A stretch of 64,000 nt of DNA from Polyangiales bacterium (lineage in GTDB: Bacteria; Myxococcota_A; Polyangia; Polyangiales; Ga0077539), in the NCBI GenBank assembly GCA_044229975.1, contig JBGARZ010000001.1:160001-224000 (forward strand). The letters run 5' to 3'. Under the pieces are notes generated by a model that searched no databases, was not told the DNA's origin, and saw nothing but the letters and a program-made list of their open reading frames with translations. The number at the start of each line of letters is the position of its first letter. Within the stretch, counting starts at the first letter, position 1. The translations under genes were made by a program, and so were the position numbers. This document shows positions 1 through 64,000 of the stretch, one piece after another.

Positions 1-1
1 C

Positions 2-1285
2 GCCCAGCCGCTGTACCTCCCCGCGCTGACGGTCGGTGGCGCGCGCCACGACGTGCTCTTCGTCGCCACGCAGGCCAACTCCATGTATGCCCTCGACGCC
101 ACCACGGGCGCCGAACTCTGGCGCACTGCCCTCGGCACCCCGGTGCCGCGCTCGATGCAGCAGTGCGGCAACATCAACACCATCGGCGTCGTCAGCACCG
201 GCGTCATCGACCGCGCGACCAACACCCTCTACGCCGTCGCGTTCACCAACACGGGCGGGCTCCAGTTTCGCCTCAACGCGCTCGACGTCACCACCGGCGC
301 GCAGCGCGCGGGCTACCCCGCCAACATCAGTCCGCCCGACGTCGGCGCGTCGAGCTTCGACGCCCGCGCGACCGGCCAGCGCGCCGCGCTCCAGCTCATC
401 GACGGCCGCGTCTACGTCCCCTTCGGCGGCCTCTACGGCGACTGCGGCATGTACCACGGCTGGATCGTCGGCATCGACCCCGCCAACCCGGCGCAGCAGG
501 TCGCCTTCGCCACGCCGGGCCGCGGCTCGGGCATCTGGGCGGTCGGTGGTTCGTCCGTCGACGACATGGGCCGCATCTTCGTCGCGACGGGCAACAGCAC
601 CCCGCTCGGCGGGCACACCCCGGGCTCCATGGGCGAGCGCGTGATTCGCCTCGGCAGCGGCGCCATGGGCCCCACCTCGTCGACCGCCGCGGACTCGTAC
701 TTCGAGGCCACCGACGCCCGCATGCTCGACCTCCAGGACCTCGACATCGGCTCCGTCAGCCCGATGCTCGTCGCCCCCATCGCGGGCGCGCCGCGGCTCA
801 TCTGGCAGGGCGGCAAGGCCGGCGTCAGCTACCTCCTCAACGGCGACAACCTCGGCGGAACCAACGCCGGCATCACCCAGGAGCGCTTCTTCGGCGGCGG
901 CAACTACGGCGCCGCGGCGACGTGGTCGGACGGCACCGACAGCTACGTGTTCGTGCCGGGTCGCGGCACGCGCGCGGGGTGCAGCGGCTCGGGTGGTGTG
1001 ATGGCCGTCCGGGTGACGGCGAGCAGCATGGACACCGCTTGGTGCAGCGCCACCGTGGGCAACCCCAACCCCCCGGCGGTCTCCTCCAACGGCAACGCCG
1101 ACGGCGTGCTCTGGGTCGCGGGCTCGGGCACCCCGGGCACCCTCCGCGCCATCGAGATCTCCACCGGCATGGAGATCTTCAGCGGCGCGCCCCCGAGCGT
1201 GCGCCAGTGGACGCCCGTCGTCGTCGCCGACGGCAGGGTCTACGTCACGGGCTCGCGCACCGTGTCGATGTTCACCACGCGGTAG
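2..1285 (+). CDS. PQQ-like beta-propeller repeat protein (5' truncated by window edge)
   Basis: Frame open from base 2 (AQPLYLPALTVGG...); repeated propeller motifs YALDATTGAELW, LNALDVTTG, LRAIEISTG, PVVVADGRVYV. Confidence 0.75.
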   Translation, partial: AQPLYLPALTVGGARHDVLFVATQANSMYALDATTGAELWRTALGTPVPRSMQQCGNINTIGVVSTGVIDRATNTLYAVAFTNTGGLQFRLNALDVTTGAQRAGYPANISPPDVGASSFDARATGQRAALQLIDGRVYVPFGGLYGDCGMYHGWIVGIDPANPAQQVAFATPGRGSGIWAVGGSSVDDMGRIFVATGNSTPLGGHTPGSMGERVIRLGSGAMGPTSSTAADSYFEATDARMLDLQDLDIGSVSPMLVAPIAGAPRLIWQGGKAGVSYLLNGDNLGGTNAGITQERFFGGGNYGAAATWSDGTDSYVFVPGRGTRAGCSGSGGVMAVRVTASSMDTAWCSATVGNPNPPAVSSNGNADGVLWVAGSGTPGTLRAIEISTGMEIFSGAPPSVRQWTPVVVADGRVYVTGSRTVSMFTTR

Positions 1286-1365
1286 CGACATAGCCCGTCA
1301 CGCGCGCTGCGCGGCGCCCGCCCCGTTCGTTGACAGGGGCGGTGCGATCTCCGAGAACCCACCTC

Positions 1366-3357
1366 ATGCGGTGGCCGACCTTCTCTTCTTCTCATCTCCC
1401 GTTGCTCGTGGTCTCAGCGCTGGTGGCCTGCTCGCCGCGCAGCACGGGCCCCGACACCAACACCGACGCGGGCACCGACGTCGCGACCGACCTCGGGTCC
1501 GCCAAGGACGTCGTGACCGATGTTCAAGCGGCCGACGTCCCGCCGCCCGATGACGTCCCCGATGTGACGACCATCGACGCCCCTGACGTGGTGGCGGACG
1601 ACGTGATCGCCGTCGACGCCCCCGATGTGGTCGCCGTCGACGCGCCCGACGTGGTCACCGCCGACACGCCCGACGTGGTGACCGCCGACGTCCCGCCGCT
1701 CGCCTGCCGCTCCTCGCGCGAGTGCTCCGCGCGGATGCAGGTCTGCGACACGAGCCTCGGCTTCTGCGTCGACTGCGTCTCCGCGGTGGACTGTACCGGC
1801 ACGGAGGTCTGCGCCAACAACCGCTGCGTCCCGCCGCCGCCGCCGTGCAACTCCGACCGCGAGTGCTCCGTGCGGATGCAGGTGTGCAACGTGACGCGAC
1901 ACGCCTGCGTCGACTGCAACACGGACGTCGACTGTGGCACCGGGCGCAACTGCAACCCCGACGGCAACTGCGTCGCGCAGACCTGCACGCCCAACTCCGT
2001 GAGCTGCGCCAACGAGACCACCCGCCGGGTGTGCTCGTCCGACGGGCGGATGTTCACCACCACCGCGTGCCCGTCGGTCACCAACGGCCTCTCGCGCTGC
2101 GCCGACGGCGCCTGCACGCCGTCGTGCAACGCGGGCTTCGCCGACTGCGACGGCAACGCGGCCAACGGCTGCGAGGTGGCCCTCGGGTCGAGCGTCAGCC
2201 ACTGCGGCGCCTGCAACAACCAGTGCCCCTCTGCGGGTGGCACGCCGACCTGCGTCGCGGGCGGGTGCTCGCTGTCGTGCAGCGCAGGCCGCGGCGACTG
2301 CGACGGCGTCTCGGCCAACGGCTGCGAGACCAACACCAGCAGCAGCAACGCCCACTGCGGCGTCTGCGGGCGCGTCTGCGGCGCCGGGCAGACCTGCTCG
2401 TCGGGAACGTGCTCGATCTCCGCGTGCCCGTCGGGGCAGACGCTCTGCGGCCTGTCCTGCGTCGACCTCAACAACGACGCGCGGCAGTGCGGCGCGTGCG
2501 GTCGCGTGTGCTCGTTTCCCAACGCCAACGCGAGCTGCTCGGCGGGCACCTGCGTGATCGCGACCTGCGCGAGCGGCTTCTCCGACTGCGACGGCGACCC
2601 GTCCAACGGCTGCGAGGTCGACCTCCGCTCGTCGGCCTCCAACTGCGGGGCGTGTCGACGGTCGTGCGCGCTCGACAACGCGACGTCCGCCTGCGCGTCG
2701 GGCACCTGCGTGATCTCCGCCTGCGCGCCGTCCTTCGGCGACTGCGACGGCAACCCCGCCAACGGCTGCGAGGTCAACGGCTTCACCGACCCGCGCAACT
2801 GCGGCGGCTGCGGCATCGCCTGCGCGACGGGGCAGTCGTGCCAGACGGGCGTGTGCGTGGCCAACCCCTGCTCGACCGGGCTCACGCTGTGCGGCGCGTC
2901 GAACTGCCGCGACCTCACCAATGACACGGCCAACTGCGGCGCATGCAACCGCGTCTGCGCGTCGGGCCAGAGCTGCGTGGCGTCGAACTGCATCACCCCC
3001 ACGCTGCGCTTCAACCTCACCTGGAACACCCGGGCCGACCTCGACCTCGCGGTCGTGACGCCCACCGGCGTGCTCATCTTTTACGGCGCCCGCATGGGCG
3101 GCGGCGGAACGCTCGGCGAGGACAGCATGACCACCGGCCCCGAGCAGATCACCTGGAGCGCTACGCCCGCCTCCGGCACGTACATCGTCTGCGCGATTCC
3201 CTACAGCCTGTCGACGGCGCCGGTGAGCTACACGCTCCAGGCCTTTCGCGGCGCGGGTGCCCCGACGACCCGCACCGGGAGCTACTCGACGGCGGCGCCC
3301 GCCGGAGAGCGCTGCTCGGCGACGAGCCCGTACCGCGTCCTCGACTTCGTCTACTGA
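1366..3357 (+). CDS. Large cysteine-rich lipoprotein with repeated disulfide modules and C-terminal YfaP/DUF2135-like beta domain
   Basis: Lipobox LVAC; Asp/Val/Pro linker; four DCDGxxxNGCE repeats plus (H/N)CGxCxxxC modules; C-terminal LTWNTRADLDLAV...GPEQI. Confidence 0.8.
   Translation: MRWPTFSSSHLPLLVVSALVACSPRSTGPDTNTDAGTDVATDLGSAKDVVTDVQAADVPPPDDVPDVTTIDAPDVVADDVIAVDAPDVVAVDAPDVVTADTPDVVTADVPPLACRSSRECSARMQVCDTSLGFCVDCVSAVDCTGTEVCANNRCVPPPPPCNSDRECSVRMQVCNVTRHACVDCNTDVDCGTGRNCNPDGNCVAQTCTPNSVSCANETTRRVCSSDGRMFTTTACPSVTNGLSRCADGACTPSCNAGFADCDGNAANGCEVALGSSVSHCGACNNQCPSAGGTPTCVAGGCSLSCSAGRGDCDGVSANGCETNTSSSNAHCGVCGRVCGAGQTCSSGTCSISACPSGQTLCGLSCVDLNNDARQCGACGRVCSFPNANASCSAGTCVIATCASGFSDCDGDPSNGCEVDLRSSASNCGACRRSCALDNATSACASGTCVISACAPSFGDCDGNPANGCEVNGFTDPRNCGGCGIACATGQSCQTGVCVANPCSTGLTLCGASNCRDLTNDTANCGACNRVCASGQSCVASNCITPTLRFNLTWNTRADLDLAVVTPTGVLIFYGARMGGGGTLGEDSMTTGPEQITWSATPASGTYIVCAIPYSLSTAPVSYTLQAFRGAGAPTTRTGSYSTAAPAGERCSATSPYRVLDFVY
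1575..1695 (+). repeat. Imperfect coding tandem repeat (DAPDVV-type linker)
   Basis: DAPDVV/DTPDVV recurs four times in the linker after the lipobox; boundaries approximate. Confidence 0.6.
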
Positions 3358-3399
3358 GCGCCCGCGCGGGGCCCGACCTGTGGTATCCGCGCAGGTCTC

Positions 3400-4956
<1,557 letters not shown>

Positions 4957-4983
4957 CGCCGCGGGTTCTGGTACCGTGGCGGA

Positions 4984-6264
4984 ATGGGACGATCGTGGCT
5001 CTTCCTTCTGCCGGTAATGGTTGGGGCGTGCGCGCCCGAGGAGATCTCGGACACTGTCGTCCGTGACGCGGGCCCGCGGGTCGACGCGCGCGCCACCGAT
5101 CGACCCGTGGTGCGTGACACCGGGCCCGTGCGCGACACCGGTCCGGCCCGGGACACGGGGCCCGTGCGCGACACCGGGATGACCACCAACCCGACGGACG
5201 GGGGCGGCACGACGGGGCGACGCGAGGACTGCACGACGCCCTTCGACGACGACGGCGATGGCGTCGCCAACGAGGACTGCGCCTGCACACCGGGCATGGA
5301 ACAGATGTGCTTCGAGCGCCCCGAAGACGCCTTCCGGGGAATGTGCCGCATGGGGCGGCAGCGCTGCGAGGGCGAAGGCGAGTTCGGGACGTGGTCGGCG
5401 TGCGGCGGGTCGTGGCTGCCCATCGCCGAGGCCATGAACCAGTGCGAGATCGCGCAGCCGCTCATGGGGATGACCGCGACGCGCGCGCCGGTCGACATCC
5501 TGCTCTTCGTCGACACCTCCGGGTCGATGGCCGAGGAGACCGCGGCGGTCAACGAGAACATGAACCGCTTCGCCATGATCATGGGCGCGAGCGGCCTCGA
5601 CTACCGGGTCATCATGGTGGCCCGACGCGGCACCGCGCGCCTCCAGGTGTGCATCCCCGCGCCGCTCGGTGGAGCGTCGTGCGCCGACGGTCCACGGCTG
5701 CGGCATCTCAACGTCACCGTCGACAGCGTCAACGGCCTCCGCCAGTGGATCGCGACGCAGCCCATGTGGCAGTCGTTCACGCGCACCGACGCGTTGAAGT
5801 TCTTCGTGGCCGTCACGGATGATGAGAGCTCGATGAGTGCGGACGAGTTCAACACCACGGTCACGCGGTGGCCGGGGTTCTCGTCGTATGTGTTCCACTC
5901 CATCGTGGGGTACGAGTCGCGCGCGGACTGCCCGACGCTCGCGCGCCGCGGCGGCGTGTACCTCACGCTCACCTCGCGCACCCGCGGTATGGCCGCGCGC
6001 GTGTGCAGCACCGACTGGACGGCGATCTTCACCTCCTTCGCGCGCGACATCACCAGCCGCGCCAACGCATGGATCGTCGACGCCGACGCGCGGCCCGACA
6101 CGGTGCAGGTGTGGTTCGTCGCGCCCGACGGCACCCGGACGCAGCTCACGACGGGGTGGAGCTACGACGCCGCCACGCGACGGCTCACCATCGACTCGGC
6201 GCGCCTGCCGCCCGAAGGACACCGCGTCGAGGTGCTGTACCGCACCAACGCCTCGTCGCCGTAG
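4984..6264 (+). CDS. VWA-domain lipoprotein with N-terminal Cys-rich module
   Basis: Lipobox MVGAC; DDDGDGVANEDC motif; MIDAS motif DILLFVDTSGSM and VAVTDD. Confidence 0.8.
   Translation: MGRSWLFLLPVMVGACAPEEISDTVVRDAGPRVDARATDRPVVRDTGPVRDTGPARDTGPVRDTGMTTNPTDGGGTTGRREDCTTPFDDDGDGVANEDCACTPGMEQMCFERPEDAFRGMCRMGRQRCEGEGEFGTWSACGGSWLPIAEAMNQCEIAQPLMGMTATRAPVDILLFVDTSGSMAEETAAVNENMNRFAMIMGASGLDYRVIMVARRGTARLQVCIPAPLGGASCADGPRLRHLNVTVDSVNGLRQWIATQPMWQSFTRTDALKFFVAVTDDESSMSADEFNTTVTRWPGFSSYVFHSIVGYESRADCPTLARRGGVYLTLTSRTRGMAARVCSTDWTAIFTSFARDITSRANAWIVDADARPDTVQVWFVAPDGTRTQLTTGWSYDAATRRLTIDSARLPPEGHRVEVLYRTNASSP
5110..5178 (+). repeat. 18-bp coding tandem repeat (VRDTGP about x4)
   Basis: gtgcgtgacaccgggccc / gtgcgcgacaccggtccg / gcccgggacacggggccc / gtgcgcgacaccggg. 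Confidence 0.8.
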
Positions 6265-6265
6265 C
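6247..6265. repeat. 19-bp direct repeat, copy 1 (overlaps VWA gene stop)
   Basis: aacgcctcgtcgccgtagc, identical to 7252-7270. Confidence 0.9.
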
Positions 6266-6276
6266 GGGGGGAAGGG

Positions 6277-7179
6277 TCAGGTCGCGCGGTCGTCGGCGAG
6301 CCACGCGCCCAGCGCCGGGGCGTCGAGGTCCATCACGACGTCGCCGACGCGCTCGGGACCCAGCGCCCGCAACCGATCGCGCAGCCGCGCCTGCTCGACC
6401 TCACCGAGAGCGCGCCCGAGCTTTCGCTCGAACTGGTGCGACACCAACGCGACCCCGCGGGCCTCTCCGCGGGCCTCTCCGCGGGCCTCTCCCTTCTGGA
6501 AGGGCCACGACCGTTCGATCAATCCTTCGTCGACGATGCCCATGAGCCACTCCCGGATGTTGCGCTTCGCAGGCTCCGATTCTGCCACGACGGTCATCGC
6601 GGCGACCACCTCCACCAGCTCGTCGCGGCTCTGCGCCGCGGCCCGTGCGGCCGCCAGGGCCAGCGGCAGCGTCTCGGGCGACGCGTCCCTTACCAGCGGC
6701 GCAAACGCCAACCACAGCAGGCTCCCGCGCGCCACGAGCTCGGCCACCGTGCATTGGTACACCGGGTCGATGCGAAACCGCGCTCCACTGAAGCGCTCCT
6801 CCCGCGGCGACACGCGGAAGCGCCCCCGCTCGGGCCACGGCGCCTCTCGGCCGGAGAGCAACACGACCGTGCTCACGATCGGCGCACGATGGACTGGCCG
6901 GCGCGGGTCGCGCTGCGCCATCGCCAGCAGCGCCTGGTACTCGTAGATCCGGTAGGGCAGGCCCCTCTCCCACGCCCACTGCCACTCGACGTGCAGCCAG
7001 CGGCGGCGCCCGCCCACGAGCACTGACAGCACGCGGTCGAGGCGACGCTCCACGGCTGCGACTTGCGTCTCCTGCCACGCCTCCACCTCGAACTCCGCGG
7101 CGGGCCCGAGCACCCCGCGCGCATACGCCTCGGGCATCCGTTGCGCGACGTGGCGAAGCGTGATGTCGAGATCCCCCAT
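6277..7179 (-). CDS. Rpn/YhgA-like PD-(D/E)XK nuclease (putative transposase family) with DUF4351-like C-terminus
   Basis: N-terminal D-ITLR; RRLDRV...WLHVEWQ...LPYRIYEY nuclease core; GEARG repeats then helical QFERKLG...W tail; start chosen at MGDLD. Confidence 0.8.
   Translation of the reverse strand: MGDLDITLRHVAQRMPEAYARGVLGPAAEFEVEAWQETQVAAVERRLDRVLSVLVGGRRRWLHVEWQWAWERGLPYRIYEYQALLAMAQRDPRRPVHRAPIVSTVVLLSGREAPWPERGRFRVSPREERFSGARFRIDPVYQCTVAELVARGSLLWLAFAPLVRDASPETLPLALAAARAAAQSRDELVEVVAAMTVVAESEPAKRNIREWLMGIVDEGLIERSWPFQKGEARGEARGEARGVALVSHQFERKLGRALGEVEQARLRDRLRALGPERVGDVVMDLDAPALGAWLADDRAT
6455..6492 (-). repeat. Perfect 12-bp tandem repeat x3 encoding (GEAR)3
   Basis: ccgcgggcctct repeated three times. 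Confidence 0.85.
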
Positions 7180-7251
7180 CGCCCTCCTCCTCGTGACGAA
7201 CACCGTCGTCGCACGCGACCCCGGACGGGTCAACGGTCGCGTCGAGGCGCT

Positions 7252-7270
7252 AACGCCTCGTCGCCGTAGC
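7252..7270. repeat. 19-bp direct repeat, copy 2
   Basis: aacgcctcgtcgccgtagc, identical to 6247-6265. Confidence 0.9.
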
Positions 7271-7278
7271 CGCGGCCC

Positions 7279-8439
7279 TCAGCGCGGCGCGGGCTCTTGC
7301 GCCGACGAGAGATCCACCGCGGTCGGTCGGCTCTCGCCGTTGATCTGTCCCCAGCAGCGCACCGCACCCGCCACATCGCGCACGCAGGTCGACCCGCCGC
7401 CGCCGGCCGGCTCGCCGCCGCCCACCGCTACCTCCACGGCGCCGATCACGTCCCGCACCACCACCGGGGTCGCGGAGTCGTCCAGCGCTTCACGCGTTCG
7501 ACCGAGCTGGCCCGATGCGTTGGCGCCCCAGCACGAGACCCTCCCGCCGCTGGTCAGCGCGCACGAGTGGTACTCTCCGACCGCGAGGCGCAGCGCGTTG
7601 GCGACGCCTCGCAGCGGCGTCGGGCGGTAGCTGGCGGAGCCCTCGCCGCCCCAGCACCACACGCGCGAACCCGCCCGCGCGCAGCTCGGCGCGAACTGGC
7701 TCGTCCCGACCTCGTCGACGCCCGCGAGTCCGGCGAGACGGATGGGCGGCACGTTGCTCTCGCTCACCCCCGCGTCGCCGGGGAGCTGATGAAACCCGGC
7801 GGTGCCCCAGCACGAGACGCTCCCGTCGACGTGCACCGCACACGAAATGGTGCCGTGCCCCAACGCGCGGACGGGCGCAGGGAGCGCGACCTCGCGGAGC
7901 GCCGAGGGCTCGGTGCCCTCCCAGCACCACACCGACCCGTTGGTCTTCCGAACGCAGTCCCAGGCGACCTCCGCCACGTCGGTCGCCTCGACGCCACCGG
8001 TGCGCAGGGTCTCGTCCCAGCATCGCAGCTCGCCGCTCCGACGACGCGCGCACCAGCGGGCCACGTCGCCCGCGACCTCCACCGCGTCGACGAGGCCCAC
8101 GACCAGCGCTGGCGCGGCGTGCGCGCGGTTGTCGTCGTTGTCCTCCATCCCGACGCCCCAGCACACCACGCGACCGTCGACACGCAACGCGCAGGCGCGG
8201 TTGTGGCCGAGGGCGATCTGCGCGACGGGCGAGGAGGGCGCCACGCCACCGACCGGCGGCAGTCCCGGCGGCGCGGGAGCGACGGCAGCGACATCGAGCG
8301 ACGGCGTCCCGGCGTCCACCACCGGCATCGGCGGGGTCACCGCGACGGTCGGCGGCGGCAGGGGCGCGGGCGGGCGGCATCCGGCGAGCGCGAGGAGAGC
8401 GGGCAGGACGCAGTGATGGAGGGTCAGTCGCGGCAGCAC
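7279..8439 (-). CDS. RCC1-repeat beta-propeller lipoprotein
   Basis: Lipobox LAGC; repeats such as AVGEYHSCALTSGGRVSCWGANASGQLG. Confidence 0.85.
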   Translation of the reverse strand: MLPRLTLHHCVLPALLALAGCRPPAPLPPPTVAVTPPMPVVDAGTPSLDVAAVAPAPPGLPPVGGVAPSSPVAQIALGHNRACALRVDGRVVCWGVGMEDNDDNRAHAAPALVVGLVDAVEVAGDVARWCARRRSGELRCWDETLRTGGVEATDVAEVAWDCVRKTNGSVWCWEGTEPSALREVALPAPVRALGHGTISCAVHVDGSVSCWGTAGFHQLPGDAGVSESNVPPIRLAGLAGVDEVGTSQFAPSCARAGSRVWCWGGEGSASYRPTPLRGVANALRLAVGEYHSCALTSGGRVSCWGANASGQLGRTREALDDSATPVVVRDVIGAVEVAVGGGEPAGGGGSTCVRDVAGAVRCWGQINGESRPTAVDLSSAQEPAPR

Positions 8440-8551
8440 CTCGCCACGATACGCCCGATGGTATCGGCGCCGCCGATTCCCTGCCGCTACGAGGTCGGAC
8501 GCACGAGCCCGGCGCCTACCTCGCGTTGTTCAGGAACGACTGGCCGCGGAG

Positions 8552-9868
8552 TCAGTTGATGCGGACAGCGTCGATCGTCCAGCCGGGGTTCTGGAGGCGC
8601 CAAACGCTAGCGCCGCGGGCCTGGAAGCGGACGCGGACCCGCGCCGTGAGGCACGACGGCGGGAGCGTGATGGACTGCGCCGTGATCGCGAAGGCGCGCG
8701 TGGAGTTGTATCCGCCGGAGCAGTAGGTGGTCGCACACTGGGACTGTCGCGCGGGCCAGGGGTTCGGCGTCAGGTTGGTCCACGCGGCGCCGCCGTCCCC
8801 CGAACACTGCGGCGAGAGGCGCTCGGACTTGTCGACCGACGAGTCGTACGATGGGTTGTCGTCGAGGCGCACCGTGAACGTGAGGAGCGCCGCACTGCAG
8901 CCAGAGAGGTCGGTGTCCGCGCCGCTGGTGAGGTTCTGCGTGTATGTCGACGCGAACCGCGTGGTGGAGCCGGCGACCACGTTGCCCGAGCCGTGTCGCC
9001 AGAGGCTGTCGAAGGTCCAGCCGTCGGTCCCTGTGTCGAAGAGTCCGAGCGCGAGCGCCGTGGGACAGGTACGGTGACTGACGTCGGACGTACCAACGTC
9101 CACCGGACCAGCGTCGGGAACGCCGACCTCGTTCACCTCGCTATCGACCCCCGTGTCCGCGGTCCCAGCGTCGATCGCGCCGGCGTCACCTGACACGTCG
9201 ATGACCGCCACGACGTCCATCGGTCCCGACACGTCCGCGCTCACGCCAACGTCGACCGTGCCATCGGCCAGGGCGTCGCGTGCGACGTCCGTCGCTTCTG
9301 CATCGCTGCCCGCCACGTCCGAGCTGCCGTCGGACCCGACCGCTCCTGCATCCCCGCCAACGCTCCCCTGCGCGGACGGAACCACCGTCGCGCTCACACA
9401 ATCCCCACTGCTGGGCTCGCACCGCTGCGATGGCAGGCATCGGTTGGCCAGACACGCCGTCGCGAGCACCAGTTGCAGGTCGAGCGTCGCCTCGTCCACG
9501 AACTGAACGACCGCGCGCTGCGACACCACCGCGTCGGCGCGCGTGCAGGTCGTCCCGGCGCAGCCGAGCGCCTCGATCCACACGGGCGTCGGGTCGTTGG
9601 CGCCACGGGACGCGGTCGGCAGGAGACCGACGCGGAAGGGGAGCGCCGTGAGCCCGCCCGTCGTCCCCAGCGGGACCAACCGCAGGCTGCGCGACGGGCC
9701 GTTGGCGTCGCCGGTTCGCACCTCCACCGAGAGCGTCTGGATCTGTTGTCCTGGCCCCCACGGAACCTGCGACGTGACCGTGGCGACGATCTCCGTGCGC
9801 GGTCGGGTGCAGGCGACGCCCCACGCCACCATCGCCACCCCAGCAGCGCGAAGGAGAGGGCTTTTCAC
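8552..9868 (-). CDS. Lipoprotein with N-terminal beta domain, Asp/Gly/Val linker and C-terminal jelly-roll-like domain
   Basis: GTG start then signal ending WGVAC; low-complexity linker; C-terminal VRVRFQA...GWTIDAVRI; start uncertain. Confidence 0.65.
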   Translation of the reverse strand: MKSPLLRAAGVAMVAWGVACTRPRTEIVATVTSQVPWGPGQQIQTLSVEVRTGDANGPSRSLRLVPLGTTGGLTALPFRVGLLPTASRGANDPTPVWIEALGCAGTTCTRADAVVSQRAVVQFVDEATLDLQLVLATACLANRCLPSQRCEPSSGDCVSATVVPSAQGSVGGDAGAVGSDGSSDVAGSDAEATDVARDALADGTVDVGVSADVSGPMDVVAVIDVSGDAGAIDAGTADTGVDSEVNEVGVPDAGPVDVGTSDVSHRTCPTALALGLFDTGTDGWTFDSLWRHGSGNVVAGSTTRFASTYTQNLTSGADTDLSGCSAALLTFTVRLDDNPSYDSSVDKSERLSPQCSGDGGAAWTNLTPNPWPARQSQCATTYCSGGYNSTRAFAITAQSITLPPSCLTARVRVRFQARGASVWRLQNPGWTIDAVRIN

Positions 9869-10040
9869 CGGGCAGACGCTATCACGGGCCTGGGAGCAAT
9901 CCGCAGACGGACCCAGACAGCGTGGGGGCGCGGTGCCGCTGTTGGTCCCGCCGCTGCTGTCAACGCGCCAGCTCGCCCCATCGACGTGGACGTACACCCG
10001 CGGGGAGGCGACGAGCAGAGCGTCGCCGCGTGGACGCCCG

Positions 10041-10562
10041 CTACGACGTCGGACGCGTACGCCCCGCGACGGGCGGACCCGACGGTGCGCGCTGGAGCCG
10101 CGCCGAAGTGACGCGCGCGTTGACCGTGAGCGTGAAGGTGCCCTCGCTGTCGGTGTCGTAGCCGTCGACGAAGATGAACCAGGTTCCCGCGGTGAGGTCG
10201 AGGTCGAGCCCGGCGTGGCGGGCGTCTTCGCGGTCGTCGTTGCAGGCGAGCTCGGACACCTCGTCAGCGCAGTCGCCGCGCACGTACAGCGCGACGTCGT
10301 AGTCGGCCGCCACGCGGAGCGAGACGTGGGCGGGCTGGTCGAGGTGCAGCGAGTACACGCGCTCGCCGGAGAGGGCCTGCCGCGCGCACGAGGCGTGGGC
10401 GCGGTCGGCGACGCCGACGGTGGTGCCGCGGACGGTGGTGTTGTCGAGGAGCGACGTCACCTGCGAGCACGCCCCACGCGACGACGGCTGCGAGGCGACG
10501 CCCGAGGGGACGGCCAGCAGCGAGGCGCACAGAAGGAGGAGTGGGGCGCGGGACAAGCGCAT
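10041..10562 (-). CDS. Secreted PPC (pre-peptidase C-terminal)-like domain protein
   Basis: Signal peptide; ERVYSL, DVALYVR, ELACNDD, LTAGTWFIFVDGY...GTFTLTV. Confidence 0.75.
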   Translation of the reverse strand: MRLSRAPLLLLCASLLAVPSGVASQPSSRGACSQVTSLLDNTTVRGTTVGVADRAHASCARQALSGERVYSLHLDQPAHVSLRVAADYDVALYVRGDCADEVSELACNDDREDARHAGLDLDLTAGTWFIFVDGYDTDSEGTFTLTVNARVTSARLQRAPSGPPVAGRTRPTS

Positions 10563-10637
10563 CTACGATGACACGACCGGGTTGGAGGGCGCGGAAAGAT
10601 TTCGGAAACGCGCGCCGGTGTCAACGGACCGGGGCAA

Positions 10638-10858
10638 GCCCTGACCTTCGGAGTAGGCGGGATGGGAGGCAGAAGTCGCAAGGGCGCGAGGGTCGCAAGG
10701 ATCGGAGTTTCAGGAGCGCGGAGGGTTGGGTCCGCAGTCTTCCAAGACACCACCACGCGCATGGCGCTCGTCTCCGCTGCCCTTGAAACTCCGGTCCTTG
10801 CGACCCTCGCGCCCTTGCGACTTCTGCCTCCCATCCCGCCTACTCCGAAGGTCAGGGC
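10638..10858. mobile_element. MITE/REPIN-like element: 75-bp terminal inverted repeats (1 mismatch) around a 71-bp spacer
   Basis: 10638-10712 gccctgaccttcggagtaggcgggatggg...ggagtttca is the reverse complement of 10784-10858 except at one position; a partial third terminus lies at 10862-10881. Confidence 0.7.
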
Positions 10859-10977
10859 GAGCCTGAGGTTCGGAGTAGGCGTCGTGGCGACGCGAGGCGC
10901 TCGTCATCGGTCCTCACCCACGCCGCCAACACCGACTCCGCATCCCGGGGCGACCGCGGGACCTACGCGTCGTCGAG

Positions 10978-11166
10978 GGAGCGCCCACCCACGTCGACCC
11001 AACGCGCCTCACCGTCGCGCAGCGACGGGGCACCGGCCTACGTCCCGGCGATCGCTGCCGACCGAGACTCGTTCGAAGAGGGGACCGAGGGTTCCGGTCG
11101 ACCTGAGTGGGTGCCGCGTCGCTGCGCGACGGTGAGGCATGCTGGGTCGACGTCACTGGGCGCTCC
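10978..11166. repeat. Imperfect 57-bp inverted repeat (50/57 matches), long hairpin downstream of recD2
   Basis: 10978-11034 ggagcgccca...gcctcaccgtcgcgcagcgacggggcacc versus 11110-11166. Confidence 0.75.
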
Positions 11167-11179
11167 TGCGACTGCCAGG

Positions 11180-13393
11180 CTATGGGGCGAGCGCGGCCCG
11201 GAGGCGGTGGAGCAGCGCCCCGTGGCGCTCGACGACCCGGCGGGTGCTGACGGCCATCTCCAGCGCCTTCTTGCTCCCGACGATGACCACGAGGCGGCGC
11301 GCGCGGGTGATGGCCGTGTAGAGCAGCGCCCGGTTGAGCAGCACGAAGTGCGAGGTGTGCAGCCCCAGCACGACGGCGTCGTACTCGGACCCCTGCACCT
11401 TGTGCACGGTGGTCGCGTAGGCGAGCGCGAGGCTGTCGACGGCGTCGTCGGCGTAGCGCACCTCCCGGCCGTCGATGCGGACGGTGACGGTCTTCTCGTC
11501 GATGCTCTCGATGAGGCCGACGTCGCCGTTGGAGACGTCGAGGTCGTAGTCGTTGCGGAGCTGCATCACCTTGTCGCCCACCGAGAAGCCGCGCCGACCG
11601 CGCACGGCCTGTGGGTTGAGCGCGGCCTGCAACGCCTCGTTGAGCTTCTGCGCCCCGATGGGTCCGCGGTGCGTCGGAACGATCACCTGCACCGACCGCA
11701 TCGGGTCGAGACCGAACGACCGCGGGATGTGCTTCGCCACCGTCTCCACCAGCACGCGCGCGGCCTCCTCGCCGTCGTCGCGGTAGACGATGAAGAGTTC
11801 ACCCGCCGGGCCCCGCGGGGCGTCGCCCTCCGCCGTCTGTCCGCGCGGCGCGGAGCTCTTCGGAACCTCCCCCCGCAGCACCTCGTACGCCCCCCGAACG
11901 ATCGCGCTCTCGGCCGCCTGACGAAACACCTCCGTCAGCCGCACCGCCGTCACTTCAGGCACCTTGAGCAGGTCGGCCAGCACCGTGCCCGGTCCCACCG
12001 GCGGGAGCTGATCGGCGTCGCCCACGAGCACCAGCCGCGCACCCGAGCGCAGCGCGTTGACGAGGTGCGACGCGAGCTGAACGTCGACCATCGACGCCTC
12101 GTCGACGAGCACGAGGTCGGCGTCGAGCGGTGAGCTGCGGTCGCGGGCGAAGCGCTGGATGCGCGGCGACCAGTCGAGCAGCCGATGGATCGTCGATGCC
12201 GGGTGGTGAGTCGCCTCCGACAAGCGACGCGCGGCGCGCCCCGTCGGCGCGGCGAGCAGCACCTTGTGCCCCGCCGCTTGATGCAAGCGAACGAGCGCCA
12301 GCACCGTCGTCGTCTTGCCGGTGCCGGGTCCGCCGGTGAGCACCAGAACGCCCGCCGTCATGCTCGCCTCGACGGCCGAGCGCTGCTTCGCGTTGAGCTG
12401 GTCGAGGGCCGCGCGCACCTCGGGCACCGCGAGAGCCTCGCGGCGCACGGGCTTGAGCGGACGGGTGATCTGCGCGGCGAGGTCGCGGGCGAGGCGCACC
12501 TCGGCGTCGTAGAGCGGCGGCGGATAGATGAGGTCGAGGTCGCGGATGACCGTGCGCCGCAGCGCGAGCTCGGCGAGGGCGGTGTGCACCGACGGCTGCG
12601 GGATGGAGAAGCGATCGGCCAGCACAGCGAGCTCGTCGGGCGGCAGCGCGGTGTGCCCGTCGTCGATCGCTTCGAGCAGTAGAAACAGCGTGGCCCCCGC
12701 GATGCGACGCGGGTCGTCGGCCTGGACGCCCTGGGCCCGCGCGATGGCGTCGGCGGTGAGAAAGCCGATGCCCTTCACCTCTTCGGCGAGGCGGTAGGGG
12801 TTCTCCCGCACGATGGTGGAGGACTCGACGCCGAAGCGTTCCCAGATGCGTCGCGCGAGGCCGGGGCCGACATTGAGCCCGGCGAGGAAGCTCCGCGTCT
12901 CGACCTCCGCGCGCCGCACGCGAAACACCTCCTGGATGCGCTGCGCCCGACGCGCGCCGATGCCCTCGACCTCGCCCAGTCGCTCGGGGTGGTCGGCGAT
13001 GACGTCGAGCGTGGACGCCCCGAAGCGCTCGACGATGCGGTGCGCGAGCTTCGGCCCGATGTCCTTCACGAAGCCCGACCCCAGCAGCCGAGCGATGCCT
13101 TCGGCGCTCGTGGGCATCTCGGGGATCCACGTCTCCACCTTCAACTGCGGGCCGTGCGAGGCGTGGCGCTCCCAGCGCCCGGTGACGCGCATCGACTCGC
13201 CCGGCGACACGTCCCCGAGGGCGCCGGTGATCACCACGTCCTCGCCGTGCGGCATGGTCAGCCGCAGCACCGAGTAGCGCTTGTCGTCGGTGCGGTAGAC
13301 CACGCCCTTCACCGTCCCGCGAACCGTCACCACGCCATCCGGCAGGAGCTGGGTGTTGGGGAGGAGCGGGTTGTCGTTCATGCGCGCGGTCAT
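11180..13393 (-). CDS. recD2: ATP-dependent RecD-like DNA helicase (RecD2)
   Basis: N-terminal OB and HhH regions (KDIGPKLA, VEGIG), ENPYRLA; Walker A GGPGTGKTT; APTGRAA; LVDEASM; GDADQLPPVGPG; TVHKVQGSE. Confidence 0.93.
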   Translation of the reverse strand: MTARMNDNPLLPNTQLLPDGVVTVRGTVKGVVYRTDDKRYSVLRLTMPHGEDVVITGALGDVSPGESMRVTGRWERHASHGPQLKVETWIPEMPTSAEGIARLLGSGFVKDIGPKLAHRIVERFGASTLDVIADHPERLGEVEGIGARRAQRIQEVFRVRRAEVETRSFLAGLNVGPGLARRIWERFGVESSTIVRENPYRLAEEVKGIGFLTADAIARAQGVQADDPRRIAGATLFLLLEAIDDGHTALPPDELAVLADRFSIPQPSVHTALAELALRRTVIRDLDLIYPPPLYDAEVRLARDLAAQITRPLKPVRREALAVPEVRAALDQLNAKQRSAVEASMTAGVLVLTGGPGTGKTTTVLALVRLHQAAGHKVLLAAPTGRAARRLSEATHHPASTIHRLLDWSPRIQRFARDRSSPLDADLVLVDEASMVDVQLASHLVNALRSGARLVLVGDADQLPPVGPGTVLADLLKVPEVTAVRLTEVFRQAAESAIVRGAYEVLRGEVPKSSAPRGQTAEGDAPRGPAGELFIVYRDDGEEAARVLVETVAKHIPRSFGLDPMRSVQVIVPTHRGPIGAQKLNEALQAALNPQAVRGRRGFSVGDKVMQLRNDYDLDVSNGDVGLIESIDEKTVTVRIDGREVRYADDAVDSLALAYATTVHKVQGSEYDAVVLGLHTSHFVLLNRALLYTAITRARRLVVIVGSKKALEMAVSTRRVVERHGALLHRLRAALAP

Positions 13394-13519
13394 GACGGGA
13401 CTTCGCCGTGATTGTTGCCACATCCCGGCCCGCCGCGGGGATCATCGTGGTCATACGCTGTCCGGTATGGCGGCCGGGCTTGTGCCGACCCGACGCGAGG
13501 GCGTAGTGGAAGCGCCACC

Positions 13520-14278
13520 GTGCACGCGTCACCCTGGCTCCCGCTGCTCCTCGTCGCCACCGCCCACTGCCTCGCGGGCTGCGACGACGGCACGACCCCA
13601 ATCCCCATCGACGACGCCGGCGCGCTCGATGTCGGCACCGCGATGGACGTCGCGACCGTCGACCAGGGCCCGCCGGTGCTCGACAGCGGGTGCCCGACCC
13701 CGCAGCGCATCACTCCCTCGGAGGTCCCGTCGAGCGGCTTCCTGCCGTCGGTGAACGTTCGCTACATCCGCACGGTCGACGGTGATACGGCGCACTTCAG
13801 CTTCCCCATCCTCGGCGAGACCACGGTGCGCTTCCTCTGGGTCAATACCGAGGAGTCACACGCGGTTCCCGCCTCGAAGAACACCGCCTTCGGCATCGCC
13901 ACCGCCGCCACCGTGACGCGGTACTTCTCCGGCGAGCACACCTTCAGCGTGACCCGACAGGCCGACGCGCGGATGCCGACCAACCCCGCGCTCGACCCCT
14001 ACAACCGCTCGCTCGCTCTCGTCTTCATGGACGGTGAGCTCTTCCAGCAGCGGCTCGTTCGCGAGGGGCTCAGCGCCTACTACACCGACTTCGGCTGCGC
14101 GCCGGAGCCCATCCACAGCGCGCTGCTCAACGCCGAGGCCGAGGCCCGCGCCAACCGCCGCGGCATCTGGGCGCCGGGCCACCCCACCGACTACGCCGAG
14201 GTCTTCTCCCGCTGGATCGGCACCGGCACCCGCGCCTGCCGCCCCAACCCCTTCCGCAACCAGCCCTACTGCCGCTGA
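13520..14278 (+). CDS. Thermonuclease (SNase-like) lipoprotein
   Basis: Lipobox LAGC; TVDGDT, VRFLWVNTEE, DPYNRSLA, LVREGL, AEAEARANRRGIW. Confidence 0.85.
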   Translation: MHASPWLPLLLVATAHCLAGCDDGTTPIPIDDAGALDVGTAMDVATVDQGPPVLDSGCPTPQRITPSEVPSSGFLPSVNVRYIRTVDGDTAHFSFPILGETTVRFLWVNTEESHAVPASKNTAFGIATAATVTRYFSGEHTFSVTRQADARMPTNPALDPYNRSLALVFMDGELFQQRLVREGLSAYYTDFGCAPEPIHSALLNAEAEARANRRGIWAPGHPTDYAEVFSRWIGTGTRACRPNPFRNQPYCR

Positions 14279-14281
14279 TCG

Positions 14282-15883
14282 CTACCGGGCGTTGACCCCA
14301 CCCGGCGACGATCGTCCGTCGCGCGCAAACACCCACGACGCCGGGTCTTCCTCGTCGAGTTCCACATCGGCGCGCACGGCGCTCACGCCCTCGCGCGGTA
14401 GCAGCTCTGTCGCCGACCCCGGGTAGCGGCTCACCACCACGCCCGTGGCCGTCAGCAGCGTGAGGTCGGCCCCGGTGTCGCGCAGCCCACGGCCCGCAAG
14501 ACTCCCGCGCACCACGATCACCTGCGCTCCCGCCTGCACCGCCGGGTCGTCCGACCGCTCGACACCCCTCGGATCGAAGGTCGCGCCGACGAGCACCGCC
14601 CTCCCCCGCCCCGCGATGCGCGCGCCCGTCGGCAGCGTCGATCGGGCACCGCCTCCGTCGAGCACCCAACCCTCCAGCGACACCGCCGCCTCGTCGTCGT
14701 TGATGAGCTCCACGAACTCCTGTGCGCTCGAACTGTGCGGCCGCGCCAGCACCTCGTCGACGCGCACCCGCGGGGCGGCGTCCATGGTCGTCACGGTTCC
14801 TTCGCGGGCGTCGCGCATGCGCCCGGCGACGTCCCACGCCTCCAACCGCCATCGCAGCTCGCTCGCGCTGGGCAGGCCCGTCACCCGCAGTTGGTGCGTC
14901 GTACCGAGTGCTCCGACCGATGCCCAACGCCACCGACCGTCGGTCACCGCCAGGCGCACGATGGCGTGGGCCGTCGTCGCCGCGCGCATCACCACCGCGC
15001 GATCGCTGCGCTCCAGGCACGCGCCTGCTGCGGCGATCTCACCCGTCGCGCACACGACGCCATCGACGAGAGACACCGCCGTCCTCTGCGGCGGCCCCGC
15101 GATCAGCCGCCACGGAACCTCCTCCGCCGCCGTTGCCGTTCGCGACACGACGCCCGTCACGCGCCACGCGTAGGTCACTCCCGCGTGCAGCGGTCGCATC
15201 GGCGTCACCCGCAGCACCCGCGCGAGCCCATCGGCGGTCACGGCGTCGGCCTCCGTGCGCGTGGTCACGACGGTGCGGTCGTCACCGACGAGCGTGACGG
15301 CGTCGGCGCGCAGCACGCGCACGGGGCGATCGGCGCGCAGCCAGAGCGTCGCGACGTCGGTGTCGAGGGGTGCATCGGTGATGGCAGGCGTGAGCACGGG
15401 CCCAGCCTCGGCGGCGTCGATGACCCGCATGGCGACGCCCATTCCCTGGAGTCCGCCGTCCGCGTCTTCGATGAGGGGTCGACCCTGGGCGGAGCGGGTT
15501 CGCTCACTGAAAACGAGCGTGAGTGGAGTGGACGGCGGGAGCACCTCGGCGGCGCTGAGGGTCCATCGCGAGGGCTGCGCGGGGTCGGGGAGAACCCGCA
15601 AGGACACGCGGTTGGCGAGGCGCCCGAGGGAGACCACACCGTCACGCGCGTCGGCCACGAGCGCGGTCGAAGTGGGCTCGCGGAAGAGCATCACGGAGGA
15701 GGGTTCGGGCGGCGCCATGGCGCGGTCGAACTGGAGGGTGATGGCAGGGACGCGCGGGACGGCGTCGAGGGAGCCGGCGTTGGCGCGGAGGCTGGTGATC
15801 TGTGGGGGGTTGGTGTTGGCCGGGGGTTCGAGGTCGAGGCACCCGACGGAGGCGAGGAGGAGGAGAGCTTTGGGTCGCAACAT
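14282..15883 (-). CDS. Lipoprotein with Ig-like domains and C-terminal lamin-tail domain
   Basis: Lipobox SVGC; ITLQFDRAM; C-terminal VRVDEVLARP...QEFVELIN...VSLEGWVL...GLRDTG...SSPGGVN. Confidence 0.75.
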   Translation of the reverse strand: MLRPKALLLLASVGCLDLEPPANTNPPQITSLRANAGSLDAVPRVPAITLQFDRAMAPPEPSSVMLFREPTSTALVADARDGVVSLGRLANRVSLRVLPDPAQPSRWTLSAAEVLPPSTPLTLVFSERTRSAQGRPLIEDADGGLQGMGVAMRVIDAAEAGPVLTPAITDAPLDTDVATLWLRADRPVRVLRADAVTLVGDDRTVVTTRTEADAVTADGLARVLRVTPMRPLHAGVTYAWRVTGVVSRTATAAEEVPWRLIAGPPQRTAVSLVDGVVCATGEIAAAGACLERSDRAVVMRAATTAHAIVRLAVTDGRWRWASVGALGTTHQLRVTGLPSASELRWRLEAWDVAGRMRDAREGTVTTMDAAPRVRVDEVLARPHSSSAQEFVELINDDEAAVSLEGWVLDGGGARSTLPTGARIAGRGRAVLVGATFDPRGVERSDDPAVQAGAQVIVVRGSLAGRGLRDTGADLTLLTATGVVVSRYPGSATELLPREGVSAVRADVELDEEDPASWVFARDGRSSPGGVNAR

Positions 15884-15917
15884 GGGCGCTTGTCGGCGCC
15901 CGTGAGGGAGAGGTTTC

Positions 15918-16880
15918 CTACCAGTTCCAACTCGGCGGAAGGTGGATGTTTCCGGGGAGGCCGCGGGTCTGGAGGAGGGCCGCGAGGTCCATGGAGACCG
16001 CGACCGTGACGTGGATGAGGAAGCCCGACCAGATGGAGCGGGTCTTGAGCGCGAGGGTGCCGAGCACCACGCCCGCGAGGATGGCCGCGAGCGCCTCGGC
16101 CCAGGGCTTACCGAAGTGGATCATGCAGTACGGCACCACCATCGCGACGACGACGGAGGAGCCCATGGCCTCGCGCCCGGCCGACACCATGAAGCCGCGG
16201 AAGAAGAACTCCAGCGTGAAGAACTGCGTCGCGTAGAGCAGCTCCCACAGGAAGAAGTCCTTCCACGAGCGGTTGGCCAGCCGATAGAACGGGTAGTAGT
16301 TCGAGAACTCGCCGGTCTGCGAGACGATGACCACCGCGACCAGGACGATGCCGAAGAAGAGCGCGTAGATCCACGCGTGCGAGAGGAAGCCGCGGAGCCT
16401 CAGCCCGTAGTCGCGGAAGCGCTCGCGCCGCCAGAACATCAAGATGATCGCGGGCACGATGAAGTACCCGAGCGAGCGGGTGAACGACCAGTACGTGAGC
16501 CCGGCGAGCTCTTCGTAGCGCGTGGAGACGGCCCACCGCAGCGGCTTGAGAATCTGGAGGTGATGCGTCGCCGGGCCGCGCGGGCCGCCGCCCCAGTCGA
16601 TGACGAAGCCGCGGGTCTGGAGCGTGACGAGGGTCGCGCGGTCGCCGAAGTACTCCTGGAAGGTGAGCACCACGGCGGCCACGAGGTAGGCCACCCACGG
16701 GCGGGCGTCGATGCCGAGACCGTCGGCCTCGCGCTGGGCGCGAGCGGCGTTGGCGGCGCGATCGACCTCGCGCCACGTCTCCAGGAAGAAGCGCTTGGGG
16801 TGCAGCTCATGGAGCTTCTTGCGCGCGAGCACCGCGACGATGACGACGTACGCGAGGGCGCCGAGGAGGAGGACCTTCAC
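15918..16880 (-). CDS. CPBP (CAAX/Abi) family intramembrane glutamic protease
   Basis: Multiple TM helices; LEFFFRG, HFGKP, TRSIWSGFLIH; GTG start 13 bp after the gltX stop. Confidence 0.85.
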   Translation of the reverse strand: MKVLLLGALAYVVIVAVLARKKLHELHPKRFFLETWREVDRAANAARAQREADGLGIDARPWVAYLVAAVVLTFQEYFGDRATLVTLQTRGFVIDWGGGPRGPATHHLQILKPLRWAVSTRYEELAGLTYWSFTRSLGYFIVPAIILMFWRRERFRDYGLRLRGFLSHAWIYALFFGIVLVAVVIVSQTGEFSNYYPFYRLANRSWKDFFLWELLYATQFFTLEFFFRGFMVSAGREAMGSSVVVAMVVPYCMIHFGKPWAEALAAILAGVVLGTLALKTRSIWSGFLIHVTVAVSMDLAALLQTRGLPGNIHLPPSWNW

Positions 16881-16893
16881 GGGGTGTGGTGAC

Positions 16894-18336
16894 TCACAGG
16901 GCCGCGGCAGAGCGCAGACGACGAACGCTGACGTCGCGACCGAGCACGGCCATGACCTCGAAGAGACCCGGCGACGCGGTGCGCCCGGTGAGGGCGACGC
17001 GCGCGGGCTGGGCGACGGTCTTGATCTCAAGCGAGCGCGACGCGAGCCACGCCTCGACCGCCGCGGTGATACCCGCCTCGGTAAAGTCGGGCACCGCCTC
17101 GATCACGTCGGCGATGTCGCGCAGGTGCCCGCGGGCCTCGTCGGTGATGAACTTCGCCACCGCCGCCGGGTCGAGCGCGATGGTCTCCTGGAAGTAGAAG
17201 GCCATGCCCTCGGCCGCATCGAGCAGACGCGCCGAGCGGGTCTTGAGCGTGCGCGCCGCGGGCACGAGCCGCGGGTCGTCGGCCGCGACGGTGACGCCGA
17301 CGCGCGCGAGGAAGGGGTGCACCGCCGCCGCGAAGGACTCGTCGGACATGAGCTTGAGGTGCTCGCCGCTGATCCAGAGGGCCTTCTTGATGTTGAAGCG
17401 GCCGTCGACGGAGCCGCACTGCGCCCAGTCGAACTTCTCGATGAGCTCGGCGCGGGTGAAAATCTCTTGATCGCCCGATGACCAGCCGAAGCGCGCGACG
17501 AGGTTGAGCACCGCGTCGGGCAGCCAACCCTTCTCGCGGTAGCGCTCCACGGGCACATCGATGCCCTGCTCGTCGCCGAGCCGCTTGGACATCTTCTTCC
17601 CGTCGGGGATGAGCATCATCGGCATGTGCGCGAACTCGGGCAGCGCCGCGCCCAGCGCCTCGTACACGACGATCTGCTTGGGCGTGTTGATGATGTGGTC
17701 GCTGCCACGCGCCACGAGGTTGATGCCCATGGCGATGTCGTCGACCACCGCGCCGAAGTTGTAGAGCGGCACGCCGTCCGAGCGCAGCAGGACGAAGTCG
17801 TCGATGGTGCTGTTCTGCGTCTTGATGGACCCGTAGACCTTGTCGACGAACTCGGTCGTGCCCCGCAGCGGCGTCTTCACGCGGATGACGTACGGCGCGC
17901 CAGGGATCCAGTCGGCCTCGGTCTTGTCGCGCCAGAGGCGCGGGTACATGAAGCCCTTGCGGTCCTTCTCGGGGGTGGCCGCGCGCAGCGCCTCGATCTC
18001 CTCGGGCGTCGCATAGCAGCGGTACGCCTTGCCCTCGCTGACGAGGCGATCGGCCTCGCGCTTGTAGAGGTCGAGCCGCTGCATCTGGAAGTACGGCCCG
18101 TGGGGGCCGCCGACCTCCGGGCCCTCGTCCCAGTCGAGTCCCAGCCAGCGCATCGAGTCGAGGATGATACGGGTCGACTCGTCGGTGGAGCGCGCCTGGT
18201 CGGTGTCCTCGATGCGCAGCACGAAGGTGCCGCCCATCTTGCGGGCCCAAAGCCAGTTGAAGAGCGCCGTGCGGGCGCCACCGATGTGGAGGTAGCCCGT
18301 GGGCGAAGGCGCAAAACGAACGCGTGGCTTGTCCAT
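16894..18336 (-). CDS. gltX: Glutamate--tRNA ligase
   Basis: RFAPSPTGYLHIGG, RIEDTD, YNFGAVVDD, RGSDH, KMSKR, anticodon domain RVALTG..SPGL. Confidence 0.95.
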   Translation of the reverse strand: MDKPRVRFAPSPTGYLHIGGARTALFNWLWARKMGGTFVLRIEDTDQARSTDESTRIILDSMRWLGLDWDEGPEVGGPHGPYFQMQRLDLYKREADRLVSEGKAYRCYATPEEIEALRAATPEKDRKGFMYPRLWRDKTEADWIPGAPYVIRVKTPLRGTTEFVDKVYGSIKTQNSTIDDFVLLRSDGVPLYNFGAVVDDIAMGINLVARGSDHIINTPKQIVVYEALGAALPEFAHMPMMLIPDGKKMSKRLGDEQGIDVPVERYREKGWLPDAVLNLVARFGWSSGDQEIFTRAELIEKFDWAQCGSVDGRFNIKKALWISGEHLKLMSDESFAAAVHPFLARVGVTVAADDPRLVPAARTLKTRSARLLDAAEGMAFYFQETIALDPAAVAKFITDEARGHLRDIADVIEAVPDFTEAGITAAVEAWLASRSLEIKTVAQPARVALTGRTASPGLFEVMAVLGRDVSVRRLRSAAAL

Positions 18337-18503
18337 GACGAAGGGTTCGTCAGGTACCGGGAGGCGCCCGCAGGGTCAAGCCGTCACGGCCGACCGGAGG
18401 TCTCGGATGGGCGCGCCGCGCGATCACACGTCGATCTCACAGCCGCACCTCAGGGCTTCCCCGCGGCGGCGAATCGGGGACACACTCGGCCCCGCCAACG
18501 CCC

Positions 18504-19550
18504 ATGGGGAACGATCCGTCACGCCCGCTCCGCCTGCACTCCGCTCGCTCCGTCGTGGCCGTCGCGGTGCTCGCGTTCGCCGGTCCCGCGCGCGCGCAGC
18601 TCGGCACCGACGCGGCCCGCCGCGCGCTGATCGAGGCCGCGAGGGGCGCCTCGCGCGATGGAGACCATGCCCGAGCGATCGAGCTGGCGACGCGGGCTGC
18701 CGCCATCCACACCACGCCGTCGCTCCGGTACTTCCTCGCGCGCGAGCACCTGAGCGTCGGGCACGCTGTCGAGGCGCTCGCGCTCGCCGGGGAGTGCGTC
18801 GCGAGGGCGCGCGACGACGCCGAGGTCCCGTCCCGCGAGGCGCTCCTCACCCGCTGCGAGGCGGTCGCGAGCGAGGCCGAGCAGGGCGTGGCGCGGCTCA
18901 CCGTGCGCGTCCCGTCGCCCGCGCCCGAGGGGTTGCGCGTCACCGTCGCGGGCGAGGCCCTCTCGGCGTCGCTCCTCGACGTGGCCGTCCCCGTCGCCCC
19001 GGGCTCGGTGGAGGTCATCGCGACCGCTCCGGGCAGGGTCGCCGCCCGCGCCACCGTCACGCTGGTCGCGGGCGCGCGCGATGCGGTCACGCTCGACCTT
19101 CCTCTCGAACCGCCACCGGCGGTCGCGCCGCCTCCGCCGCCTGCGCCAGTCGTCGTGCTCCCCGCGGTCGTCCCGCCTCCGCCCATGGCGCGTCCCGCTG
19201 CGCCGCCCACCGCCCGCCGGTCGCGCGTCGCGCCGTCGACGGCTGGCCCCTGGGTCGTCGGGGGCCTCGGGCTCGCGACTCTCGCGGCGGCGGGAGTGCT
19301 CGGCGGCATCGCGCTCGGCGCGCAGGCCGACCGCGACGCGGCGTGCCCGTCTCAGACAGACTGCGACCCGGTCGCCGCTAGCGAACACCACGCCCGGTAC
19401 AGGGACATGGCCCTTGGGGCCAACGTCGCGTTCGGCGTCGGCGCGGCGCTCGTCGTCGCGGGGGTCGGCTGGTGGGTGGGCGTCCACTTCGCGCGCCGCC
19501 GCCCCGCGCCGGTCTCGGCCTCCGCGGCGGGGCTCGTCCTGCGCTGGTGA
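18504..19550 (+). CDS. Secreted TPR + PEGA-like protein with C-terminal hydrophobic helices (myxobacterial type)
   Basis: Signal peptide ending ARA; TPR-like helices; beta domain VPVAPGSVEVIATAPG; Pro linker; two hydrophobic segments. Confidence 0.7.
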   Translation: MGNDPSRPLRLHSARSVVAVAVLAFAGPARAQLGTDAARRALIEAARGASRDGDHARAIELATRAAAIHTTPSLRYFLAREHLSVGHAVEALALAGECVARARDDAEVPSREALLTRCEAVASEAEQGVARLTVRVPSPAPEGLRVTVAGEALSASLLDVAVPVAPGSVEVIATAPGRVAARATVTLVAGARDAVTLDLPLEPPPAVAPPPPPAPVVVLPAVVPPPPMARPAAPPTARRSRVAPSTAGPWVVGGLGLATLAAAGVLGGIALGAQADRDAACPSQTDCDPVAASEHHARYRDMALGANVAFGVGAALVVAGVGWWVGVHFARRRPAPVSASAAGLVLRW

Positions 19551-19560
19551 GGCTCAGTCT

Positions 19561-20544
19561 CTAGTCGTCGGGCGGCGGGGCGCTCTGGACGTCGGCGCTC
19601 CCGTTCGAGGCGAGCTTCACCCGCAGCCCGCCACCGGTGCGGTCGAAGAACACGACCCGGTCGAGCCCGGCCTCGGCGAAGTCCTTCCGGATGCGCCAGA
19701 GCAGCGTGTTGATGTCGGTGCGCCCGGCGAGGCGCTTCGGCCACAGCCGCTCGGCGAGCACCTCGTCGGGGATCAGGTCGCCGACAGCAAACGGCGCGGG
19801 CGGACGCAGCAGGCAGGCGACGAGCTCGGCCCGCTTCTCGGCGAGGTACACCTTGCGCTCGCGGGCGCCCACCCGAAGCACCAGCCGCCCGCCGCGCGGC
19901 AGGAACGCCAACACCGCCGAGGTGACCAGCTCATCCACGACCGGCGAGTTCGTCGGCTTCGAGGGGTCACCGGGGAGCGCGAGGATGCGCAGCCAGGCGC
20001 CGCCGCACGCGATGCGATCGCCGCCCGAGAGGTCGATCATCTCGCCCGCCACGAGCGGCCGGTCGGTGCTCACGCCGTCGGCGAGCACCTCCAGCACGAG
20101 GCGCTCGCCGACCGCCTCCAGCGCCACGACGCCCGGCGTCCACTCCGGCACCACGAGGTCGTCGTCGGCGCCGCCACCGAGCACGAGCCGGGCGTTCGAG
20201 ACGCGCACCAGCACGCCCGCGCTCCGCTCGACGAACCAGTGGGTGTCGGGCTCGGCGCGCGAGCCAGTCCGCCGCAGCTCGAAGGCGTGGCCCGCCACCT
20301 CCAGGCGGTCGCCCTCCTGCATCCGCACGGCGCCCTCGCGCGGCGCGCCGTTGACGTGCACCGAGCGCGCGCCGAGAGTCACCACCTCGACGCCGCCCTC
20401 GACCACGCGGACGAGGGCATGGTGGCGGCTCACCCGCTCGTCGCGCAGGACGACGTCACAGTCGATGCTGCGCCCCAACAACACGCTCCCCGCGTCGAGG
20501 GGGATGCGGGTGCCGGCGGACTCGATCCAGTAGCGCTCTCTCAT
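19561..20544 (-). CDS. FHA-domain protein with C-terminal winged-helix (OmpR/PhoB-like) DNA-binding domain
   Basis: FHA LGRSIDCDVVL...VSRHHA; second degenerate FHA-like region; C-terminal LAERLWP...INTLLWRIRKDF. Confidence 0.75.
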   Translation of the reverse strand: MRERYWIESAGTRIPLDAGSVLLGRSIDCDVVLRDERVSRHHALVRVVEGGVEVVTLGARSVHVNGAPREGAVRMQEGDRLEVAGHAFELRRTGSRAEPDTHWFVERSAGVLVRVSNARLVLGGGADDDLVVPEWTPGVVALEAVGERLVLEVLADGVSTDRPLVAGEMIDLSGGDRIACGGAWLRILALPGDPSKPTNSPVVDELVTSAVLAFLPRGGRLVLRVGARERKVYLAEKRAELVACLLRPPAPFAVGDLIPDEVLAERLWPKRLAGRTDINTLLWRIRKDFAEAGLDRVVFFDRTGGGLRVKLASNGSADVQSAPPPDD

Positions 20545-20571
20545 CGGGCACTCGGGGTCATGCGGCGTCCC

Positions 20572-21972
20572 TCACTCGATCGCGATCTCATCCGGGGAGG
20601 GCGCGCGCACGGGAGGGCGCGGCGATCGGCGCGGCGGGGCAGCGATGCGGGGCGGCGGGGCGGGCACCGGCGCCGGGGGGGACGCGTGCGGAGCGGCCGG
20701 GATGACCACGAACTCACGCATGGCAGCGGGGGGCGCGGGCGGCAACGTCGCCTCCGACGTCGAGGCGTGCAGCGTCGCCCGGCGCGCGGTGGTCGGTGCC
20801 CCGCGGTGCCGCGCGACCAACGCCCCGGCGGCCAGCGCGAAGAGCGCAACGAGCGCGGCGGCGGCGGCGACGGCGCGGCGGAGACCGTTGCGGACGGGAC
20901 GCGTCGTCGCCGTGGGTGTGGGCCGAACGACTGCCACGGGATCGCGCTGCGCGACCGCCGGCCCCGACGGCCGCCACGTCTCGTCGAGGGGCGGCGCCGA
21001 CGGGCGATCGGCCGCGGCCTCCCAGGCTCTCTGCGCGTCGTCGAGCGTCGCGTCGAGGGCGCTCAAGAGCTCCGAGGCGTGGGCGTGGCGCGCGGTCGGG
21101 TCGATGGACAGCGCGCGGGCGAGGACCAGCTCCCACGGGCCGACTTCGACGCAGAAGGTGCCCGGCGTCGGACGGACTGGCGCGCTGATGGCGGCGAAGA
21201 GCTCGATGGTGGTGCGGCCCCGGTACGCGCGCTCGCCGACGAGCGCCTCCACGAGCAGCAGCGCGAGGGCGTGCACGTCCGTCCACGGCCCGGTGCGGAG
21301 GCGGCCCACCTGCTCGGGCGCCGCGTGCGAGAGCGAGAACGCCGACGTCGCGTCGCCCGTGCGCTCGGTGGGGTTCGGCGCGGCCTCGTCGGCGCGCAGG
21401 GCCTTCGCGACGCCGAAGTCGAGCACCTTCGTCGCCGACACCCCGCGGCGAGGAACCGTCACCATGATGTTGGCGGGCTTGAGGTCGCGGTGGACGACGC
21501 CTGCCTCGTGGGCGCTCGCGATGGCGTCGAACACCGGGCGCAGGAGCTCGAAGGCCTCGCGGGGGCCGTGCCGTCGGTTCGCCCGCGCGCGGAGCGATGT
21601 CTCCAGCGTCGCGCCGTCGAGCCACTCCATCACCATGAACGGGTGCGCGCGCCCCTCGATGGGCGTCACGCCGACGTCGAGCGCCCGCACGATCGCAGGG
21701 TGCTGCAGCGCAGCCACCAGCCGCGCCTCCTTCTCGAAGGCCTCGGCGAACTGTTCGCGCAGCGCGTCCCCAGGCGCCTCGTGGACGGCGAGCACCTTGA
21801 TCGCGACGGGACAGCCCAGCGCAGGGTGGGTGCTCCGATAGACCGCACCGTAGCCGCCGCGCGCGACGAAGGACTCCAGCTTGAAACGCGCGTCCAGCGT
21901 CGTCCCCGCGAGGCCCTCGATGCCGTGGTCGTCGTCGCTCACCCGGGAGCGCGATGATCCATCACCAGCCAA
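20572..21972 (-). CDS. Serine/threonine protein kinase (Hanks type), single TM
   Basis: ARGGYGAVY, VAIKVL, HRDLKPANI, DFG, APEQ; TM helix near C-terminus. Confidence 0.92.
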   Translation of the reverse strand: MAGDGSSRSRVSDDDHGIEGLAGTTLDARFKLESFVARGGYGAVYRSTHPALGCPVAIKVLAVHEAPGDALREQFAEAFEKEARLVAALQHPAIVRALDVGVTPIEGRAHPFMVMEWLDGATLETSLRARANRRHGPREAFELLRPVFDAIASAHEAGVVHRDLKPANIMVTVPRRGVSATKVLDFGVAKALRADEAAPNPTERTGDATSAFSLSHAAPEQVGRLRTGPWTDVHALALLLVEALVGERAYRGRTTIELFAAISAPVRPTPGTFCVEVGPWELVLARALSIDPTARHAHASELLSALDATLDDAQRAWEAAADRPSAPPLDETWRPSGPAVAQRDPVAVVRPTPTATTRPVRNGLRRAVAAAAALVALFALAAGALVARHRGAPTTARRATLHASTSEATLPPAPPAAMREFVVIPAAPHASPPAPVPAPPPRIAAPPRRSPRPPVRAPSPDEIAIE

Positions 21973-22015
21973 CCACCCGCAACCTCTCCTGATTCGACAC
22001 CAGCCGCCTGCGGGC

Positions 22016-23269
22016 TCACCGCGGCAGCAGCGTCGTCACGGGCGTCGCCTGGTCGTCGTTGGTGCCCGAGCCGAGCTGCCCGTCGGTTCCGCTTCCCCAG
22101 CAGCGCACGCGTCCGTCGGCCAGGGCCACGCAGGTGTGCGTGTTGCCCGCGGCCGCCAACACCACGCTGCCTCCGATGCCCTCGACGACGGTGGGCATCA
22201 GGCGGCGGCGGGTGGACCCGTCGCCGAGCTGTCCGCGCGAGTTGGCGCCCCAGCACTGGAGCCCGCCGCCGTCGCTCCACGCGCAGGTGTGCTGGTCGCC
22301 GACGCTGACGCCGAGCACGGAGTCGCCGACGATGGGCACGCGCGTCGGGCGCGTCCGTTGGACGAGCGTCCCGTCCCCGACGCCCCCGTCGGCGTTGTAG
22401 CCCCAACACCACAGCTCACCGCCTTCCAGCCGCGCGCAGGTGTGGTTCGACCGCGAGCTGATGGCGGTCGCGCCGCGCGCGAGCTCGACTGGCACGGGCA
22501 GGGTGCGGTTGATGACCGTCCCATCGCCCAGCGCGCCGAACATGTTGAGGCCCCAGCAGCGCACGCCACCGCCCTCCAGGCGCGCGCAGGTGTGGTACTG
22601 GCCCGCGATGATGTCGACGGCCGGGCCGTCGAGGCTGCGCACCTCCGCCGGCATCGTCCGCAGGAGGTAGGACCCGTCGCCGATGGCGCCCTGCGGGTTG
22701 TTGCCCCAGCACCAGACGCTGCCTCCCTCCACGAGCGCGCAGGTGTGTTCACCTCCCGCGGCCACGGCCACCGCGGGGCGGCCGAGCCCGACGACTGCGA
22801 CCGTCCCGCTCGACACCTCGCGGTTGCCGCTGCCCAACTGTGCGTTGGCGTTGTCTCCCCAGCAGCGCACGGTGCCCTGCACGACCGCGCACGCGTGCGA
22901 GAAGCCCGCGGCGATGGCCGTGGCGCCTCCGCCGAGGTCGCGCACGGCCACCGGGATCGCGCGCGAGGTGCGCGTCCCGTCGCCGAGCTGGCCAAAGGCG
23001 TTGGAGCCCCAGCACCAGACGGTCCCGTCACAACGGAGGGCGCAGGTGAAGTCGTAGTAGCCGCTGACGAGCGCCCGCACCGGGACGCCCACGCACGACC
23101 GCACCGACGCCTCCGGGGCGACGTCGGCGACCGCGTCCACGACGGAGGCATCGACGGAGGCGTCGATGGGAGCGCACCGCGGTCCCACGCAGGCGTCGAC
23201 GGGCGGAACCCACCCATCCGTCACGCACGACGCGAGCGCGAGCAGCCACGTCGACGCAAGCGCGCGCAC
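22016..23269 (-). CDS. RCC1-repeat beta-propeller lipoprotein
   Basis: Lipobox LASC; seven RCC1-type repeats (HTCA...CWGxNxxGxLGDG); start could extend to 23332. Confidence 0.88.
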   Translation of the reverse strand: MRALASTWLLALASCVTDGWVPPVDACVGPRCAPIDASVDASVVDAVADVAPEASVRSCVGVPVRALVSGYYDFTCALRCDGTVWCWGSNAFGQLGDGTRTSRAIPVAVRDLGGGATAIAAGFSHACAVVQGTVRCWGDNANAQLGSGNREVSSGTVAVVGLGRPAVAVAAGGEHTCALVEGGSVWCWGNNPQGAIGDGSYLLRTMPAEVRSLDGPAVDIIAGQYHTCARLEGGGVRCWGLNMFGALGDGTVINRTLPVPVELARGATAISSRSNHTCARLEGGELWCWGYNADGGVGDGTLVQRTRPTRVPIVGDSVLGVSVGDQHTCAWSDGGGLQCWGANSRGQLGDGSTRRRLMPTVVEGIGGSVVLAAAGNTHTCVALADGRVRCWGSGTDGQLGSGTNDDQATPVTTLLPR

Positions 23270-23384
23270 GGCGTTTGGCCCACGAAGCGCAGCGGCGGAG
23301 GGTGCGGGCGCGCGCACGTCCCGAGCGTACACGTCCGCGAGCGTCGTGGGCGTCCAATCGCGGCTCGCCCTGACGCCGATCCCG

Positions 23385-24368
23385 TCACGGCCGCCAGGGG
23401 AGACGCGTCGGTCGCGCGACGCCCGGCCGCAGCAGCGTCACGCCCCCCTCATCGATGGCCTGCACCGTGGCGCGCGCGAGGCGATCGCCCACCGTCACGA
23501 GCCACGCCTGGCGCCCGAGCGTCATCACGGCGCCGCGCGCCTGCGTCCCCGGAAGGTACGCGCGCGCCACCGGCAGCGTCCCCGCGGGGAGAGCCGCGCC
23601 GAGTTCGAGCGCTCCGTCACATCGGGTCGGCCAGACGTCTGCACCGAGGTCGCGCGTCGTCGCACGGGCGAGCGGCCACGAGAGCGTCGCCTGGAGTCCA
23701 CCACCCTGCGGCTCGACGCGCACCGTGATGAGCTCGCGCAGCCCAGGCGACACCACCATCAGCGCGAGCGTCTCGCCCAACATGGACTCGTTGTCGGCGC
23801 GCACCGTGAGGTCGAGGGTGCGTTCGGTCTCTTGCGCGGAGACGAGGCACACCCCGTTCGCCACGCGCGAGAGCGCCCGCAGCGGCTGAGCCCGCGAGAG
23901 CGCCACGGGGGTCGTCGCGGCCTCCTCGCGCCAGCCCACCACCACCCGCGATCGGATGCGTCCGGCGTGCTCCACGCGGTCGCTCGCGCAGGCGAGGTGC
24001 GCGTCCGCTGTGACCGCCGCGCACACAGACGTGGCCGTCGTCTCGCGCGCGCTGGACTGCAACAGCAGCACCCAGGTGACGCGGTCATCGTGGCGCGTCG
24101 GTGCGCCGGGCAGCGGCAGGTCGCCCGACGCACGCGACACCGCCCGCAGCGCCGCAACCGGAACCCACGGAGCGTCGAGCGCCGCGACGGGCGTCAGCGC
24201 AGAGAGAGCTTCGGTGACGGTGACGAGCGCGTCGGGTGGTGCCGGCGCAACGGGCGGCGTCACCACGGGCGGTGGCGCGGCGGCGGGCGGTGCGGGTGCT
24301 GGAGGGGGAGAGGTTGCCTGACAGGACAGAGCGAGCAGCGCGACCGAGGTGATCGCGCGTCGTCGCAT
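23385..24368 (-). CDS. Hypothetical lipoprotein, possible PilN-like plus PilP-like domains
   Basis: Lipobox LALSC; ATG overlaps the upstream OmpA gene stop (TGATG); domain resemblance by eye only. Confidence 0.6.
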   Translation of the reverse strand: MRRRAITSVALLALSCQATSPPPAPAPPAAAPPPVVTPPVAPAPPDALVTVTEALSALTPVAALDAPWVPVAALRAVSRASGDLPLPGAPTRHDDRVTWVLLLQSSARETTATSVCAAVTADAHLACASDRVEHAGRIRSRVVVGWREEAATTPVALSRAQPLRALSRVANGVCLVSAQETERTLDLTVRADNESMLGETLALMVVSPGLRELITVRVEPQGGGLQATLSWPLARATTRDLGADVWPTRCDGALELGAALPAGTLPVARAYLPGTQARGAVMTLGRQAWLVTVGDRLARATVQAIDEGGVTLLRPGVARPTRLPWRP

Positions 24369-26728
24369 CAGTTGGCGGCGGGGCGCGCGGCCGGGGCGGC
24401 GGCGCCCGTGCGGGTCAGGTGGAACTCCACGCGACGGTTGGCCGTACGGCCCACCGCGGTGAGGTTGGGGCGCACCGGGCGGGTCTGGCCGAAGCCGCGC
24501 GCGGTGAGCTTGTCGGCCGGGACGCCGAGCCGGATGAGGGTCTCGCGGACGGCCTCGGCGCGGCTCTGCGAGAGGGTCATGTTGCTCGCCGGAACGCCGA
24601 CGTTGTCGGTGTGGCCCTGGATCTCCACAGCGGTGATCTCGGGGTGGCGGTTGATGGTGTCGGCGATCTCTTCCAGGAGGGTGTTGGAGTCCGGGAGGAT
24701 GGCCGACGAGTTGGTCTGGAAGTGCACCTGCCGCATGATGGTGAGCAGGTTGCCGCGGATCGCGACGGACGCGCGCACCGGGCGGCGGGTCACGGTGATC
24801 TCGACCGCGCGGCTGGTGCGCGGCTCGACGGTCGCCTGCGTGGCGGCCGAGCCCATGTGACGGTCGCTCGACTCGACGCGCACGTTGTACGGGCCCGCGA
24901 GGAGCTCGTCGACGGTGGCGCGGCCCTGCTCGTCGGTGGTGACGGTGCGGTCGGTGGGCGCCTGCTGGCCGTTGGGCACGTTGAGGCCCGGCGCCGGCGA
25001 GATGACCACGTTGGCGTTGGCGACGGCCGCCGCGCCCTGCGACGAGACGACGTGGATGGCGAGCCCGCCGCGGCGGGGCTGCGCGCGGAGCTCACACGAG
25101 GCAGTGACCTCGGGGTCGGCGTTGGGCGCCGGAGCGGTCGAGCCCTCGGGCGCAGGCGCCGGGGCGGGCACGGTGAAGGTGCACTCGCCGGCGTTGTACT
25201 CGGGCGCCGTCACCTGGAGGCGGTACTCGCCCGGAGCGAGGTGACCCGAGCGGAAGCGACCGTCGGCCGCCGTCGCGAGGATGTGCAGGTCGGGGTGACC
25301 GGCGAAGTTGACGATCGCCCCGGGGATGCCCGCGTGGCTCTCGGCGTCGCGCACGGTGCCGAGGACGTGGCCGCCCGGCGGGGTGCGATCGACGTCGCGG
25401 TTGACCACACGCTCCGGCCCAGGGACCTCCACGCGCTCGACCGGCGGATGGATGTCGTAGGCGAAGGACGCGCCGAGGAAGAAGGTCCACGGGGTCGTCG
25501 GAGCGAGCTCGCGGACGAAGTTGGAGCTCCCGCTCGTGGCGATGTCGACGGCGAGCATGGCGGCGAGGCCGCGCACCGGCGGCAGCACGCGCGCGCCGAT
25601 GGTGAAGCGCGACGGCATCGCCGCGAAGCCCTCGCGGGCGAGGCAGGCGTCGTCATCGCCCGCGCCGCCGGGGCCCGACATGCCGGAGCCCGGCTCGAAG
25701 CACGAGTAGCTCTGACGGTTGACCGGGATGCCGACCGACCATTCGAGGAAGGGGCGCACCCACGGAAGCTCGACTTCGGCCGCGAGGTTGATGCCGAACT
25801 GGTCGACGCGGTTGATGCCGAGAGCGTTGCGCTCGATGCGCGACACTTCGAGGAAGCAGGTCGGGTCGATCGCACCCGACGCACAGCGCGCGGCGTCGTA
25901 GCCGGGCTGCGCGGCGCGGCGGCGCTCTTCGGTCTGCGACACGATCGCCGAGCTGTTGTCGAGGTAGTAGTGCGCGTTGACGTGGAAGCGCAGCGGGACG
26001 CTGGTGCGGAACTCGCGCAGATCGACGGTGCTGAGCACGCCGAAGTCAGCGCTGGTGGAGTCACCGAGCAGGCCGATGTCGCCGGAGCGGTTGAGCAGAT
26101 AGAGCGACGCGTAGCCGCCGACGTAGAGGCCACGCCAGACGCGCGCGGCGCCCTTCACACCGAGGGTGGTGTCGCCGAGCACCTGGAAGAGCGCGGGGCG
26201 CTCGCGGTCGTTGCTGTTGGCGTACGCGCGGATCGACGCGAAGATTTCGAGGAAGTCGAGGGGCGAGTACGAGAGCGTCGCGGTGCCGCCGACGTGCTGG
26301 GCCGAGTCGGTGCCGACGGTGGACGTTCCGGCGAGCGTCGGGGGGCGGAGAAACTCCGAGCCGCCGTAGTACTCACCGATGAGCCCGAAGCGGAACGACC
26401 CCGCCCCGCCGGTCTGCGCCGCGCGGGTGTGGAGCAGGCCGATGGAGCCGTCGAGGGACGAGAAGCGCGGCAGGATGCGCGTGCGACGGGCCTCGTCGGT
26501 CTCCGGCGTGCCGGGCTCTTCGGACGCGGCGGCAGGCGGCGGCGTGGCGGTGTCTTGCGTGGTGCCCGCGGCGGGCGCCGGCTCCTCGTCCTCCTCCTCG
26601 TCGTCACCCTCCTCGTCGCTCGCAGCGGCCGGGCGACCACCCGAGGGCGGGGTCTGCGCGAACGCCACGACGGGCAGGGCCATCGCCTGCGCCACGAGGA
26701 TCAAAGCCAGCCATCGAGAGTGCCGCAT
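24368..26728 (-). CDS. OmpA-family outer-membrane protein (beta-barrel, carboxypeptidase-regulatory-like domains, OmpA C-terminus)
   Basis: Signal peptide; amphipathic beta region; GTVRDAES..IPGAIV; VHFQTNSS, IQGHTDN, NMTLSQSRA, GFGQTRP, NRRVEF. Confidence 0.88.
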   Translation of the reverse strand: MRHSRWLALILVAQAMALPVVAFAQTPPSGGRPAAASDEEGDDEEEDEEPAPAAGTTQDTATPPPAAASEEPGTPETDEARRTRILPRFSSLDGSIGLLHTRAAQTGGAGSFRFGLIGEYYGGSEFLRPPTLAGTSTVGTDSAQHVGGTATLSYSPLDFLEIFASIRAYANSNDRERPALFQVLGDTTLGVKGAARVWRGLYVGGYASLYLLNRSGDIGLLGDSTSADFGVLSTVDLREFRTSVPLRFHVNAHYYLDNSSAIVSQTEERRRAAQPGYDAARCASGAIDPTCFLEVSRIERNALGINRVDQFGINLAAEVELPWVRPFLEWSVGIPVNRQSYSCFEPGSGMSGPGGAGDDDACLAREGFAAMPSRFTIGARVLPPVRGLAAMLAVDIATSGSSNFVRELAPTTPWTFFLGASFAYDIHPPVERVEVPGPERVVNRDVDRTPPGGHVLGTVRDAESHAGIPGAIVNFAGHPDLHILATAADGRFRSGHLAPGEYRLQVTAPEYNAGECTFTVPAPAPAPEGSTAPAPNADPEVTASCELRAQPRRGGLAIHVVSSQGAAAVANANVVISPAPGLNVPNGQQAPTDRTVTTDEQGRATVDELLAGPYNVRVESSDRHMGSAATQATVEPRTSRAVEITVTRRPVRASVAIRGNLLTIMRQVHFQTNSSAILPDSNTLLEEIADTINRHPEITAVEIQGHTDNVGVPASNMTLSQSRAEAVRETLIRLGVPADKLTARGFGQTRPVRPNLTAVGRTANRRVEFHLTRTGAAAPAARPAAN

Positions 26729-26882
26729 CGTCGTGTCTCCTCTACCTACTTAAGCTCTGCGCTGAGCCCACCACCGCCTTCGCGGCGGCGCGGTCATACC
26801 ATCGGGATTCTCGAAACGTCCAGACTCGGGATGGAGCGCTTCAGGCTGTGGAACCAAGCCCGCGGCACACGCGAGACACCCC

Positions 26883-27146
26883 TCAGCCGCGCGTCATCGG
26901 CTGGAGCGACAGCTCGCCGCCATCGCCCGCCACGAGCTGATCGACCCGCTTCTCCGCCGCGTCGAGCCTGCGCTGCCCGGCGCGCGTCAAGCGCACGCCC
27001 TCCTCGAAGACCCGCAGCGACTCCTCCAGCGGGAGGTCTCCCTTCTCCAGGAGCCCCACCACCTCTTCGAGTCGCTTGAGGATCGCCTCCAGCGGCATCG
27101 ACTCCTCCGCCACCACCGTCGTCCCCTCGGGCGCTTGCGCTTCCAT
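26883..27146 (-). CDS. xseB: Exodeoxyribonuclease VII small subunit
   Basis: LEAILKRLEEVVGLLEKGDLPLEESLRVFEEGVRL...LDAAEKRV. Confidence 0.92.
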   Translation of the reverse strand: MEAQAPEGTTVVAEESMPLEAILKRLEEVVGLLEKGDLPLEESLRVFEEGVRLTRAGQRRLDAAEKRVDQLVAGDGGELSLQPMTRG

Positions 27147-27181
27147 TGGCCACGGGGAATGACACCGGGGCGAGGTTGGGG

Positions 27182-28429
27182 TCAAGGTTCCGCCGCGAGC
27201 GTGGGATCGCGGGCGATGGCCGCCGCGAGCGACAGTCCGTCGAGCATCGCCGCGCTCCACGCCACCACCGTCGCCGCCTCGATCGCCCTCAGCGCGTTGA
27301 CGCCGCGACGCCGCGCCAGCGCCATCGCCGCGGTGACCCGAACCTCACCGTCCACGTCAGTCAACAGTCGACGCTCCAGCGCAGCGACGCTCTCTCCCAC
27401 TAGCAACCCAACCGATGGCCCCGTCGGTCGGACTGTTACCCTGCCTTCGAGCGCCGCGAGCGCATCGACCGCGGCCGCCCGATCACCCGGGTCAGTGTCC
27501 TGGAGGTACCGTCGCACGGCGGGCAGAGCCTCTCGATGGCCCAGGCGCGCGACAGCGCCGAGCGCAGACGCGCGGGTCAGCGGGTCGTCAATGAGGGCGA
27601 CGAGGTCTTCTGTCGCCACGCCGCCGAGGTCTCCGAGGGCGGCCGTGGCCTGTCGGCGAAGCTCCCTTTCGGGCGCGCCTCGCGCCATCGCCACCAGCGC
27701 CGGCACCGCCTCCACGAGGCGCAATGACCGCGCCGCCCACACCGCCGACGCCCGGTGGATGCGGCGATTCTGTTGGGGGGCGCGGGTGAGCTCCGCGACG
27801 ATGGCCGCGGCGGCCGAGGGGTCACCCCGTCGCGCGAGAATCCTCCAGCTCAGGGGCTCGTCCAGGGGGTGGCCCTCAAGGCTCACGTCGGGCCGGCGCG
27901 CGAGGGCGTCGAGCGACACGGCCGCGCGGTCGTCGTCGGGGACGACGAAGGCCTCCTGCCCGGCGCCCTGGCGGAGCAGCGCGGTGAGGCCGAAGGCGTG
28001 CAGCGACGCGAGGGCGATGGGCGGAGCGGCGTTGCTGAGGTTCAGCGAGTCGATGCGGGCGCCGAGCAGGGACGGATCTCGTCCGACCGGGAGCGCGAGC
28101 GCGGTGAGCGCCGTGAGCCGCGCCTCCAGGTCGGCCTCTCGCGTGAGAAACGAGAGCAGCGCCTCATCCTGGGCGAATCGCTCGGTCTCGGAGACGCCCG
28201 GGGAGTCGGTGAGACGCGAGCGCAGGAGCGCGTAGGCACCCCCGCGGCGCACGGAGAGGTCGGCGCTGCGGAGGCGTGCGGTGGGGTCGGCGCGGGCGAT
28301 GCGCCACGGCTCATCTAGCGGGTCAGCGAGGCCGGTGGCATCGTCGAGGGCGAGCGCCGCGACGAGCGGCGCCGCGATGGCGTACCATCGAAGCGATCGC
28401 AGACCGGAAGAGCTCGATCGATCACCCAT
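27182..28429 (-). CDS. HEAT-repeat protein with N-terminal signal/TM segment
   Basis: LRRQATAALGDLG, RASALGAVARLG, RAAAVDALAAL, VRVTAAMAL repeats. Confidence 0.7.
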   Translation of the reverse strand: MGDRSSSSGLRSLRWYAIAAPLVAALALDDATGLADPLDEPWRIARADPTARLRSADLSVRRGGAYALLRSRLTDSPGVSETERFAQDEALLSFLTREADLEARLTALTALALPVGRDPSLLGARIDSLNLSNAAPPIALASLHAFGLTALLRQGAGQEAFVVPDDDRAAVSLDALARRPDVSLEGHPLDEPLSWRILARRGDPSAAAAIVAELTRAPQQNRRIHRASAVWAARSLRLVEAVPALVAMARGAPERELRRQATAALGDLGGVATEDLVALIDDPLTRASALGAVARLGHREALPAVRRYLQDTDPGDRAAAVDALAALEGRVTVRPTGPSVGLLVGESVAALERRLLTDVDGEVRVTAAMALARRRGVNALRAIEAATVVAWSAAMLDGLSLAAAIARDPTLAAEP

Positions 28430-28490
28430 CACGAGACGATTGAACCTGTCGCGGGCCCCGATGGCCACCCCATAGAGCGTTCGACCCTGC

Positions 28491-29918
28491 ATGCGCATCT
28501 GCCCCACCTGCCAGCGCAGCTACCACGAAGGCACCAGTCGGTGCCCCGATGATGGCCGTCGACTGCTGACCGTGGCGGCCTTCGAGCGCGCGATGGAAGA
28601 CCCGCTCATCGGCACGGTGCTGGCTGACCGCTACGAGATCATCGACCGCCTCGGGGTCGGCGGGATGGGCACCGTGTACCGCGCCGAGCAGCGGGCCCTC
28701 GGCCGTGACGTCGCGGTCAAGGTGCTGCGCCGCGAGCTCGGTCGTGACCCCGACACGGTCGCGCGCTTTCATCGTGAGGCGCTCGCGCTCTCCAACCTGC
28801 GCCACCCCAACACCGTCGCCGTGCTCGACTTCGGGCAGACCACCGACGGGCTGCTCTTCCTCGTGATGGAGGTGCTGGAGGGCGAGATGCTCTCGACGCG
28901 CCTGCGACGCGACGGCGCCCTCCCGGTGTCCGAGGCGCTACGCATCACGACGGGCATGCTCCGCTCGCTCGGCGAGGCGCACCGGGCGGGGATCGTTCAT
29001 CGCGACCTGAAGCCCGACAACATCTTCCTGGCGCGTGTCGACGCCCACGCCGACGCCGATGAGCTCGTGAAGGTGGTGGACTTCGGCGTCGCGAAGATTC
29101 GCCCCGGCGCCAACGACGCGCCCATCGACCCCGTCGCCACCCAGGAGGGAACGGTCTTCGGAACACCCCGGTACATGTCCCCCGAGCAGGCCCAGGGGCG
29201 CACCCTCGACGGCCGCAGCGACCTCTACGCGGTCGGCGTGATGCTCTTCCAGATGCTGACGGGAACGGTTCCGTTTGGGGAGGACGACGCGGTGGTGGTG
29301 ATGGCCCACCACATCACCACGCCCGCGCCGCGTGTGCTCGACGTCGCGCCCGAGTCGGGCGTCCACTCCGAGCTCGATGACCTCGTCGCCAGCGCGCTCA
29401 AGAAGCGCCCCGCCGATCGCCCGGAGTCCGCCGAAGCCTTCCTGCGCGCCATCGAGGCGCTGCCCGTGGAGGGCGCGCGCGCCGGCATCACCAGCGGGCC
29501 CTTCGCAGGCACCGTCCGCGCCCCGATGGTGACCGCGACCCGCGCCGCGACGGCCCTCGCGCTCGCGCTCGCGCTCGGCATCGCCGGGTTCGCCACCCTC
29601 TCGCAACGCCGCAACGCCGCCCGCCCTCGCCCGGTCGCTGCGCGCACGACCACCCTCGCGCGACCCACGCCTCCACCGGCACCGGTTGCGCCCGCGCCTG
29701 CGGCGATGGTCCCCGGGCCTGCGGCGCTCGCCGCTCCGAGCGACTCGCCCGAACCCATCGAGGTCGCCGTCGCGCCGATCGAGGTCAACGTCGACGACCC
29801 GCCGCGTCGCTCGCATCACCGGTCGCGACGCCACCGCTCGTCGCAGACCCCGACGGCCTCGTCCGCTCCGACCTCGCCCGCGTCCGCCTCGCGCGGCCCG
29901 TATCCCCGCTGGGACTGA
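28491..29918 (+). CDS. Serine/threonine protein kinase with N-terminal Cys knuckle, single TM
   Basis: CPTC...CPDDG; GVGGMGTVY, VAVK, HRDLKPDNI, DFG, GTPRYMSPEQ. Confidence 0.93.
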   Translation: MRICPTCQRSYHEGTSRCPDDGRRLLTVAAFERAMEDPLIGTVLADRYEIIDRLGVGGMGTVYRAEQRALGRDVAVKVLRRELGRDPDTVARFHREALALSNLRHPNTVAVLDFGQTTDGLLFLVMEVLEGEMLSTRLRRDGALPVSEALRITTGMLRSLGEAHRAGIVHRDLKPDNIFLARVDAHADADELVKVVDFGVAKIRPGANDAPIDPVATQEGTVFGTPRYMSPEQAQGRTLDGRSDLYAVGVMLFQMLTGTVPFGEDDAVVVMAHHITTPAPRVLDVAPESGVHSELDDLVASALKKRPADRPESAEAFLRAIEALPVEGARAGITSGPFAGTVRAPMVTATRAATALALALALGIAGFATLSQRRNAARPRPVAARTTTLARPTPPPAPVAPAPAAMVPGPAALAAPSDSPEPIEVAVAPIEVNVDDPPRRSHHRSRRHRSSQTPTASSAPTSPASASRGPYPRWD

Positions 29919-29927
29919 ACCTTCAGG

Positions 29928-30545
29928 TCAGACCGCGCGCGCTGCCCTCGCCACCACCTCGCGGGTGCTCGCCCCGACGAAGGCAGGCAGCGCGATCGCG
30001 CGCCGCTCGAACACCTCGATCTCACCGAGCAGCTCGTGGTCGCGCCAGCCCGCGTGCACGAGGCCCGCGCGGCGCAGGATCTTCACCGACGCCGTGTGCC
30101 ACGCGAAGGTCGACGCCGTCACCGCACGCACACCCGACTGCGCGAGCGCCCACTCGACCATCGCGCACGTCGCCTCGGCGCCGTAGCCCATGCCCTGCGA
30201 GCTCGGCTCCACGCCGTAGGCGACCTCCACCGAGCCGTCGTCGTCGGGCGCTCCGTGAAACACCACGCTGCCGACGATGGTGCGCTCGCCCGCAGGCGTG
30301 GTCGCGATCATCAGCCGGTCGCCCCACAGTCGGAGCGAGGGGTCGGCGCGGATGCGCTCCATCGACGCGCTGAACGCCCGCTCGATGAGCGCCCTCCCCG
30401 GCCACTTCCCCGGAAACCTCGCCCCCGCGATGCGCTCGACCTCTTCGCAGTGGTCGGCCATCACCGCCTCGACCAGGTCGAGCGTGATCGGAACCAGTTC
30501 CAGGCGGGGGGTTCGCAACACCTGCATCAGCGTCGAATCAGTCAT
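29928..30545 (-). CDS. GNAT family N-acetyltransferase (RimJ/RimL-like)
   Basis: LRTPRLEL; VEVAYGV..SSQGMGYGAEA; ASVKILRRAG. Confidence 0.85.
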   Translation of the reverse strand: MTDSTLMQVLRTPRLELVPITLDLVEAVMADHCEEVERIAGARFPGKWPGRALIERAFSASMERIRADPSLRLWGDRLMIATTPAGERTIVGSVVFHGAPDDDGSVEVAYGVEPSSQGMGYGAEATCAMVEWALAQSGVRAVTASTFAWHTASVKILRRAGLVHAGWRDHELLGEIEVFERRAIALPAFVGASTREVVARAARAV

Positions 30546-30769
30546 GGGGACACCCTCTGCATTCCGCGTTCTCGCGGTGGAGGCCTCCGTCCAGAGGGCT
30601 CCCACCACGCGCGTCAACGGTCGTTCGATCACCCGGCGAACGCCACTGTTCTACGGTCTTTGTGGGACCGCAACGACGCGGCGCGTGACGGAACCGATGG
30701 CGCAACGCGGCAGTGAAGCGCGCGACGCGGTGCGAAGCGCGGGGTGCCACCCCAGGGTGTCAGGCGGGC

Positions 30770-31243
30770 TCAGTCGGCTTCGGCGAGGAGCGACGAGATG
30801 TTGCTCGCGCGCTCGTCGGACAGGTGCAACCCGGCCTGGAGGAGTTCGAGGAACTCCTGCTCCTCATCGCCCACCTCCCCATCGAAGAGGACGAAGAGGG
30901 TCGCTAGCGCGAAGGCTTCTTCACGCGCCTCGATGTCATCGCCGATGGCCTTGGCGATGGCGCGCACGCGGGCCGGGATGCCTTCGGCCGCGATGCGGAG
31001 GATGAAGCCCTCGACGGTGCGAGCGAGCGCCTGGTTGTCGAGGTGCGTGAAGCCGGGTGTCGCGCGAATCTGCTCGGCGAGTTGATGGCTCTCGTCGGAC
31101 TCGAGCGAGCCATCGACGCAGGCCGCGATGGTCATCACCTCCAGGAGCGCCTCGGACGACCCGGGCGCCGGAGGAACGAGGCTCTCCCGGGGCTTCGCGA
31201 CGCGGGCGGCGTAGTGGTTGTGCTTCTTCTGGAACTTCGGCAT
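30770..31243 (-). CDS. TerB-family protein
   Basis: IAACVDGSLESDE and FDGEVGDEEQEFL duplicated motifs. Confidence 0.8.
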   Translation of the reverse strand: MPKFQKKHNHYAARVAKPRESLVPPAPGSSEALLEVMTIAACVDGSLESDESHQLAEQIRATPGFTHLDNQALARTVEGFILRIAAEGIPARVRAIAKAIGDDIEAREEAFALATLFVLFDGEVGDEEQEFLELLQAGLHLSDERASNISSLLAEAD

Positions 31244-31369
31244 CGGGCGCTCCGGGTTCGCGACCGTTCGGGCGGTCGCTGCGGCACCATAACAGACCTC
31301 TCCCGACGCGCGCGACGCCAACGATCGTGCGTTGCACGCGCCACGCGATGTGCGGTACCCGGTGCGGCC

Positions 31370-32398
31370 GTGATCGCTTCGTCCCACGGTCGGCCCGACG
31401 TGCCTCCCCCGCCGCGGCTGCGCTGGGACGCCCTCACCGGGCGGTGGTGCCTGCTCGCCCCCAACCGGCGCGCGACCCCGCGGGACATGACCAGCCGGGT
31501 CGACCCGCTGCGCGACGCGAGCGCCTGCCCGTTCTGCCCGGGACACGAGGGCGACGCCGACCCGTCCACCGAAGAGCGCCTCGGCGCCGACGGCCGCTGG
31601 GTCGCGCGCGCCATCACCAACCGCTTCCCCATGATGGACCGACGCGGCGTCAGCGAGGTCACCCGGCGCGGACCCTTTCGTGAGCGCGACGCGACCGGCG
31701 AGCACGAGGTCATCGTGGAGACCACCGCCCACGACGCCGACCTGTCCGACCTCGACGCCGCGTCCCTCGCCGTCGTGCTCGACCTGCACCGCTCGCGTCA
31801 CCGCGCCCTCGCGGCGCGCCCCGACGCCGCCGCCGTGCTGCTCTTCAAGAACCGCGGGCCACGGTCTGGCGCGTCGCTCCGTCACCCGCACTCGCAGATC
31901 CTCACGTCACCCATCGTCCCGTCGGCGGTGCGCCGTCGCGACGCCGTCGCCGAGCGCCACTATCGCCGCGAAGGGTCGTCTCTTGTCGGGTGGCTCCTCG
32001 ACGCCGAGCTCGCCGAGCGCGTTCGCATCGTCGACGAGAGCGAGCACTTCGTCGCCCTCTGCCCGTGGGCCTCGGCCCGCTCACTGGAGACATGGGTGGT
32101 CCCGCGCGCTCCCATCGCCCACTTCGGCGCCACGCCCGACGCGCTGCTGCTCCCCTTCGCGACGATGCTCCGCGCCACGCTTCGACGGGTGCGACAGGCT
32201 TCGGGCGACGCCGACTACAACCTGCTCTTGCGCCAGCCCGCGCGCGCCCGGTGGAGCGAACCCTGGGCCCACTGGTTCATGGAGATCCAGGTGCGGCGCG
32301 GCGGCGACGCGGGCTTCGAGCTCTCCAGCGGAACACCCTGCGCCGTCTTCTCTCCCGAAGAGTCGGCGGCCGCGCTGAGGGCGGTGGATGTTCTCTGA
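31370..32398 (+). CDS. galT: Galactose-1-phosphate uridylyltransferase (GalT-like, HIT superfamily)
   Basis: LRWDALTGRW, CPFCPG, NRFP, HEVIVET, GASLRHPHSQ, AGFEL. Confidence 0.85.
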   Translation: MIASSHGRPDVPPPPRLRWDALTGRWCLLAPNRRATPRDMTSRVDPLRDASACPFCPGHEGDADPSTEERLGADGRWVARAITNRFPMMDRRGVSEVTRRGPFRERDATGEHEVIVETTAHDADLSDLDAASLAVVLDLHRSRHRALAARPDAAAVLLFKNRGPRSGASLRHPHSQILTSPIVPSAVRRRDAVAERHYRREGSSLVGWLLDAELAERVRIVDESEHFVALCPWASARSLETWVVPRAPIAHFGATPDALLLPFATMLRATLRRVRQASGDADYNLLLRQPARARWSEPWAHWFMEIQVRRGGDAGFELSSGTPCAVFSPEESAAALRAVDVL

Positions 32399-33578
32399 GC
32401 GCACCGCCTGGATCACCGACCCTTCCCCGCTGAGCGTCGCCATCGCCGCGCGCCGCGCCAGCGCGGCTCCTCTCCTCGACCTCACCGTCTCCAACCCCAC
32501 GCTGGTCGGACTCCCTCCCCTCCCCGACGCCCTCCGCGCGGCGCTCGCCGACCCCGGCGCCGCCGTCTACGACCCCGACCCCGCCGGGCCTCGGGCGGCG
32601 CGCGTCGCCGTCGCGGACTACTACGCCTCGCTCGGTTGCGCCGTCGACCCCGACCGCGTGCGCCTCGCCGCCAGCACCAGCGAAGCCTACGGCTGGCTCT
32701 TCAAGCTGCTCTGCGATCCGGGTGACTCCATCCTCGTCGCGCACCCGAGCTATCCCCTGCTCGATGACCTCGCGCGCCTCGAAGGCGTCGCCCTCGCGGC
32801 CGTCCCCTCGACGTGGTTCGGTCGATGGGAGCTCGACCTCGACGCCCTCGATCGCACCATCACGCCGCGCACCCGCGCGATCACCCTCGTCCATCCCAAC
32901 AACCCGTCGGGCGCCTACGTCACGCGCGAACTCCGTGACGCCGTCGTCGCGCGCTGCCGTCGGCACCAGCTCGCGCTCATCATCGACGAGGTCTTTCTCG
33001 ACTACGCGCACCGCGAAGACCCCGAACGAGCACCGAGCTTCGTGACCTGCGGTGACGTCCTGACGTTCACCTTGAGCGGGCTCAGCAAGGCGCTCGCGCT
33101 CCCGCAGATGAAGCTCGGCTGGGTTCACGTCGGCGGCCCCTCCCCCGACCGCGACGAGGCCCTCCGTCGCCTCGAACACATCGCCGACAGCTACCTCTCG
33201 GTGGGCGCTCCGGTGCTCCGCGCGGCGCCCGTCTGGCTGCGACGCCGCGACCAGCTCCAACGCCCCGTTCGCGAGCGCATCGCGCACAACCTCGGCTCAC
33301 TACGCCGCGCGGTGACCTCCGCGAGCGCGGTGAGCGTGCTGCCCGTGGAGGGCGGCTGGAGCGTGGTGCTGCGCGTCCCCAACACACGCCCCGAGGACGA
33401 GTGGGTGATGGCGTTGCTCGACGCGGGAGTGCTGGTGCAGCCGGGGTACTTCTTCGACCTGCCCGGCGACGGCTATCTGGTGCTGAGTCTGCTGACGGCG
33501 GAGGAGGACTTCGCGGAGGGAGTGGCCCGACTGCTGGCGCGCGTCGAGACCGACGAGGCGACTACTCCAGCTCGTTGA
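32388..33578 (+). CDS. PLP-dependent aminotransferase class I/II
   Basis: DLTVSNPT, STSEAY, PSYPL, HPNNPSG, DEVF, SGLSK..LPQMKLGW. Confidence 0.88.
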   Translation: MFSERTAWITDPSPLSVAIAARRASAAPLLDLTVSNPTLVGLPPLPDALRAALADPGAAVYDPDPAGPRAARVAVADYYASLGCAVDPDRVRLAASTSEAYGWLFKLLCDPGDSILVAHPSYPLLDDLARLEGVALAAVPSTWFGRWELDLDALDRTITPRTRAITLVHPNNPSGAYVTRELRDAVVARCRRHQLALIIDEVFLDYAHREDPERAPSFVTCGDVLTFTLSGLSKALALPQMKLGWVHVGGPSPDRDEALRRLEHIADSYLSVGAPVLRAAPVWLRRRDQLQRPVRERIAHNLGSLRRAVTSASAVSVLPVEGGWSVVLRVPNTRPEDEWVMALLDAGVLVQPGYFFDLPGDGYLVLSLLTAEEDFAEGVARLLARVETDEATTPAR

Positions 33579-34080
33579 CAACGTGCAGGCGCGTGCCCTG
33601 GATCTCGCCCGAGTTCATGACACCCGAGCGCTCGAAGGTGGACAGCACCGTGTCGCCGTCGATGTCGCCGATGGCGCGCGCGGTGAAGCCCGACGACGAA
33701 CCCTCCGTCGCGTACTGGTAGTAGTGCGGGCGGTCGATGACGAAGCCGAGGGAGTTCCACGAGCTGCTGTTCATCCAGAGGGTGACCGACGCGGGGTACT
33801 TGCTCGCGCTGGGGGCAGCCGTCGGGAGCTGCTCGCAGGTGGCGAAGGTCGTCGCGCTCGATCGCTCCTGGGTGTTCTCGTAGTAGGCGAGCTGGAGGCG
33901 GTACATCGAGCTCACCGTGGCCGTCGCCTCGGCGGTCTTTCCGCGCTTCACGTAGCGGCTGAAGGCCGGCACCGCGATGGCCGCGAGCAAACCCATGATG
34001 ACCACCACGATCATCAGCTCGACCAGCGTGAAGCCACGGCGCAACGGACCCCACACACGAGACACGCGCTCGACCTTCAT
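33562..34080 (-). CDS. Type IV pilin (PilA-like)
   Basis: Class III signal RRG/FTLVELMIVVVIMGLLAAIAVP; strong SD aaggagg; C-terminal ARAIGDIDGD. Confidence 0.88.
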   Translation of the reverse strand: MKVERVSRVWGPLRRGFTLVELMIVVVIMGLLAAIAVPAFSRYVKRGKTAEATATVSSMYRLQLAYYENTQERSSATTFATCEQLPTAAPSASKYPASVTLWMNSSSWNSLGFVIDRPHYYQYATEGSSSGFTARAIGDIDGDTVLSTFERSGVMNSGEIQGTRLHVVNELE

Positions 34081-34114
34081 GACGCCTCCTTCACCCACAC
34101 CGACGACACCTCGG

Positions 34115-34134
34115 GTGAGGGCAGCTGCCCTCAC
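34115..34134. promoter_or_regulatory. Perfect 20-bp palindrome upstream of the pilin gene
   Basis: gtgagggcagctgccctcac is its own reverse complement; function unknown. Confidence 0.55.
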
Positions 34135-34183
34135 ACCACCCTGTCGCATTGCCGACGCAACCATCACCACGGGTGACGCGCGG

Positions 34184-34199
34184 AGCACTTCGTATGCCG
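34184..34199 (-). promoter_or_regulatory. Putative sigma-54 (-24/-12) promoter of the pilin gene
   Basis: Minus strand CGGCATACGAAGTGCT matches TGGCACG-N4-TTGCW with exact GG-N10-GC spacing. Confidence 0.55.
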
Positions 34200-34347
34200 C
34201 GCGTACGAATGCCCGATGTCCCGATGGTGGCGCTGCGCAAGGCACAGACTCACTACGCAACCAATAGCAGGGCGGTGACGGAAGACGTCACCTCGTCCGC
34301 GGGTGGTGCGTTGAGGTCCAGCGACCGTTCGCACTACGATGTGCGCC

Positions 34348-35508
34348 ATGACCTCGCTCACGCACCTTTCCCCCGATGAAAAGATGTTCCGTGACGCCGT
34401 GACCGGGTTCGCCCGAGAGCGCGTCGCTCCTCGCGTCGCCTCGATGGACCACCACGGCGCCCTCGATAAAGAACTCCTCCCCGACCTCTTCGACCTCGGT
34501 GTCATGGGCATCGAGATCCCCGATCAGTACGGCGGTTCGGGCTCCAGCTTCTTCAACGCCGCGCTCGCCGTCGAGGCCTTCGCCACCGTCGACCCGAGCG
34601 TCTCGGTGCTCGTCGACGTGCAGAACACCCTGGTCGCCAACGCCGTCATCCGCTGGGCCACCGACGCGCAGAAGGAGAAGTACCTCACGAAGCTCGCGCG
34701 CGAGTGGGTGGGCTCCTACGCGTTGAGCGAAGCGGGCTCCGGCAGCGACGCGTTTGCCCTCGCGACGCGCGCGGAGAAGCGCGGCGACAAGTGGATCCTC
34801 AACGGCCGCAAGCTCTGGATCACCAACGCCAACGAGAGCTCGCTCTTCATCGTGCTCGCCAACGTCGACCCCACCAAGGGGTACAAGGGCATCACGGCCT
34901 TCCTCGTGGAGCGGAGCTTTCCCGGCTTCTCCGTGGGGAAGAAGGAAGACAAGCTCGGCATCCGCGCGTCGTCGACGTGTGAGCTCGTGCTGGAGGACTG
35001 CGAGGTGCCGCTCGACAACGTCCTCGGCGAGGTGGGCAAGGGCTACAAGATCGCCATCGAGACCCTCAACGAGGGCCGCATCGGCATCGGCGCGCAGATG
35101 CTCGGGACGGCCCAGGGAGCCTTCGATTTCGCCATGAAGTACATGCACGAGCGCAAGCAGTTCGGGCAGCTCATCGGCAACTTCCAGGGGATGCAGTTCC
35201 AGTACGCGCGCTGCGCGGTGGACATCGAGAGCGCGCGGTTGATGGTCTACAACGCCGCGCGCCTGAAGGACGCCGGGCTGCCGTTCATCAAGGAGGCGGC
35301 GATGGCCAAACTGCACGCGAGCGAGGTGGCCGAGCGGGTCGCGTCGCAGTGCGTGGAGTTCGTCGGCGGCGTCGGGTTCACCAAGGAGTACCCGTTGGAG
35401 AAGTTCTACCGCGACGCGAAGATCGGGAAGATCTACGAGGGCACGTCCAACATGCAGCTCCAGACCATCGCGAAGCTTCTCCAGTCGGAGTACGGCTTCA
35501 AGGCGTAG
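34348..35508 (+). CDS. Acyl-CoA dehydrogenase (short/branched-chain type)
   Basis: YALSEAGSGSD, NGRKLWITN, KLGIRASST, LNEGRIGI, RKQFG, RDAKIGKIYEGTSN. Confidence 0.93.
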   Translation: MTSLTHLSPDEKMFRDAVTGFARERVAPRVASMDHHGALDKELLPDLFDLGVMGIEIPDQYGGSGSSFFNAALAVEAFATVDPSVSVLVDVQNTLVANAVIRWATDAQKEKYLTKLAREWVGSYALSEAGSGSDAFALATRAEKRGDKWILNGRKLWITNANESSLFIVLANVDPTKGYKGITAFLVERSFPGFSVGKKEDKLGIRASSTCELVLEDCEVPLDNVLGEVGKGYKIAIETLNEGRIGIGAQMLGTAQGAFDFAMKYMHERKQFGQLIGNFQGMQFQYARCAVDIESARLMVYNAARLKDAGLPFIKEAAMAKLHASEVAERVASQCVEFVGGVGFTKEYPLEKFYRDAKIGKIYEGTSNMQLQTIAKLLQSEYGFKA

Positions 35509-36739
35509 TGCCCGCGTCCCCCCGATGGAGGTAGCGCTGCACGTTGCGGCGGTGCGCCTCCAGCGTCGGCGCGAAGGCCGATCGCCCGTCCCCCATCGCT
35601 ACAAAGTACAGGTCGTGATCGTCCGTCGGCGCGAGCGTCGCGGCGAGGGCGCGAGCACCCGGATTCGCGATGGGGCCGGGCGGCAGGCCCTCGTGCGCGT
35701 AGGTGTTGAAGGGGTTGGTGCCGTCGAGCAGCATCGCCCCGGTGATGACGCGGCGGACGCCGGCGTCGCCGTTGGTGCAGGTGGCGAGGGGCGTTCCGCG
35801 GGCGGCCATCGCGACGCAGCCGTAGGTGACGGTGGGGTCGCTCTGGAGGAGGCGCGGGCGAAACTCGGGGAGGCGCAGGCGGTTCCAGAAGACCGAGGCG
35901 ATGTGGGCGCGGTCGTCGGGGGCGCCGGTCTCGCGCTCGACGAGGGAGGCCAGCACGACGAGGGCGCGGTCGGCGGCGTCGAAGGTTCCAGTGGGCCCTG
36001 GTGGTGCGAGCGAGGCCGCGCGCGTGATGCCTTCGGGGTGCTGCTCCTTGAGGGCAGAGAAGCGCTGCGAGAACTCCGTGAGCATGCGATCGACGACGCG
36101 CTCAGGCGGTGAGTCGGGCGGCAGGTCGTAGGTCTCGGGGAAGAGGAAGCCTTCGACGGAGCCGGTGAGTCCGAGGCGCGCGAGCAGGGCCGGGTCTTCG
36201 GTGCGCGCGAGGAAGGCGGCGGCCGCACAGACGCCCGCGGACTCCAGGCGGCGCGCGATGTCGAAGCGGGTGTAGCCCTCCGGGATGGTCACGCGGACGA
36301 GCCCCGCGCTACCGCGGCGCAGCGTGCGGAGGATGGCGTAGGGCGTGAGGTCGTCGCGCAGCGCGATGGTTCCGCGGTGGGTGCTGCCGGCCGCACCGGT
36401 GAACGCCATCACGATGTGGAAGAGCCACGGGTGGTCGATGGCGCCGCCGGTCCAGAGGGCGCGCGTGATGGCGGCCGCGTCGGCGTCGTCGGCGATGGTC
36501 ACGCGGATGGGGCGACCGCGACCGTGGTGGGGCGTCTTGAGGTAGGCGAAGACACCGACGCCCGCGATGGCGGCGAGCACGGCGACGATGCCGAGGGTGA
36601 TCCAGAGCGGGCGGCGCGACGGAGGGCCGCCGCGCGAACGCGAGCGTGACCGGGACGCCCGCGGTTGCGGCGCCTTGCCGGGCGGCTTGGACGACGGCTT
36701 CGTCGGCTTGCTCGCTACGGGTCGGGGTCGTCCTGCCAT
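35498..36739 (-). CDS. mltG: Endolytic transglycosylase MltG
   Basis: N-terminal TM; VTIPEG, EGFLFPETY, LASLVERE, LQSDPT, FNTY...GLPPGPIANPG. Confidence 0.92.
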   Translation of the reverse strand: MAGRPRPVASKPTKPSSKPPGKAPQPRASRSRSRSRGGPPSRRPLWITLGIVAVLAAIAGVGVFAYLKTPHHGRGRPIRVTIADDADAAAITRALWTGGAIDHPWLFHIVMAFTGAAGSTHRGTIALRDDLTPYAILRTLRRGSAGLVRVTIPEGYTRFDIARRLESAGVCAAAAFLARTEDPALLARLGLTGSVEGFLFPETYDLPPDSPPERVVDRMLTEFSQRFSALKEQHPEGITRAASLAPPGPTGTFDAADRALVVLASLVERETGAPDDRAHIASVFWNRLRLPEFRPRLLQSDPTVTYGCVAMAARGTPLATCTNGDAGVRRVITGAMLLDGTNPFNTYAHEGLPPGPIANPGARALAATLAPTDDHDLYFVAMGDGRSAFAPTLEAHRRNVQRYLHRGDAGTTP

Positions 36740-37149
36740 GTGCCTGGTCCCGCCTTCGCGTCGACGTACGCCTGCAACAGGATCGCCGCGGCCTCGGCGT
36801 CGATGCCGTCCCTCCCCTTGCGCCCGAGCGCGATGCGCGCGCGCTGGGCCTGCACCGTGGTCAGCCGCTCGTCCCACATGATGACCGCGACCTTCGTCTT
36901 GCGACCGAGCAGCTCACCGAAGCGCCGCGCCGCGCGGGCCTTCATCCCCTCGCTGCCGTCCATGTTGAGCGGGAGCCCGATGACCAGCTCCTCGGGCGCC
37001 TCGCGCTTCACCACCACCGACACCGCGTTGACCGCCTGCGTCGGCTCCGTCAGCACCACCGTCTCCAACGGCCGCGCCGGAACGCCGTCCTCCTCGTGCA
37101 GCGCCACGCCCACGCGACGGTCGCCGAGGTCGATGCCGAGGCGCTTCAC
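36715..37149 (-). CDS. ruvX: YqgF/RuvX family nuclease (pre-16S rRNA maturation)
   Basis: LGIDLGDRRVGVA, VIGLPLNMDG, WDERLTT, IDAEAAAILLQ. Confidence 0.92.
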   Translation of the reverse strand: MKRLGIDLGDRRVGVALHEEDGVPARPLETVVLTEPTQAVNAVSVVVKREAPEELVIGLPLNMDGSEGMKARAARRFGELLGRKTKVAVIMWDERLTTVQAQRARIALGRKGRDGIDAEAAAILLQAYVDAKAGPGTWQDDPDP

Positions 37150-38042
37150 GCGAGGCCCTCTTCGAAGACGACTGTCCCGTCGCCGCGCAGCGTGACCCGC
37201 GCGCCCTGCACCCACGGGCGATGCACGGTGCCGTGTCCGAAGGGAGCTCCCGCCAGGACGGGCACGCCGAGCGACCCCAATCGCTCGCGCAAGACCTCCT
37301 CGACAGTGACCCCATCGCGGCCGGGCTCACATCGAACGAACCCTCCCGACACCACGCCCACCACACCGTCGAGCGCGCCCGACGAGCGCAGCGTCGTGAG
37401 CATGCGATCGACGCGGTAGGGCGCTTCGCCGACCTCCTCCACGAAGAGCACCCGACCGCGCAGATCGAGCTGCCAGGGTGTCCCCACCAGGGCCGCGAGC
37501 AGCGCGAGGTTGCCGCCCGCCGCGACACCCGTGACAGTGCCCGCCGACCACGCCTGCAACCCCGTCCACGGCGCCGGAACAGCGCCCTCCAGCACCGCGA
37601 CGAGCTCGTCGTCACCGCCGCAGCGACCGAGGCCCAGCACCATGGTCCCGTGCACCGAGCGAACGCCCGCCCGCGACCACACCGCGTGCAGCGCCGTGAT
37701 GTCGCTGAACCCCACCAGGGGCTTCGGATCGTCGCGCAGCGTCGCGACCCAGCGATCCGCGTGTCCATCGAGCAAGCGCGTCGCTCCGTAGCCGCCGCGC
37801 GCCGCAACCACGGCTCGCACGGTGCGATCGGTGATGGCCGTCGTGACGTCCGCCGCCCGCGCGTCATCGGCGCCTGCGAGGAAGCCAGCGCGCTCTCTCG
37901 CTGAGGCACCGACGCTCACCCGGTAGCGCGTCGCGCACCACGCGAGGCCGACGTCGAGCGCGTCAGAGTCGACCGCCCCGCTCGGCGACACCACCGCGAT
38001 GGCGTCACCCGCCTTCAGCGGAGCGAGCGGGGGAAAGGTCAC
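37146..38042 (-). CDS. LD-carboxypeptidase (peptidase S66, LdcA-like)
   Basis: IAVVSPSG, ARGGYG, GFSDITALH, GGNL, EEVGE.PYRVDRML, PFGH. Confidence 0.9.
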   Translation of the reverse strand: MTFPPLAPLKAGDAIAVVSPSGAVDSDALDVGLAWCATRYRVSVGASARERAGFLAGADDARAADVTTAITDRTVRAVVAARGGYGATRLLDGHADRWVATLRDDPKPLVGFSDITALHAVWSRAGVRSVHGTMVLGLGRCGGDDELVAVLEGAVPAPWTGLQAWSAGTVTGVAAGGNLALLAALVGTPWQLDLRGRVLFVEEVGEAPYRVDRMLTTLRSSGALDGVVGVVSGGFVRCEPGRDGVTVEEVLRERLGSLGVPVLAGAPFGHGTVHRPWVQGARVTLRGDGTVVFEEGLA

Positions 38043-38905
38043 GGCTTGACCGGGCGACGACCGTCGGCCGTGAGCAGCACGTCGTAGAGGTCGGCGCGTC
38101 GATCGCGGAAGAAGCCCCAGGCCCCACGCATCCGGCGCGTCTCGGCGAGGTCGAAGGTCGCGATGGCAGCGCCCTCTTCGGTGCGCGACAGCTCGGCCAC
38201 CTTGTCGCCGCGGTGGTTGGCGCAGAACGAACTGCCGTAGAAGACCTGTCCCTCTTCGGTTCCGATGCGGTTGGCGCCGCACACGGGGACGATGTTGGAC
38301 ACGGCGTGGCCGATCATCGCGCGCTGCCACGGGTCGCGGGTGTCGAGCGTCGGGTCGTGCGGCTCGCTCCCGATGGCGGTCGGGTAGAGCAGCAGCTCGG
38401 CGCCCATCAGCATCATCGCGCGGGCGCACTCGGGGTACCACTGGTCCCAGCAGATGCCGACGCCGAGGCTGCCGTGGCGGGTGTTCCAGACCTTGAAGCC
38501 AGTGTCGCCGGGGCGGAAGTAGAACTTCTCCTCGTAGCCCGGACCATCGGGGATGTGGCTCTTGCGGTAGAGGCCCATCACCGTTCCGTCGGCGTCGACC
38601 ATCGCGAGGCTGTTGTAGTAGGCCTGCCCCGCGCGCTCGAAGAACGACACCGGGATCACCACCCCGAGCTCACGCGCCAGGTCGGCGAAGCGGGCGATGG
38701 TGGGGTTGCCCTCGAAGGGCATCGCGCGGAGCAGTTCGCGCTCGTCCTCGACCCGGCAGAAGTACGGCCCCTCGAAGAGCTCGGGCGGAAGGATGACGTT
38801 GGCGCCCTTCGCGGCGGCGGCGCGGACGTGATCGACGACCCGCGCGGTGTTGGTCTCGCGGTCATCACCGAGGGGACATTGGAGTACGGCGACGGTGGTG
38901 TTCAT
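38039..38905 (-). CDS. aguB: N-carbamoylputrescine amidase
   Basis: Nitrilase triad: PELF, YRKSHIPDGPGYEEKFYF, GICWDQWYPE; YPTAIGSEP. Confidence 0.93.
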   Translation of the reverse strand: MNTTVAVLQCPLGDDRETNTARVVDHVRAAAAKGANVILPPELFEGPYFCRVEDERELLRAMPFEGNPTIARFADLARELGVVIPVSFFERAGQAYYNSLAMVDADGTVMGLYRKSHIPDGPGYEEKFYFRPGDTGFKVWNTRHGSLGVGICWDQWYPECARAMMLMGAELLLYPTAIGSEPHDPTLDTRDPWQRAMIGHAVSNIVPVCGANRIGTEEGQVFYGSSFCANHRGDKVAELSRTEEGAAIATFDLAETRRMRGAWGFFRDRRADLYDVLLTADGRRPVKP

Positions 38906-39930
38906 GGGCGTGCCTTCGGCGAGGGCTGCTGCTGCGAGATGCAGTGGAACGCACCGCCGCCCGCGAGGATGGCGAGCGCGTCGACGGCCTCGACCCGGCG
39001 ACCCGGGAAGAGCTTCTCCACGGCCATCAGCGCCGCGTCGTCGTAGGTGGTCTGGTAGGTCGGCACCACCACCGTGCGGTTGCCGATGTAGAAGTTGAGG
39101 TGACTGGCGGGCATCACGCGGCCGTCGTGGTCTTCGACACGGCCCGGCGACGGCACGAACACCAGCTCGATGGGGCGGCCGAGGGCGTCGCGCTGGCCGG
39201 TGAGCTCGTCGCGCAGGCGGTGGAGGATGTCGCGGTTGGGATCATCGCTGCCCGACGGCTCCATGAGCGCGACGACGCCGGGCGCGACGAAGCGTGCGAT
39301 GGTGTCGATGTGGCCGTCGGTGTGGTCGTTGAGGAGGCCGTCGGTGACCCACAGCATCCGCTCGCCACCGAAGGCATCGAGCACCGCGCGGGTGATGGCC
39401 GACTCGTCGAGCCCGGGGTTGCGGTTGGGGTTGAGCAGACACTGTCGCGAGGTGAGCACCGTCCCATCGCCGTCGACCTCGATGCTGCCGCCCTCCAACA
39501 CCAGGTCGTGGCGCACCGTGCGAAGGCCCGCCGCGAGGGCGACGCGACCGCTCACCTCAGCGTCGTGGGGCAGGTCGTACTTGCCACCCCAGCCGTTGAA
39601 GGCGAAGCACGAAGCGACCACCGCGCCGGACGCGTCGTGCATGAAGACGGGCGCCGTGTCGCGCACCCAGATGTCGCCGAAGGGGATGGCGTGGAAGCGC
39701 GCGTCGAGGCCGTCGAGGGCGGTGCGCGCGAGGGCCTCGTTGGCGGGGTCGGGGCAGAGCACGTCGAGGCGCTCGCCGCCGTCGCGGGCGATGGCGCGGG
39801 CGAGTTCGACGAAGGACTCGCGGGCATCGGGGAGCGCCTCCTGCCAGAGGTGTTCGTGGCTCGGCCAGGCGAGCCAGACCGCGTCGTGGTGGGCCCACTC
39901 GGCGGGCTGTCGAAGGAGGTCGGTAGCCAT
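38902..39930 (-). CDS. aguA: Agmatine deiminase
   Basis: PAEW, WVRD, FNGWGGKY, EGGSI, HTDGHID, GGGAFHCISQQ. Confidence 0.93.
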   Translation of the reverse strand: MATDLLRQPAEWAHHDAVWLAWPSHEHLWQEALPDARESFVELARAIARDGGERLDVLCPDPANEALARTALDGLDARFHAIPFGDIWVRDTAPVFMHDASGAVVASCFAFNGWGGKYDLPHDAEVSGRVALAAGLRTVRHDLVLEGGSIEVDGDGTVLTSRQCLLNPNRNPGLDESAITRAVLDAFGGERMLWVTDGLLNDHTDGHIDTIARFVAPGVVALMEPSGSDDPNRDILHRLRDELTGQRDALGRPIELVFVPSPGRVEDHDGRVMPASHLNFYIGNRTVVVPTYQTTYDDAALMAVEKLFPGRRVEAVDALAILAGGGAFHCISQQQPSPKARP

Positions 39931-40015
39931 ATGGGGCGCGGACACTACTACCGCGACGCAGACGGAGCGAGCGTTGGCCCGACCGCAGGCGTTGTGCTCT
40001 CTTTCGCGCCCTCCC

Positions 40016-41107
40016 ATGGACGCCCGACACGAAGAACTCTCCACCGAGCTCGCCGCCGCCGCGGTGCGCGCACTCAACGAAGACTGGCGCAACCTCAACT
40101 ACGGCCTCTTCCAGGACCGCATGCGGCCGCCCTCGATGCTGCTCTCGTCGGCGACCGGCTTCCTCGGTCGCTGGGTGCGCGTCGGTCGCACCATCGAGAT
40201 GTCGCGGAGCTTCATCCTCGCCCAGCCCTGGGGCGTCGTCATGGAAGTGCTGAAGCACGAGATGGCGCACCAGTACGTCGACGAGGTCATCGGCGTGCGT
40301 GACGAGACCGCCCACGGCCCGGTGTTCCAGAAGGTGTGCGCCGACCGCGGCATCGACGGTGGCGCGACGGGCGTCCCCACGGCGAGCGGCGGCGGTGACC
40401 CGGGCACGGCCGCGGTGCTCGACAAGATCGCCAAGCTCCTCGCGCTCGCCGGCAGTCCCAACGAGCACGAGGCCCAGCTCGCGATGAACACCGCGCAGAA
40501 GCTGATGCTCAAGCACAACCTCGACGCGGTGCGCGCGAAGGCGGCGCGGGGGTACATCCACAAGCACCTCGGCGAGCCCACCGGGCGGGTGGAGGAGGCG
40601 GCGCGCTACCTCGCGGCGATCCTGTCGGAGCACTTCTTCGTGCAGTGCATCTGGGTCGGCGTGTGGCGCGTGCGCGAGGGCAAGTCGGGCTCGGTGCTGG
40701 AGGTCATCGGCACGACCGAAAACGTCGCCATGGCGGAGTACGTGTACTCGTTTCTCGACCACACGGCCGACGCCCAGTGGACGCTGCACAAGCGCGCCAA
40801 CAACATCCGCGTCGACCGCGACCGCCGCGCCTTCCGCACTGGCGTGATGATGGGCTTCTTGGAGAAGCTGCGCGCCGAGCGGAAGGGCCAGCAGGAGACC
40901 GGGCTCGTGTGGGCGGGCGATCCGGCGCTGGAGGCGCACTACCACCGGCGGTATCCGCGCATCCGCGCGATCAGTCGATCGGGGGCGACACGCACCGAGG
41001 CCCACGCGGAAGGCCGCGAGGCGGGCAAGACCCTCGTGCTGCACAAGGGCGTCGATGGTGGGAGAGGGTCGTCGGGCGGCGGCGGGTTGCTCGGCCCGTC
41101 GCGCTGA
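40016..41107 (+). CDS. SprT-like zinc metalloprotease domain fused to DUF2786-like domain
   Basis: LGRW, VLKHEMAHQ...HGPVF; KIAKLLALAGSPNEHEA..A..AQKLMLKHNL. Confidence 0.8.
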   Translation: MDARHEELSTELAAAAVRALNEDWRNLNYGLFQDRMRPPSMLLSSATGFLGRWVRVGRTIEMSRSFILAQPWGVVMEVLKHEMAHQYVDEVIGVRDETAHGPVFQKVCADRGIDGGATGVPTASGGGDPGTAAVLDKIAKLLALAGSPNEHEAQLAMNTAQKLMLKHNLDAVRAKAARGYIHKHLGEPTGRVEEAARYLAAILSEHFFVQCIWVGVWRVREGKSGSVLEVIGTTENVAMAEYVYSFLDHTADAQWTLHKRANNIRVDRDRRAFRTGVMMGFLEKLRAERKGQQETGLVWAGDPALEAHYHRRYPRIRAISRSGATRTEAHAEGREAGKTLVLHKGVDGGRGSSGGGGLLGPSR

Positions 41108-41110
41108 TCG

Positions 41111-43081
41111 TCACTCGTTGCCGAGCTGCTGCATCACGCCGTTGAGCAGCTCCTGCAACTGCTGCGGCGAGACGTCACCGCTCGGCAATCCCGGCACCGC
41201 GGGCGTCGCGCCCGGAGCCCCGCCCGCGGGCTGCTGACCGAGACCCTGGAGCATCGGCCCGAGCATCCGCAGCGCATCCTGAACCTCCGGCGAGACCTGT
41301 CCGCCGGGGCCGCCGAGCATGTTGCCCACCATGGCGCCGAGGTCCATCTGACCGAGGTCGGCGTCGCCGTGGGACTCCTGCAACCAGTGCCTCGCCAGCG
41401 CCCGGTAGCGCGTCGCGTTGGCGCGGTCTTCGGCCACCAACGCATCCGCGAAGCCCGTCGCAGGAGCGGTGCGCCACCGCCACGTCGTCACGTACCGCTG
41501 CAACGCCCGGAAGAACACCGCGTCGCCCGCGGCGCTGCGCCACGCGTTGTAGAGGTACGGCCCCTTGCCGTAGACGAGGCCCGCGTACCCGATGGGCGTC
41601 GCGAAGGCCGACGCGGGACGGTCGACGGCGCCGTCGGGCTGACCGAGCGTGCGCATGAACTGGTAGTTCATCTTCACCTGCATGTCCGAGTCGCGGCGGG
41701 CGCGCTCGGCGCCGTAGCGGTCTTCCAGGTAGAGCGACGCCGACCACTGGGCCAGCGACTCGTCGATGAAGGGGTGCGCGCGGGAGTCGCTCCCCACCAG
41801 CCCGTGCCAGTACTGGTGCGCCACCTCGTGGGCCGTCACGAACTCCAGCATCGCGGGGACGAGCTGGTCCATCACACCGGAGGTTCCGCCGCCCAGCATC
41901 GAGAGCAGACCGCCGAGCCCGAGGCCGTCGTCACCCTGCCCCGCGCCCACCCGCGTCGGCGGCCCTGACGTCCCTCCGTAGAACATGCTCGCGACCGTCA
42001 CGAGCCCCGGAAACTCCACGCCACCCGCACCGCCCACGAGCGGCGCCTCGACCACGTCGAGGTCGACGTACGGGTACTCCCCGAAGCGTCGCTGGTAGAC
42101 CTCCAGCGCCCCCGCCGCCACGTCGAGCACCCGCTGCCCCGCCTCGCGGTGCTGCCGGTTGAACACCGAGCGCACCTCCACGTCGCCGACGCGCCGCGTG
42201 GCCACCTCCAGCGTCGCCCCCGCCATCACCGCGAAGTCGCGCACCACCGCCGCGCCGACCTCCACCCGCTGCCGCGCCGCGCCTCCCGCGACGCCCTCCA
42301 CCCGCCGCAGCACTGTTCCCGTGGAGGCGATGGTGTAGCCCGTCGGGAAGTCGATGAGCGCGTGGACGTTGGCGAGGTCATCGGAGCCGAGGTCGCCGAC
42401 TGCGCCTGCGTTGGTGCGCTCCCAGCGGTTGCCCACGCGGCGCGCGAGCACCGGGTAGAAGTTGGCGAGGCTCACGATGCCGTCGCCCACCGAGAGCAGC
42501 CCGTAGTCGCCGCCGCTGTCGCCCGCGGACATCGCGCTCATGGACTCCATGCCCTGGGCGAGCAGGTTGGTGCGACCCGCGGCGATCTCGGGGAGCGTCG
42601 CCTCGACGTCGAGGACCGCGCGAATCCGCTGACCCGGCGCGAGCGGTGTCGATGGCCGCAGCACGATGACCGATGGCGACTCGGCGCTCACCGCACACGT
42701 CGCCCCGACGCACGACCCGCGAACGAAGCGCAGCGGCGGCGTCCACGGCGACGCGGCGCCCGCGCGAGGCGCCGGGGGACGGATGGCGTTGGCGTAGAGC
42801 CGCAGCACCACCTCGCGCATCGGGGCGCGCTCGTTGTTGGTGAAGTAGAGCTCCTCGCGCAGCGTGAAGGTGCGCGTCGTGGGCTGCACCGTCAGCCTGA
42901 GGTCATAGCCGGGGAGCGCGTCGAGGGCGGTGACGCCGGACGCCGCGAGCGTCTGCCGCGCCGCCGGACGCAGCGAGGCAAGCCACGGGGTCGCGTCGTA
43001 GAAGGGCGTCGTCTGCGCCGAGGCGGAAGCGCCGCCGAGCAGCGCGATCGCCAGCACCGTCACCATCGGGAGTCGCCTCAT
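41111..43081 (-). CDS. Secreted M1-family metallopeptidase
   Basis: Signal peptide; GGVEFP (GAMEN-like), HEVAHQYW...DESLA, VYGKG. Confidence 0.87.
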   Translation of the reverse strand: MRRLPMVTVLAIALLGGASASAQTTPFYDATPWLASLRPAARQTLAASGVTALDALPGYDLRLTVQPTTRTFTLREELYFTNNERAPMREVVLRLYANAIRPPAPRAGAASPWTPPLRFVRGSCVGATCAVSAESPSVIVLRPSTPLAPGQRIRAVLDVEATLPEIAAGRTNLLAQGMESMSAMSAGDSGGDYGLLSVGDGIVSLANFYPVLARRVGNRWERTNAGAVGDLGSDDLANVHALIDFPTGYTIASTGTVLRRVEGVAGGAARQRVEVGAAVVRDFAVMAGATLEVATRRVGDVEVRSVFNRQHREAGQRVLDVAAGALEVYQRRFGEYPYVDLDVVEAPLVGGAGGVEFPGLVTVASMFYGGTSGPPTRVGAGQGDDGLGLGGLLSMLGGGTSGVMDQLVPAMLEFVTAHEVAHQYWHGLVGSDSRAHPFIDESLAQWSASLYLEDRYGAERARRDSDMQVKMNYQFMRTLGQPDGAVDRPASAFATPIGYAGLVYGKGPYLYNAWRSAAGDAVFFRALQRYVTTWRWRTAPATGFADALVAEDRANATRYRALARHWLQESHGDADLGQMDLGAMVGNMLGGPGGQVSPEVQDALRMLGPMLQGLGQQPAGGAPGATPAVPGLPSGDVSPQQLQELLNGVMQQLGNE

Positions 43082-43104
43082 GGGCACCGATGGTAGCGCG
43101 CGGG

Positions 43105-44958
43105 TCAGTCGTCGGGGTCGTCGTCGGAGTGATGGCGGTGACGGCGGTGGGTCGAGCGGTGCGTGCTGTGGCGCCGCGAACGGTGGCGGCGGTGGTGGTC
43201 GTCGTCCTCTTCGACCGCGGCATCCATCGGGGCAGCCATGACGGCTGCGTCGGCCGCGACCGAAGCGTCGGCCGTGACCGAAGCGTCGGCCATCACCGAG
43301 ACGTCCATGGTGGTCGCGGCATCGATCACCACGGCCGCGTCGAGGGTGACCACGGCGGCGACAGGCGGAGCGACGGCGGGTGGAGCGGGTGGGGCCGCCG
43401 CGATGACCGGGCGCGGTGGCGGTGATGGCCGGAGGAGGGCGACGGCGGGCGGGTTGCGGGTGAAGGTTCCGCGCAGGAGGAGCACGAACGCGCCGCAGAC
43501 GAGGCCGCCGAAGACGAGGCCGAGGGCCACCAGAAGCGCGCCCGCGGCACGGCGGGAGCGAGGCGGCGGACGAATCGACGAGGACGAACGCAGGGGCGGG
43601 TACGACGGAGCGACGAGCTCGGGCGGGGTATACGGGACCTCGTCGGCGGGCTCGTCGATCGCGAACTCGACGGGCTCTTCCGGCGGCGGCGCTGGAGGTG
43701 GTGTCGGCGGTCCCGGACGGAAGGTCCCGCGCGGCGGAACCGAGGCGGACGCCATCACCGTCGTGGTTCGCCCCTCGTCGTCGACGGGCTGCGGCGGACG
43801 CGACGACGGCGACGGTGGGTGCGACGACGGCGGCGCGATGGAGGGCGTGTAGCGCGGCACCTCGATGCGAGCGATGCCATCGGAGGGCGTCGGGAAGCCC
43901 GGCATGAGCTCCGTCGAGGACGGCGGCATCGACGAGTGGCGGACCTCGCTCTGCGAGGGCGTGCGACGGTGGGTGCCCGTCTGCGAGCTCCAGAGGTCGG
44001 AGTCGTGGTCGTCGACACCGGGCGGCAGGGCGTTCATCAGGGCGGAGAGAAACTCCGCCGCGTGCTCGTAGCGGTCGCTCGGCCGCAGCGCGAGGGCGCG
44101 AGCAAACACGGGCTCCCACGGCCCCACATCGACGCCGCGCTCACCCGGCGTGGGGCGACGCGGGGACAGCACGTTGGCGCACATCTCCATGGCGTCGCCG
44201 CCCTCGAAGGGAATCTGCGCGGTGAGCATCTCGGACATGAGCAGCGCGAGCGCGTGCACGTCCGTCCACGGCCCCGTGCGCATCCCGCTCACCTGCTCCG
44301 GCGCGGCGTAGTCGGGAGAGAAGGCCTGCACCTGCGTGAGCGTCTGCGCGCGATCGGCCCGGCGCTCTTCGGTGCCCATCACCTTCGCGATGCCGAAGTC
44401 CAACAGCTTGAGCCGCGCGTTGCCGCGGCGGCCGGTCACGATCATCAGGTTGCCGGGCTTGATGTCGCGGTGGACGATGCCCTCCTCGTGGGCGATGCCC
44501 ACGGCCTCGATGACCGGGTACATCAGCGCGATGGTCTCGGCCGGCGTGCGCCCCGACGAGCCGGTCTCGATGCGCTGGTTGAAGTCCGCTTCGAGCGTCA
44601 CGCCCTCCAGCCACTCCAACGCCATCCACGGCGCCTTGGCCCCGCTCGGCATGATGGACGTCCCGAAATCCAGCACCCGCACGATGTGCGCGTGATCGAG
44701 CTGCGCGACGGTGCGCGCCTCCTCCGTGAAGCGCAGCAGGAACTCCTTCTGCTGCCGCTGCGTGAGGTCGCTCGGGGTCTTGAGCACCTTGATGGCGACG
44801 GGCTTCCGCAGCTCGCGGTGCTGCGCCCGGTACACCACCCCGAAGCCGCCTTGCGCGACCACGCCGACGACGTCGTAGCGAGAGTCGAGGCGCGCACCCA
44901 CCAGGCCAAACGGGTCGACCCGACCCTCGGATGTTGTTGCGGCGGGCTTCACACTCAT
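43105..44958 (-). CDS. Serine/threonine protein kinase, Pro-rich linker, single TM
   Basis: AQGGFGVVY, VAIKVL, HRDIKPGNL, DFG, YAAPEQ. Confidence 0.92.
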   Translation of the reverse strand: MSVKPAATTSEGRVDPFGLVGARLDSRYDVVGVVAQGGFGVVYRAQHRELRKPVAIKVLKTPSDLTQRQQKEFLLRFTEEARTVAQLDHAHIVRVLDFGTSIMPSGAKAPWMALEWLEGVTLEADFNQRIETGSSGRTPAETIALMYPVIEAVGIAHEEGIVHRDIKPGNLMIVTGRRGNARLKLLDFGIAKVMGTEERRADRAQTLTQVQAFSPDYAAPEQVSGMRTGPWTDVHALALLMSEMLTAQIPFEGGDAMEMCANVLSPRRPTPGERGVDVGPWEPVFARALALRPSDRYEHAAEFLSALMNALPPGVDDHDSDLWSSQTGTHRRTPSQSEVRHSSMPPSSTELMPGFPTPSDGIARIEVPRYTPSIAPPSSHPPSPSSRPPQPVDDEGRTTTVMASASVPPRGTFRPGPPTPPPAPPPEEPVEFAIDEPADEVPYTPPELVAPSYPPLRSSSSIRPPPRSRRAAGALLVALGLVFGGLVCGAFVLLLRGTFTRNPPAVALLRPSPPPRPVIAAAPPAPPAVAPPVAAVVTLDAAVVIDAATTMDVSVMADASVTADASVAADAAVMAAPMDAAVEEDDDHHRRHRSRRHSTHRSTHRRHRHHSDDDPDD

Positions 44959-45111
44959 GCGCGGGGGATGCGGCCGCGGCGACGCTAACACATCTCCCCC
45001 GGCAGATGAGCCACGCGGCGCGAGGCCACGCGCGCGACGGACGAGGTCAGCGTCCCTGGAAGGTTGCGTCGCGGACAGCGCTGGCATATCTCGCTAGAAG
45101 GAACCCCTCCC

Positions 45112-45936
45112 ATGCCCTCGTTTCTCGTCTACCGCCTGGGGCAGCCGATGCGGCGGCTGACTTTCGAGACGCCCCCGATTCGTGTCGGGCGCGACCCGGA
45201 GAACGACATCGTGATCCGCAGCGAGACGCTCTCGCGCGAGCACGCGATGTTTCTCCAGGACGAGAGCAAGCGCTGGTACGTGACCTGTGTGTCCGAGACC
45301 AACCCCATCGTGGTGGGGGGCAAGCTCGTCGCGAAGTCGGCGCCGGTCGCCGACATGAGCGAGATCCTGGTGGGCAACGAGTGCCTGATCATCTTCGTGA
45401 CCAACCCGGCCAACGCGGCGCACCTCGTCGACTCCAAGTCGACCCAGCAGGTGGTCTGCCCGCAGTGCTGGTGGACCGCGATGATGTCCATCTACAACAA
45501 CCACGCGAACTGTCCGCGCTGTGGCGGCGGCCCGCTCGCACCGGCCGAAGAGCCGCTGCCGGGCACCGAGGACGGCGCCGCCCCGCTCGACGCCAGCACC
45601 CGCATGATGAGCGGCGTCGAGCTGCGATCGTCGTACCGCATCATGCGCGAGGCCAAGCGCTCGGTGCTGCTGCGCACCGACCAGTACGGCGGGAGGAAGT
45701 TTCTCTCCGAGAGCGAGACGGTGGAGATCACCAAGGACAACCCGGACATGCCCCTCAAGGGGATGTTCGTGGGCGGCGGCTTCACGCTCGCGTGGGACGG
45801 TCAGAGCTGGACCATCGAAAACCACCTCTCGTGGCGTCGGCTCTTCGTCAACGGGCAGTCGGTCAACACGACGCAGCTCAAGATGGGCGACGTCATCGAG
45901 GTCGGCTCCAACCGCTTCCAGCTCACCTCCGAGTAG
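45112..45936 (+). CDS. Protein with N-terminal FHA domain, central Zn-ribbon and C-terminal FHA-like domain
   Basis: VGRDPENDIVI..LSREHA; CPQC...CPRCGG; LFVNG...LKMGDVIEVG. Confidence 0.78.
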   Translation: MPSFLVYRLGQPMRRLTFETPPIRVGRDPENDIVIRSETLSREHAMFLQDESKRWYVTCVSETNPIVVGGKLVAKSAPVADMSEILVGNECLIIFVTNPANAAHLVDSKSTQQVVCPQCWWTAMMSIYNNHANCPRCGGGPLAPAEEPLPGTEDGAAPLDASTRMMSGVELRSSYRIMREAKRSVLLRTDQYGGRKFLSESETVEITKDNPDMPLKGMFVGGGFTLAWDGQSWTIENHLSWRRLFVNGQSVNTTQLKMGDVIEVGSNRFQLTSE

Positions 45937-47389
45937 CGCGCGACTCTTCGAGCAGCTCGCGCGCCGCGATGCGCAGGATGCGCGGAAGCACGAAGCGAAA
46001 CACCTCGCAGTAGGGACTCCGACCGTCGACGTGACCGTCACGGCGGTGCAGCAACAGAGGACACCCGCCGGCGCACGAGTGCTTGAAGCGACACGCGTCG
46101 CAGGTGTCGTTGGGCGATCGCTTCTGGAAGGTCGCGCCCATCACCTCGGGGGCCATCCTCAATAGCGCGGTGTCGGGTTCGAGCGCGGCTGATCCTTCGC
46201 GGTGCAAGCCCGCCTGGCAGGGTGACAGCCGACCGTCGTGGGAGACCGCGAGGGAGCGCTCGCCCGCGGCGCAGGCCCGCCCGATGGGTTGCCGCCATTG
46301 CAGGTCGCAGAAGCGGTGCGTGCGGCGAAACGACGGTCGCACGGGCATCGCGCGCTCGATGCGGTCGTAACACTCGCCGAAGACGCGCAGCACCCGCGCG
46401 AGCGCATCGCCCTCCAACATCGGGGCTTCAGCGGGACTCGGGCGTGACGCGCGACGGAGCTTCACGAGACCCGCGCCGGGGCGCCAGCCGGGGAGGCGCG
46501 CGTCGAGCAGCGCGTCGCCGCCGTCGAGGTCGCGCACGAGCGAGTAGCGGAAGCCCATCTCGCGGCCGAGGAGCCAGTCGGTGAGCGCGGGGATTCCGTC
46601 GAGGTTGTCGGCGGAGACGGTGACGAGCGCGTAGGGGCGCAGGCCCGCCGCGACGAAGGCGTCGAGGCCGCGCTGGAGGTCGTCGAAGGACCCGCCGCCG
46701 CCGAGCGCGGGGCGCATGGTGTCCTGCGCGGCGCCGACGCCGTCGATGGACACGCTCACGGAGACGTCGTGGTCGCGCATCCAGCGGGCGGCGTCGTCGG
46801 GGACGGTGGTCCCGTTGGTGAGCACGGCCGCGGTGAGCGTGGCGCCTTCGCGGGCGAGCAGCGCGCGGGTCTCTTCGAAGAAGGTTCGGATGAACCCGAA
46901 GCGCAGCAGCGGCTCTCCCCCGGCGAAGCGGAGGTGAACCGCGCGCACGCCGTCCTCGCGCACGGTGGCGAGCAGCGACGACTGGAGCGCCCGCGCGGTG
47001 TCGTCGGAGAGCGAGCGGCCGTCCTTCTCGATGTAGCAGTAGGGGCAGTCGAGGTTGCACGCGTTGGTGACGTGAACCCAGAGGTCGAGCGAGCGCGGCG
47101 CGGGCCTCGACGGCGGCGGAACCGGGAGACCGTGGCCGGTGACGAAGCCGTTGCGCGCGAGCATCGGGAGCTCTCGCGCGAGGGACTCGACGGGGCGTCC
47201 GAGCGTCGCGGCGAGGTCGCGGAGGGGACGGCCGTCGGCGAGGTCGAGCAGCGAGGCGGCGTCGCGGGAGAGCAGGGCGAGGGCGTCGCGGCCGCGCGGG
47301 TTGTGCACGAAGCGCCGACCCTCGACGATGCCCAGGTAGAGCCCCTCGGCGCGACGAACGCGGGCTTCGGCGAGATCATGGACGGACAC
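45923..47389 (-). CDS. Radical SAM/SPASM enzyme with N-terminal RRE (PqqD-like) domain; putative peptide/protein maturase
   Basis: CNLDCPYC; FAGGEPLL, TNGT, SIDG; SPASM C-X12-G-X4-C ... CDAC-X5-C-X3-C ... YC; N-terminal region with strand-then-helix pattern ending LARNGFV. Confidence 0.9.
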   Translation of the reverse strand: MSVHDLAEARVRRAEGLYLGIVEGRRFVHNPRGRDALALLSRDAASLLDLADGRPLRDLAATLGRPVESLARELPMLARNGFVTGHGLPVPPPSRPAPRSLDLWVHVTNACNLDCPYCYIEKDGRSLSDDTARALQSSLLATVREDGVRAVHLRFAGGEPLLRFGFIRTFFEETRALLAREGATLTAAVLTNGTTVPDDAARWMRDHDVSVSVSIDGVGAAQDTMRPALGGGGSFDDLQRGLDAFVAAGLRPYALVTVSADNLDGIPALTDWLLGREMGFRYSLVRDLDGGDALLDARLPGWRPGAGLVKLRRASRPSPAEAPMLEGDALARVLRVFGECYDRIERAMPVRPSFRRTHRFCDLQWRQPIGRACAAGERSLAVSHDGRLSPCQAGLHREGSAALEPDTALLRMAPEVMGATFQKRSPNDTCDACRFKHSCAGGCPLLLHRRDGHVDGRSPYCEVFRFVLPRILRIAARELLEESRATRR

Positions 47390-47395
47390 GCGCCG

Positions 47396-48682
47396 TCACC
47401 AGTCCGACGAGCAGTCGCTCGAACAGTCGGAGCTGCAATCGCTCGAACAGTCGCTGGAGCAGTCGGAGCTGCAATCGCTGGAGCAATCCGAGGAGGAGCA
47501 GTCCGATGAGGAGTTGCAATCCGACGACGACCAGTCGGAGTCCTTGGAGCAGTCGCTGGAGACGCAGTCCGCGCAGTCGGTCTTGGTGACGCAGTCGGAG
47601 CAGTCGGCGGAGTTCCAGTCGGAGGTGGACGACCACGCGGGGTCGCTGGCGTAGACCGAGCCGTAGTCGGCGAGGTCGATGGGCTGGTCGGAGGGCGAGC
47701 CGAAGTCGTGACCGGCGAGCGAGTCGATGCCCGCGAACTTGTCCTCCATCGAGGGGATCGCATCGAACTCGCCCACGAGCGCGCCATCGGTGCGAACGAT
47801 GTGCACCGGCATCTCCCACGACCCGTGCATGTCGTGGTGATGGTGGTGGTGCATCGCGGCGTGCACGGCCGCGTCGAGGACGATGAGGTCGACCCAGTCG
47901 GAGTACGGGTCGCGGTAATAGACGTCCCAGGGGTCGTAGTAGGCCGACGGGTACGGCGGCGCGCGAAACCGCGTGTCGGTGCGCAGCGTCGGCGCCCGCA
48001 TCGCGGCGGCGTCGCGGGCCATGGCCTGCACCGCGCGCGGCGTCGGCTGCACCACCCGCGAGACGGTCGCGTACTCCTCGACCCTCGACCCGGGCAGCGC
48101 ATACGCGAGCCCGTCGCGCGCGCGGCCGACGAGGCCCTTGAAGACGTGCTGATGCGGCTTCGCCCGGTAGGGGTCGGCGCCCATGGCGGAGACGCGCGCC
48201 CGGGTCTGCGCGAAGGTCTCGCCGGGCAGCGGGCGCAGCTCCTCGATGCGCCCGCCGAAGGCGATGACCCCGGCGGCCGTCCCTGGCTGGAAGCGCGACT
48301 GGAAGGTCGCCTCGATGAGCGAGTGCACCCCCTGCTCGTGGTGCTCGAAGATCGCCCGCACCTCGCGAAATGGCTTCGTGAACCGCTGCGGCTGGGAGCG
48401 CATCGCCTGGAGCAGCCAGTGTGCGTCGTCGGCGTTGCCGAGCTCGTCGCGCCACACCACGGCGTCGTCGAGCAGCACGGCCACGGCGTCGCGCACCCCG
48501 AAGCTGAGCAGCAGGTTGCCCACCGCCTCGACGAGGCCGAGCGCGTGCATGCCGTGTTCGAGCTGACCCGAGCGCAGGTCGTGCTTCGCGCCGAAGGCCG
48601 CCGTGCAGGACTCCCAGAACGTCGGGCTACGCATGGCCTCACGGCCTGGCAGCCACACCCAGAGTCGAGCCGTCATTCGCAT
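47396..48682 (-). CDS. Hypothetical protein with His-rich segment and C-terminal (S/A/T)DC repeat tail; putative radical SAM target
   Basis: 428-aa ORF; tail ...SSDCSSDCSSDCSSDW; stop codon 6 bp before the radical SAM start. Confidence 0.8.
   Translation of the reverse strand: MRMTARLWVWLPGREAMRSPTFWESCTAAFGAKHDLRSGQLEHGMHALGLVEAVGNLLLSFGVRDAVAVLLDDAVVWRDELGNADDAHWLLQAMRSQPQRFTKPFREVRAIFEHHEQGVHSLIEATFQSRFQPGTAAGVIAFGGRIEELRPLPGETFAQTRARVSAMGADPYRAKPHQHVFKGLVGRARDGLAYALPGSRVEEYATVSRVVQPTPRAVQAMARDAAAMRAPTLRTDTRFRAPPYPSAYYDPWDVYYRDPYSDWVDLIVLDAAVHAAMHHHHHHDMHGSWEMPVHIVRTDGALVGEFDAIPSMEDKFAGIDSLAGHDFGSPSDQPIDLADYGSVYASDPAWSSTSDWNSADCSDCVTKTDCADCVSSDCSKDSDWSSSDCNSSSDCSSSDCSSDCSSDCSSDCSSDCSSDCSSDCSSDW
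47399..47608 (-). repeat. Coding repeat region: 14 Asp-Cys units, mostly SSDC
   Basis: ADC SDC TDC ADC SSDC, then SSSDC x3, SSDC x6, SSDW; synonymous codons vary between units. Confidence 0.9.
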
Positions 48683-48724
48683 GGTGGAGTGGTCGCCATC
48701 GCACCACGCGAGGGGGTGGCGGCG

Positions 48725-49933
48725 TCAAGCCGATCGGAGCACGAGGAGCGCGATCTCGGGTGCCATGCCGACGCGGGTCGGGACGCCGGTGGTGCCGACC
48801 CCCCGGCTCACGAAGAGGGCCGAGCCACGCGCGCGGAAGAGCCCGGCGGAGAAGCGCGACGCGAGGCGCCCGAGGTTGAGCTTCGGCCCTCCCCCCGGCA
48901 GTCCAAACTGTCCGCCGTGGGTGTGCCCGCTGAGGGTGAGCGCCACGCCGCGCGCCGCGATGTCGGGCCAGCTCGCCGGATCATGCGCGAGCATCACCAC
49001 CGTCGCGTCGGCCGGAACCCGGTCGAGCGCGAGCGCGACGTCGTCCTTGTGGGTCCAGCGATCGTCGATGCCCGCGAGGTGGATCACACCGTCGCCGTGG
49101 CGCAGCGGTGTCGAGCGGTTGCGCAGCAGCGTGGCGCCCCCCGCGTCGAGCGCGCGGATGACCCCATCCTCGGTCTGGAAGTAGTCGTGGTTGCCCATGC
49201 ACGCGAAGACCCCGTCGGGCGCTTCGAGGCCGCGCACGAAGGCCGTCACGTCATCGAGGTACCCTTCGCCCGTGGTGATGAGGTCGCCCGTGAGCGCGAT
49301 GAGGTCGGGCCGCAACGAGCGGGCGCGCCGGGCCCACCCCAGAAACATCCACGCCGGAACGTGCGGCCCGCAGTGCACGTCGCTGAGCTGCACGATGCGG
49401 TAGCCGTCGAAGTCCCTGGGCAGATCGCGGATCTTCACCTCGACCTCGGTGACGCGCGCCCAGGCGCGGCCGAGGGTGCTGCCCCAGAGCGTGAGCAGCC
49501 CCGCCACGGCGTAGAGCGGCCCGAGCCACGGCACCACCGCCGGAACGGGCGCCCCCCCCAACGACAGCGCCGCGCGAGCGATGAGGAAGAGCCACGCCAG
49601 CGGCGCCGCTAGGAAGCACGCGCTCGCGTACACCGCGTACGGAACCTCCAGCAGCCAGGCCCGCCACCACGGCATGCGGACGTCGTCGATCCACCAGGAG
49701 AGGCGATGCAGGAGGATGGTGACCGCCGCGACGTGGAGGCCCAGCGACGCGAGGGCGCAGACCATCCACGACCAGCCAGTGGTGTCGTGGAGCGCGGCCG
49801 CGAGCAGCACGGCCGCCGGGAGTTGCATCGAGCCCACCGCCCCGAGCGATCGGGCGAGAAACCTCCGCCTCCAGGCGTTGAGGGGCGGGCGACGTCGCGC
49901 GGTGCTGGGGGCGGTCACGGCGCCCTCTGGCAT
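48725..49933 (-). CDS. Membrane-anchored metallophosphoesterase (calcineurin-like, YkuE-type)
   Basis: N-terminal TMs; SDVH, TGD, GNHD, AHDP, SGHTHGGQ, VSRGVG; start uncertain. Confidence 0.88.
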   Translation of the reverse strand: MPEGAVTAPSTARRRPPLNAWRRRFLARSLGAVGSMQLPAAVLLAAALHDTTGWSWMVCALASLGLHVAAVTILLHRLSWWIDDVRMPWWRAWLLEVPYAVYASACFLAAPLAWLFLIARAALSLGGAPVPAVVPWLGPLYAVAGLLTLWGSTLGRAWARVTEVEVKIRDLPRDFDGYRIVQLSDVHCGPHVPAWMFLGWARRARSLRPDLIALTGDLITTGEGYLDDVTAFVRGLEAPDGVFACMGNHDYFQTEDGVIRALDAGGATLLRNRSTPLRHGDGVIHLAGIDDRWTHKDDVALALDRVPADATVVMLAHDPASWPDIAARGVALTLSGHTHGGQFGLPGGGPKLNLGRLASRFSAGLFRARGSALFVSRGVGTTGVPTRVGMAPEIALLVLRSA

Positions 49934-50014
49934 CGCACGCAGAGCGGCGGCCGGGCAACCCGCGGCTTGCGCGGCGACGGCTGCATCGCGTAGAGCCGCG
50001 CGGGAGGTCACCCG

Positions 50015-51217
50015 ATGGTCGCGATCGTTCATCTTCGCCCTGGGCACGTGCAGCCGGTCTGGCTCGGTCACCCTTGGGTGTACGCGCAGGCCATCGGTAC
50101 GGTGGAGGGAGAGCCCGCCCCCGGCGACGACGTGGTGGTGCGCGACCCGCGGGGCAACGCGCTGGGGCGCGGCTACTGGTCGCCGTCGAGCGCCATCCCG
50201 GTGCGCGTTCTCACGCGTGATGTGTCGGCCGAGCTCGACGCCCGCTGGCTGCACAAGCGCATCGCCGAAGCAGCCGCGTGGAGGCGCTCGCTGCTGGGTC
50301 TGCCGAGCGCGGACACCACGGGGTACCGCCTCATCAACGCCGAGGGCGACGGGCTCGCGGGGCTCATCGCGGATGTCTTCGGCGACAGCGTGGTGGTGCA
50401 GCTGCTCACCGTGGGGATGAAGCGCCGCGAGGCGGCCATCGCCGCGGCGCTGCGCGAGGTGACGGGAGCGAAGCGTGTCTTCGAGGTGGCGTCGCCCAAG
50501 CACCAGGCGCTGGAGGGCATCGAGGCCCGCGAGGGACTGCTGGCGGGAGACGACGCGGAGACGCTCGACTTTACCGAGGGCGGTATTGCGTGGAGCCTGC
50601 CCGCGCCGGGTCGCGCGGGCGCCGGGCAGAAGACCGGGTACTTCTTCGACCAGCGGGAGAACCGCGCGCGCGTCGGGGCGATGGCGGCGGGGCGGCGGGT
50701 GCTCGACCTGTACTGCTACCTGGGCGGGTTCTCGCTCGCGGCGGCGCGGGGCGGCGCGACGGCGGTGGTTGGCGTGGACAGCGCGGCGGCGGCCAACGCC
50801 GCGGCGACGGCGGCGGCGACGGCCAACGGGCTCGACGGCGTGGTGCGCTTCGAGCGCGGCGACGCCCTGAAGGTCGCGGTGGCCTTCGACCAGAAGAACG
50901 AGCGCTTCGACCTGGTGATCTGCGACCCGCCGAAGCTGGCGGGGAGCGCGCGTGAGGTGGAGGGCGCCCTGCGGCACTACCGCAAGGTCAACGCCGAGGC
51001 CGCGCGGCGGGTGACCACCGGGGGGTTGCTGGTGACGTGTTCGTGCTCGGGGCACGTGACGCCGGAGGAGTTCACCCGCGCCGTGCTCGCGGGCGTGCGC
51101 GACGCCGGGCGCGACGCGACGCTGCTGCGGCTGGACGGCGCGGCGAGCGACCACCCGACGCCGCTGGCCTTCGTCGAGGGGCGCTACTTGAAGTGCGCCA
51201 CGCTGCGCATCGTCTGA
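50015..51217 (+). CDS. rlmI: RlmI-like 23S rRNA m5C methyltransferase (PUA + class I SAM MTase)
   Basis: GHPWVY, EGDGLAGL, GQKTGYFFDQRENR, LDLYCYLGGF, DPPK, TCSCS, YLK. Confidence 0.85.
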   Translation: MVAIVHLRPGHVQPVWLGHPWVYAQAIGTVEGEPAPGDDVVVRDPRGNALGRGYWSPSSAIPVRVLTRDVSAELDARWLHKRIAEAAAWRRSLLGLPSADTTGYRLINAEGDGLAGLIADVFGDSVVVQLLTVGMKRREAAIAAALREVTGAKRVFEVASPKHQALEGIEAREGLLAGDDAETLDFTEGGIAWSLPAPGRAGAGQKTGYFFDQRENRARVGAMAAGRRVLDLYCYLGGFSLAAARGGATAVVGVDSAAAANAAATAAATANGLDGVVRFERGDALKVAVAFDQKNERFDLVICDPPKLAGSAREVEGALRHYRKVNAEAARRVTTGGLLVTCSCSGHVTPEEFTRAVLAGVRDAGRDATLLRLDGAASDHPTPLAFVEGRYLKCATLRIV

Positions 51218-51221
51218 CGGC

Positions 51222-52613
51222 CTACTCGCAGCGCAGCGGGACGCCCACGATGCGCATGGAGGGGGCCGACGGGTTCTGGATGGTCGCGAGCACCAGCGCG
51301 CCGACGGCGGTGGGTACAACGAGCATGGGCCCGTAGGACGCGATGTCCGGGGGAATGGGCAGCGCGACCGCGTCGCCCGCGGGGTGGCCGTCACCGCCGA
51401 TGGCCTGCGCGACGAAGTGCTCGACGACCCACTCGCGACTTCCGGTGCTCCGCGCGATCGGGACCACCGCCAGCGGACCGAAGCGGGTGTTGGTGGCCGC
51501 CGTCTGCACCCCCCCGAAGTCCGGCACGGGCCATGTGACCGCAGCGGTCGTGGGCCTCCCCGTGAGGTCGACGGGCTGCACGACGAAGGCGCCGCCGGCG
51601 GTGCCCACCCGATCGATGACGAAGGTGCGCGCGTAGGCGAGCAGGGCGCCCGTCGCGTGGGGAAGGATGGCGACTCCGCGGCGGACATCGCGCTCCTCGA
51701 AGGCCGTGGGGACGCCCGGCATCGACGCGCCCGGCGGGGTGATGGCCGAGGTGATTCGCACGTAGATGCCGTGGTCGGCGGTGGGCCCGGCCTCCTCGAC
51801 GGTGAGGTTGACCTCGCCACCGTCGACCGTTGTCGCGCGCTCGATCGCGAGCAGGGAGTCGTGCACGACGAGGCCAAGCCCGCGGGAGCGACCGCCCGCG
51901 GGGAGTCGGACCACGGTGTTGGTGAGCAGCGCGCCCGTCGGGTCGACGCCAATGCGATGCAGCCGAGGGGCCTCGTCGAGGACGCGGAGGAAGGAGAACC
52001 CCGAGGGCTCGGCTCGGAGGTCGATGCCGCCGACGAGGTCACCGGTGAGATCGACCCGACGCAGCCCGCCCGCCGCCGAGACGAACTGGAGGGCTGTTCC
52101 CACGAGCCCGCTCGTGAGCAGCGCGAGGCCGCCGTCGGGACGCAACGCGAGGCTCGCGCTCTCCGGGGCGATGTCGGCACCGAAGGCGACGGGGGCTCGC
52201 GTCGGGAGCCCGTCGGCGCCGAGGGAGAGGAGCTCGGCGTGCGCGGCAGACGCGGGCGCGTCGTAGCGGCTCACCACGACGGCGACCCCGCCATCGACCA
52301 TGAGCGCGCTGCGGAGGTACACCGAGGTCGACGGGGCGACGATCGGATCGACGAGCGCCCCCGCCGTCCAACGACAGGTGGCGACCGGCGGCACGTCGAC
52401 GACCGGTGGCGCGTCGATGACCGGTGGCACGTCGATGACCGGTGGCACGTCGATGACCGGCGGCACGTCGGGCGATCCCGCGTCGGGCGCCGCCTGAACG
52501 TCCTTCACGAGCGGGACATCGACGCCATCCGCGTGGGTGTTGGTGTTGGTGTTCGCGCAGGCCACCGCGCACGACAGCCACGCCGTCCCCCACCGCCGCG
52601 CCGCCATCTTCAT
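51222..52613 (-). CDS. Hypothetical lipoprotein with repeat linker and beta-rich domain
   Basis: Lipobox AVAC; VIDVPP repeats; long ORF with plausible codon usage. Confidence 0.65.
   Translation of the reverse strand: MKMAARRWGTAWLSCAVACANTNTNTHADGVDVPLVKDVQAAPDAGSPDVPPVIDVPPVIDVPPVIDAPPVVDVPPVATCRWTAGALVDPIVAPSTSVYLRSALMVDGGVAVVVSRYDAPASAAHAELLSLGADGLPTRAPVAFGADIAPESASLALRPDGGLALLTSGLVGTALQFVSAAGGLRRVDLTGDLVGGIDLRAEPSGFSFLRVLDEAPRLHRIGVDPTGALLTNTVVRLPAGGRSRGLGLVVHDSLLAIERATTVDGGEVNLTVEEAGPTADHGIYVRITSAITPPGASMPGVPTAFEERDVRRGVAILPHATGALLAYARTFVIDRVGTAGGAFVVQPVDLTGRPTTAAVTWPVPDFGGVQTAATNTRFGPLAVVPIARSTGSREWVVEHFVAQAIGGDGHPAGDAVALPIPPDIASYGPMLVVPTAVGALVLATIQNPSAPSMRIVGVPLRCE
52383..52472 (-). 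repeat. 18-bp coding tandem repeat x5 (VIDVPP)
   Basis: gaccggtggcacgtcgat and variants. Confidence 0.85.
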
Positions 52614-52707
52614 GGGCTCGACGCTACATCCCCGATGGTCGGACCGCGAAGTCGACGTGGTGGCGTGCTGACGCCCGGTCGCAGTAGGTTCCGCGCAGCG
52701 ACGCCCG

Positions 52708-53547
52708 ATGCTCTCCCACGACGCTCCCAGACCTCCCTCCGACGCGGCTCACGGGCGCTGTCGACCGCTCGACTCGATCACCGCCGCGCAGTGGCGCTCC
52801 GCGCTCGGTCTCGCCACCGACCTCGACGACACGCTCACGAGACACGGTGAGATCCCCTCGAAGGTGATCGCCGCGCTAGAGGGTCTCCGCGCGATGGGCC
52901 TGCCGTGCGTCGTCGCGACGGGTCGCTCGCTGGGCTGGGGCGCGGTGCTCGCGCGGGTGCTCCCGGTGCGCGCGGTGGTGACCGAAAACGGCGGGGTGGC
53001 GGTGCTGCGGGAAGGCGACGGGGTGCGCGTGGCGTTCATCGACGAGGACGACGTGCGACGCGAGGGGATGGCCAGGGTTCAGGCGTGCGTCGAGGCGATC
53101 ACCGGGCGCTTCGCCGCGCTGCGGGTGGTCGAAGACGCGGCCGTGCGGGTGACCGACGTCGCGCTCGACGTCGCCGAGCGCACCACCGTCGACCCGGCCG
53201 TGGTGCGTGACGCCGTGTCCATGGCGCGCGACGCGGGCCTCTTCGCCGTGGTGAGCAGCATCCATCTGCACGTGAGCTACCGCGCGCCCGACAAGGTCGC
53301 CGGGATGCGCGACGCCCTCGCCCGCCTCGGGCTCGACGCCGACGCGCTCGCCGAGCGGTGGGTGTACGTCGGCGACAGCCCCAACGACGCTGGTCCCTTT
53401 GGCGCGATGGCGCTCTCCATCGGGGTCGCGGGTGTCCATCGCTTCGGCGATCGCATGCCCTCGTGGCCTGCCTACGTGACCCACGAGGACGGTCCCGACG
53501 GGTTCGTGTCGGTGGTCGACGCGCTGCGCGCGGGGCGCTCGGCGTGA
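52708..53547 (+). CDS. HAD-superfamily hydrolase subfamily IIB
   Basis: TDLDDTL, ATGR, ENGG, DK, VGDSPND. Confidence 0.87.
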   Translation: MLSHDAPRPPSDAAHGRCRPLDSITAAQWRSALGLATDLDDTLTRHGEIPSKVIAALEGLRAMGLPCVVATGRSLGWGAVLARVLPVRAVVTENGGVAVLREGDGVRVAFIDEDDVRREGMARVQACVEAITGRFAALRVVEDAAVRVTDVALDVAERTTVDPAVVRDAVSMARDAGLFAVVSSIHLHVSYRAPDKVAGMRDALARLGLDADALAERWVYVGDSPNDAGPFGAMALSIGVAGVHRFGDRMPSWPAYVTHEDGPDGFVSVVDALRAGRSA

Positions 53548-54158
53548 GTCCCAGGCGCGCCCGGGTCATCATCGTGGCGGTCGCCTCGATCGCGCTCGCG
53601 AGTGGCGCTGTGCTGCTGCTCACGCGCCCTGCGCCGACGCCCGTCGTGACCGACGGCGCTCACGACGAAGCGCCCGCGCCCCGGCAGCCCGGCGAGCCGC
53701 CGCCCGCCGTCGACGACGACCACGCCTTCGCGCCGGGATCACCGGGCGCGGTGGCGGAGCGCTTTCTGCGGTCGTTCTGGCGGCAGCACTACACCGACGC
53801 CGCGGCGCTCTCGACGGGCGAGATGCTCACCCGCTGCCAGCGTGACCAGCGCTCGGCGGCCGAGCTCGCGCCCGAGCACGCCGAGCTCTACCGCCGCATC
53901 AGGGTGTTTCGCGAGGCGTCGCGCTACCGGCTGGAGCGCGTGACGGTGACGGAGCTCCCTGCCCTCTCGGACGGCGTGGCGCGGCGGCTGGTGCAGGGCG
54001 AGGCGCACGCGTCGGGCCCGTCACCCGACGACGCCCGCATGATCGAGAGTCGACGCGGGCAGCGCGTGGTGCTGGTGCTGCGCGACGGCGCCTGGAAGGT
54101 GAGCGAGTGGACCGCGACGGCCACCGCGCCGGTCGCCGATGCTGGAGCGGCGCGATGA
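53544..54158 (+). CDS. Hypothetical membrane-anchored protein (possibly NTF2-like)
   Basis: GTGA and ATGA overlaps with both neighbours; N-terminal TM; GAWKVSEW end. Confidence 0.6.
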   Translation: MSPRRARVIIVAVASIALASGAVLLLTRPAPTPVVTDGAHDEAPAPRQPGEPPPAVDDDHAFAPGSPGAVAERFLRSFWRQHYTDAAALSTGEMLTRCQRDQRSAAELAPEHAELYRRIRVFREASRYRLERVTVTELPALSDGVARRLVQGEAHASGPSPDDARMIESRRGQRVVLVLRDGAWKVSEWTATATAPVADAGAAR

Positions 54159-54946
54159 CACGACGCGAGCCGGGCGACCCGCTGGAGCGAGGCAGCCGCG
54201 AGCACTACGACGACGCCTCGTATTACGACCACACGTATGCACGGCGCGGGGAGGACATCGCGTTCTACCGCGAGGCGGCGCGGCGCTACGGCTCGCCGGT
54301 GCTGGAGCTCGGCGTCGGCAGCGGGCGCGTGGCGATTCCGACGGCGCTCGACGGGCACGAGGTGCTGGGGCTCGACCTCAACACCGCCATGCTCGCCCGC
54401 GGACGCGAGACAGCCCGCGCGAAGGGAGTGCCCCGCGGTCGGCTCTCACTGCGCCGCGGCGACATGCAGCGCTTCAAGCTCGGGCGCACGTTTCCGCTCA
54501 TCACGGCGCCCTTCAACGCCCTCCTCCACCTCTACGAACCCGACGAGCTCGCGGCCTGCTTCCGCTGCGTGCGCGACCACCTCGCGCCCGGCGGCCGCTT
54601 CGTCTTCGACGTGCACGTCCCCTCGCCCTCCGAGCTCGCGCGCGACCCCGAGCGCGCCTACGTCGGCCGTCCCATGAAGCACCCGACGCTCGGGCGCTGC
54701 CGCTACACCGAGCGCTTCCGCTACGACCCCATCAAGCAGGTGCAGCACGTCACCATCCGCTTCGAGCCGCTCGACGGCTCGGAGCCCCTGGAGACGCTGC
54801 TCACGCAACGACAGATCTTCCCGGGCGAGCTGCGCGCCCTGCTCACGCTCGGCGGGCTGCGCCTCGCGCGCCGCCTCGGCACCTTCGCCGGACAGCCCCT
54901 CGGCCCCGACGACGCGGTGCAGATCATCGAGGCCGTGGCGCTATAG
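54155..54946 (+). CDS. Class I SAM-dependent methyltransferase
   Basis: VLELGVGSGR, GLDLN, GDM, HLAPGGRFVFD. Confidence 0.88.
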   Translation: MTRREPGDPLERGSREHYDDASYYDHTYARRGEDIAFYREAARRYGSPVLELGVGSGRVAIPTALDGHEVLGLDLNTAMLARGRETARAKGVPRGRLSLRRGDMQRFKLGRTFPLITAPFNALLHLYEPDELAACFRCVRDHLAPGGRFVFDVHVPSPSELARDPERAYVGRPMKHPTLGRCRYTERFRYDPIKQVQHVTIRFEPLDGSEPLETLLTQRQIFPGELRALLTLGGLRLARRLGTFAGQPLGPDDAVQIIEAVAL

Positions 54947-54976
54947 GTGGTGCGCGCTGCGGAGTGCGCGCGGCCG

Positions 54977-55231
54977 TCAGTGCTTGAAGAACGATCGGAT
55001 GCCGCCCGCGACGCCCTGGCAGAACAGGATCGCGCAGTTACGGTGGTCCGCCTGCTTCATGCGGTTGCACAGCGCACCGAGGTCGTCATCGGCGTCGATG
55101 ACGGTGCCCTCGGCGGGCTGGCTGGAGCGCTCGTCGTAGCGGCAGTCATCGAGGGCGACCCAGCGCCCGCGGAAGCTGCGGTTCGAGCAGATTTCTGACC
55201 AAGACAACCGAGCCGTCTGACTGGTGCCCAT
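54977..55231 (-). CDS. Small hypothetical protein (DUF5678-like)
   Basis: 84 aa; FRGRWVAL...VIDADDDL; gagg SD-like sequence upstream. Confidence 0.6.
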   Translation of the reverse strand: MGTSQTARLSWSEICSNRSFRGRWVALDDCRYDERSSQPAEGTVIDADDDLGALCNRMKQADHRNCAILFCQGVAGGIRSFFKH

Positions 55232-55545
55232 CGCGGGTGACTACGCCCTCACGTCCCCAACCGCTGCTTCGCGGAAGGGGTGCCTCGACGCAACGCGCAC
55301 CGTGCGCGAAGGAGGCTCCGGGTCTGCCAGGAGAGAGACGGCGGTGTCGACCGGCAATGCGCATCGATGGGCGCAGGGAGGTGGATGAACCGTCATTCGT
55401 CTCGGTGCCTCGGTTGGCGAAACCCGGTGTCGCAACTCTCAGGTTCTGGCGAACCCTGTGAGCGACGAACCGGGGCCGAAGATGATCCTGTTCGGGGTGG
55501 GAAGCAAGAGGTTGGGAGGGAGAGGGAGAGGGAGAGGAGCGAGGA

Positions 55546-57318
55546 CTACGGTGCCGAGCAGGCGGTGCCGAAGTGGTCGGACGCGCTCACGCGGCAGCCC
55601 GCCGAGCGGAGCTGACGGAAGAGCGACTGCGCCGCGGGGCAACGACCGTTGAGGATGAGGTCGTCGATGCGCGACTCGCCACCACAGGGGTTGGACGGAC
55701 GGCGAACGACCTGCGGCGGCGGCACCGGGGTGATGGTGTTGGTGTTGTCCGACGGCGGCGGGGTCGGAATCGGCTGGATGTCGTTGCCGTTGTTGGGCGC
55801 CGGAATGGGCTGCATCGTGTTGGCCGGCACGGTCGGCGTCGGCGGCTGCACCGGGTTGATGGCCGGAACAGTCGGCGTCGGGGGGGTCGGCACGACCGGC
55901 ACGGTCGGCGTCGCGACGGGCGCGGTGGGCGTCGGCGCCGGGTTGTTGTTGTTGTTGTTGTTGTTGTTGCTGTTGCCCGACAGCGCGAAGGCCGCGACGC
56001 CGCCGACGATGACCACGAGCGCGACGACGCCCGCGATGATCTTCCCGCTGCCGCCGCTGGGGCGCGGCGCGGTCGGAGCGCCGTAGGGGTTGGGCTGCGA
56101 GCCGTACCCGCCCTGCTGCGACGCGTAGGGGTTGTATCCCTGGTTGGAGACCGGCGCGAAGCCGGGGTTGGACGGCGGCGGTTGCACGGGGTTGAAGCCT
56201 GCGTTGGACGGCGCCGGGGTGTAGCCCTGGTTGGAGGGCTGCTGCATGAAGTTGGGGTTGGAGCCCGGCGTGAACGGCGTCGGCGTCGGGTAGTTGACCG
56301 CCATCGTCTGCGGAACCATCGGCCCGCCCGAGTTGTGGGCCGGGCCCATCGCGGTGGGCGGCATGCCGTGCGGAGACGAGGGCGAGTGGCCCTGGTTGGT
56401 CGAGACCGCCCAGTCGGCGCCCGCCCCCGTGTCGCCCGTGAACTCCTTCAAGAAGTCGATGACACCCTGCGGGCGCTGCGCGGCCTCCTTGGCGAGCGCG
56501 CGCATCACGGCGGACTTGTGGCGCGGGAGGATGGTCGCCCCGTTGGCGTGCATCTCGAACGGAACGGGCGGCGCGGTGAGGTGCTTGGTGGCCCACTCCC
56601 ACGGGGTGCTGGCCACGAAGGGGAGCTGCCCGGTGAGCATCTCGTACGCGACGATGGCGAGCGAGTAGACGTCGCTGGTCGCGCGCAGCGGCTGCCCCGT
56701 GAACTGCTCGGGGGACATGTACGGCGGCGTGCCGAGCACCATGCCCTGCTTGGTGAGCTTGGCGTCTTGCGCGTCGGACGACTCGTCGCGCTTGGCGATG
56801 CCAAAATCGAGCACCTTCACGAAGTCTCCCTTGGAGCCCTTCTGCGTGAGGATGATGTTTTCGGGCTTCAGGTCGCGGTGCACGATGCCGTGCTCGTGGG
56901 CCTCGGCGAGCGAGCCGCACACCTGCTGGAGGATGTGCTCGATGCGCTGCGGAGCCATCGCGCCGCGCGCGATGCTGTGCGCGAGGCTCTCGCCCTGGAT
57001 GAACTCCATCGCCACGAAGAGCTTGCCGCCCGGGAGCTCCCCCGACTCGTAGAACTTGATGGTGTTGGGGTGGTCGAGCAGCGAGACCGTGCCCGCCTCG
57101 CGGTGGAAGCGCGCGACGATCTGCGGGTCACCCGCGAGGTCGGGCTGGAGCGTCTTGATCGCCACCGGGCGCACGCGATCGCCGAGCTTCTGCTCGCCGA
57201 GGTACACCTTGCCCATGCCGCCCTCGCCGATGATCTTGACGATCTTGTAGCGGTTTTCGGCGATGTTCTGGCCGATGAGCGGGTCGTTGTCGTGTCCCTT
57301 GTCGTCCGTCGTGCTCAC
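55546..57318 (-). CDS. Serine/threonine protein kinase, single TM, Pro/Asn-rich extracytoplasmic region
   Basis: [38 protein letters not shown] start inferred. Confidence 0.93.
55942..55968 (-). repeat. (AAC)9 microsatellite encoding poly-Asn
   Basis: (gtt)9 on the + strand. Confidence 0.9.
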
Positions 57319-57489
57319 GCGAAATGCTCCGTGCCGTCGCTGTTTCCGCCTTCGGGTCTTCAGGTACGCAGGGACTCCTCGTCCCCTCCACCAAAAACAC
57401 TCTGCGACGACGCCCTTGAGAGCGTTACGGCAGCCGCGCCCTTGGCGCAACCGCCCCCCTCGTCCGCGCGGGACATTTCCCGACGCGGA

Positions 57490-59586
57490 TCACGGCCCGG
57501 CAGGAGGCAACACCACGAGACCGCGTAGCGCTCCTGGTGTCTCGGCCGACACCGCGTCACCTGCCACCACCTGGGCAGGCGTCATCCCCGCCGTGCGAAG
57601 CGCCGCGATCACGGCGTCCCTCCGTCGATCAGCCCGCGCCGCGTCCACCCTCGTCGGACCCGTCACCGCGGGACGGGTTGTCGGCACCGCCAGGCGCACC
57701 GGCCCGAGGCCCGGCCGCGACACCGCGCGAATCGCCACCACGAGCTGAGCCAGCAGCGGCGCGTTGGTCGGCAGGAGCTGATCGCGCGCATCGAAGGCTA
57801 CGTTCTGGAGCAGCACCACGCGACCGGGTGACGTCGCGCTCGCGCCCTCGATCCGCACCCGCGGAAGCGCGCCCACGAGCGGAGCGCCCGGTCGCACCGG
57901 GGTCTCCGGGCAGCCGTCGTTGTCGCGCAAGCCGTTGATCGTCTCGGGTTGATCGGGGCAGCGGTCGGCCGGGTCGAGCACGCCGTCGTGGTCGCGGTCG
58001 AGCTCGGGGCAACCGTGCTGCTCGGGCGTGGCGTTGGCGCCCGCAGGCTCTGTCGGGCACACGTCGAGCGCGTCGGGAACACCGTCGCCATCACCATCGA
58101 CGGCAGGGCAACCCGGGCGCGTGGCGTCTTCGAGGGCGCCGCGGGCCTGGGCCGGGCACTGGTCGGCGGCGTTGGCCACGCCGTCGCCGTCCGTGTCGCC
58201 GTCGGGGCAGCCGGGGCGCGCGCGATCGGGCGTGTTGCCAGCGGACTCCAGCGGACACTGATCGGCCGCGTCGAGCACGCCGTCGTTGTCGTTGTCCGGG
58301 TCGGGGCAGCCGTCCTCGTCCTCGAAGTCGTCGGGGTCTTCGTCGACGGTGGGGCAGCGATCTTCGTCGTCGGGGATGGGGTCGCCGTCGTTGTCCTCGG
58401 GGCAGCCGTCGCCGTCCTGAAAGCCGTCGAAGTCTTCGCGCAGGCCGGGGCAGCGGTCTTCGGCGCCGTCACGGAGTCCGTCGCGGTCGTCGTCGATGAA
58501 GCGCGGCGCCCACTGAAGCGAGAGCACGCCGCGCACCGCCGACGCGCCGGGTGAGGCCGTGAGCCCGAAGGCCGCGCCCGCCGACACGGTGAACTCGCCG
58601 AAGACCCCCTGGAGACCGGCGCCGAGCTCCATCGGTGAGCTGCGCGCGTTGCCGAAGGGGTAGCGCGCGTCGATGGATCCGACGAGCGTGGCGTAGGTCG
58701 ATCCGTAGCTGCCCGCGAGCACGGCGGCGCCGGCCCACTCGGACTTGCCCGCGAGCAGGAAGATGCCCGCGAGCGCGGCTTCGAGCGGGCCGCGCAGGGC
58801 GACGGCGTAGGTGATCTCGTCGCGCAGCGCGCGGTCGAAGAGGCACGAGCCCGAGGTGGGGTCGAGGCAGAGGGCGGTCTGCGAGGGCCAGTCGTTGCCG
58901 AAGTGCGCGCGGTACCCGACGGAGACCGACGCGAAGAGGCGCGAGAGGCGGTAGTCGAAGACGGCGTAGGCGTGCGCGGTGGGAGCGCCCGCGGTGGCGT
59001 AGCTCGTGGCCTCGCTGAGAGGCACGGTGGCGGAGAGCTGGAGGGAGAGGCCGAGGCCCTCGCGGCTCTCGCGAATCTGCTGGGCGACCTGGGCGGGAGA
59101 GAGGGTCGCGCCGCGGCCCGCCGTCGCGTTGAGCTCGGCGCGCGTCGACCAGCGGAACGTCAGACGCGGATCACCGACGGCCGTGCTCGCGGGCTCGGAA
59201 ATGCCCGCGGGGACACCGCCCGACGCCTGGTAGAACATCATCGGAACCTGGAGCGCGAGCGCGGACCGGGTGCCGAGGCCGACCTGGAGCGAGAGGGTGG
59301 TCCAGAGCTGGTCGCGGAGGAGGGCCTGGCGTTGACCGTCGGGGGTCGAGAGCACCAGCGGGTCGCGGACGTACTCGGCGAGGAGGCCGAGGTTCCATCG
59401 GCCGTGGCCGGGGACGAGGGTGGACTCGGTCCATGGGAGGGCGTCGCCGTCGATGGCCGCGGTGGGTCGCCAGGGGCCGCCGTCGACGCGAAAGCCGGGG
59501 GGCGTCTGGGCAGCGGCGACGGACGGAGCGAGAGCCGCGGCGAGGGTCAGGGCCACCAGCGAACCACGGTTGGACAAGCGCTTCAT
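57490..59586 (-). CDS. Outer-membrane beta-barrel + thrombospondin type 3 repeats + degenerate OmpA-like domain (TraB-like architecture)
   Basis: Signal peptide; beta-rich N-terminus (GDPRL); repeats DxDxDGxxDxxDxCP...GCP; C-terminal NVAFD...RRRDAV. Confidence 0.8.
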   Translation of the reverse strand: MKRLSNRGSLVALTLAAALAPSVAAAQTPPGFRVDGGPWRPTAAIDGDALPWTESTLVPGHGRWNLGLLAEYVRDPLVLSTPDGQRQALLRDQLWTTLSLQVGLGTRSALALQVPMMFYQASGGVPAGISEPASTAVGDPRLTFRWSTRAELNATAGRGATLSPAQVAQQIRESREGLGLSLQLSATVPLSEATSYATAGAPTAHAYAVFDYRLSRLFASVSVGYRAHFGNDWPSQTALCLDPTSGSCLFDRALRDEITYAVALRGPLEAALAGIFLLAGKSEWAGAAVLAGSYGSTYATLVGSIDARYPFGNARSSPMELGAGLQGVFGEFTVSAGAAFGLTASPGASAVRGVLSLQWAPRFIDDDRDGLRDGAEDRCPGLREDFDGFQDGDGCPEDNDGDPIPDDEDRCPTVDEDPDDFEDEDGCPDPDNDNDGVLDAADQCPLESAGNTPDRARPGCPDGDTDGDGVANAADQCPAQARGALEDATRPGCPAVDGDGDGVPDALDVCPTEPAGANATPEQHGCPELDRDHDGVLDPADRCPDQPETINGLRDNDGCPETPVRPGAPLVGALPRVRIEGASATSPGRVVLLQNVAFDARDQLLPTNAPLLAQLVVAIRAVSRPGLGPVRLAVPTTRPAVTGPTRVDAARADRRRDAVIAALRTAGMTPAQVVAGDAVSAETPGALRGLVVLPPAGP

Positions 59587-59670
59587 GAAGAGGGCGCGGA
59601 CGCTATCACGATCGCCGACGGGGTTTGCTCGGCTCGACGCCACCGGGCCGAACGTGAGACTAGAGCGCCC

Positions 59671-61101
59671 ATGCATGTGCACCTGATTGGTGTGGCGGGC
59701 ACCGGAATGGGCGCCTTCGCGGGACTGCTCAAGGCGGCGGGGCACCGGGTGACCGGGAGCGACACGACGTTCTATCCGCCGATGGGGGACGCGCTGAAGG
59801 CGTACGGGGTGGAGACGATGACGGGCTGGGACCCGGCGCACCTCGACCCGCGGCCCGACCTCGTCGTGGTCGGAAACGTGTGTCGCAAGGACAACCCCGA
59901 GGCGCGCGCGGCCATCGACCACGGGATGGCGTACCGCTCGTTTCCGAAGGCGCTGGGCGAGCTGTTTCTCGCGACGCGGCGCTCGCTGGTCGTCGCCGGA
60001 ACGCACGGCAAGACCACCACCACCGCGCTGGTGTCGTGGTTGTTGGAAGCGTGCGGACACGACCCGTCGTTTCTGGTCGGCGGCCTCGCGAAGAACTTCG
60101 ACGCCAGCTACCGACTGGGCAAGGGCGCGGCCTTCGTGGTGGAGGGCGACGAGTACGACTCGGCGTTCTTCGAGAAGACCCCGAAGTTCTGGGCGTACCG
60201 GCCGTGGGGCGCGATCGTGACCTCCCTCGAACACGACCACGTGGACATCTACCCGACGGCCGACTCGTACCGTGATGCCTTCGTGGGCTTCGCGTCGCGC
60301 ATCGCACCCGAAGGGGTGCTGGTGGCCCACGCGCGGGACGCGGAGGTGGTGGCCATCGCGAAGCGGAGCAGTGCGCGGGTGGTGCACTACGGGCTGAGCG
60401 CGGATGAGTTTCCCGATGGGGTGACGCCGACGTGGACGGCTGCGGCCATCGCGCCGACGGCAGGGGTGCAGCCCTTCGAGTTGTTCATCGGGGGGTCGTG
60501 CGCGGGGCGGTTCTTCTCGCCGCTCATGGGCGAGCACAACCTGCGCAACACGGTCGCGGCGATGGCACTGCTCGCCGAGGGAATGGGGCTCCCGATTCCG
60601 TTGATGGCCAAGGCGCTGCGCGAGTTCAAGGGCGTCAAGCGCCGGCAGGATCTCGTCGCGACGGCGGGCGGCGTTCGCATCTACGACGACTTCGCGCACC
60701 ACCCGACGGCGGTCGACGAGACCCTCCGCGCGATGCGCGCGCACCACCCCGAAGGCAAGCTCATCGCCATCTTCGAGCCGCGCAGCGCCACGGCCTGCCG
60801 ACGCACCCACCAGCACGAGTACCCTGCGGCCTTTCGCGCCGCCGACCTGAGCCTCATCGCCCCGGTCGGCCGCCTCGAAATCCCGCCCGAAGACCGCCTC
60901 GACATCCCTGCCATCGTGCAGGACATCAACCAACATGGCGGCGCGGCCGAGACCTTCGCGGTCGGCCCGCAGAGCGTCGACGAGATCGTCGCCCGCGTCG
61001 CCTCCGTCGCCCGCCCCGGAGACACCGTCGCGGTGCTCTCCAACGGGGCCTTCGGCGGCATCCACGGCAAGCTCACCGCTGCCCTCCAAGGAACACCATG
61101 A
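59671..61101 (+). CDS. mpl: UDP-MurNAc:tripeptide ligase (murein peptide ligase)
   Basis: HLIGVAGTGMG, YPPM, AGTHGKTTT, EGDEYDSAFFEK, DHVDIY, DDFAHHPTA, FEPRS, SNGAFGG. Confidence 0.9.
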   Translation: MHVHLIGVAGTGMGAFAGLLKAAGHRVTGSDTTFYPPMGDALKAYGVETMTGWDPAHLDPRPDLVVVGNVCRKDNPEARAAIDHGMAYRSFPKALGELFLATRRSLVVAGTHGKTTTTALVSWLLEACGHDPSFLVGGLAKNFDASYRLGKGAAFVVEGDEYDSAFFEKTPKFWAYRPWGAIVTSLEHDHVDIYPTADSYRDAFVGFASRIAPEGVLVAHARDAEVVAIAKRSSARVVHYGLSADEFPDGVTPTWTAAAIAPTAGVQPFELFIGGSCAGRFFSPLMGEHNLRNTVAAMALLAEGMGLPIPLMAKALREFKGVKRRQDLVATAGGVRIYDDFAHHPTAVDETLRAMRAHHPEGKLIAIFEPRSATACRRTHQHEYPAAFRAADLSLIAPVGRLEIPPEDRLDIPAIVQDINQHGGAAETFAVGPQSVDEIVARVASVARPGDTVAVLSNGAFGGIHGKLTAALQGTP

Positions 61102-62990
61102 CCGATCCCACTACCCGCACGGCCCGTGGCCGCGTCGCCGTCCACCCGCGAGGCTTCGGCTTCTTCACGGAAGAAGACACCGAACCCCCGCGCAGCGCCT
61201 TCATCGTCCCGCCAGAGCTCAACGCCTTCCTCGCCGACGACATCGTCGACGCCACCATCACCGTCGGCGACGACGGGCGCTCCAACGCCGCCGCGCTCCA
61301 CCTCGTCGAGCGGCCCCGCACCGAGCTCTTCGGCACCGTGGTCATCCACCGCGGCGCCCCCTACCTCAAGGTCGACCGCGAGGTCGCCAACACCGACTGG
61401 GCCCTTGTCCACACGGGGCCCGCGCCCGTCGCCGGAGCTCATGTGCTCGCGCGGGTCGACGGCACGAAGGCCGTGCTGGTCGACGTGCTGGAGACGCCCG
61501 ACGCACAGACGCTCGCGCAGGTGATCGCCCGTCACGGCATCGCCACCGTGGTGACGCCCGAAGCGCTCGCCGAGGCGCAGGCGGCGCGCGGCATCGCCCA
61601 CACGGCGACGGGCCGACGCGACCTGCGTGGCGTCCCCACGGTGACCATCGACGCGGCGTCGACGCGCGACATCGACGACGCCATCAGCGTGCTGCCCGCC
61701 GACGAGGAGGGTGCCATCCGTCTGCTGGTCTCCATCGCGGACGTGGGGGCGTTTGTCCCGGAGGGCGGCGCGCTCGACGCGGACGCACGACGACGGGCGA
61801 CGAGCGTGTACCTGGCGGGGCGGGTGATTCCGATGCTGCCCGACGGGCTGTCGTCGGAGTGGATCTCGCTGCTCCCGGGCGTCGATCGCATGTGCATGAC
61901 CGCGGAGCTGCGCATCGACGCCGAGGGCGCCGTGGTGGCGGTGGACGTGTACGAGAGCGTGATCCGATCGTGGGCGCGGCTCACCTACGACGAGGTGGCG
62001 GACTTCCTCGACCACGGCGACGTCTCGCCCGCGATGGAGCCCGTCTACGAAGCGGCGCCCTGGTGGCGCACGGTGTCGGCGCGGCTGCACATCGCGCGGA
62101 CGCGGCGAGGCGGCGTAGAGGTGGCGCGCGACGAGACCTTCGTGGTGCTCGACGCGGTGACGGGTCTCGCGACGGGCATCGAGGCGCACCGGCCCACGTC
62201 GGCGCACGTGCTCATCGAGCGGTGCATGGTGGCGGCCAACGAGGCCGTGGCGCGCTGGCTGGTGGAGCGCGGGGTGCCGGGGGTGTTTCGCGTGCACGAC
62301 GTTCCGGGGCCAGACGCGGTGCGCGAGCTGTCGGAGGTGGCCGAGCGCTTCGGGTACGCGTCGGGCTTCGGCGCGAAGCTGTCGCCGCTGTCGCTCGCGG
62401 CCTTCGATCATCAGATCACCGGGTCGCCGAGCGAGCCCGCGATTCGCGGCGTGCTGCTGCGGTCGCTCGGTCCGGCGCGGTACACGGTTCATCCGGCGCC
62501 GCACTTCGGGCTCGCGGCGCCGCTGTATCTGCACTTCACGTCGCCCATCCGTCGCTACGCCGACCTCGCAGTGCACCGTCTGTTGAAGGCGTACCTGCAC
62601 GGCGCACGGACGTGGTCGATGCGCGACCCGGAGGTGGAGTCGCTCGCGAAGCACATCAACACGCGCGCACGGTTGGCGGCGCGGGCGGAGACCGATCGTC
62701 ACCGGATGCTGGTCGCGGGGTACATGACCCGGCACATCGGCGAGAGCTTCAGCGCGCGCATCGTGAAGGTGCGGCCGTTCGGGCTGGTGGCGCAGATCGA
62801 CACGACGCTGGTGGAGGGGACGCTGGCCTTCGAGGTGCTGCCCGATGGGCCGTACCAGGTGGAGGCGGCGGGCGGTGCGGCGCGGTCGGTGAAGCGCCGG
62901 TACGCGGTGGGCGACGCCGTGCGGGTGACGGTGATGCGGACGGATGCATCACTGGGTCGGGTGGATCTCGCGCTCACTGCGGCGGGGTGA
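61098..62990 (+). CDS. RNB-domain exoribonuclease (RNase II/R family)
   Basis: HPRGFGF cold-shock domain; TIDAASTRDIDDA; HFGLA...HFTSPIRRYADL; C-terminal S1 domain. Confidence 0.9.
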   Translation: MTDPTTRTARGRVAVHPRGFGFFTEEDTEPPRSAFIVPPELNAFLADDIVDATITVGDDGRSNAAALHLVERPRTELFGTVVIHRGAPYLKVDREVANTDWALVHTGPAPVAGAHVLARVDGTKAVLVDVLETPDAQTLAQVIARHGIATVVTPEALAEAQAARGIAHTATGRRDLRGVPTVTIDAASTRDIDDAISVLPADEEGAIRLLVSIADVGAFVPEGGALDADARRRATSVYLAGRVIPMLPDGLSSEWISLLPGVDRMCMTAELRIDAEGAVVAVDVYESVIRSWARLTYDEVADFLDHGDVSPAMEPVYEAAPWWRTVSARLHIARTRRGGVEVARDETFVVLDAVTGLATGIEAHRPTSAHVLIERCMVAANEAVARWLVERGVPGVFRVHDVPGPDAVRELSEVAERFGYASGFGAKLSPLSLAAFDHQITGSPSEPAIRGVLLRSLGPARYTVHPAPHFGLAAPLYLHFTSPIRRYADLAVHRLLKAYLHGARTWSMRDPEVESLAKHINTRARLAARAETDRHRMLVAGYMTRHIGESFSARIVKVRPFGLVAQIDTTLVEGTLAFEVLPDGPYQVEAAGGAARSVKRRYAVGDAVRVTVMRTDASLGRVDLALTAAG

Positions 62991-63005
62991 TCGCGACGGC
63001 GGGCG

Positions 63006-63656
63006 TCACGTCGGCGACGCGAGGTCGGCCAGCATGAACACCCGACGTGCGTCGAACTCCAGTTCGTCGAAGGGAGCGAGGGCCTTCACGGCTGTTCGTC
63101 CCGCGACGTCGACCGGCTCGAAGTCACGCTCTCCGCGCCGGTATACGATGAGCTGCGAGCGCACGAGGTCCACCAACCAGTAGTGCCCCACGCCGGCGGC
63201 CCAGTACGCGCGCCACTTCAACCCGTCATCCTCGTCGCGTGCCCGGGTCGACTCAGACAGCACCTCGCACACCCAGTCGGGCGGCGTCATGTACACCCCG
63301 AGGTGTCGCTCGCCGACGTTGACCTTGCGCGGCGGCGCCGGGTGCGTCGCAACCCGCCAGCCGACAAGGGCGGGGCGCAAACCCTGGCCGCCGACGTAGA
63401 GGTCTACCTCCTGGCTCATCCACCACCCGCCACCGCCGGAGCGCGGCGGTCCCCGCAAGCGCCCGATCTGCTCGGACACCCCGATGACGGCGTCGCCGTG
63501 CTCGAAGCTCGGCATCGCCTTGTAGCGGATGCATCCGCCGATGAGCTCGGCGCGGTCTCCCGCGGGGAGCGACAGCCACGCATCCAGCCTGCTCTGGGCA
63601 ATGGACGGCGTCGCTGGCAGCTCGTTGGTCGACGGTCCGGTCCCGGTCGCTTCCAT
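63006..63656 (-). CDS. Uma2 (DUF820) family endonuclease, possibly inactive
   Basis: RAELIGG, P..EHG, PDWVCEVLSEST, K..Y..AGVGHYWLVD; RPA where RPD is expected. Confidence 0.85.
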   Translation of the reverse strand: MEATGTGPSTNELPATPSIAQSRLDAWLSLPAGDRAELIGGCIRYKAMPSFEHGDAVIGVSEQIGRLRGPPRSGGGGWWMSQEVDLYVGGQGLRPALVGWRVATHPAPPRKVNVGERHLGVYMTPPDWVCEVLSESTRARDEDDGLKWRAYWAAGVGHYWLVDLVRSQLIVYRRGERDFEPVDVAGRTAVKALAPFDELEFDARRVFMLADLASPT

Positions 63657-63753
63657 GCGTGCCAGCGTACCACCGCAGCGCGCTCACCCCCTGCGCCGCG
63701 CCGACGACCCGCGTGCCTCCCCTTCTCTCGGCCCAGTCCACCGACTACGGTGA

Positions 63754-64000
63754 TGTCGTGGTGCTCCACCCATTGAGGCGCGCTTCGTCGGCGACGCGCT
63801 GTGCGCGCCCAACGCGCGCTGGGTCGACGTCAACGAGAGCTGGTACGACGTGGTCGAGCCCACGTGGGATCCGCAAGGCGTCGGCCCGGGAGAGTGCCCG
63901 CTGGTCGAAGACCGATGCCCCGCCCACTGCTCGGAGGTCAGCGGCAATGTGTTGGATGGCACCAACCGCTGCGAGGCCCCGGCACGGACGGTCGCGTGCT
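63754..64000 (+). other. Protein-like Cys-rich open frame running off the window; possible frameshifted or partial gene
   Basis: IEARFVGDALCAPNARWVDVNESWYDVVEPTWDP...CPAHCSEV...RCEAP with GC-ending codons; in-frame TGA at 63751-63753. Confidence 0.3.

What the first reader, a model, noticed from the sequence alone, without database searches (positions are those of the whole stretch)
45923..48682. Candidate new protein-modification system: RRE-radical SAM-SPASM enzyme paired with a 428-aa protein bearing a 14x Asp-Cys (SSDC)n tail
Seen: two co-oriented genes 6 bp apart. The upstream protein has 14 of its 15 Cys in the last 68 residues, each directly preceded by Asp. The downstream enzyme has CxxxCxxC, a full SPASM Cys set and an N-terminal extension resembling an RRE. 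Established: RRE-rSAM-SPASM enzymes such as PapB and QhpD install Cys-to-Asp/Glu thioethers (ranthipeptide chemistry), and CXXX-repeat peptides are known neighbours of rSAM maturases. Inference: the tail is the substrate and could become a ladder of up to 14 thioethers. The unusual part is that the core is attached to about 350 aa of unrecognised sequence rather than a short leader.
Basis: partly seen in the sequence, partly recalled or inferred. Interest (0 to 1): 0.9.

Follow-up and report, generated by a model that had tools for sequence, protein, structure and literature searches.

The report
Portable Asp-Cys tail, matching radical-SAM enzyme
A myxobacterial protein ends in 14 aspartate-cysteine repeats beside an iron-sulfur "radical SAM" enzyme, and the same tail occurs on unrelated proteins only in genomes that carry this enzyme, so the tail is likely a swappable tag that the enzyme chemically cross-links.

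Summary
Observation confirmed. The 428-aa gene ends in 14 Asp-Cys (DC) units and lies 6 bp before an RRE-radical SAM/SPASM gene that matches no curated family. In 401 phylum genomes, all 23 DC-tailed homologues co-occur with this enzyme clade; 0 of 11 homologues with other tails do. Some genomes lack the carrier but keep the enzyme, and three of them put the same tail on unrelated TPM membrane proteins. The tail is therefore probably a portable tag, not a core behind a 350-aa leader. The invariant unit is DC (357 of 358 tail Cys), not PapB-type CxxxD. Related enzymes carry DC motifs fused to their own N-terminus (88 of 99) or in neighbouring peptides. Carrier relatives with SSCG tails sit beside MNIO or SbtM enzymes instead. 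Most likely chemistry is a Cys-S to adjacent-Asp thioether; this is untested, and an invariant eighth SPASM Cys leaves it open. Four orphan enzymes with no DC tail count against strict coupling. Large-protein thioether systems are known (QhpD, CrpC/TIGR04463), so this is a new variant. This scan noted the same pair before on another genome (e1-1397815).

The parts
47396..48682 (-). Carrier protein P0001, 428 aa: folded alpha/beta body plus disordered Asp-Cys tail; no Pfam or NCBIfam match
47708..48682 (-). Body (about aa 1-325), member of an uncharacterised family (253 representatives at E up to 0.001) whose members end in DC, SSCG, acidic Cys-free or no tails; no clear solved fold (best VIA Z 7.5)
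47906..47941 (-). Conserved YYDPWxxYYxDP motif (aa 248-259); also present in family members without a DC tail, so not specific to this enzyme
47396..47605 (-). Asp-Cys tail (aa 360-428), 14 DC units ending SSDW; predicted disordered (pLDDT under 50); likely substrate
47390..47395 (.). 6-bp gap between the two co-oriented genes
45923..47389 (-). RRE-radical SAM/SPASM enzyme P0002, 488 aa; below the cut-off of every full-length NCBIfam model listed (best PapB 106 vs 340 bits; TIGR04463 69 vs 525)
47120..47389 (-). RRE-like N-terminal domain (about aa 1-90)
47036..47059 (-). CxxxCxxC SAM-cluster motif (C111, C115, C118)
46913..46930 (-). R154-F-A156-GGE strand: Ala where CteB has Phe152, and an invariant basic residue two positions before; candidate Asp-carboxylate contact (inferred)
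46301..46312 (-). F-C361-D-L motif: eighth invariant Cys upstream of the SPASM hairpin (27 of 27 intact clade members)
46007..46273 (-). SPASM domain: C373, C391, C443 (AuxI by alignment to CteB) and C430, C433, C439, C461 (AuxII)

Best explanation
The Asp-Cys tail is likely a portable substrate tag that this RRE-radical SAM/SPASM enzyme would convert, unit by unit, into small thioether rings by linking each Cys sulfur to the Asp just before it. Shown: the gene pair, the enzyme's motifs, the invariance of the DC dipeptide, co-occurrence of tail and enzyme, and the same tail on unrelated TPM membrane proteins. Inferred from known SPASM chemistry: SAM cleavage gives a 5'-deoxyadenosyl radical that abstracts H from Asp (Cbeta gives a 7-membered ring, Calpha a 6-membered thiomorpholinone), while the Cys thiolate sits on auxiliary cluster I; loss of 2 Da per unit, up to 14 units. 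The invariant Arg154 would hold the Asp carboxylate. The tail is predicted to be cytoplasmic: no membrane segment was found in P0001, and in two TPM carriers the tail follows a single membrane helix with basic residues behind it. No peptidase or exporter was seen as a conserved neighbour, so the product is probably a modified whole protein, not a secreted peptide. Its role is the weakest step; soft-metal binding is the best guess. Odds: about 0.8 that the tail is this enzyme's substrate, about 0.65 for a thioether of some kind, about 0.4 for the adjacent-Asp geometry.
For: Phylum sample of 401 genomes: 35 have the body. All 23 with a DC tail have the enzyme clade; 0 of 11 with SSCG (4) or Cys-free (7) tails do; 1 is cut by a contig end. 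Own family, 31 genomes: enzyme in 12, DC tails in 10 of those 12 and in 0 of the 19 without it. Five TPM proteins in three enzyme-bearing genomes end in DC...DW tails; five TPM proteins in four enzyme-lacking genomes have Cys-free tails. 357 of 358 tail Cys, and 34 of 34 first Cys after the body, follow Asp against a 10.5% background. Isolated Cys: 59 of 59 Asp at -1, 19 of 59 Asp at +3/+4. Related enzymes carry fused N-terminal DC motifs (88 of 99; 168 DC against 27 in shuffles, maximum 42) or neighbour DC peptides (L281, L284, L292). Body and enzyme distances correlate in 23 pairs (rho 0.66, 0 of 2000 permutations). The best solved match is CteB by sequence and by fold. One orphan enzyme (G275) has lost part of its RRE and has Ser for C361. 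Precedents: six-membered thiomorpholine ring in enteropeptin (PMC12395415, passages); ranthionines in a 28.8-kDa Cys-rich protein (PMC13692751).
Against: No chemistry was tested. Kin are not independent: DC-tailed bodies need only 2 changes on the tree (quick tree), 22 of the 23 phylum cases are one family, and the Mantel correlation may only reflect shared descent. Four of 28 enzyme-bearing phylum genomes (G109, G124, G178, G275; 94-95% complete) gave no DC tail; the three of genus g120 appear intact, and the g120-type enzymes aligned (L019, L020, L023) keep all motifs. Known Asp-acceptor ranthisynthases need the acceptor C-terminal to Cys (PMC12373016; also CrpC, PMC13692751). Asp stands at +3/+4 of most tail Cys (266 of 413 at +3, 80 of 399 at +4) and Asp/Glu at +3/+4 of 104 of 168 fused motifs. 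The invariant C361 could fill the open site on AuxI that thioether synthases use (PMC10177961, PMC6231123). Catalytic-proximity residues (Y119, A156, T191, S214, Q392, A393) match CteB (F, F, T, S, H, Q) exactly at only 2 of 6 positions.
Confidence: 0.42

Rival explanations
1. One reading: each Cys is linked to a downstream residue, usually the Asp of the next unit (CxxD/CxxxD), giving a PapB/CrpC-like ladder; the Asp at -1 serves only for recognition.
For: Asp at +3 in 266 of 413 and at +4 in 80 of 399 tail Cys; 38 of 41 distinct tails end with an Asp after the last Cys; Asp/Glu at +3/+4 in 104 of 168 fused motifs. PapB accepts spacing i+1 to i+7 (PMC12373016). CrpC modifies ACAGM, CAVD and CPLVL motifs, with Cys preceding the acceptor (PMC13692751). 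Nearest models are PapB and QhpD.
Against: The +3/+4 Asp follows automatically from the 4-5 residue period. In isolated units it falls to 19 of 59 (about 20% expected from background) while -1 stays at 59 of 59. A terminal D/DW also ends Cys-free tails of the same family and of TPM proteins.
Confidence: 0.25
2. The enzyme acts on the DC units but not by thioether cross-linking: for example anSME-like oxidation of Cys (thioaldehyde/formylglycine), epimerisation with C361 as H donor, or another rearrangement, with AuxI fully ligated by C361.
For: Eight invariant Cys in the C-terminal region in 27 of 27, the number in anSME, whose clusters are fully ligated (PMC6231123). anSME ranks just behind CteB and TigE by fold. 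The proximity profile is unlike CteB. Sister carriers with SSCG tails pair with thiooxazole-type enzymes (MNIO, SbtM).
Against: C361 aligns to a CteB strand position (MIDL), 12 residues before the first SPASM Cys, not 6 as in anSME (PMC6231123). In SkfB an equivalent conserved Cys lies about 12 A from the cluster (PMC6231123). Relatives with fused DC motifs lack this Cys.
Confidence: 0.15
3. The tail is an unmodified metal- or Fe-S-binding appendage (thiolate plus carboxylate) and the enzyme is a partner with another substrate, or uses the tail as a cluster or sulfur donor.
For: DC repeats could chelate metals as they are. One tail is His-rich, (DCSH)n (L012). Seemingly intact enzymes persist in g120 genomes where the carrier gene is missing between its usual neighbours.
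Against: An RRE is a peptide-binding domain. An unmodified chelator would not need the enzyme, yet no true DC tail was found in an enzyme-lacking genome among the pattern loci that were read. Cys-containing SSCG tails pair with other Cys-modifying enzymes.
Confidence: 0.13
4. Hitch-hiking: a low-complexity tail and an unrelated radical SAM gene travel together by linkage only.
For: Few independent origins on the body tree.
Against: Co-occurrence holds when the genes are unlinked (6 genomes) and when the tail sits on another protein family. DC motifs recur with related enzymes across several phyla.
Confidence: 0.03

Closest known systems
CrpC/CrpA (TIGR04463 family; Dieter et al. 2026, PMC13692751)
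   Same: RRE-radical SAM/SPASM enzyme next to a large protein with a repetitive Cys-rich C-terminus; product is a modified protein.
   Different: P0002 scores 69 bits against a 525 cut-off. CrpA has a 17-residue repeat with CxxQ/D and Cys before the acceptor, and CrpC has 7 SPASM Cys. Here the unit is DC, there are 8 Cys, and the tail moves between unrelated carriers.
PapB (freyrasin), CteB/Tte1186 (SCIFF), QhpD ranthisynthases
   Same: Domain order RRE-rSAM-SPASM; CteB is the best solved match; the seven SPASM Cys align; Cys and Asp are the conserved substrate residues.
   Different: Far below the family cut-offs (106 vs 340, 100 vs 453, 65 vs 425). Substrate order is Asp-then-Cys. Proximity residues are Y-A-T-S-Q-A against F-F-T-S-H-Q in CteB. 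No short leader peptide.
Enteropeptin sactipeptides (maturase KgrC)
   Same: Radical SAM thioether forming a six-membered thiomorpholine from Cys and its acceptor, the ring size an adjacent Asp-Calpha link would give.
   Different: Acceptor is N-methylornithine in a short peptide; KgrC is described as a divergent sactisynthase (PMC10288494). Sequence relationship to P0002 was not tested.
Kostenko et al. 2022 cluster 59 (PMC9062424)
   Same: Radical SAM/SPASM enzyme beside a repeated Asp-Cys motif (up to six times); chemistry unknown.
   Different: Short peptide plus recombinase, enzymes of 340-450 aa. The cluster sequences were not readable, so kinship is untested.
TIGR04222 proteins with MNIO enzymes (PMC12452194)
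   Same: Large proteins with disordered Ser/Gly/Cys tails, only some linked to a Cys-modifying enzyme; SSCG-tailed relatives of P0001 do sit behind MNIO genes.
   Different: P0001 has no TIGR04222 match and no membrane helix found; the tail is DC and the enzyme is a radical SAM.

Membership tests
Radical SAM/SPASM enzymes | PF04055 domain with CxxxCxxC | tested here: met
   56.5 bits vs 29.5 cut-off; C111/115/118
Radical SAM/SPASM enzymes | Seven-Cys SPASM set for two auxiliary clusters | tested here: met
   C373/391/443 and C430/433/439/461 invariant in 27 of 27, aligned to CteB
RRE-dependent RiPP maturases | N-terminal RRE fold | tested here: met
   AlphaFold strands plus three helices in aa 1-90; profile aligns to CteB N-terminal domain; no PqqD Pfam hit; RRE-Finder not available
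RRE-dependent RiPP maturases | Short precursor with leader, processed and released | tested here: not met
   Partner is a 428-aa protein; among seven neighbour genes tested none was shared across the clade, and no dedicated peptidase or exporter was seen
PapB family (NF047865) | Score above the curated cut-off | tested here: not met
   106.4 vs 340
PapB family (NF047865) | Substrate motif Cys-Xn-Asp/Glu with the acceptor C-terminal | tested here: inconclusive
   Present by periodicity in most units, but in only 19 of 59 isolated units at +3/+4
QhpD (TIGR03906) | Score above the cut-off | tested here: not met
   100.1 vs 453
TIGR04463 (CrpC; maturases of large Cys-rich proteins) | Score above the cut-off | tested here: not met
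   68.9 vs 525
TIGR04463 (CrpC; maturases of large Cys-rich proteins) | Adjacent large protein with repetitive Cys-rich C-terminus | tested here: met
CXXX-repeat system (TIGR04115) and Cys-every-fifth CefB (NF038107) | Enzyme score above the cut-off; precursor model match | tested here: not met
   CefB 65 vs 600, TIGR04115 not among the best 25, no NCBIfam hit for P0001
Ranthisynthases (functional class) | CteB-like catalytic-proximity residues | tested here: inconclusive
   Y-A-T-S-Q-A vs F-F-T-S-H-Q; PapB and QhpD residues were not available for comparison
Ranthisynthases and sactisynthases | Open coordination site on AuxI | tested here: inconclusive
   Extra invariant C361; SPASM region of the model under pLDDT 50
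Ranthisynthases and sactisynthases | Demonstrated C-S bond formation | not testable with these tools
   needs co-expression and mass spectrometry
anSME (TIGR03942) | Score above the cut-off, no RRE | tested here: not met
   79.5 vs 349.45; RRE present

The most novel reading that the evidence does not exclude
Myxobacteria use interchangeable C-terminal modification tags. One enzyme clade, acting in trans and without a carrier-specific leader, turns every Asp-Cys dipeptide of a tail into a backbone-embedded 6- or 7-membered thioether ring on whichever protein carries it. The same carrier family has swapped this tag for SSCG tags served by MNIO or SbtM enzymes. A broad, unnamed radical SAM group in Chloroflexota, Cyanobacteria and other phyla does the same chemistry on DC motifs fused to its own N-terminus.
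Probability: 0.3. Interest if true: 0.88.

Novelty: new variant of a known kind. Interest (0 to 1): 0.7.

Why it matters
It defines an unnamed radical SAM clade with a two-residue substrate code and shows RiPP-type chemistry probably applied to whole cytoplasmic and membrane proteins through a transferable tail. Kostenko et al. 2022 called repeated Asp-Cys motifs unpredictable; this system offers short testable substrates. If the adjacent-Asp ring is right, it is a cross-link geometry I did not find described for Asp, and a possible genetically encodable tag. The tail-and-enzyme swap (DC with this enzyme, SSCG with MNIO or SbtM, Cys-free with neither) gives a testable reading of the low-complexity Ser/Gly/Cys tails that end many bacterial proteins.

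Tried and rejected
Pfam and NCBIfam on P0001: no hits. ESM Atlas: only unnamed hypothetical clusters at 0.90-0.91, and nothing usable for aa 1-230 among named clusters. Fold of the body: no Foldseek match at E up to 0.001, no PDB sequence match, best VIA Z 7.5 over 96 residues, a common alpha/beta arrangement; no function drawn from it. Complex prediction of enzyme with P0001 aa 236-428: no verdict. Promoter and terminator scan: nothing above chance. DNA patterns for DC repeats also hit other frames and (DC)n or extracellular Cys repeats: of 29 new loci read, only the four carrier loci were true tails; the remaining listed places, and 30 matches the tool did not list, were not read individually. 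The YYDP motif as enzyme-specific leader was rejected because Cys-free relatives have it. A secreted RiPP was rejected for lack of a shared peptidase or exporter neighbour; the metallophosphoesterase and kinase neighbours are confined to the same genus, and the FHA gene was found in none of 45 loci. SbtM as general partner of SSCG tails: over cut-off in only 2 of 4 SSCG genomes and 0 of 6 Cys-free genomes; MNIO explains three of the four. The careful body tree did not finish; the quick tree was used. The enzyme tree is FastTree with long-branch outgroups and no characterised enzymes, so a single DC-specific superclade is not shown. The CteB structure paper was not held. PapB and QhpD active-site residues were not found. 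A VIA re-ranking of the enzyme model was not obtained.
Full report
Observation. Both genes are as described. P0001 (47396-48682, minus strand, 428 aa) has 15 Cys, 14 of them in the last 68 residues and each after Asp. P0002 (45923-47389, 488 aa) starts 6 bp downstream and has CxxxCxxC at 111/115/118 plus nine more Cys. Codon composition supports both frames. The 10 SSDC units use 10 different 12-mers, and no other ORF of the 10-Mb genome has such a tail. Close relatives that carry record titles are mostly Myxococcota metagenome bins.

The enzyme. It passes PF04055 but none of the full-length NCBIfam models listed: PapB 106/340, QhpD 100/453, TIGR04463 69/525. A profile of 27 clade members matches CteB best among solved structures (E 7.5e-32), starting inside its RRE. 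The AlphaFold model, built on 6 sequences, has a confident RRE-type domain in aa 1-90 but a low-confidence SPASM region; Foldseek ranks CteB, TigE and anSME first. Seven SPASM Cys and an eighth, C361, are invariant in 27 of 27; C340 is not (14 of 27). The six catalytic-proximity positions of Precord et al. (PMC10288494, passages) read Y119, A156, T191, S214, Q392, A393 against CteB F, F, T, S, H, Q. R154 is invariant, and relatives keep [RK][YF]AGGE (96 of 99).

The carrier. There is no Pfam, NCBIfam or PDB match. The model shows an alpha/beta body with only generic fold similarity (best Z 7.5) and a disordered tail. No membrane helix was found (best 19-residue hydropathy 1.63). A profile search found 253 representatives, 150 listed. 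Their ends are DC repeats, SSCGSSCGGG-type tails, acidic Cys-free tails or none. On a quick tree of 74 bodies trimmed to 300 aa, the 21 DC rows need 2 changes and lie in one clade with 9 Cys-free rows; SSCG rows lie in another clade.

Does the tail go with the enzyme? In 401 phylum genomes the body was found in 35 and the enzyme clade in 28. All 23 bodies with DC tails are in enzyme-bearing genomes: 17 directly upstream of the enzyme, 3 at 4-6 kb, 3 on another contig. None of 4 SSCG-tailed or 7 Cys-free bodies is, and 1 body is cut off by a contig end. In the 31 genomes of the window's own family, the enzyme is in 12, and 10 of these have a DC tail against 0 of 19 without it; the two misses are a 76%-complete and an 1850-contig assembly. 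Of 21 clade loci from the species collection, 14 have the DC carrier directly upstream; of 7 metagenome clade loci 6 do and 1 starts at the contig edge. These sets overlap and must not be summed. Distances of body and enzyme correlate over 23 pairs (rho 0.66). Kin are not independent, so the Fisher values overstate.

Results against. Five phylum genomes have the enzyme without the body. Four (G109, G124, G178, G275) gave no DC tail by DNA pattern (the looser pattern was run on three of the four). In genus g120 the carrier gene is missing between its usual upstream membrane gene and the enzyme (L184 versus L199), which looks like secondary loss, yet the aligned g120-type enzymes are intact. The G275 enzyme has lost part of the RRE and has Ser at C361.

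The tail is portable. In G012, G440 and G441, which have the enzyme but no body, five TPM-domain (PF04536) membrane proteins end in the same DC...DW tail, unlinked to the enzyme gene. Of the 12 TPM matches in the family, 5 are these, 5 lie in four enzyme-lacking genomes and have Cys-free Gly/Ser tails, and 2 are cut by contig ends. Four of the five controls match only the TPM domain, so they are looser relatives. In two carriers a single membrane helix followed by basic residues precedes the tail, which suggests a cytoplasmic tail (topology inferred). The 350-aa body is thus not a required leader.

The unit is Asp-Cys. In 41 distinct tails, selected for at least four DC, 413 of 414 Cys follow Asp. 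Counting from a fixed body column in 34 distinct carriers, 34 of 34 first Cys and 357 of 358 in all follow Asp, against 10.5% background. Where the next Cys is six or more residues away, Asp at -1 holds in 59 of 59 and Asp at +3/+4 in 19 of 59. The next-closest enzymes (22-38% identity; Chloroflexota, Cyanobacteria and others) have DC motifs such as DDCACPD fused 100-135 residues before the SAM motif: 88 of 99 distinct N-termini from 131 loci, 168 DC against 27 in shuffles. Many lie behind large ATPase/TPR genes. Three others (L281, L284, L292) neighbour separate DC-rich peptides; L281 and L292 share C361, which the fused forms lack. The myxobacterial clade is one starred branch, but the tree holds no characterised enzyme.

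Tail swapping. All four SSCG-tailed bodies read have another Cys-modifying enzyme beside them: an MNIO gene upstream in G096, G146 and G181 and SbtM downstream in G159 (481 vs 350 bits). None of seven Cys-free loci (6-14 kb read, some cut by contig ends) matched my MNIO or enzyme profiles. This supports reading the tails as modification tags matched to enzymes. It is four cases.

Mechanism. Shown: anatomy, co-occurrence, portability, the DC code. Inferred: SAM-derived radical, H abstraction from Asp, C-S bond to the neighbouring Cys held at AuxI, as shown for PapB and Tte1186 (PMC10177961, passages). I put the adjacent Asp first (0.42) because it is the only invariant partner, and a six-membered thiomorpholine has precedent in enteropeptin (PMC12395415, passages). 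A downstream-acceptor ladder (0.25) fits PapB, whose acceptor must follow the Cys (PMC12373016, passages), and CrpC. Non-thioether chemistry (0.15) stays open because C361 could saturate AuxI as in anSME, though an equivalent Cys in SkfB does not ligate (PMC6231123, passages). Function is a guess: MNIO-made thiooxazoles of bufferins bind copper (PMC12452194, passages), and one DC tail is His-rich.

Known and new. Dieter et al. 2026 (PMC13692751; abstract, introduction, first results sections, passages on the cross-links and the whole discussion read; supplements not looked at) showed ranthionines installed on a large Cys-rich protein by a TIGR04463 enzyme, so the kind is known. Kostenko et al. 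2022 (PMC9062424, passages; cluster files unreadable) noted repeated Asp-Cys peptides next to uncharacterised enzymes. Paper searches found no description of this clade, of DC tails on large carriers or of fused DC motifs; the library lacks most subscription journals. Verdict: real, conserved, new variant of a known kind, interest 0.7.

Noticed in passing
L194:5340-9275 (G159); L195, L196, L197 (G096, G146, G181): Homologues of the carrier with SSCGSSCGGG tails sit directly before an SbtM-family radical SAM (over cut-off) or behind an MNIO/DUF692 gene: candidate large-protein substrates for thiooxazole-type enzymes.
   Followed up: partly
L031-L088 and L282-L353, e.g. L032:4806-6302: Widespread radical SAM/SPASM group with DCAC(P)/DCDC motifs fused before the RRE, often downstream of large ATPase/TPR (STAND-like, label recalled) genes; possible self-modifying enzymes tied to signalling or defence loci.
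   Followed up: partly
L281:3-335, L284:7099-7272, L292:7289-7453: Separate DC-rich peptides (one cut by the contig edge) next to related enzymes; compact candidates for a first assay.
   Followed up: partly
L199:3433-4431 and L184:8996-9667: An unannotated single-pass membrane protein precedes the carrier in family f32 (18 of 45 loci tested) and an MscS channel gene usually follows the enzyme; in g120 the carrier is absent between them.
   Followed up: partly
L183:7007-8500 (G275): Degenerate orphan enzyme (RRE deletion, C361 to Ser) directly behind an RND efflux operon (ACR_tran, OEP).
   Followed up: partly
L198, L268, L269, L016 (genus g5); L017: In TPM-tail genomes the enzyme follows a glutamate-cysteine ligase (GCS2) gene; a second copy in G440 follows a ferrochelatase gene.
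   Followed up: no
L012:2-796: Carrier with a His-rich tail, (DCSH)n, suggestive of metal binding.
   Followed up: no
window 278-284 aa of P0001 (about 47830-47850): Run of six His in the carrier body; variable among relatives.
   Followed up: no
window 38039-40098 (-): Peptidyl-arginine/agmatine deiminase (PAD_porph) and carbon-nitrogen hydrolase pair, the usual putrescine route; ordinary.
   Followed up: no
window 43105-45936: Divergent Ser/Thr kinase and two-FHA-domain gene; the FHA gene converges on the enzyme with a 14-bp overlap; not conserved beyond the genus.
   Followed up: partly
G000 contig C30: About 23 of the 54 radical SAM-motif ORFs of the genome lie on one contig within about 135 kb: a very large radical SAM gene cluster outside the window.
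   Followed up: no
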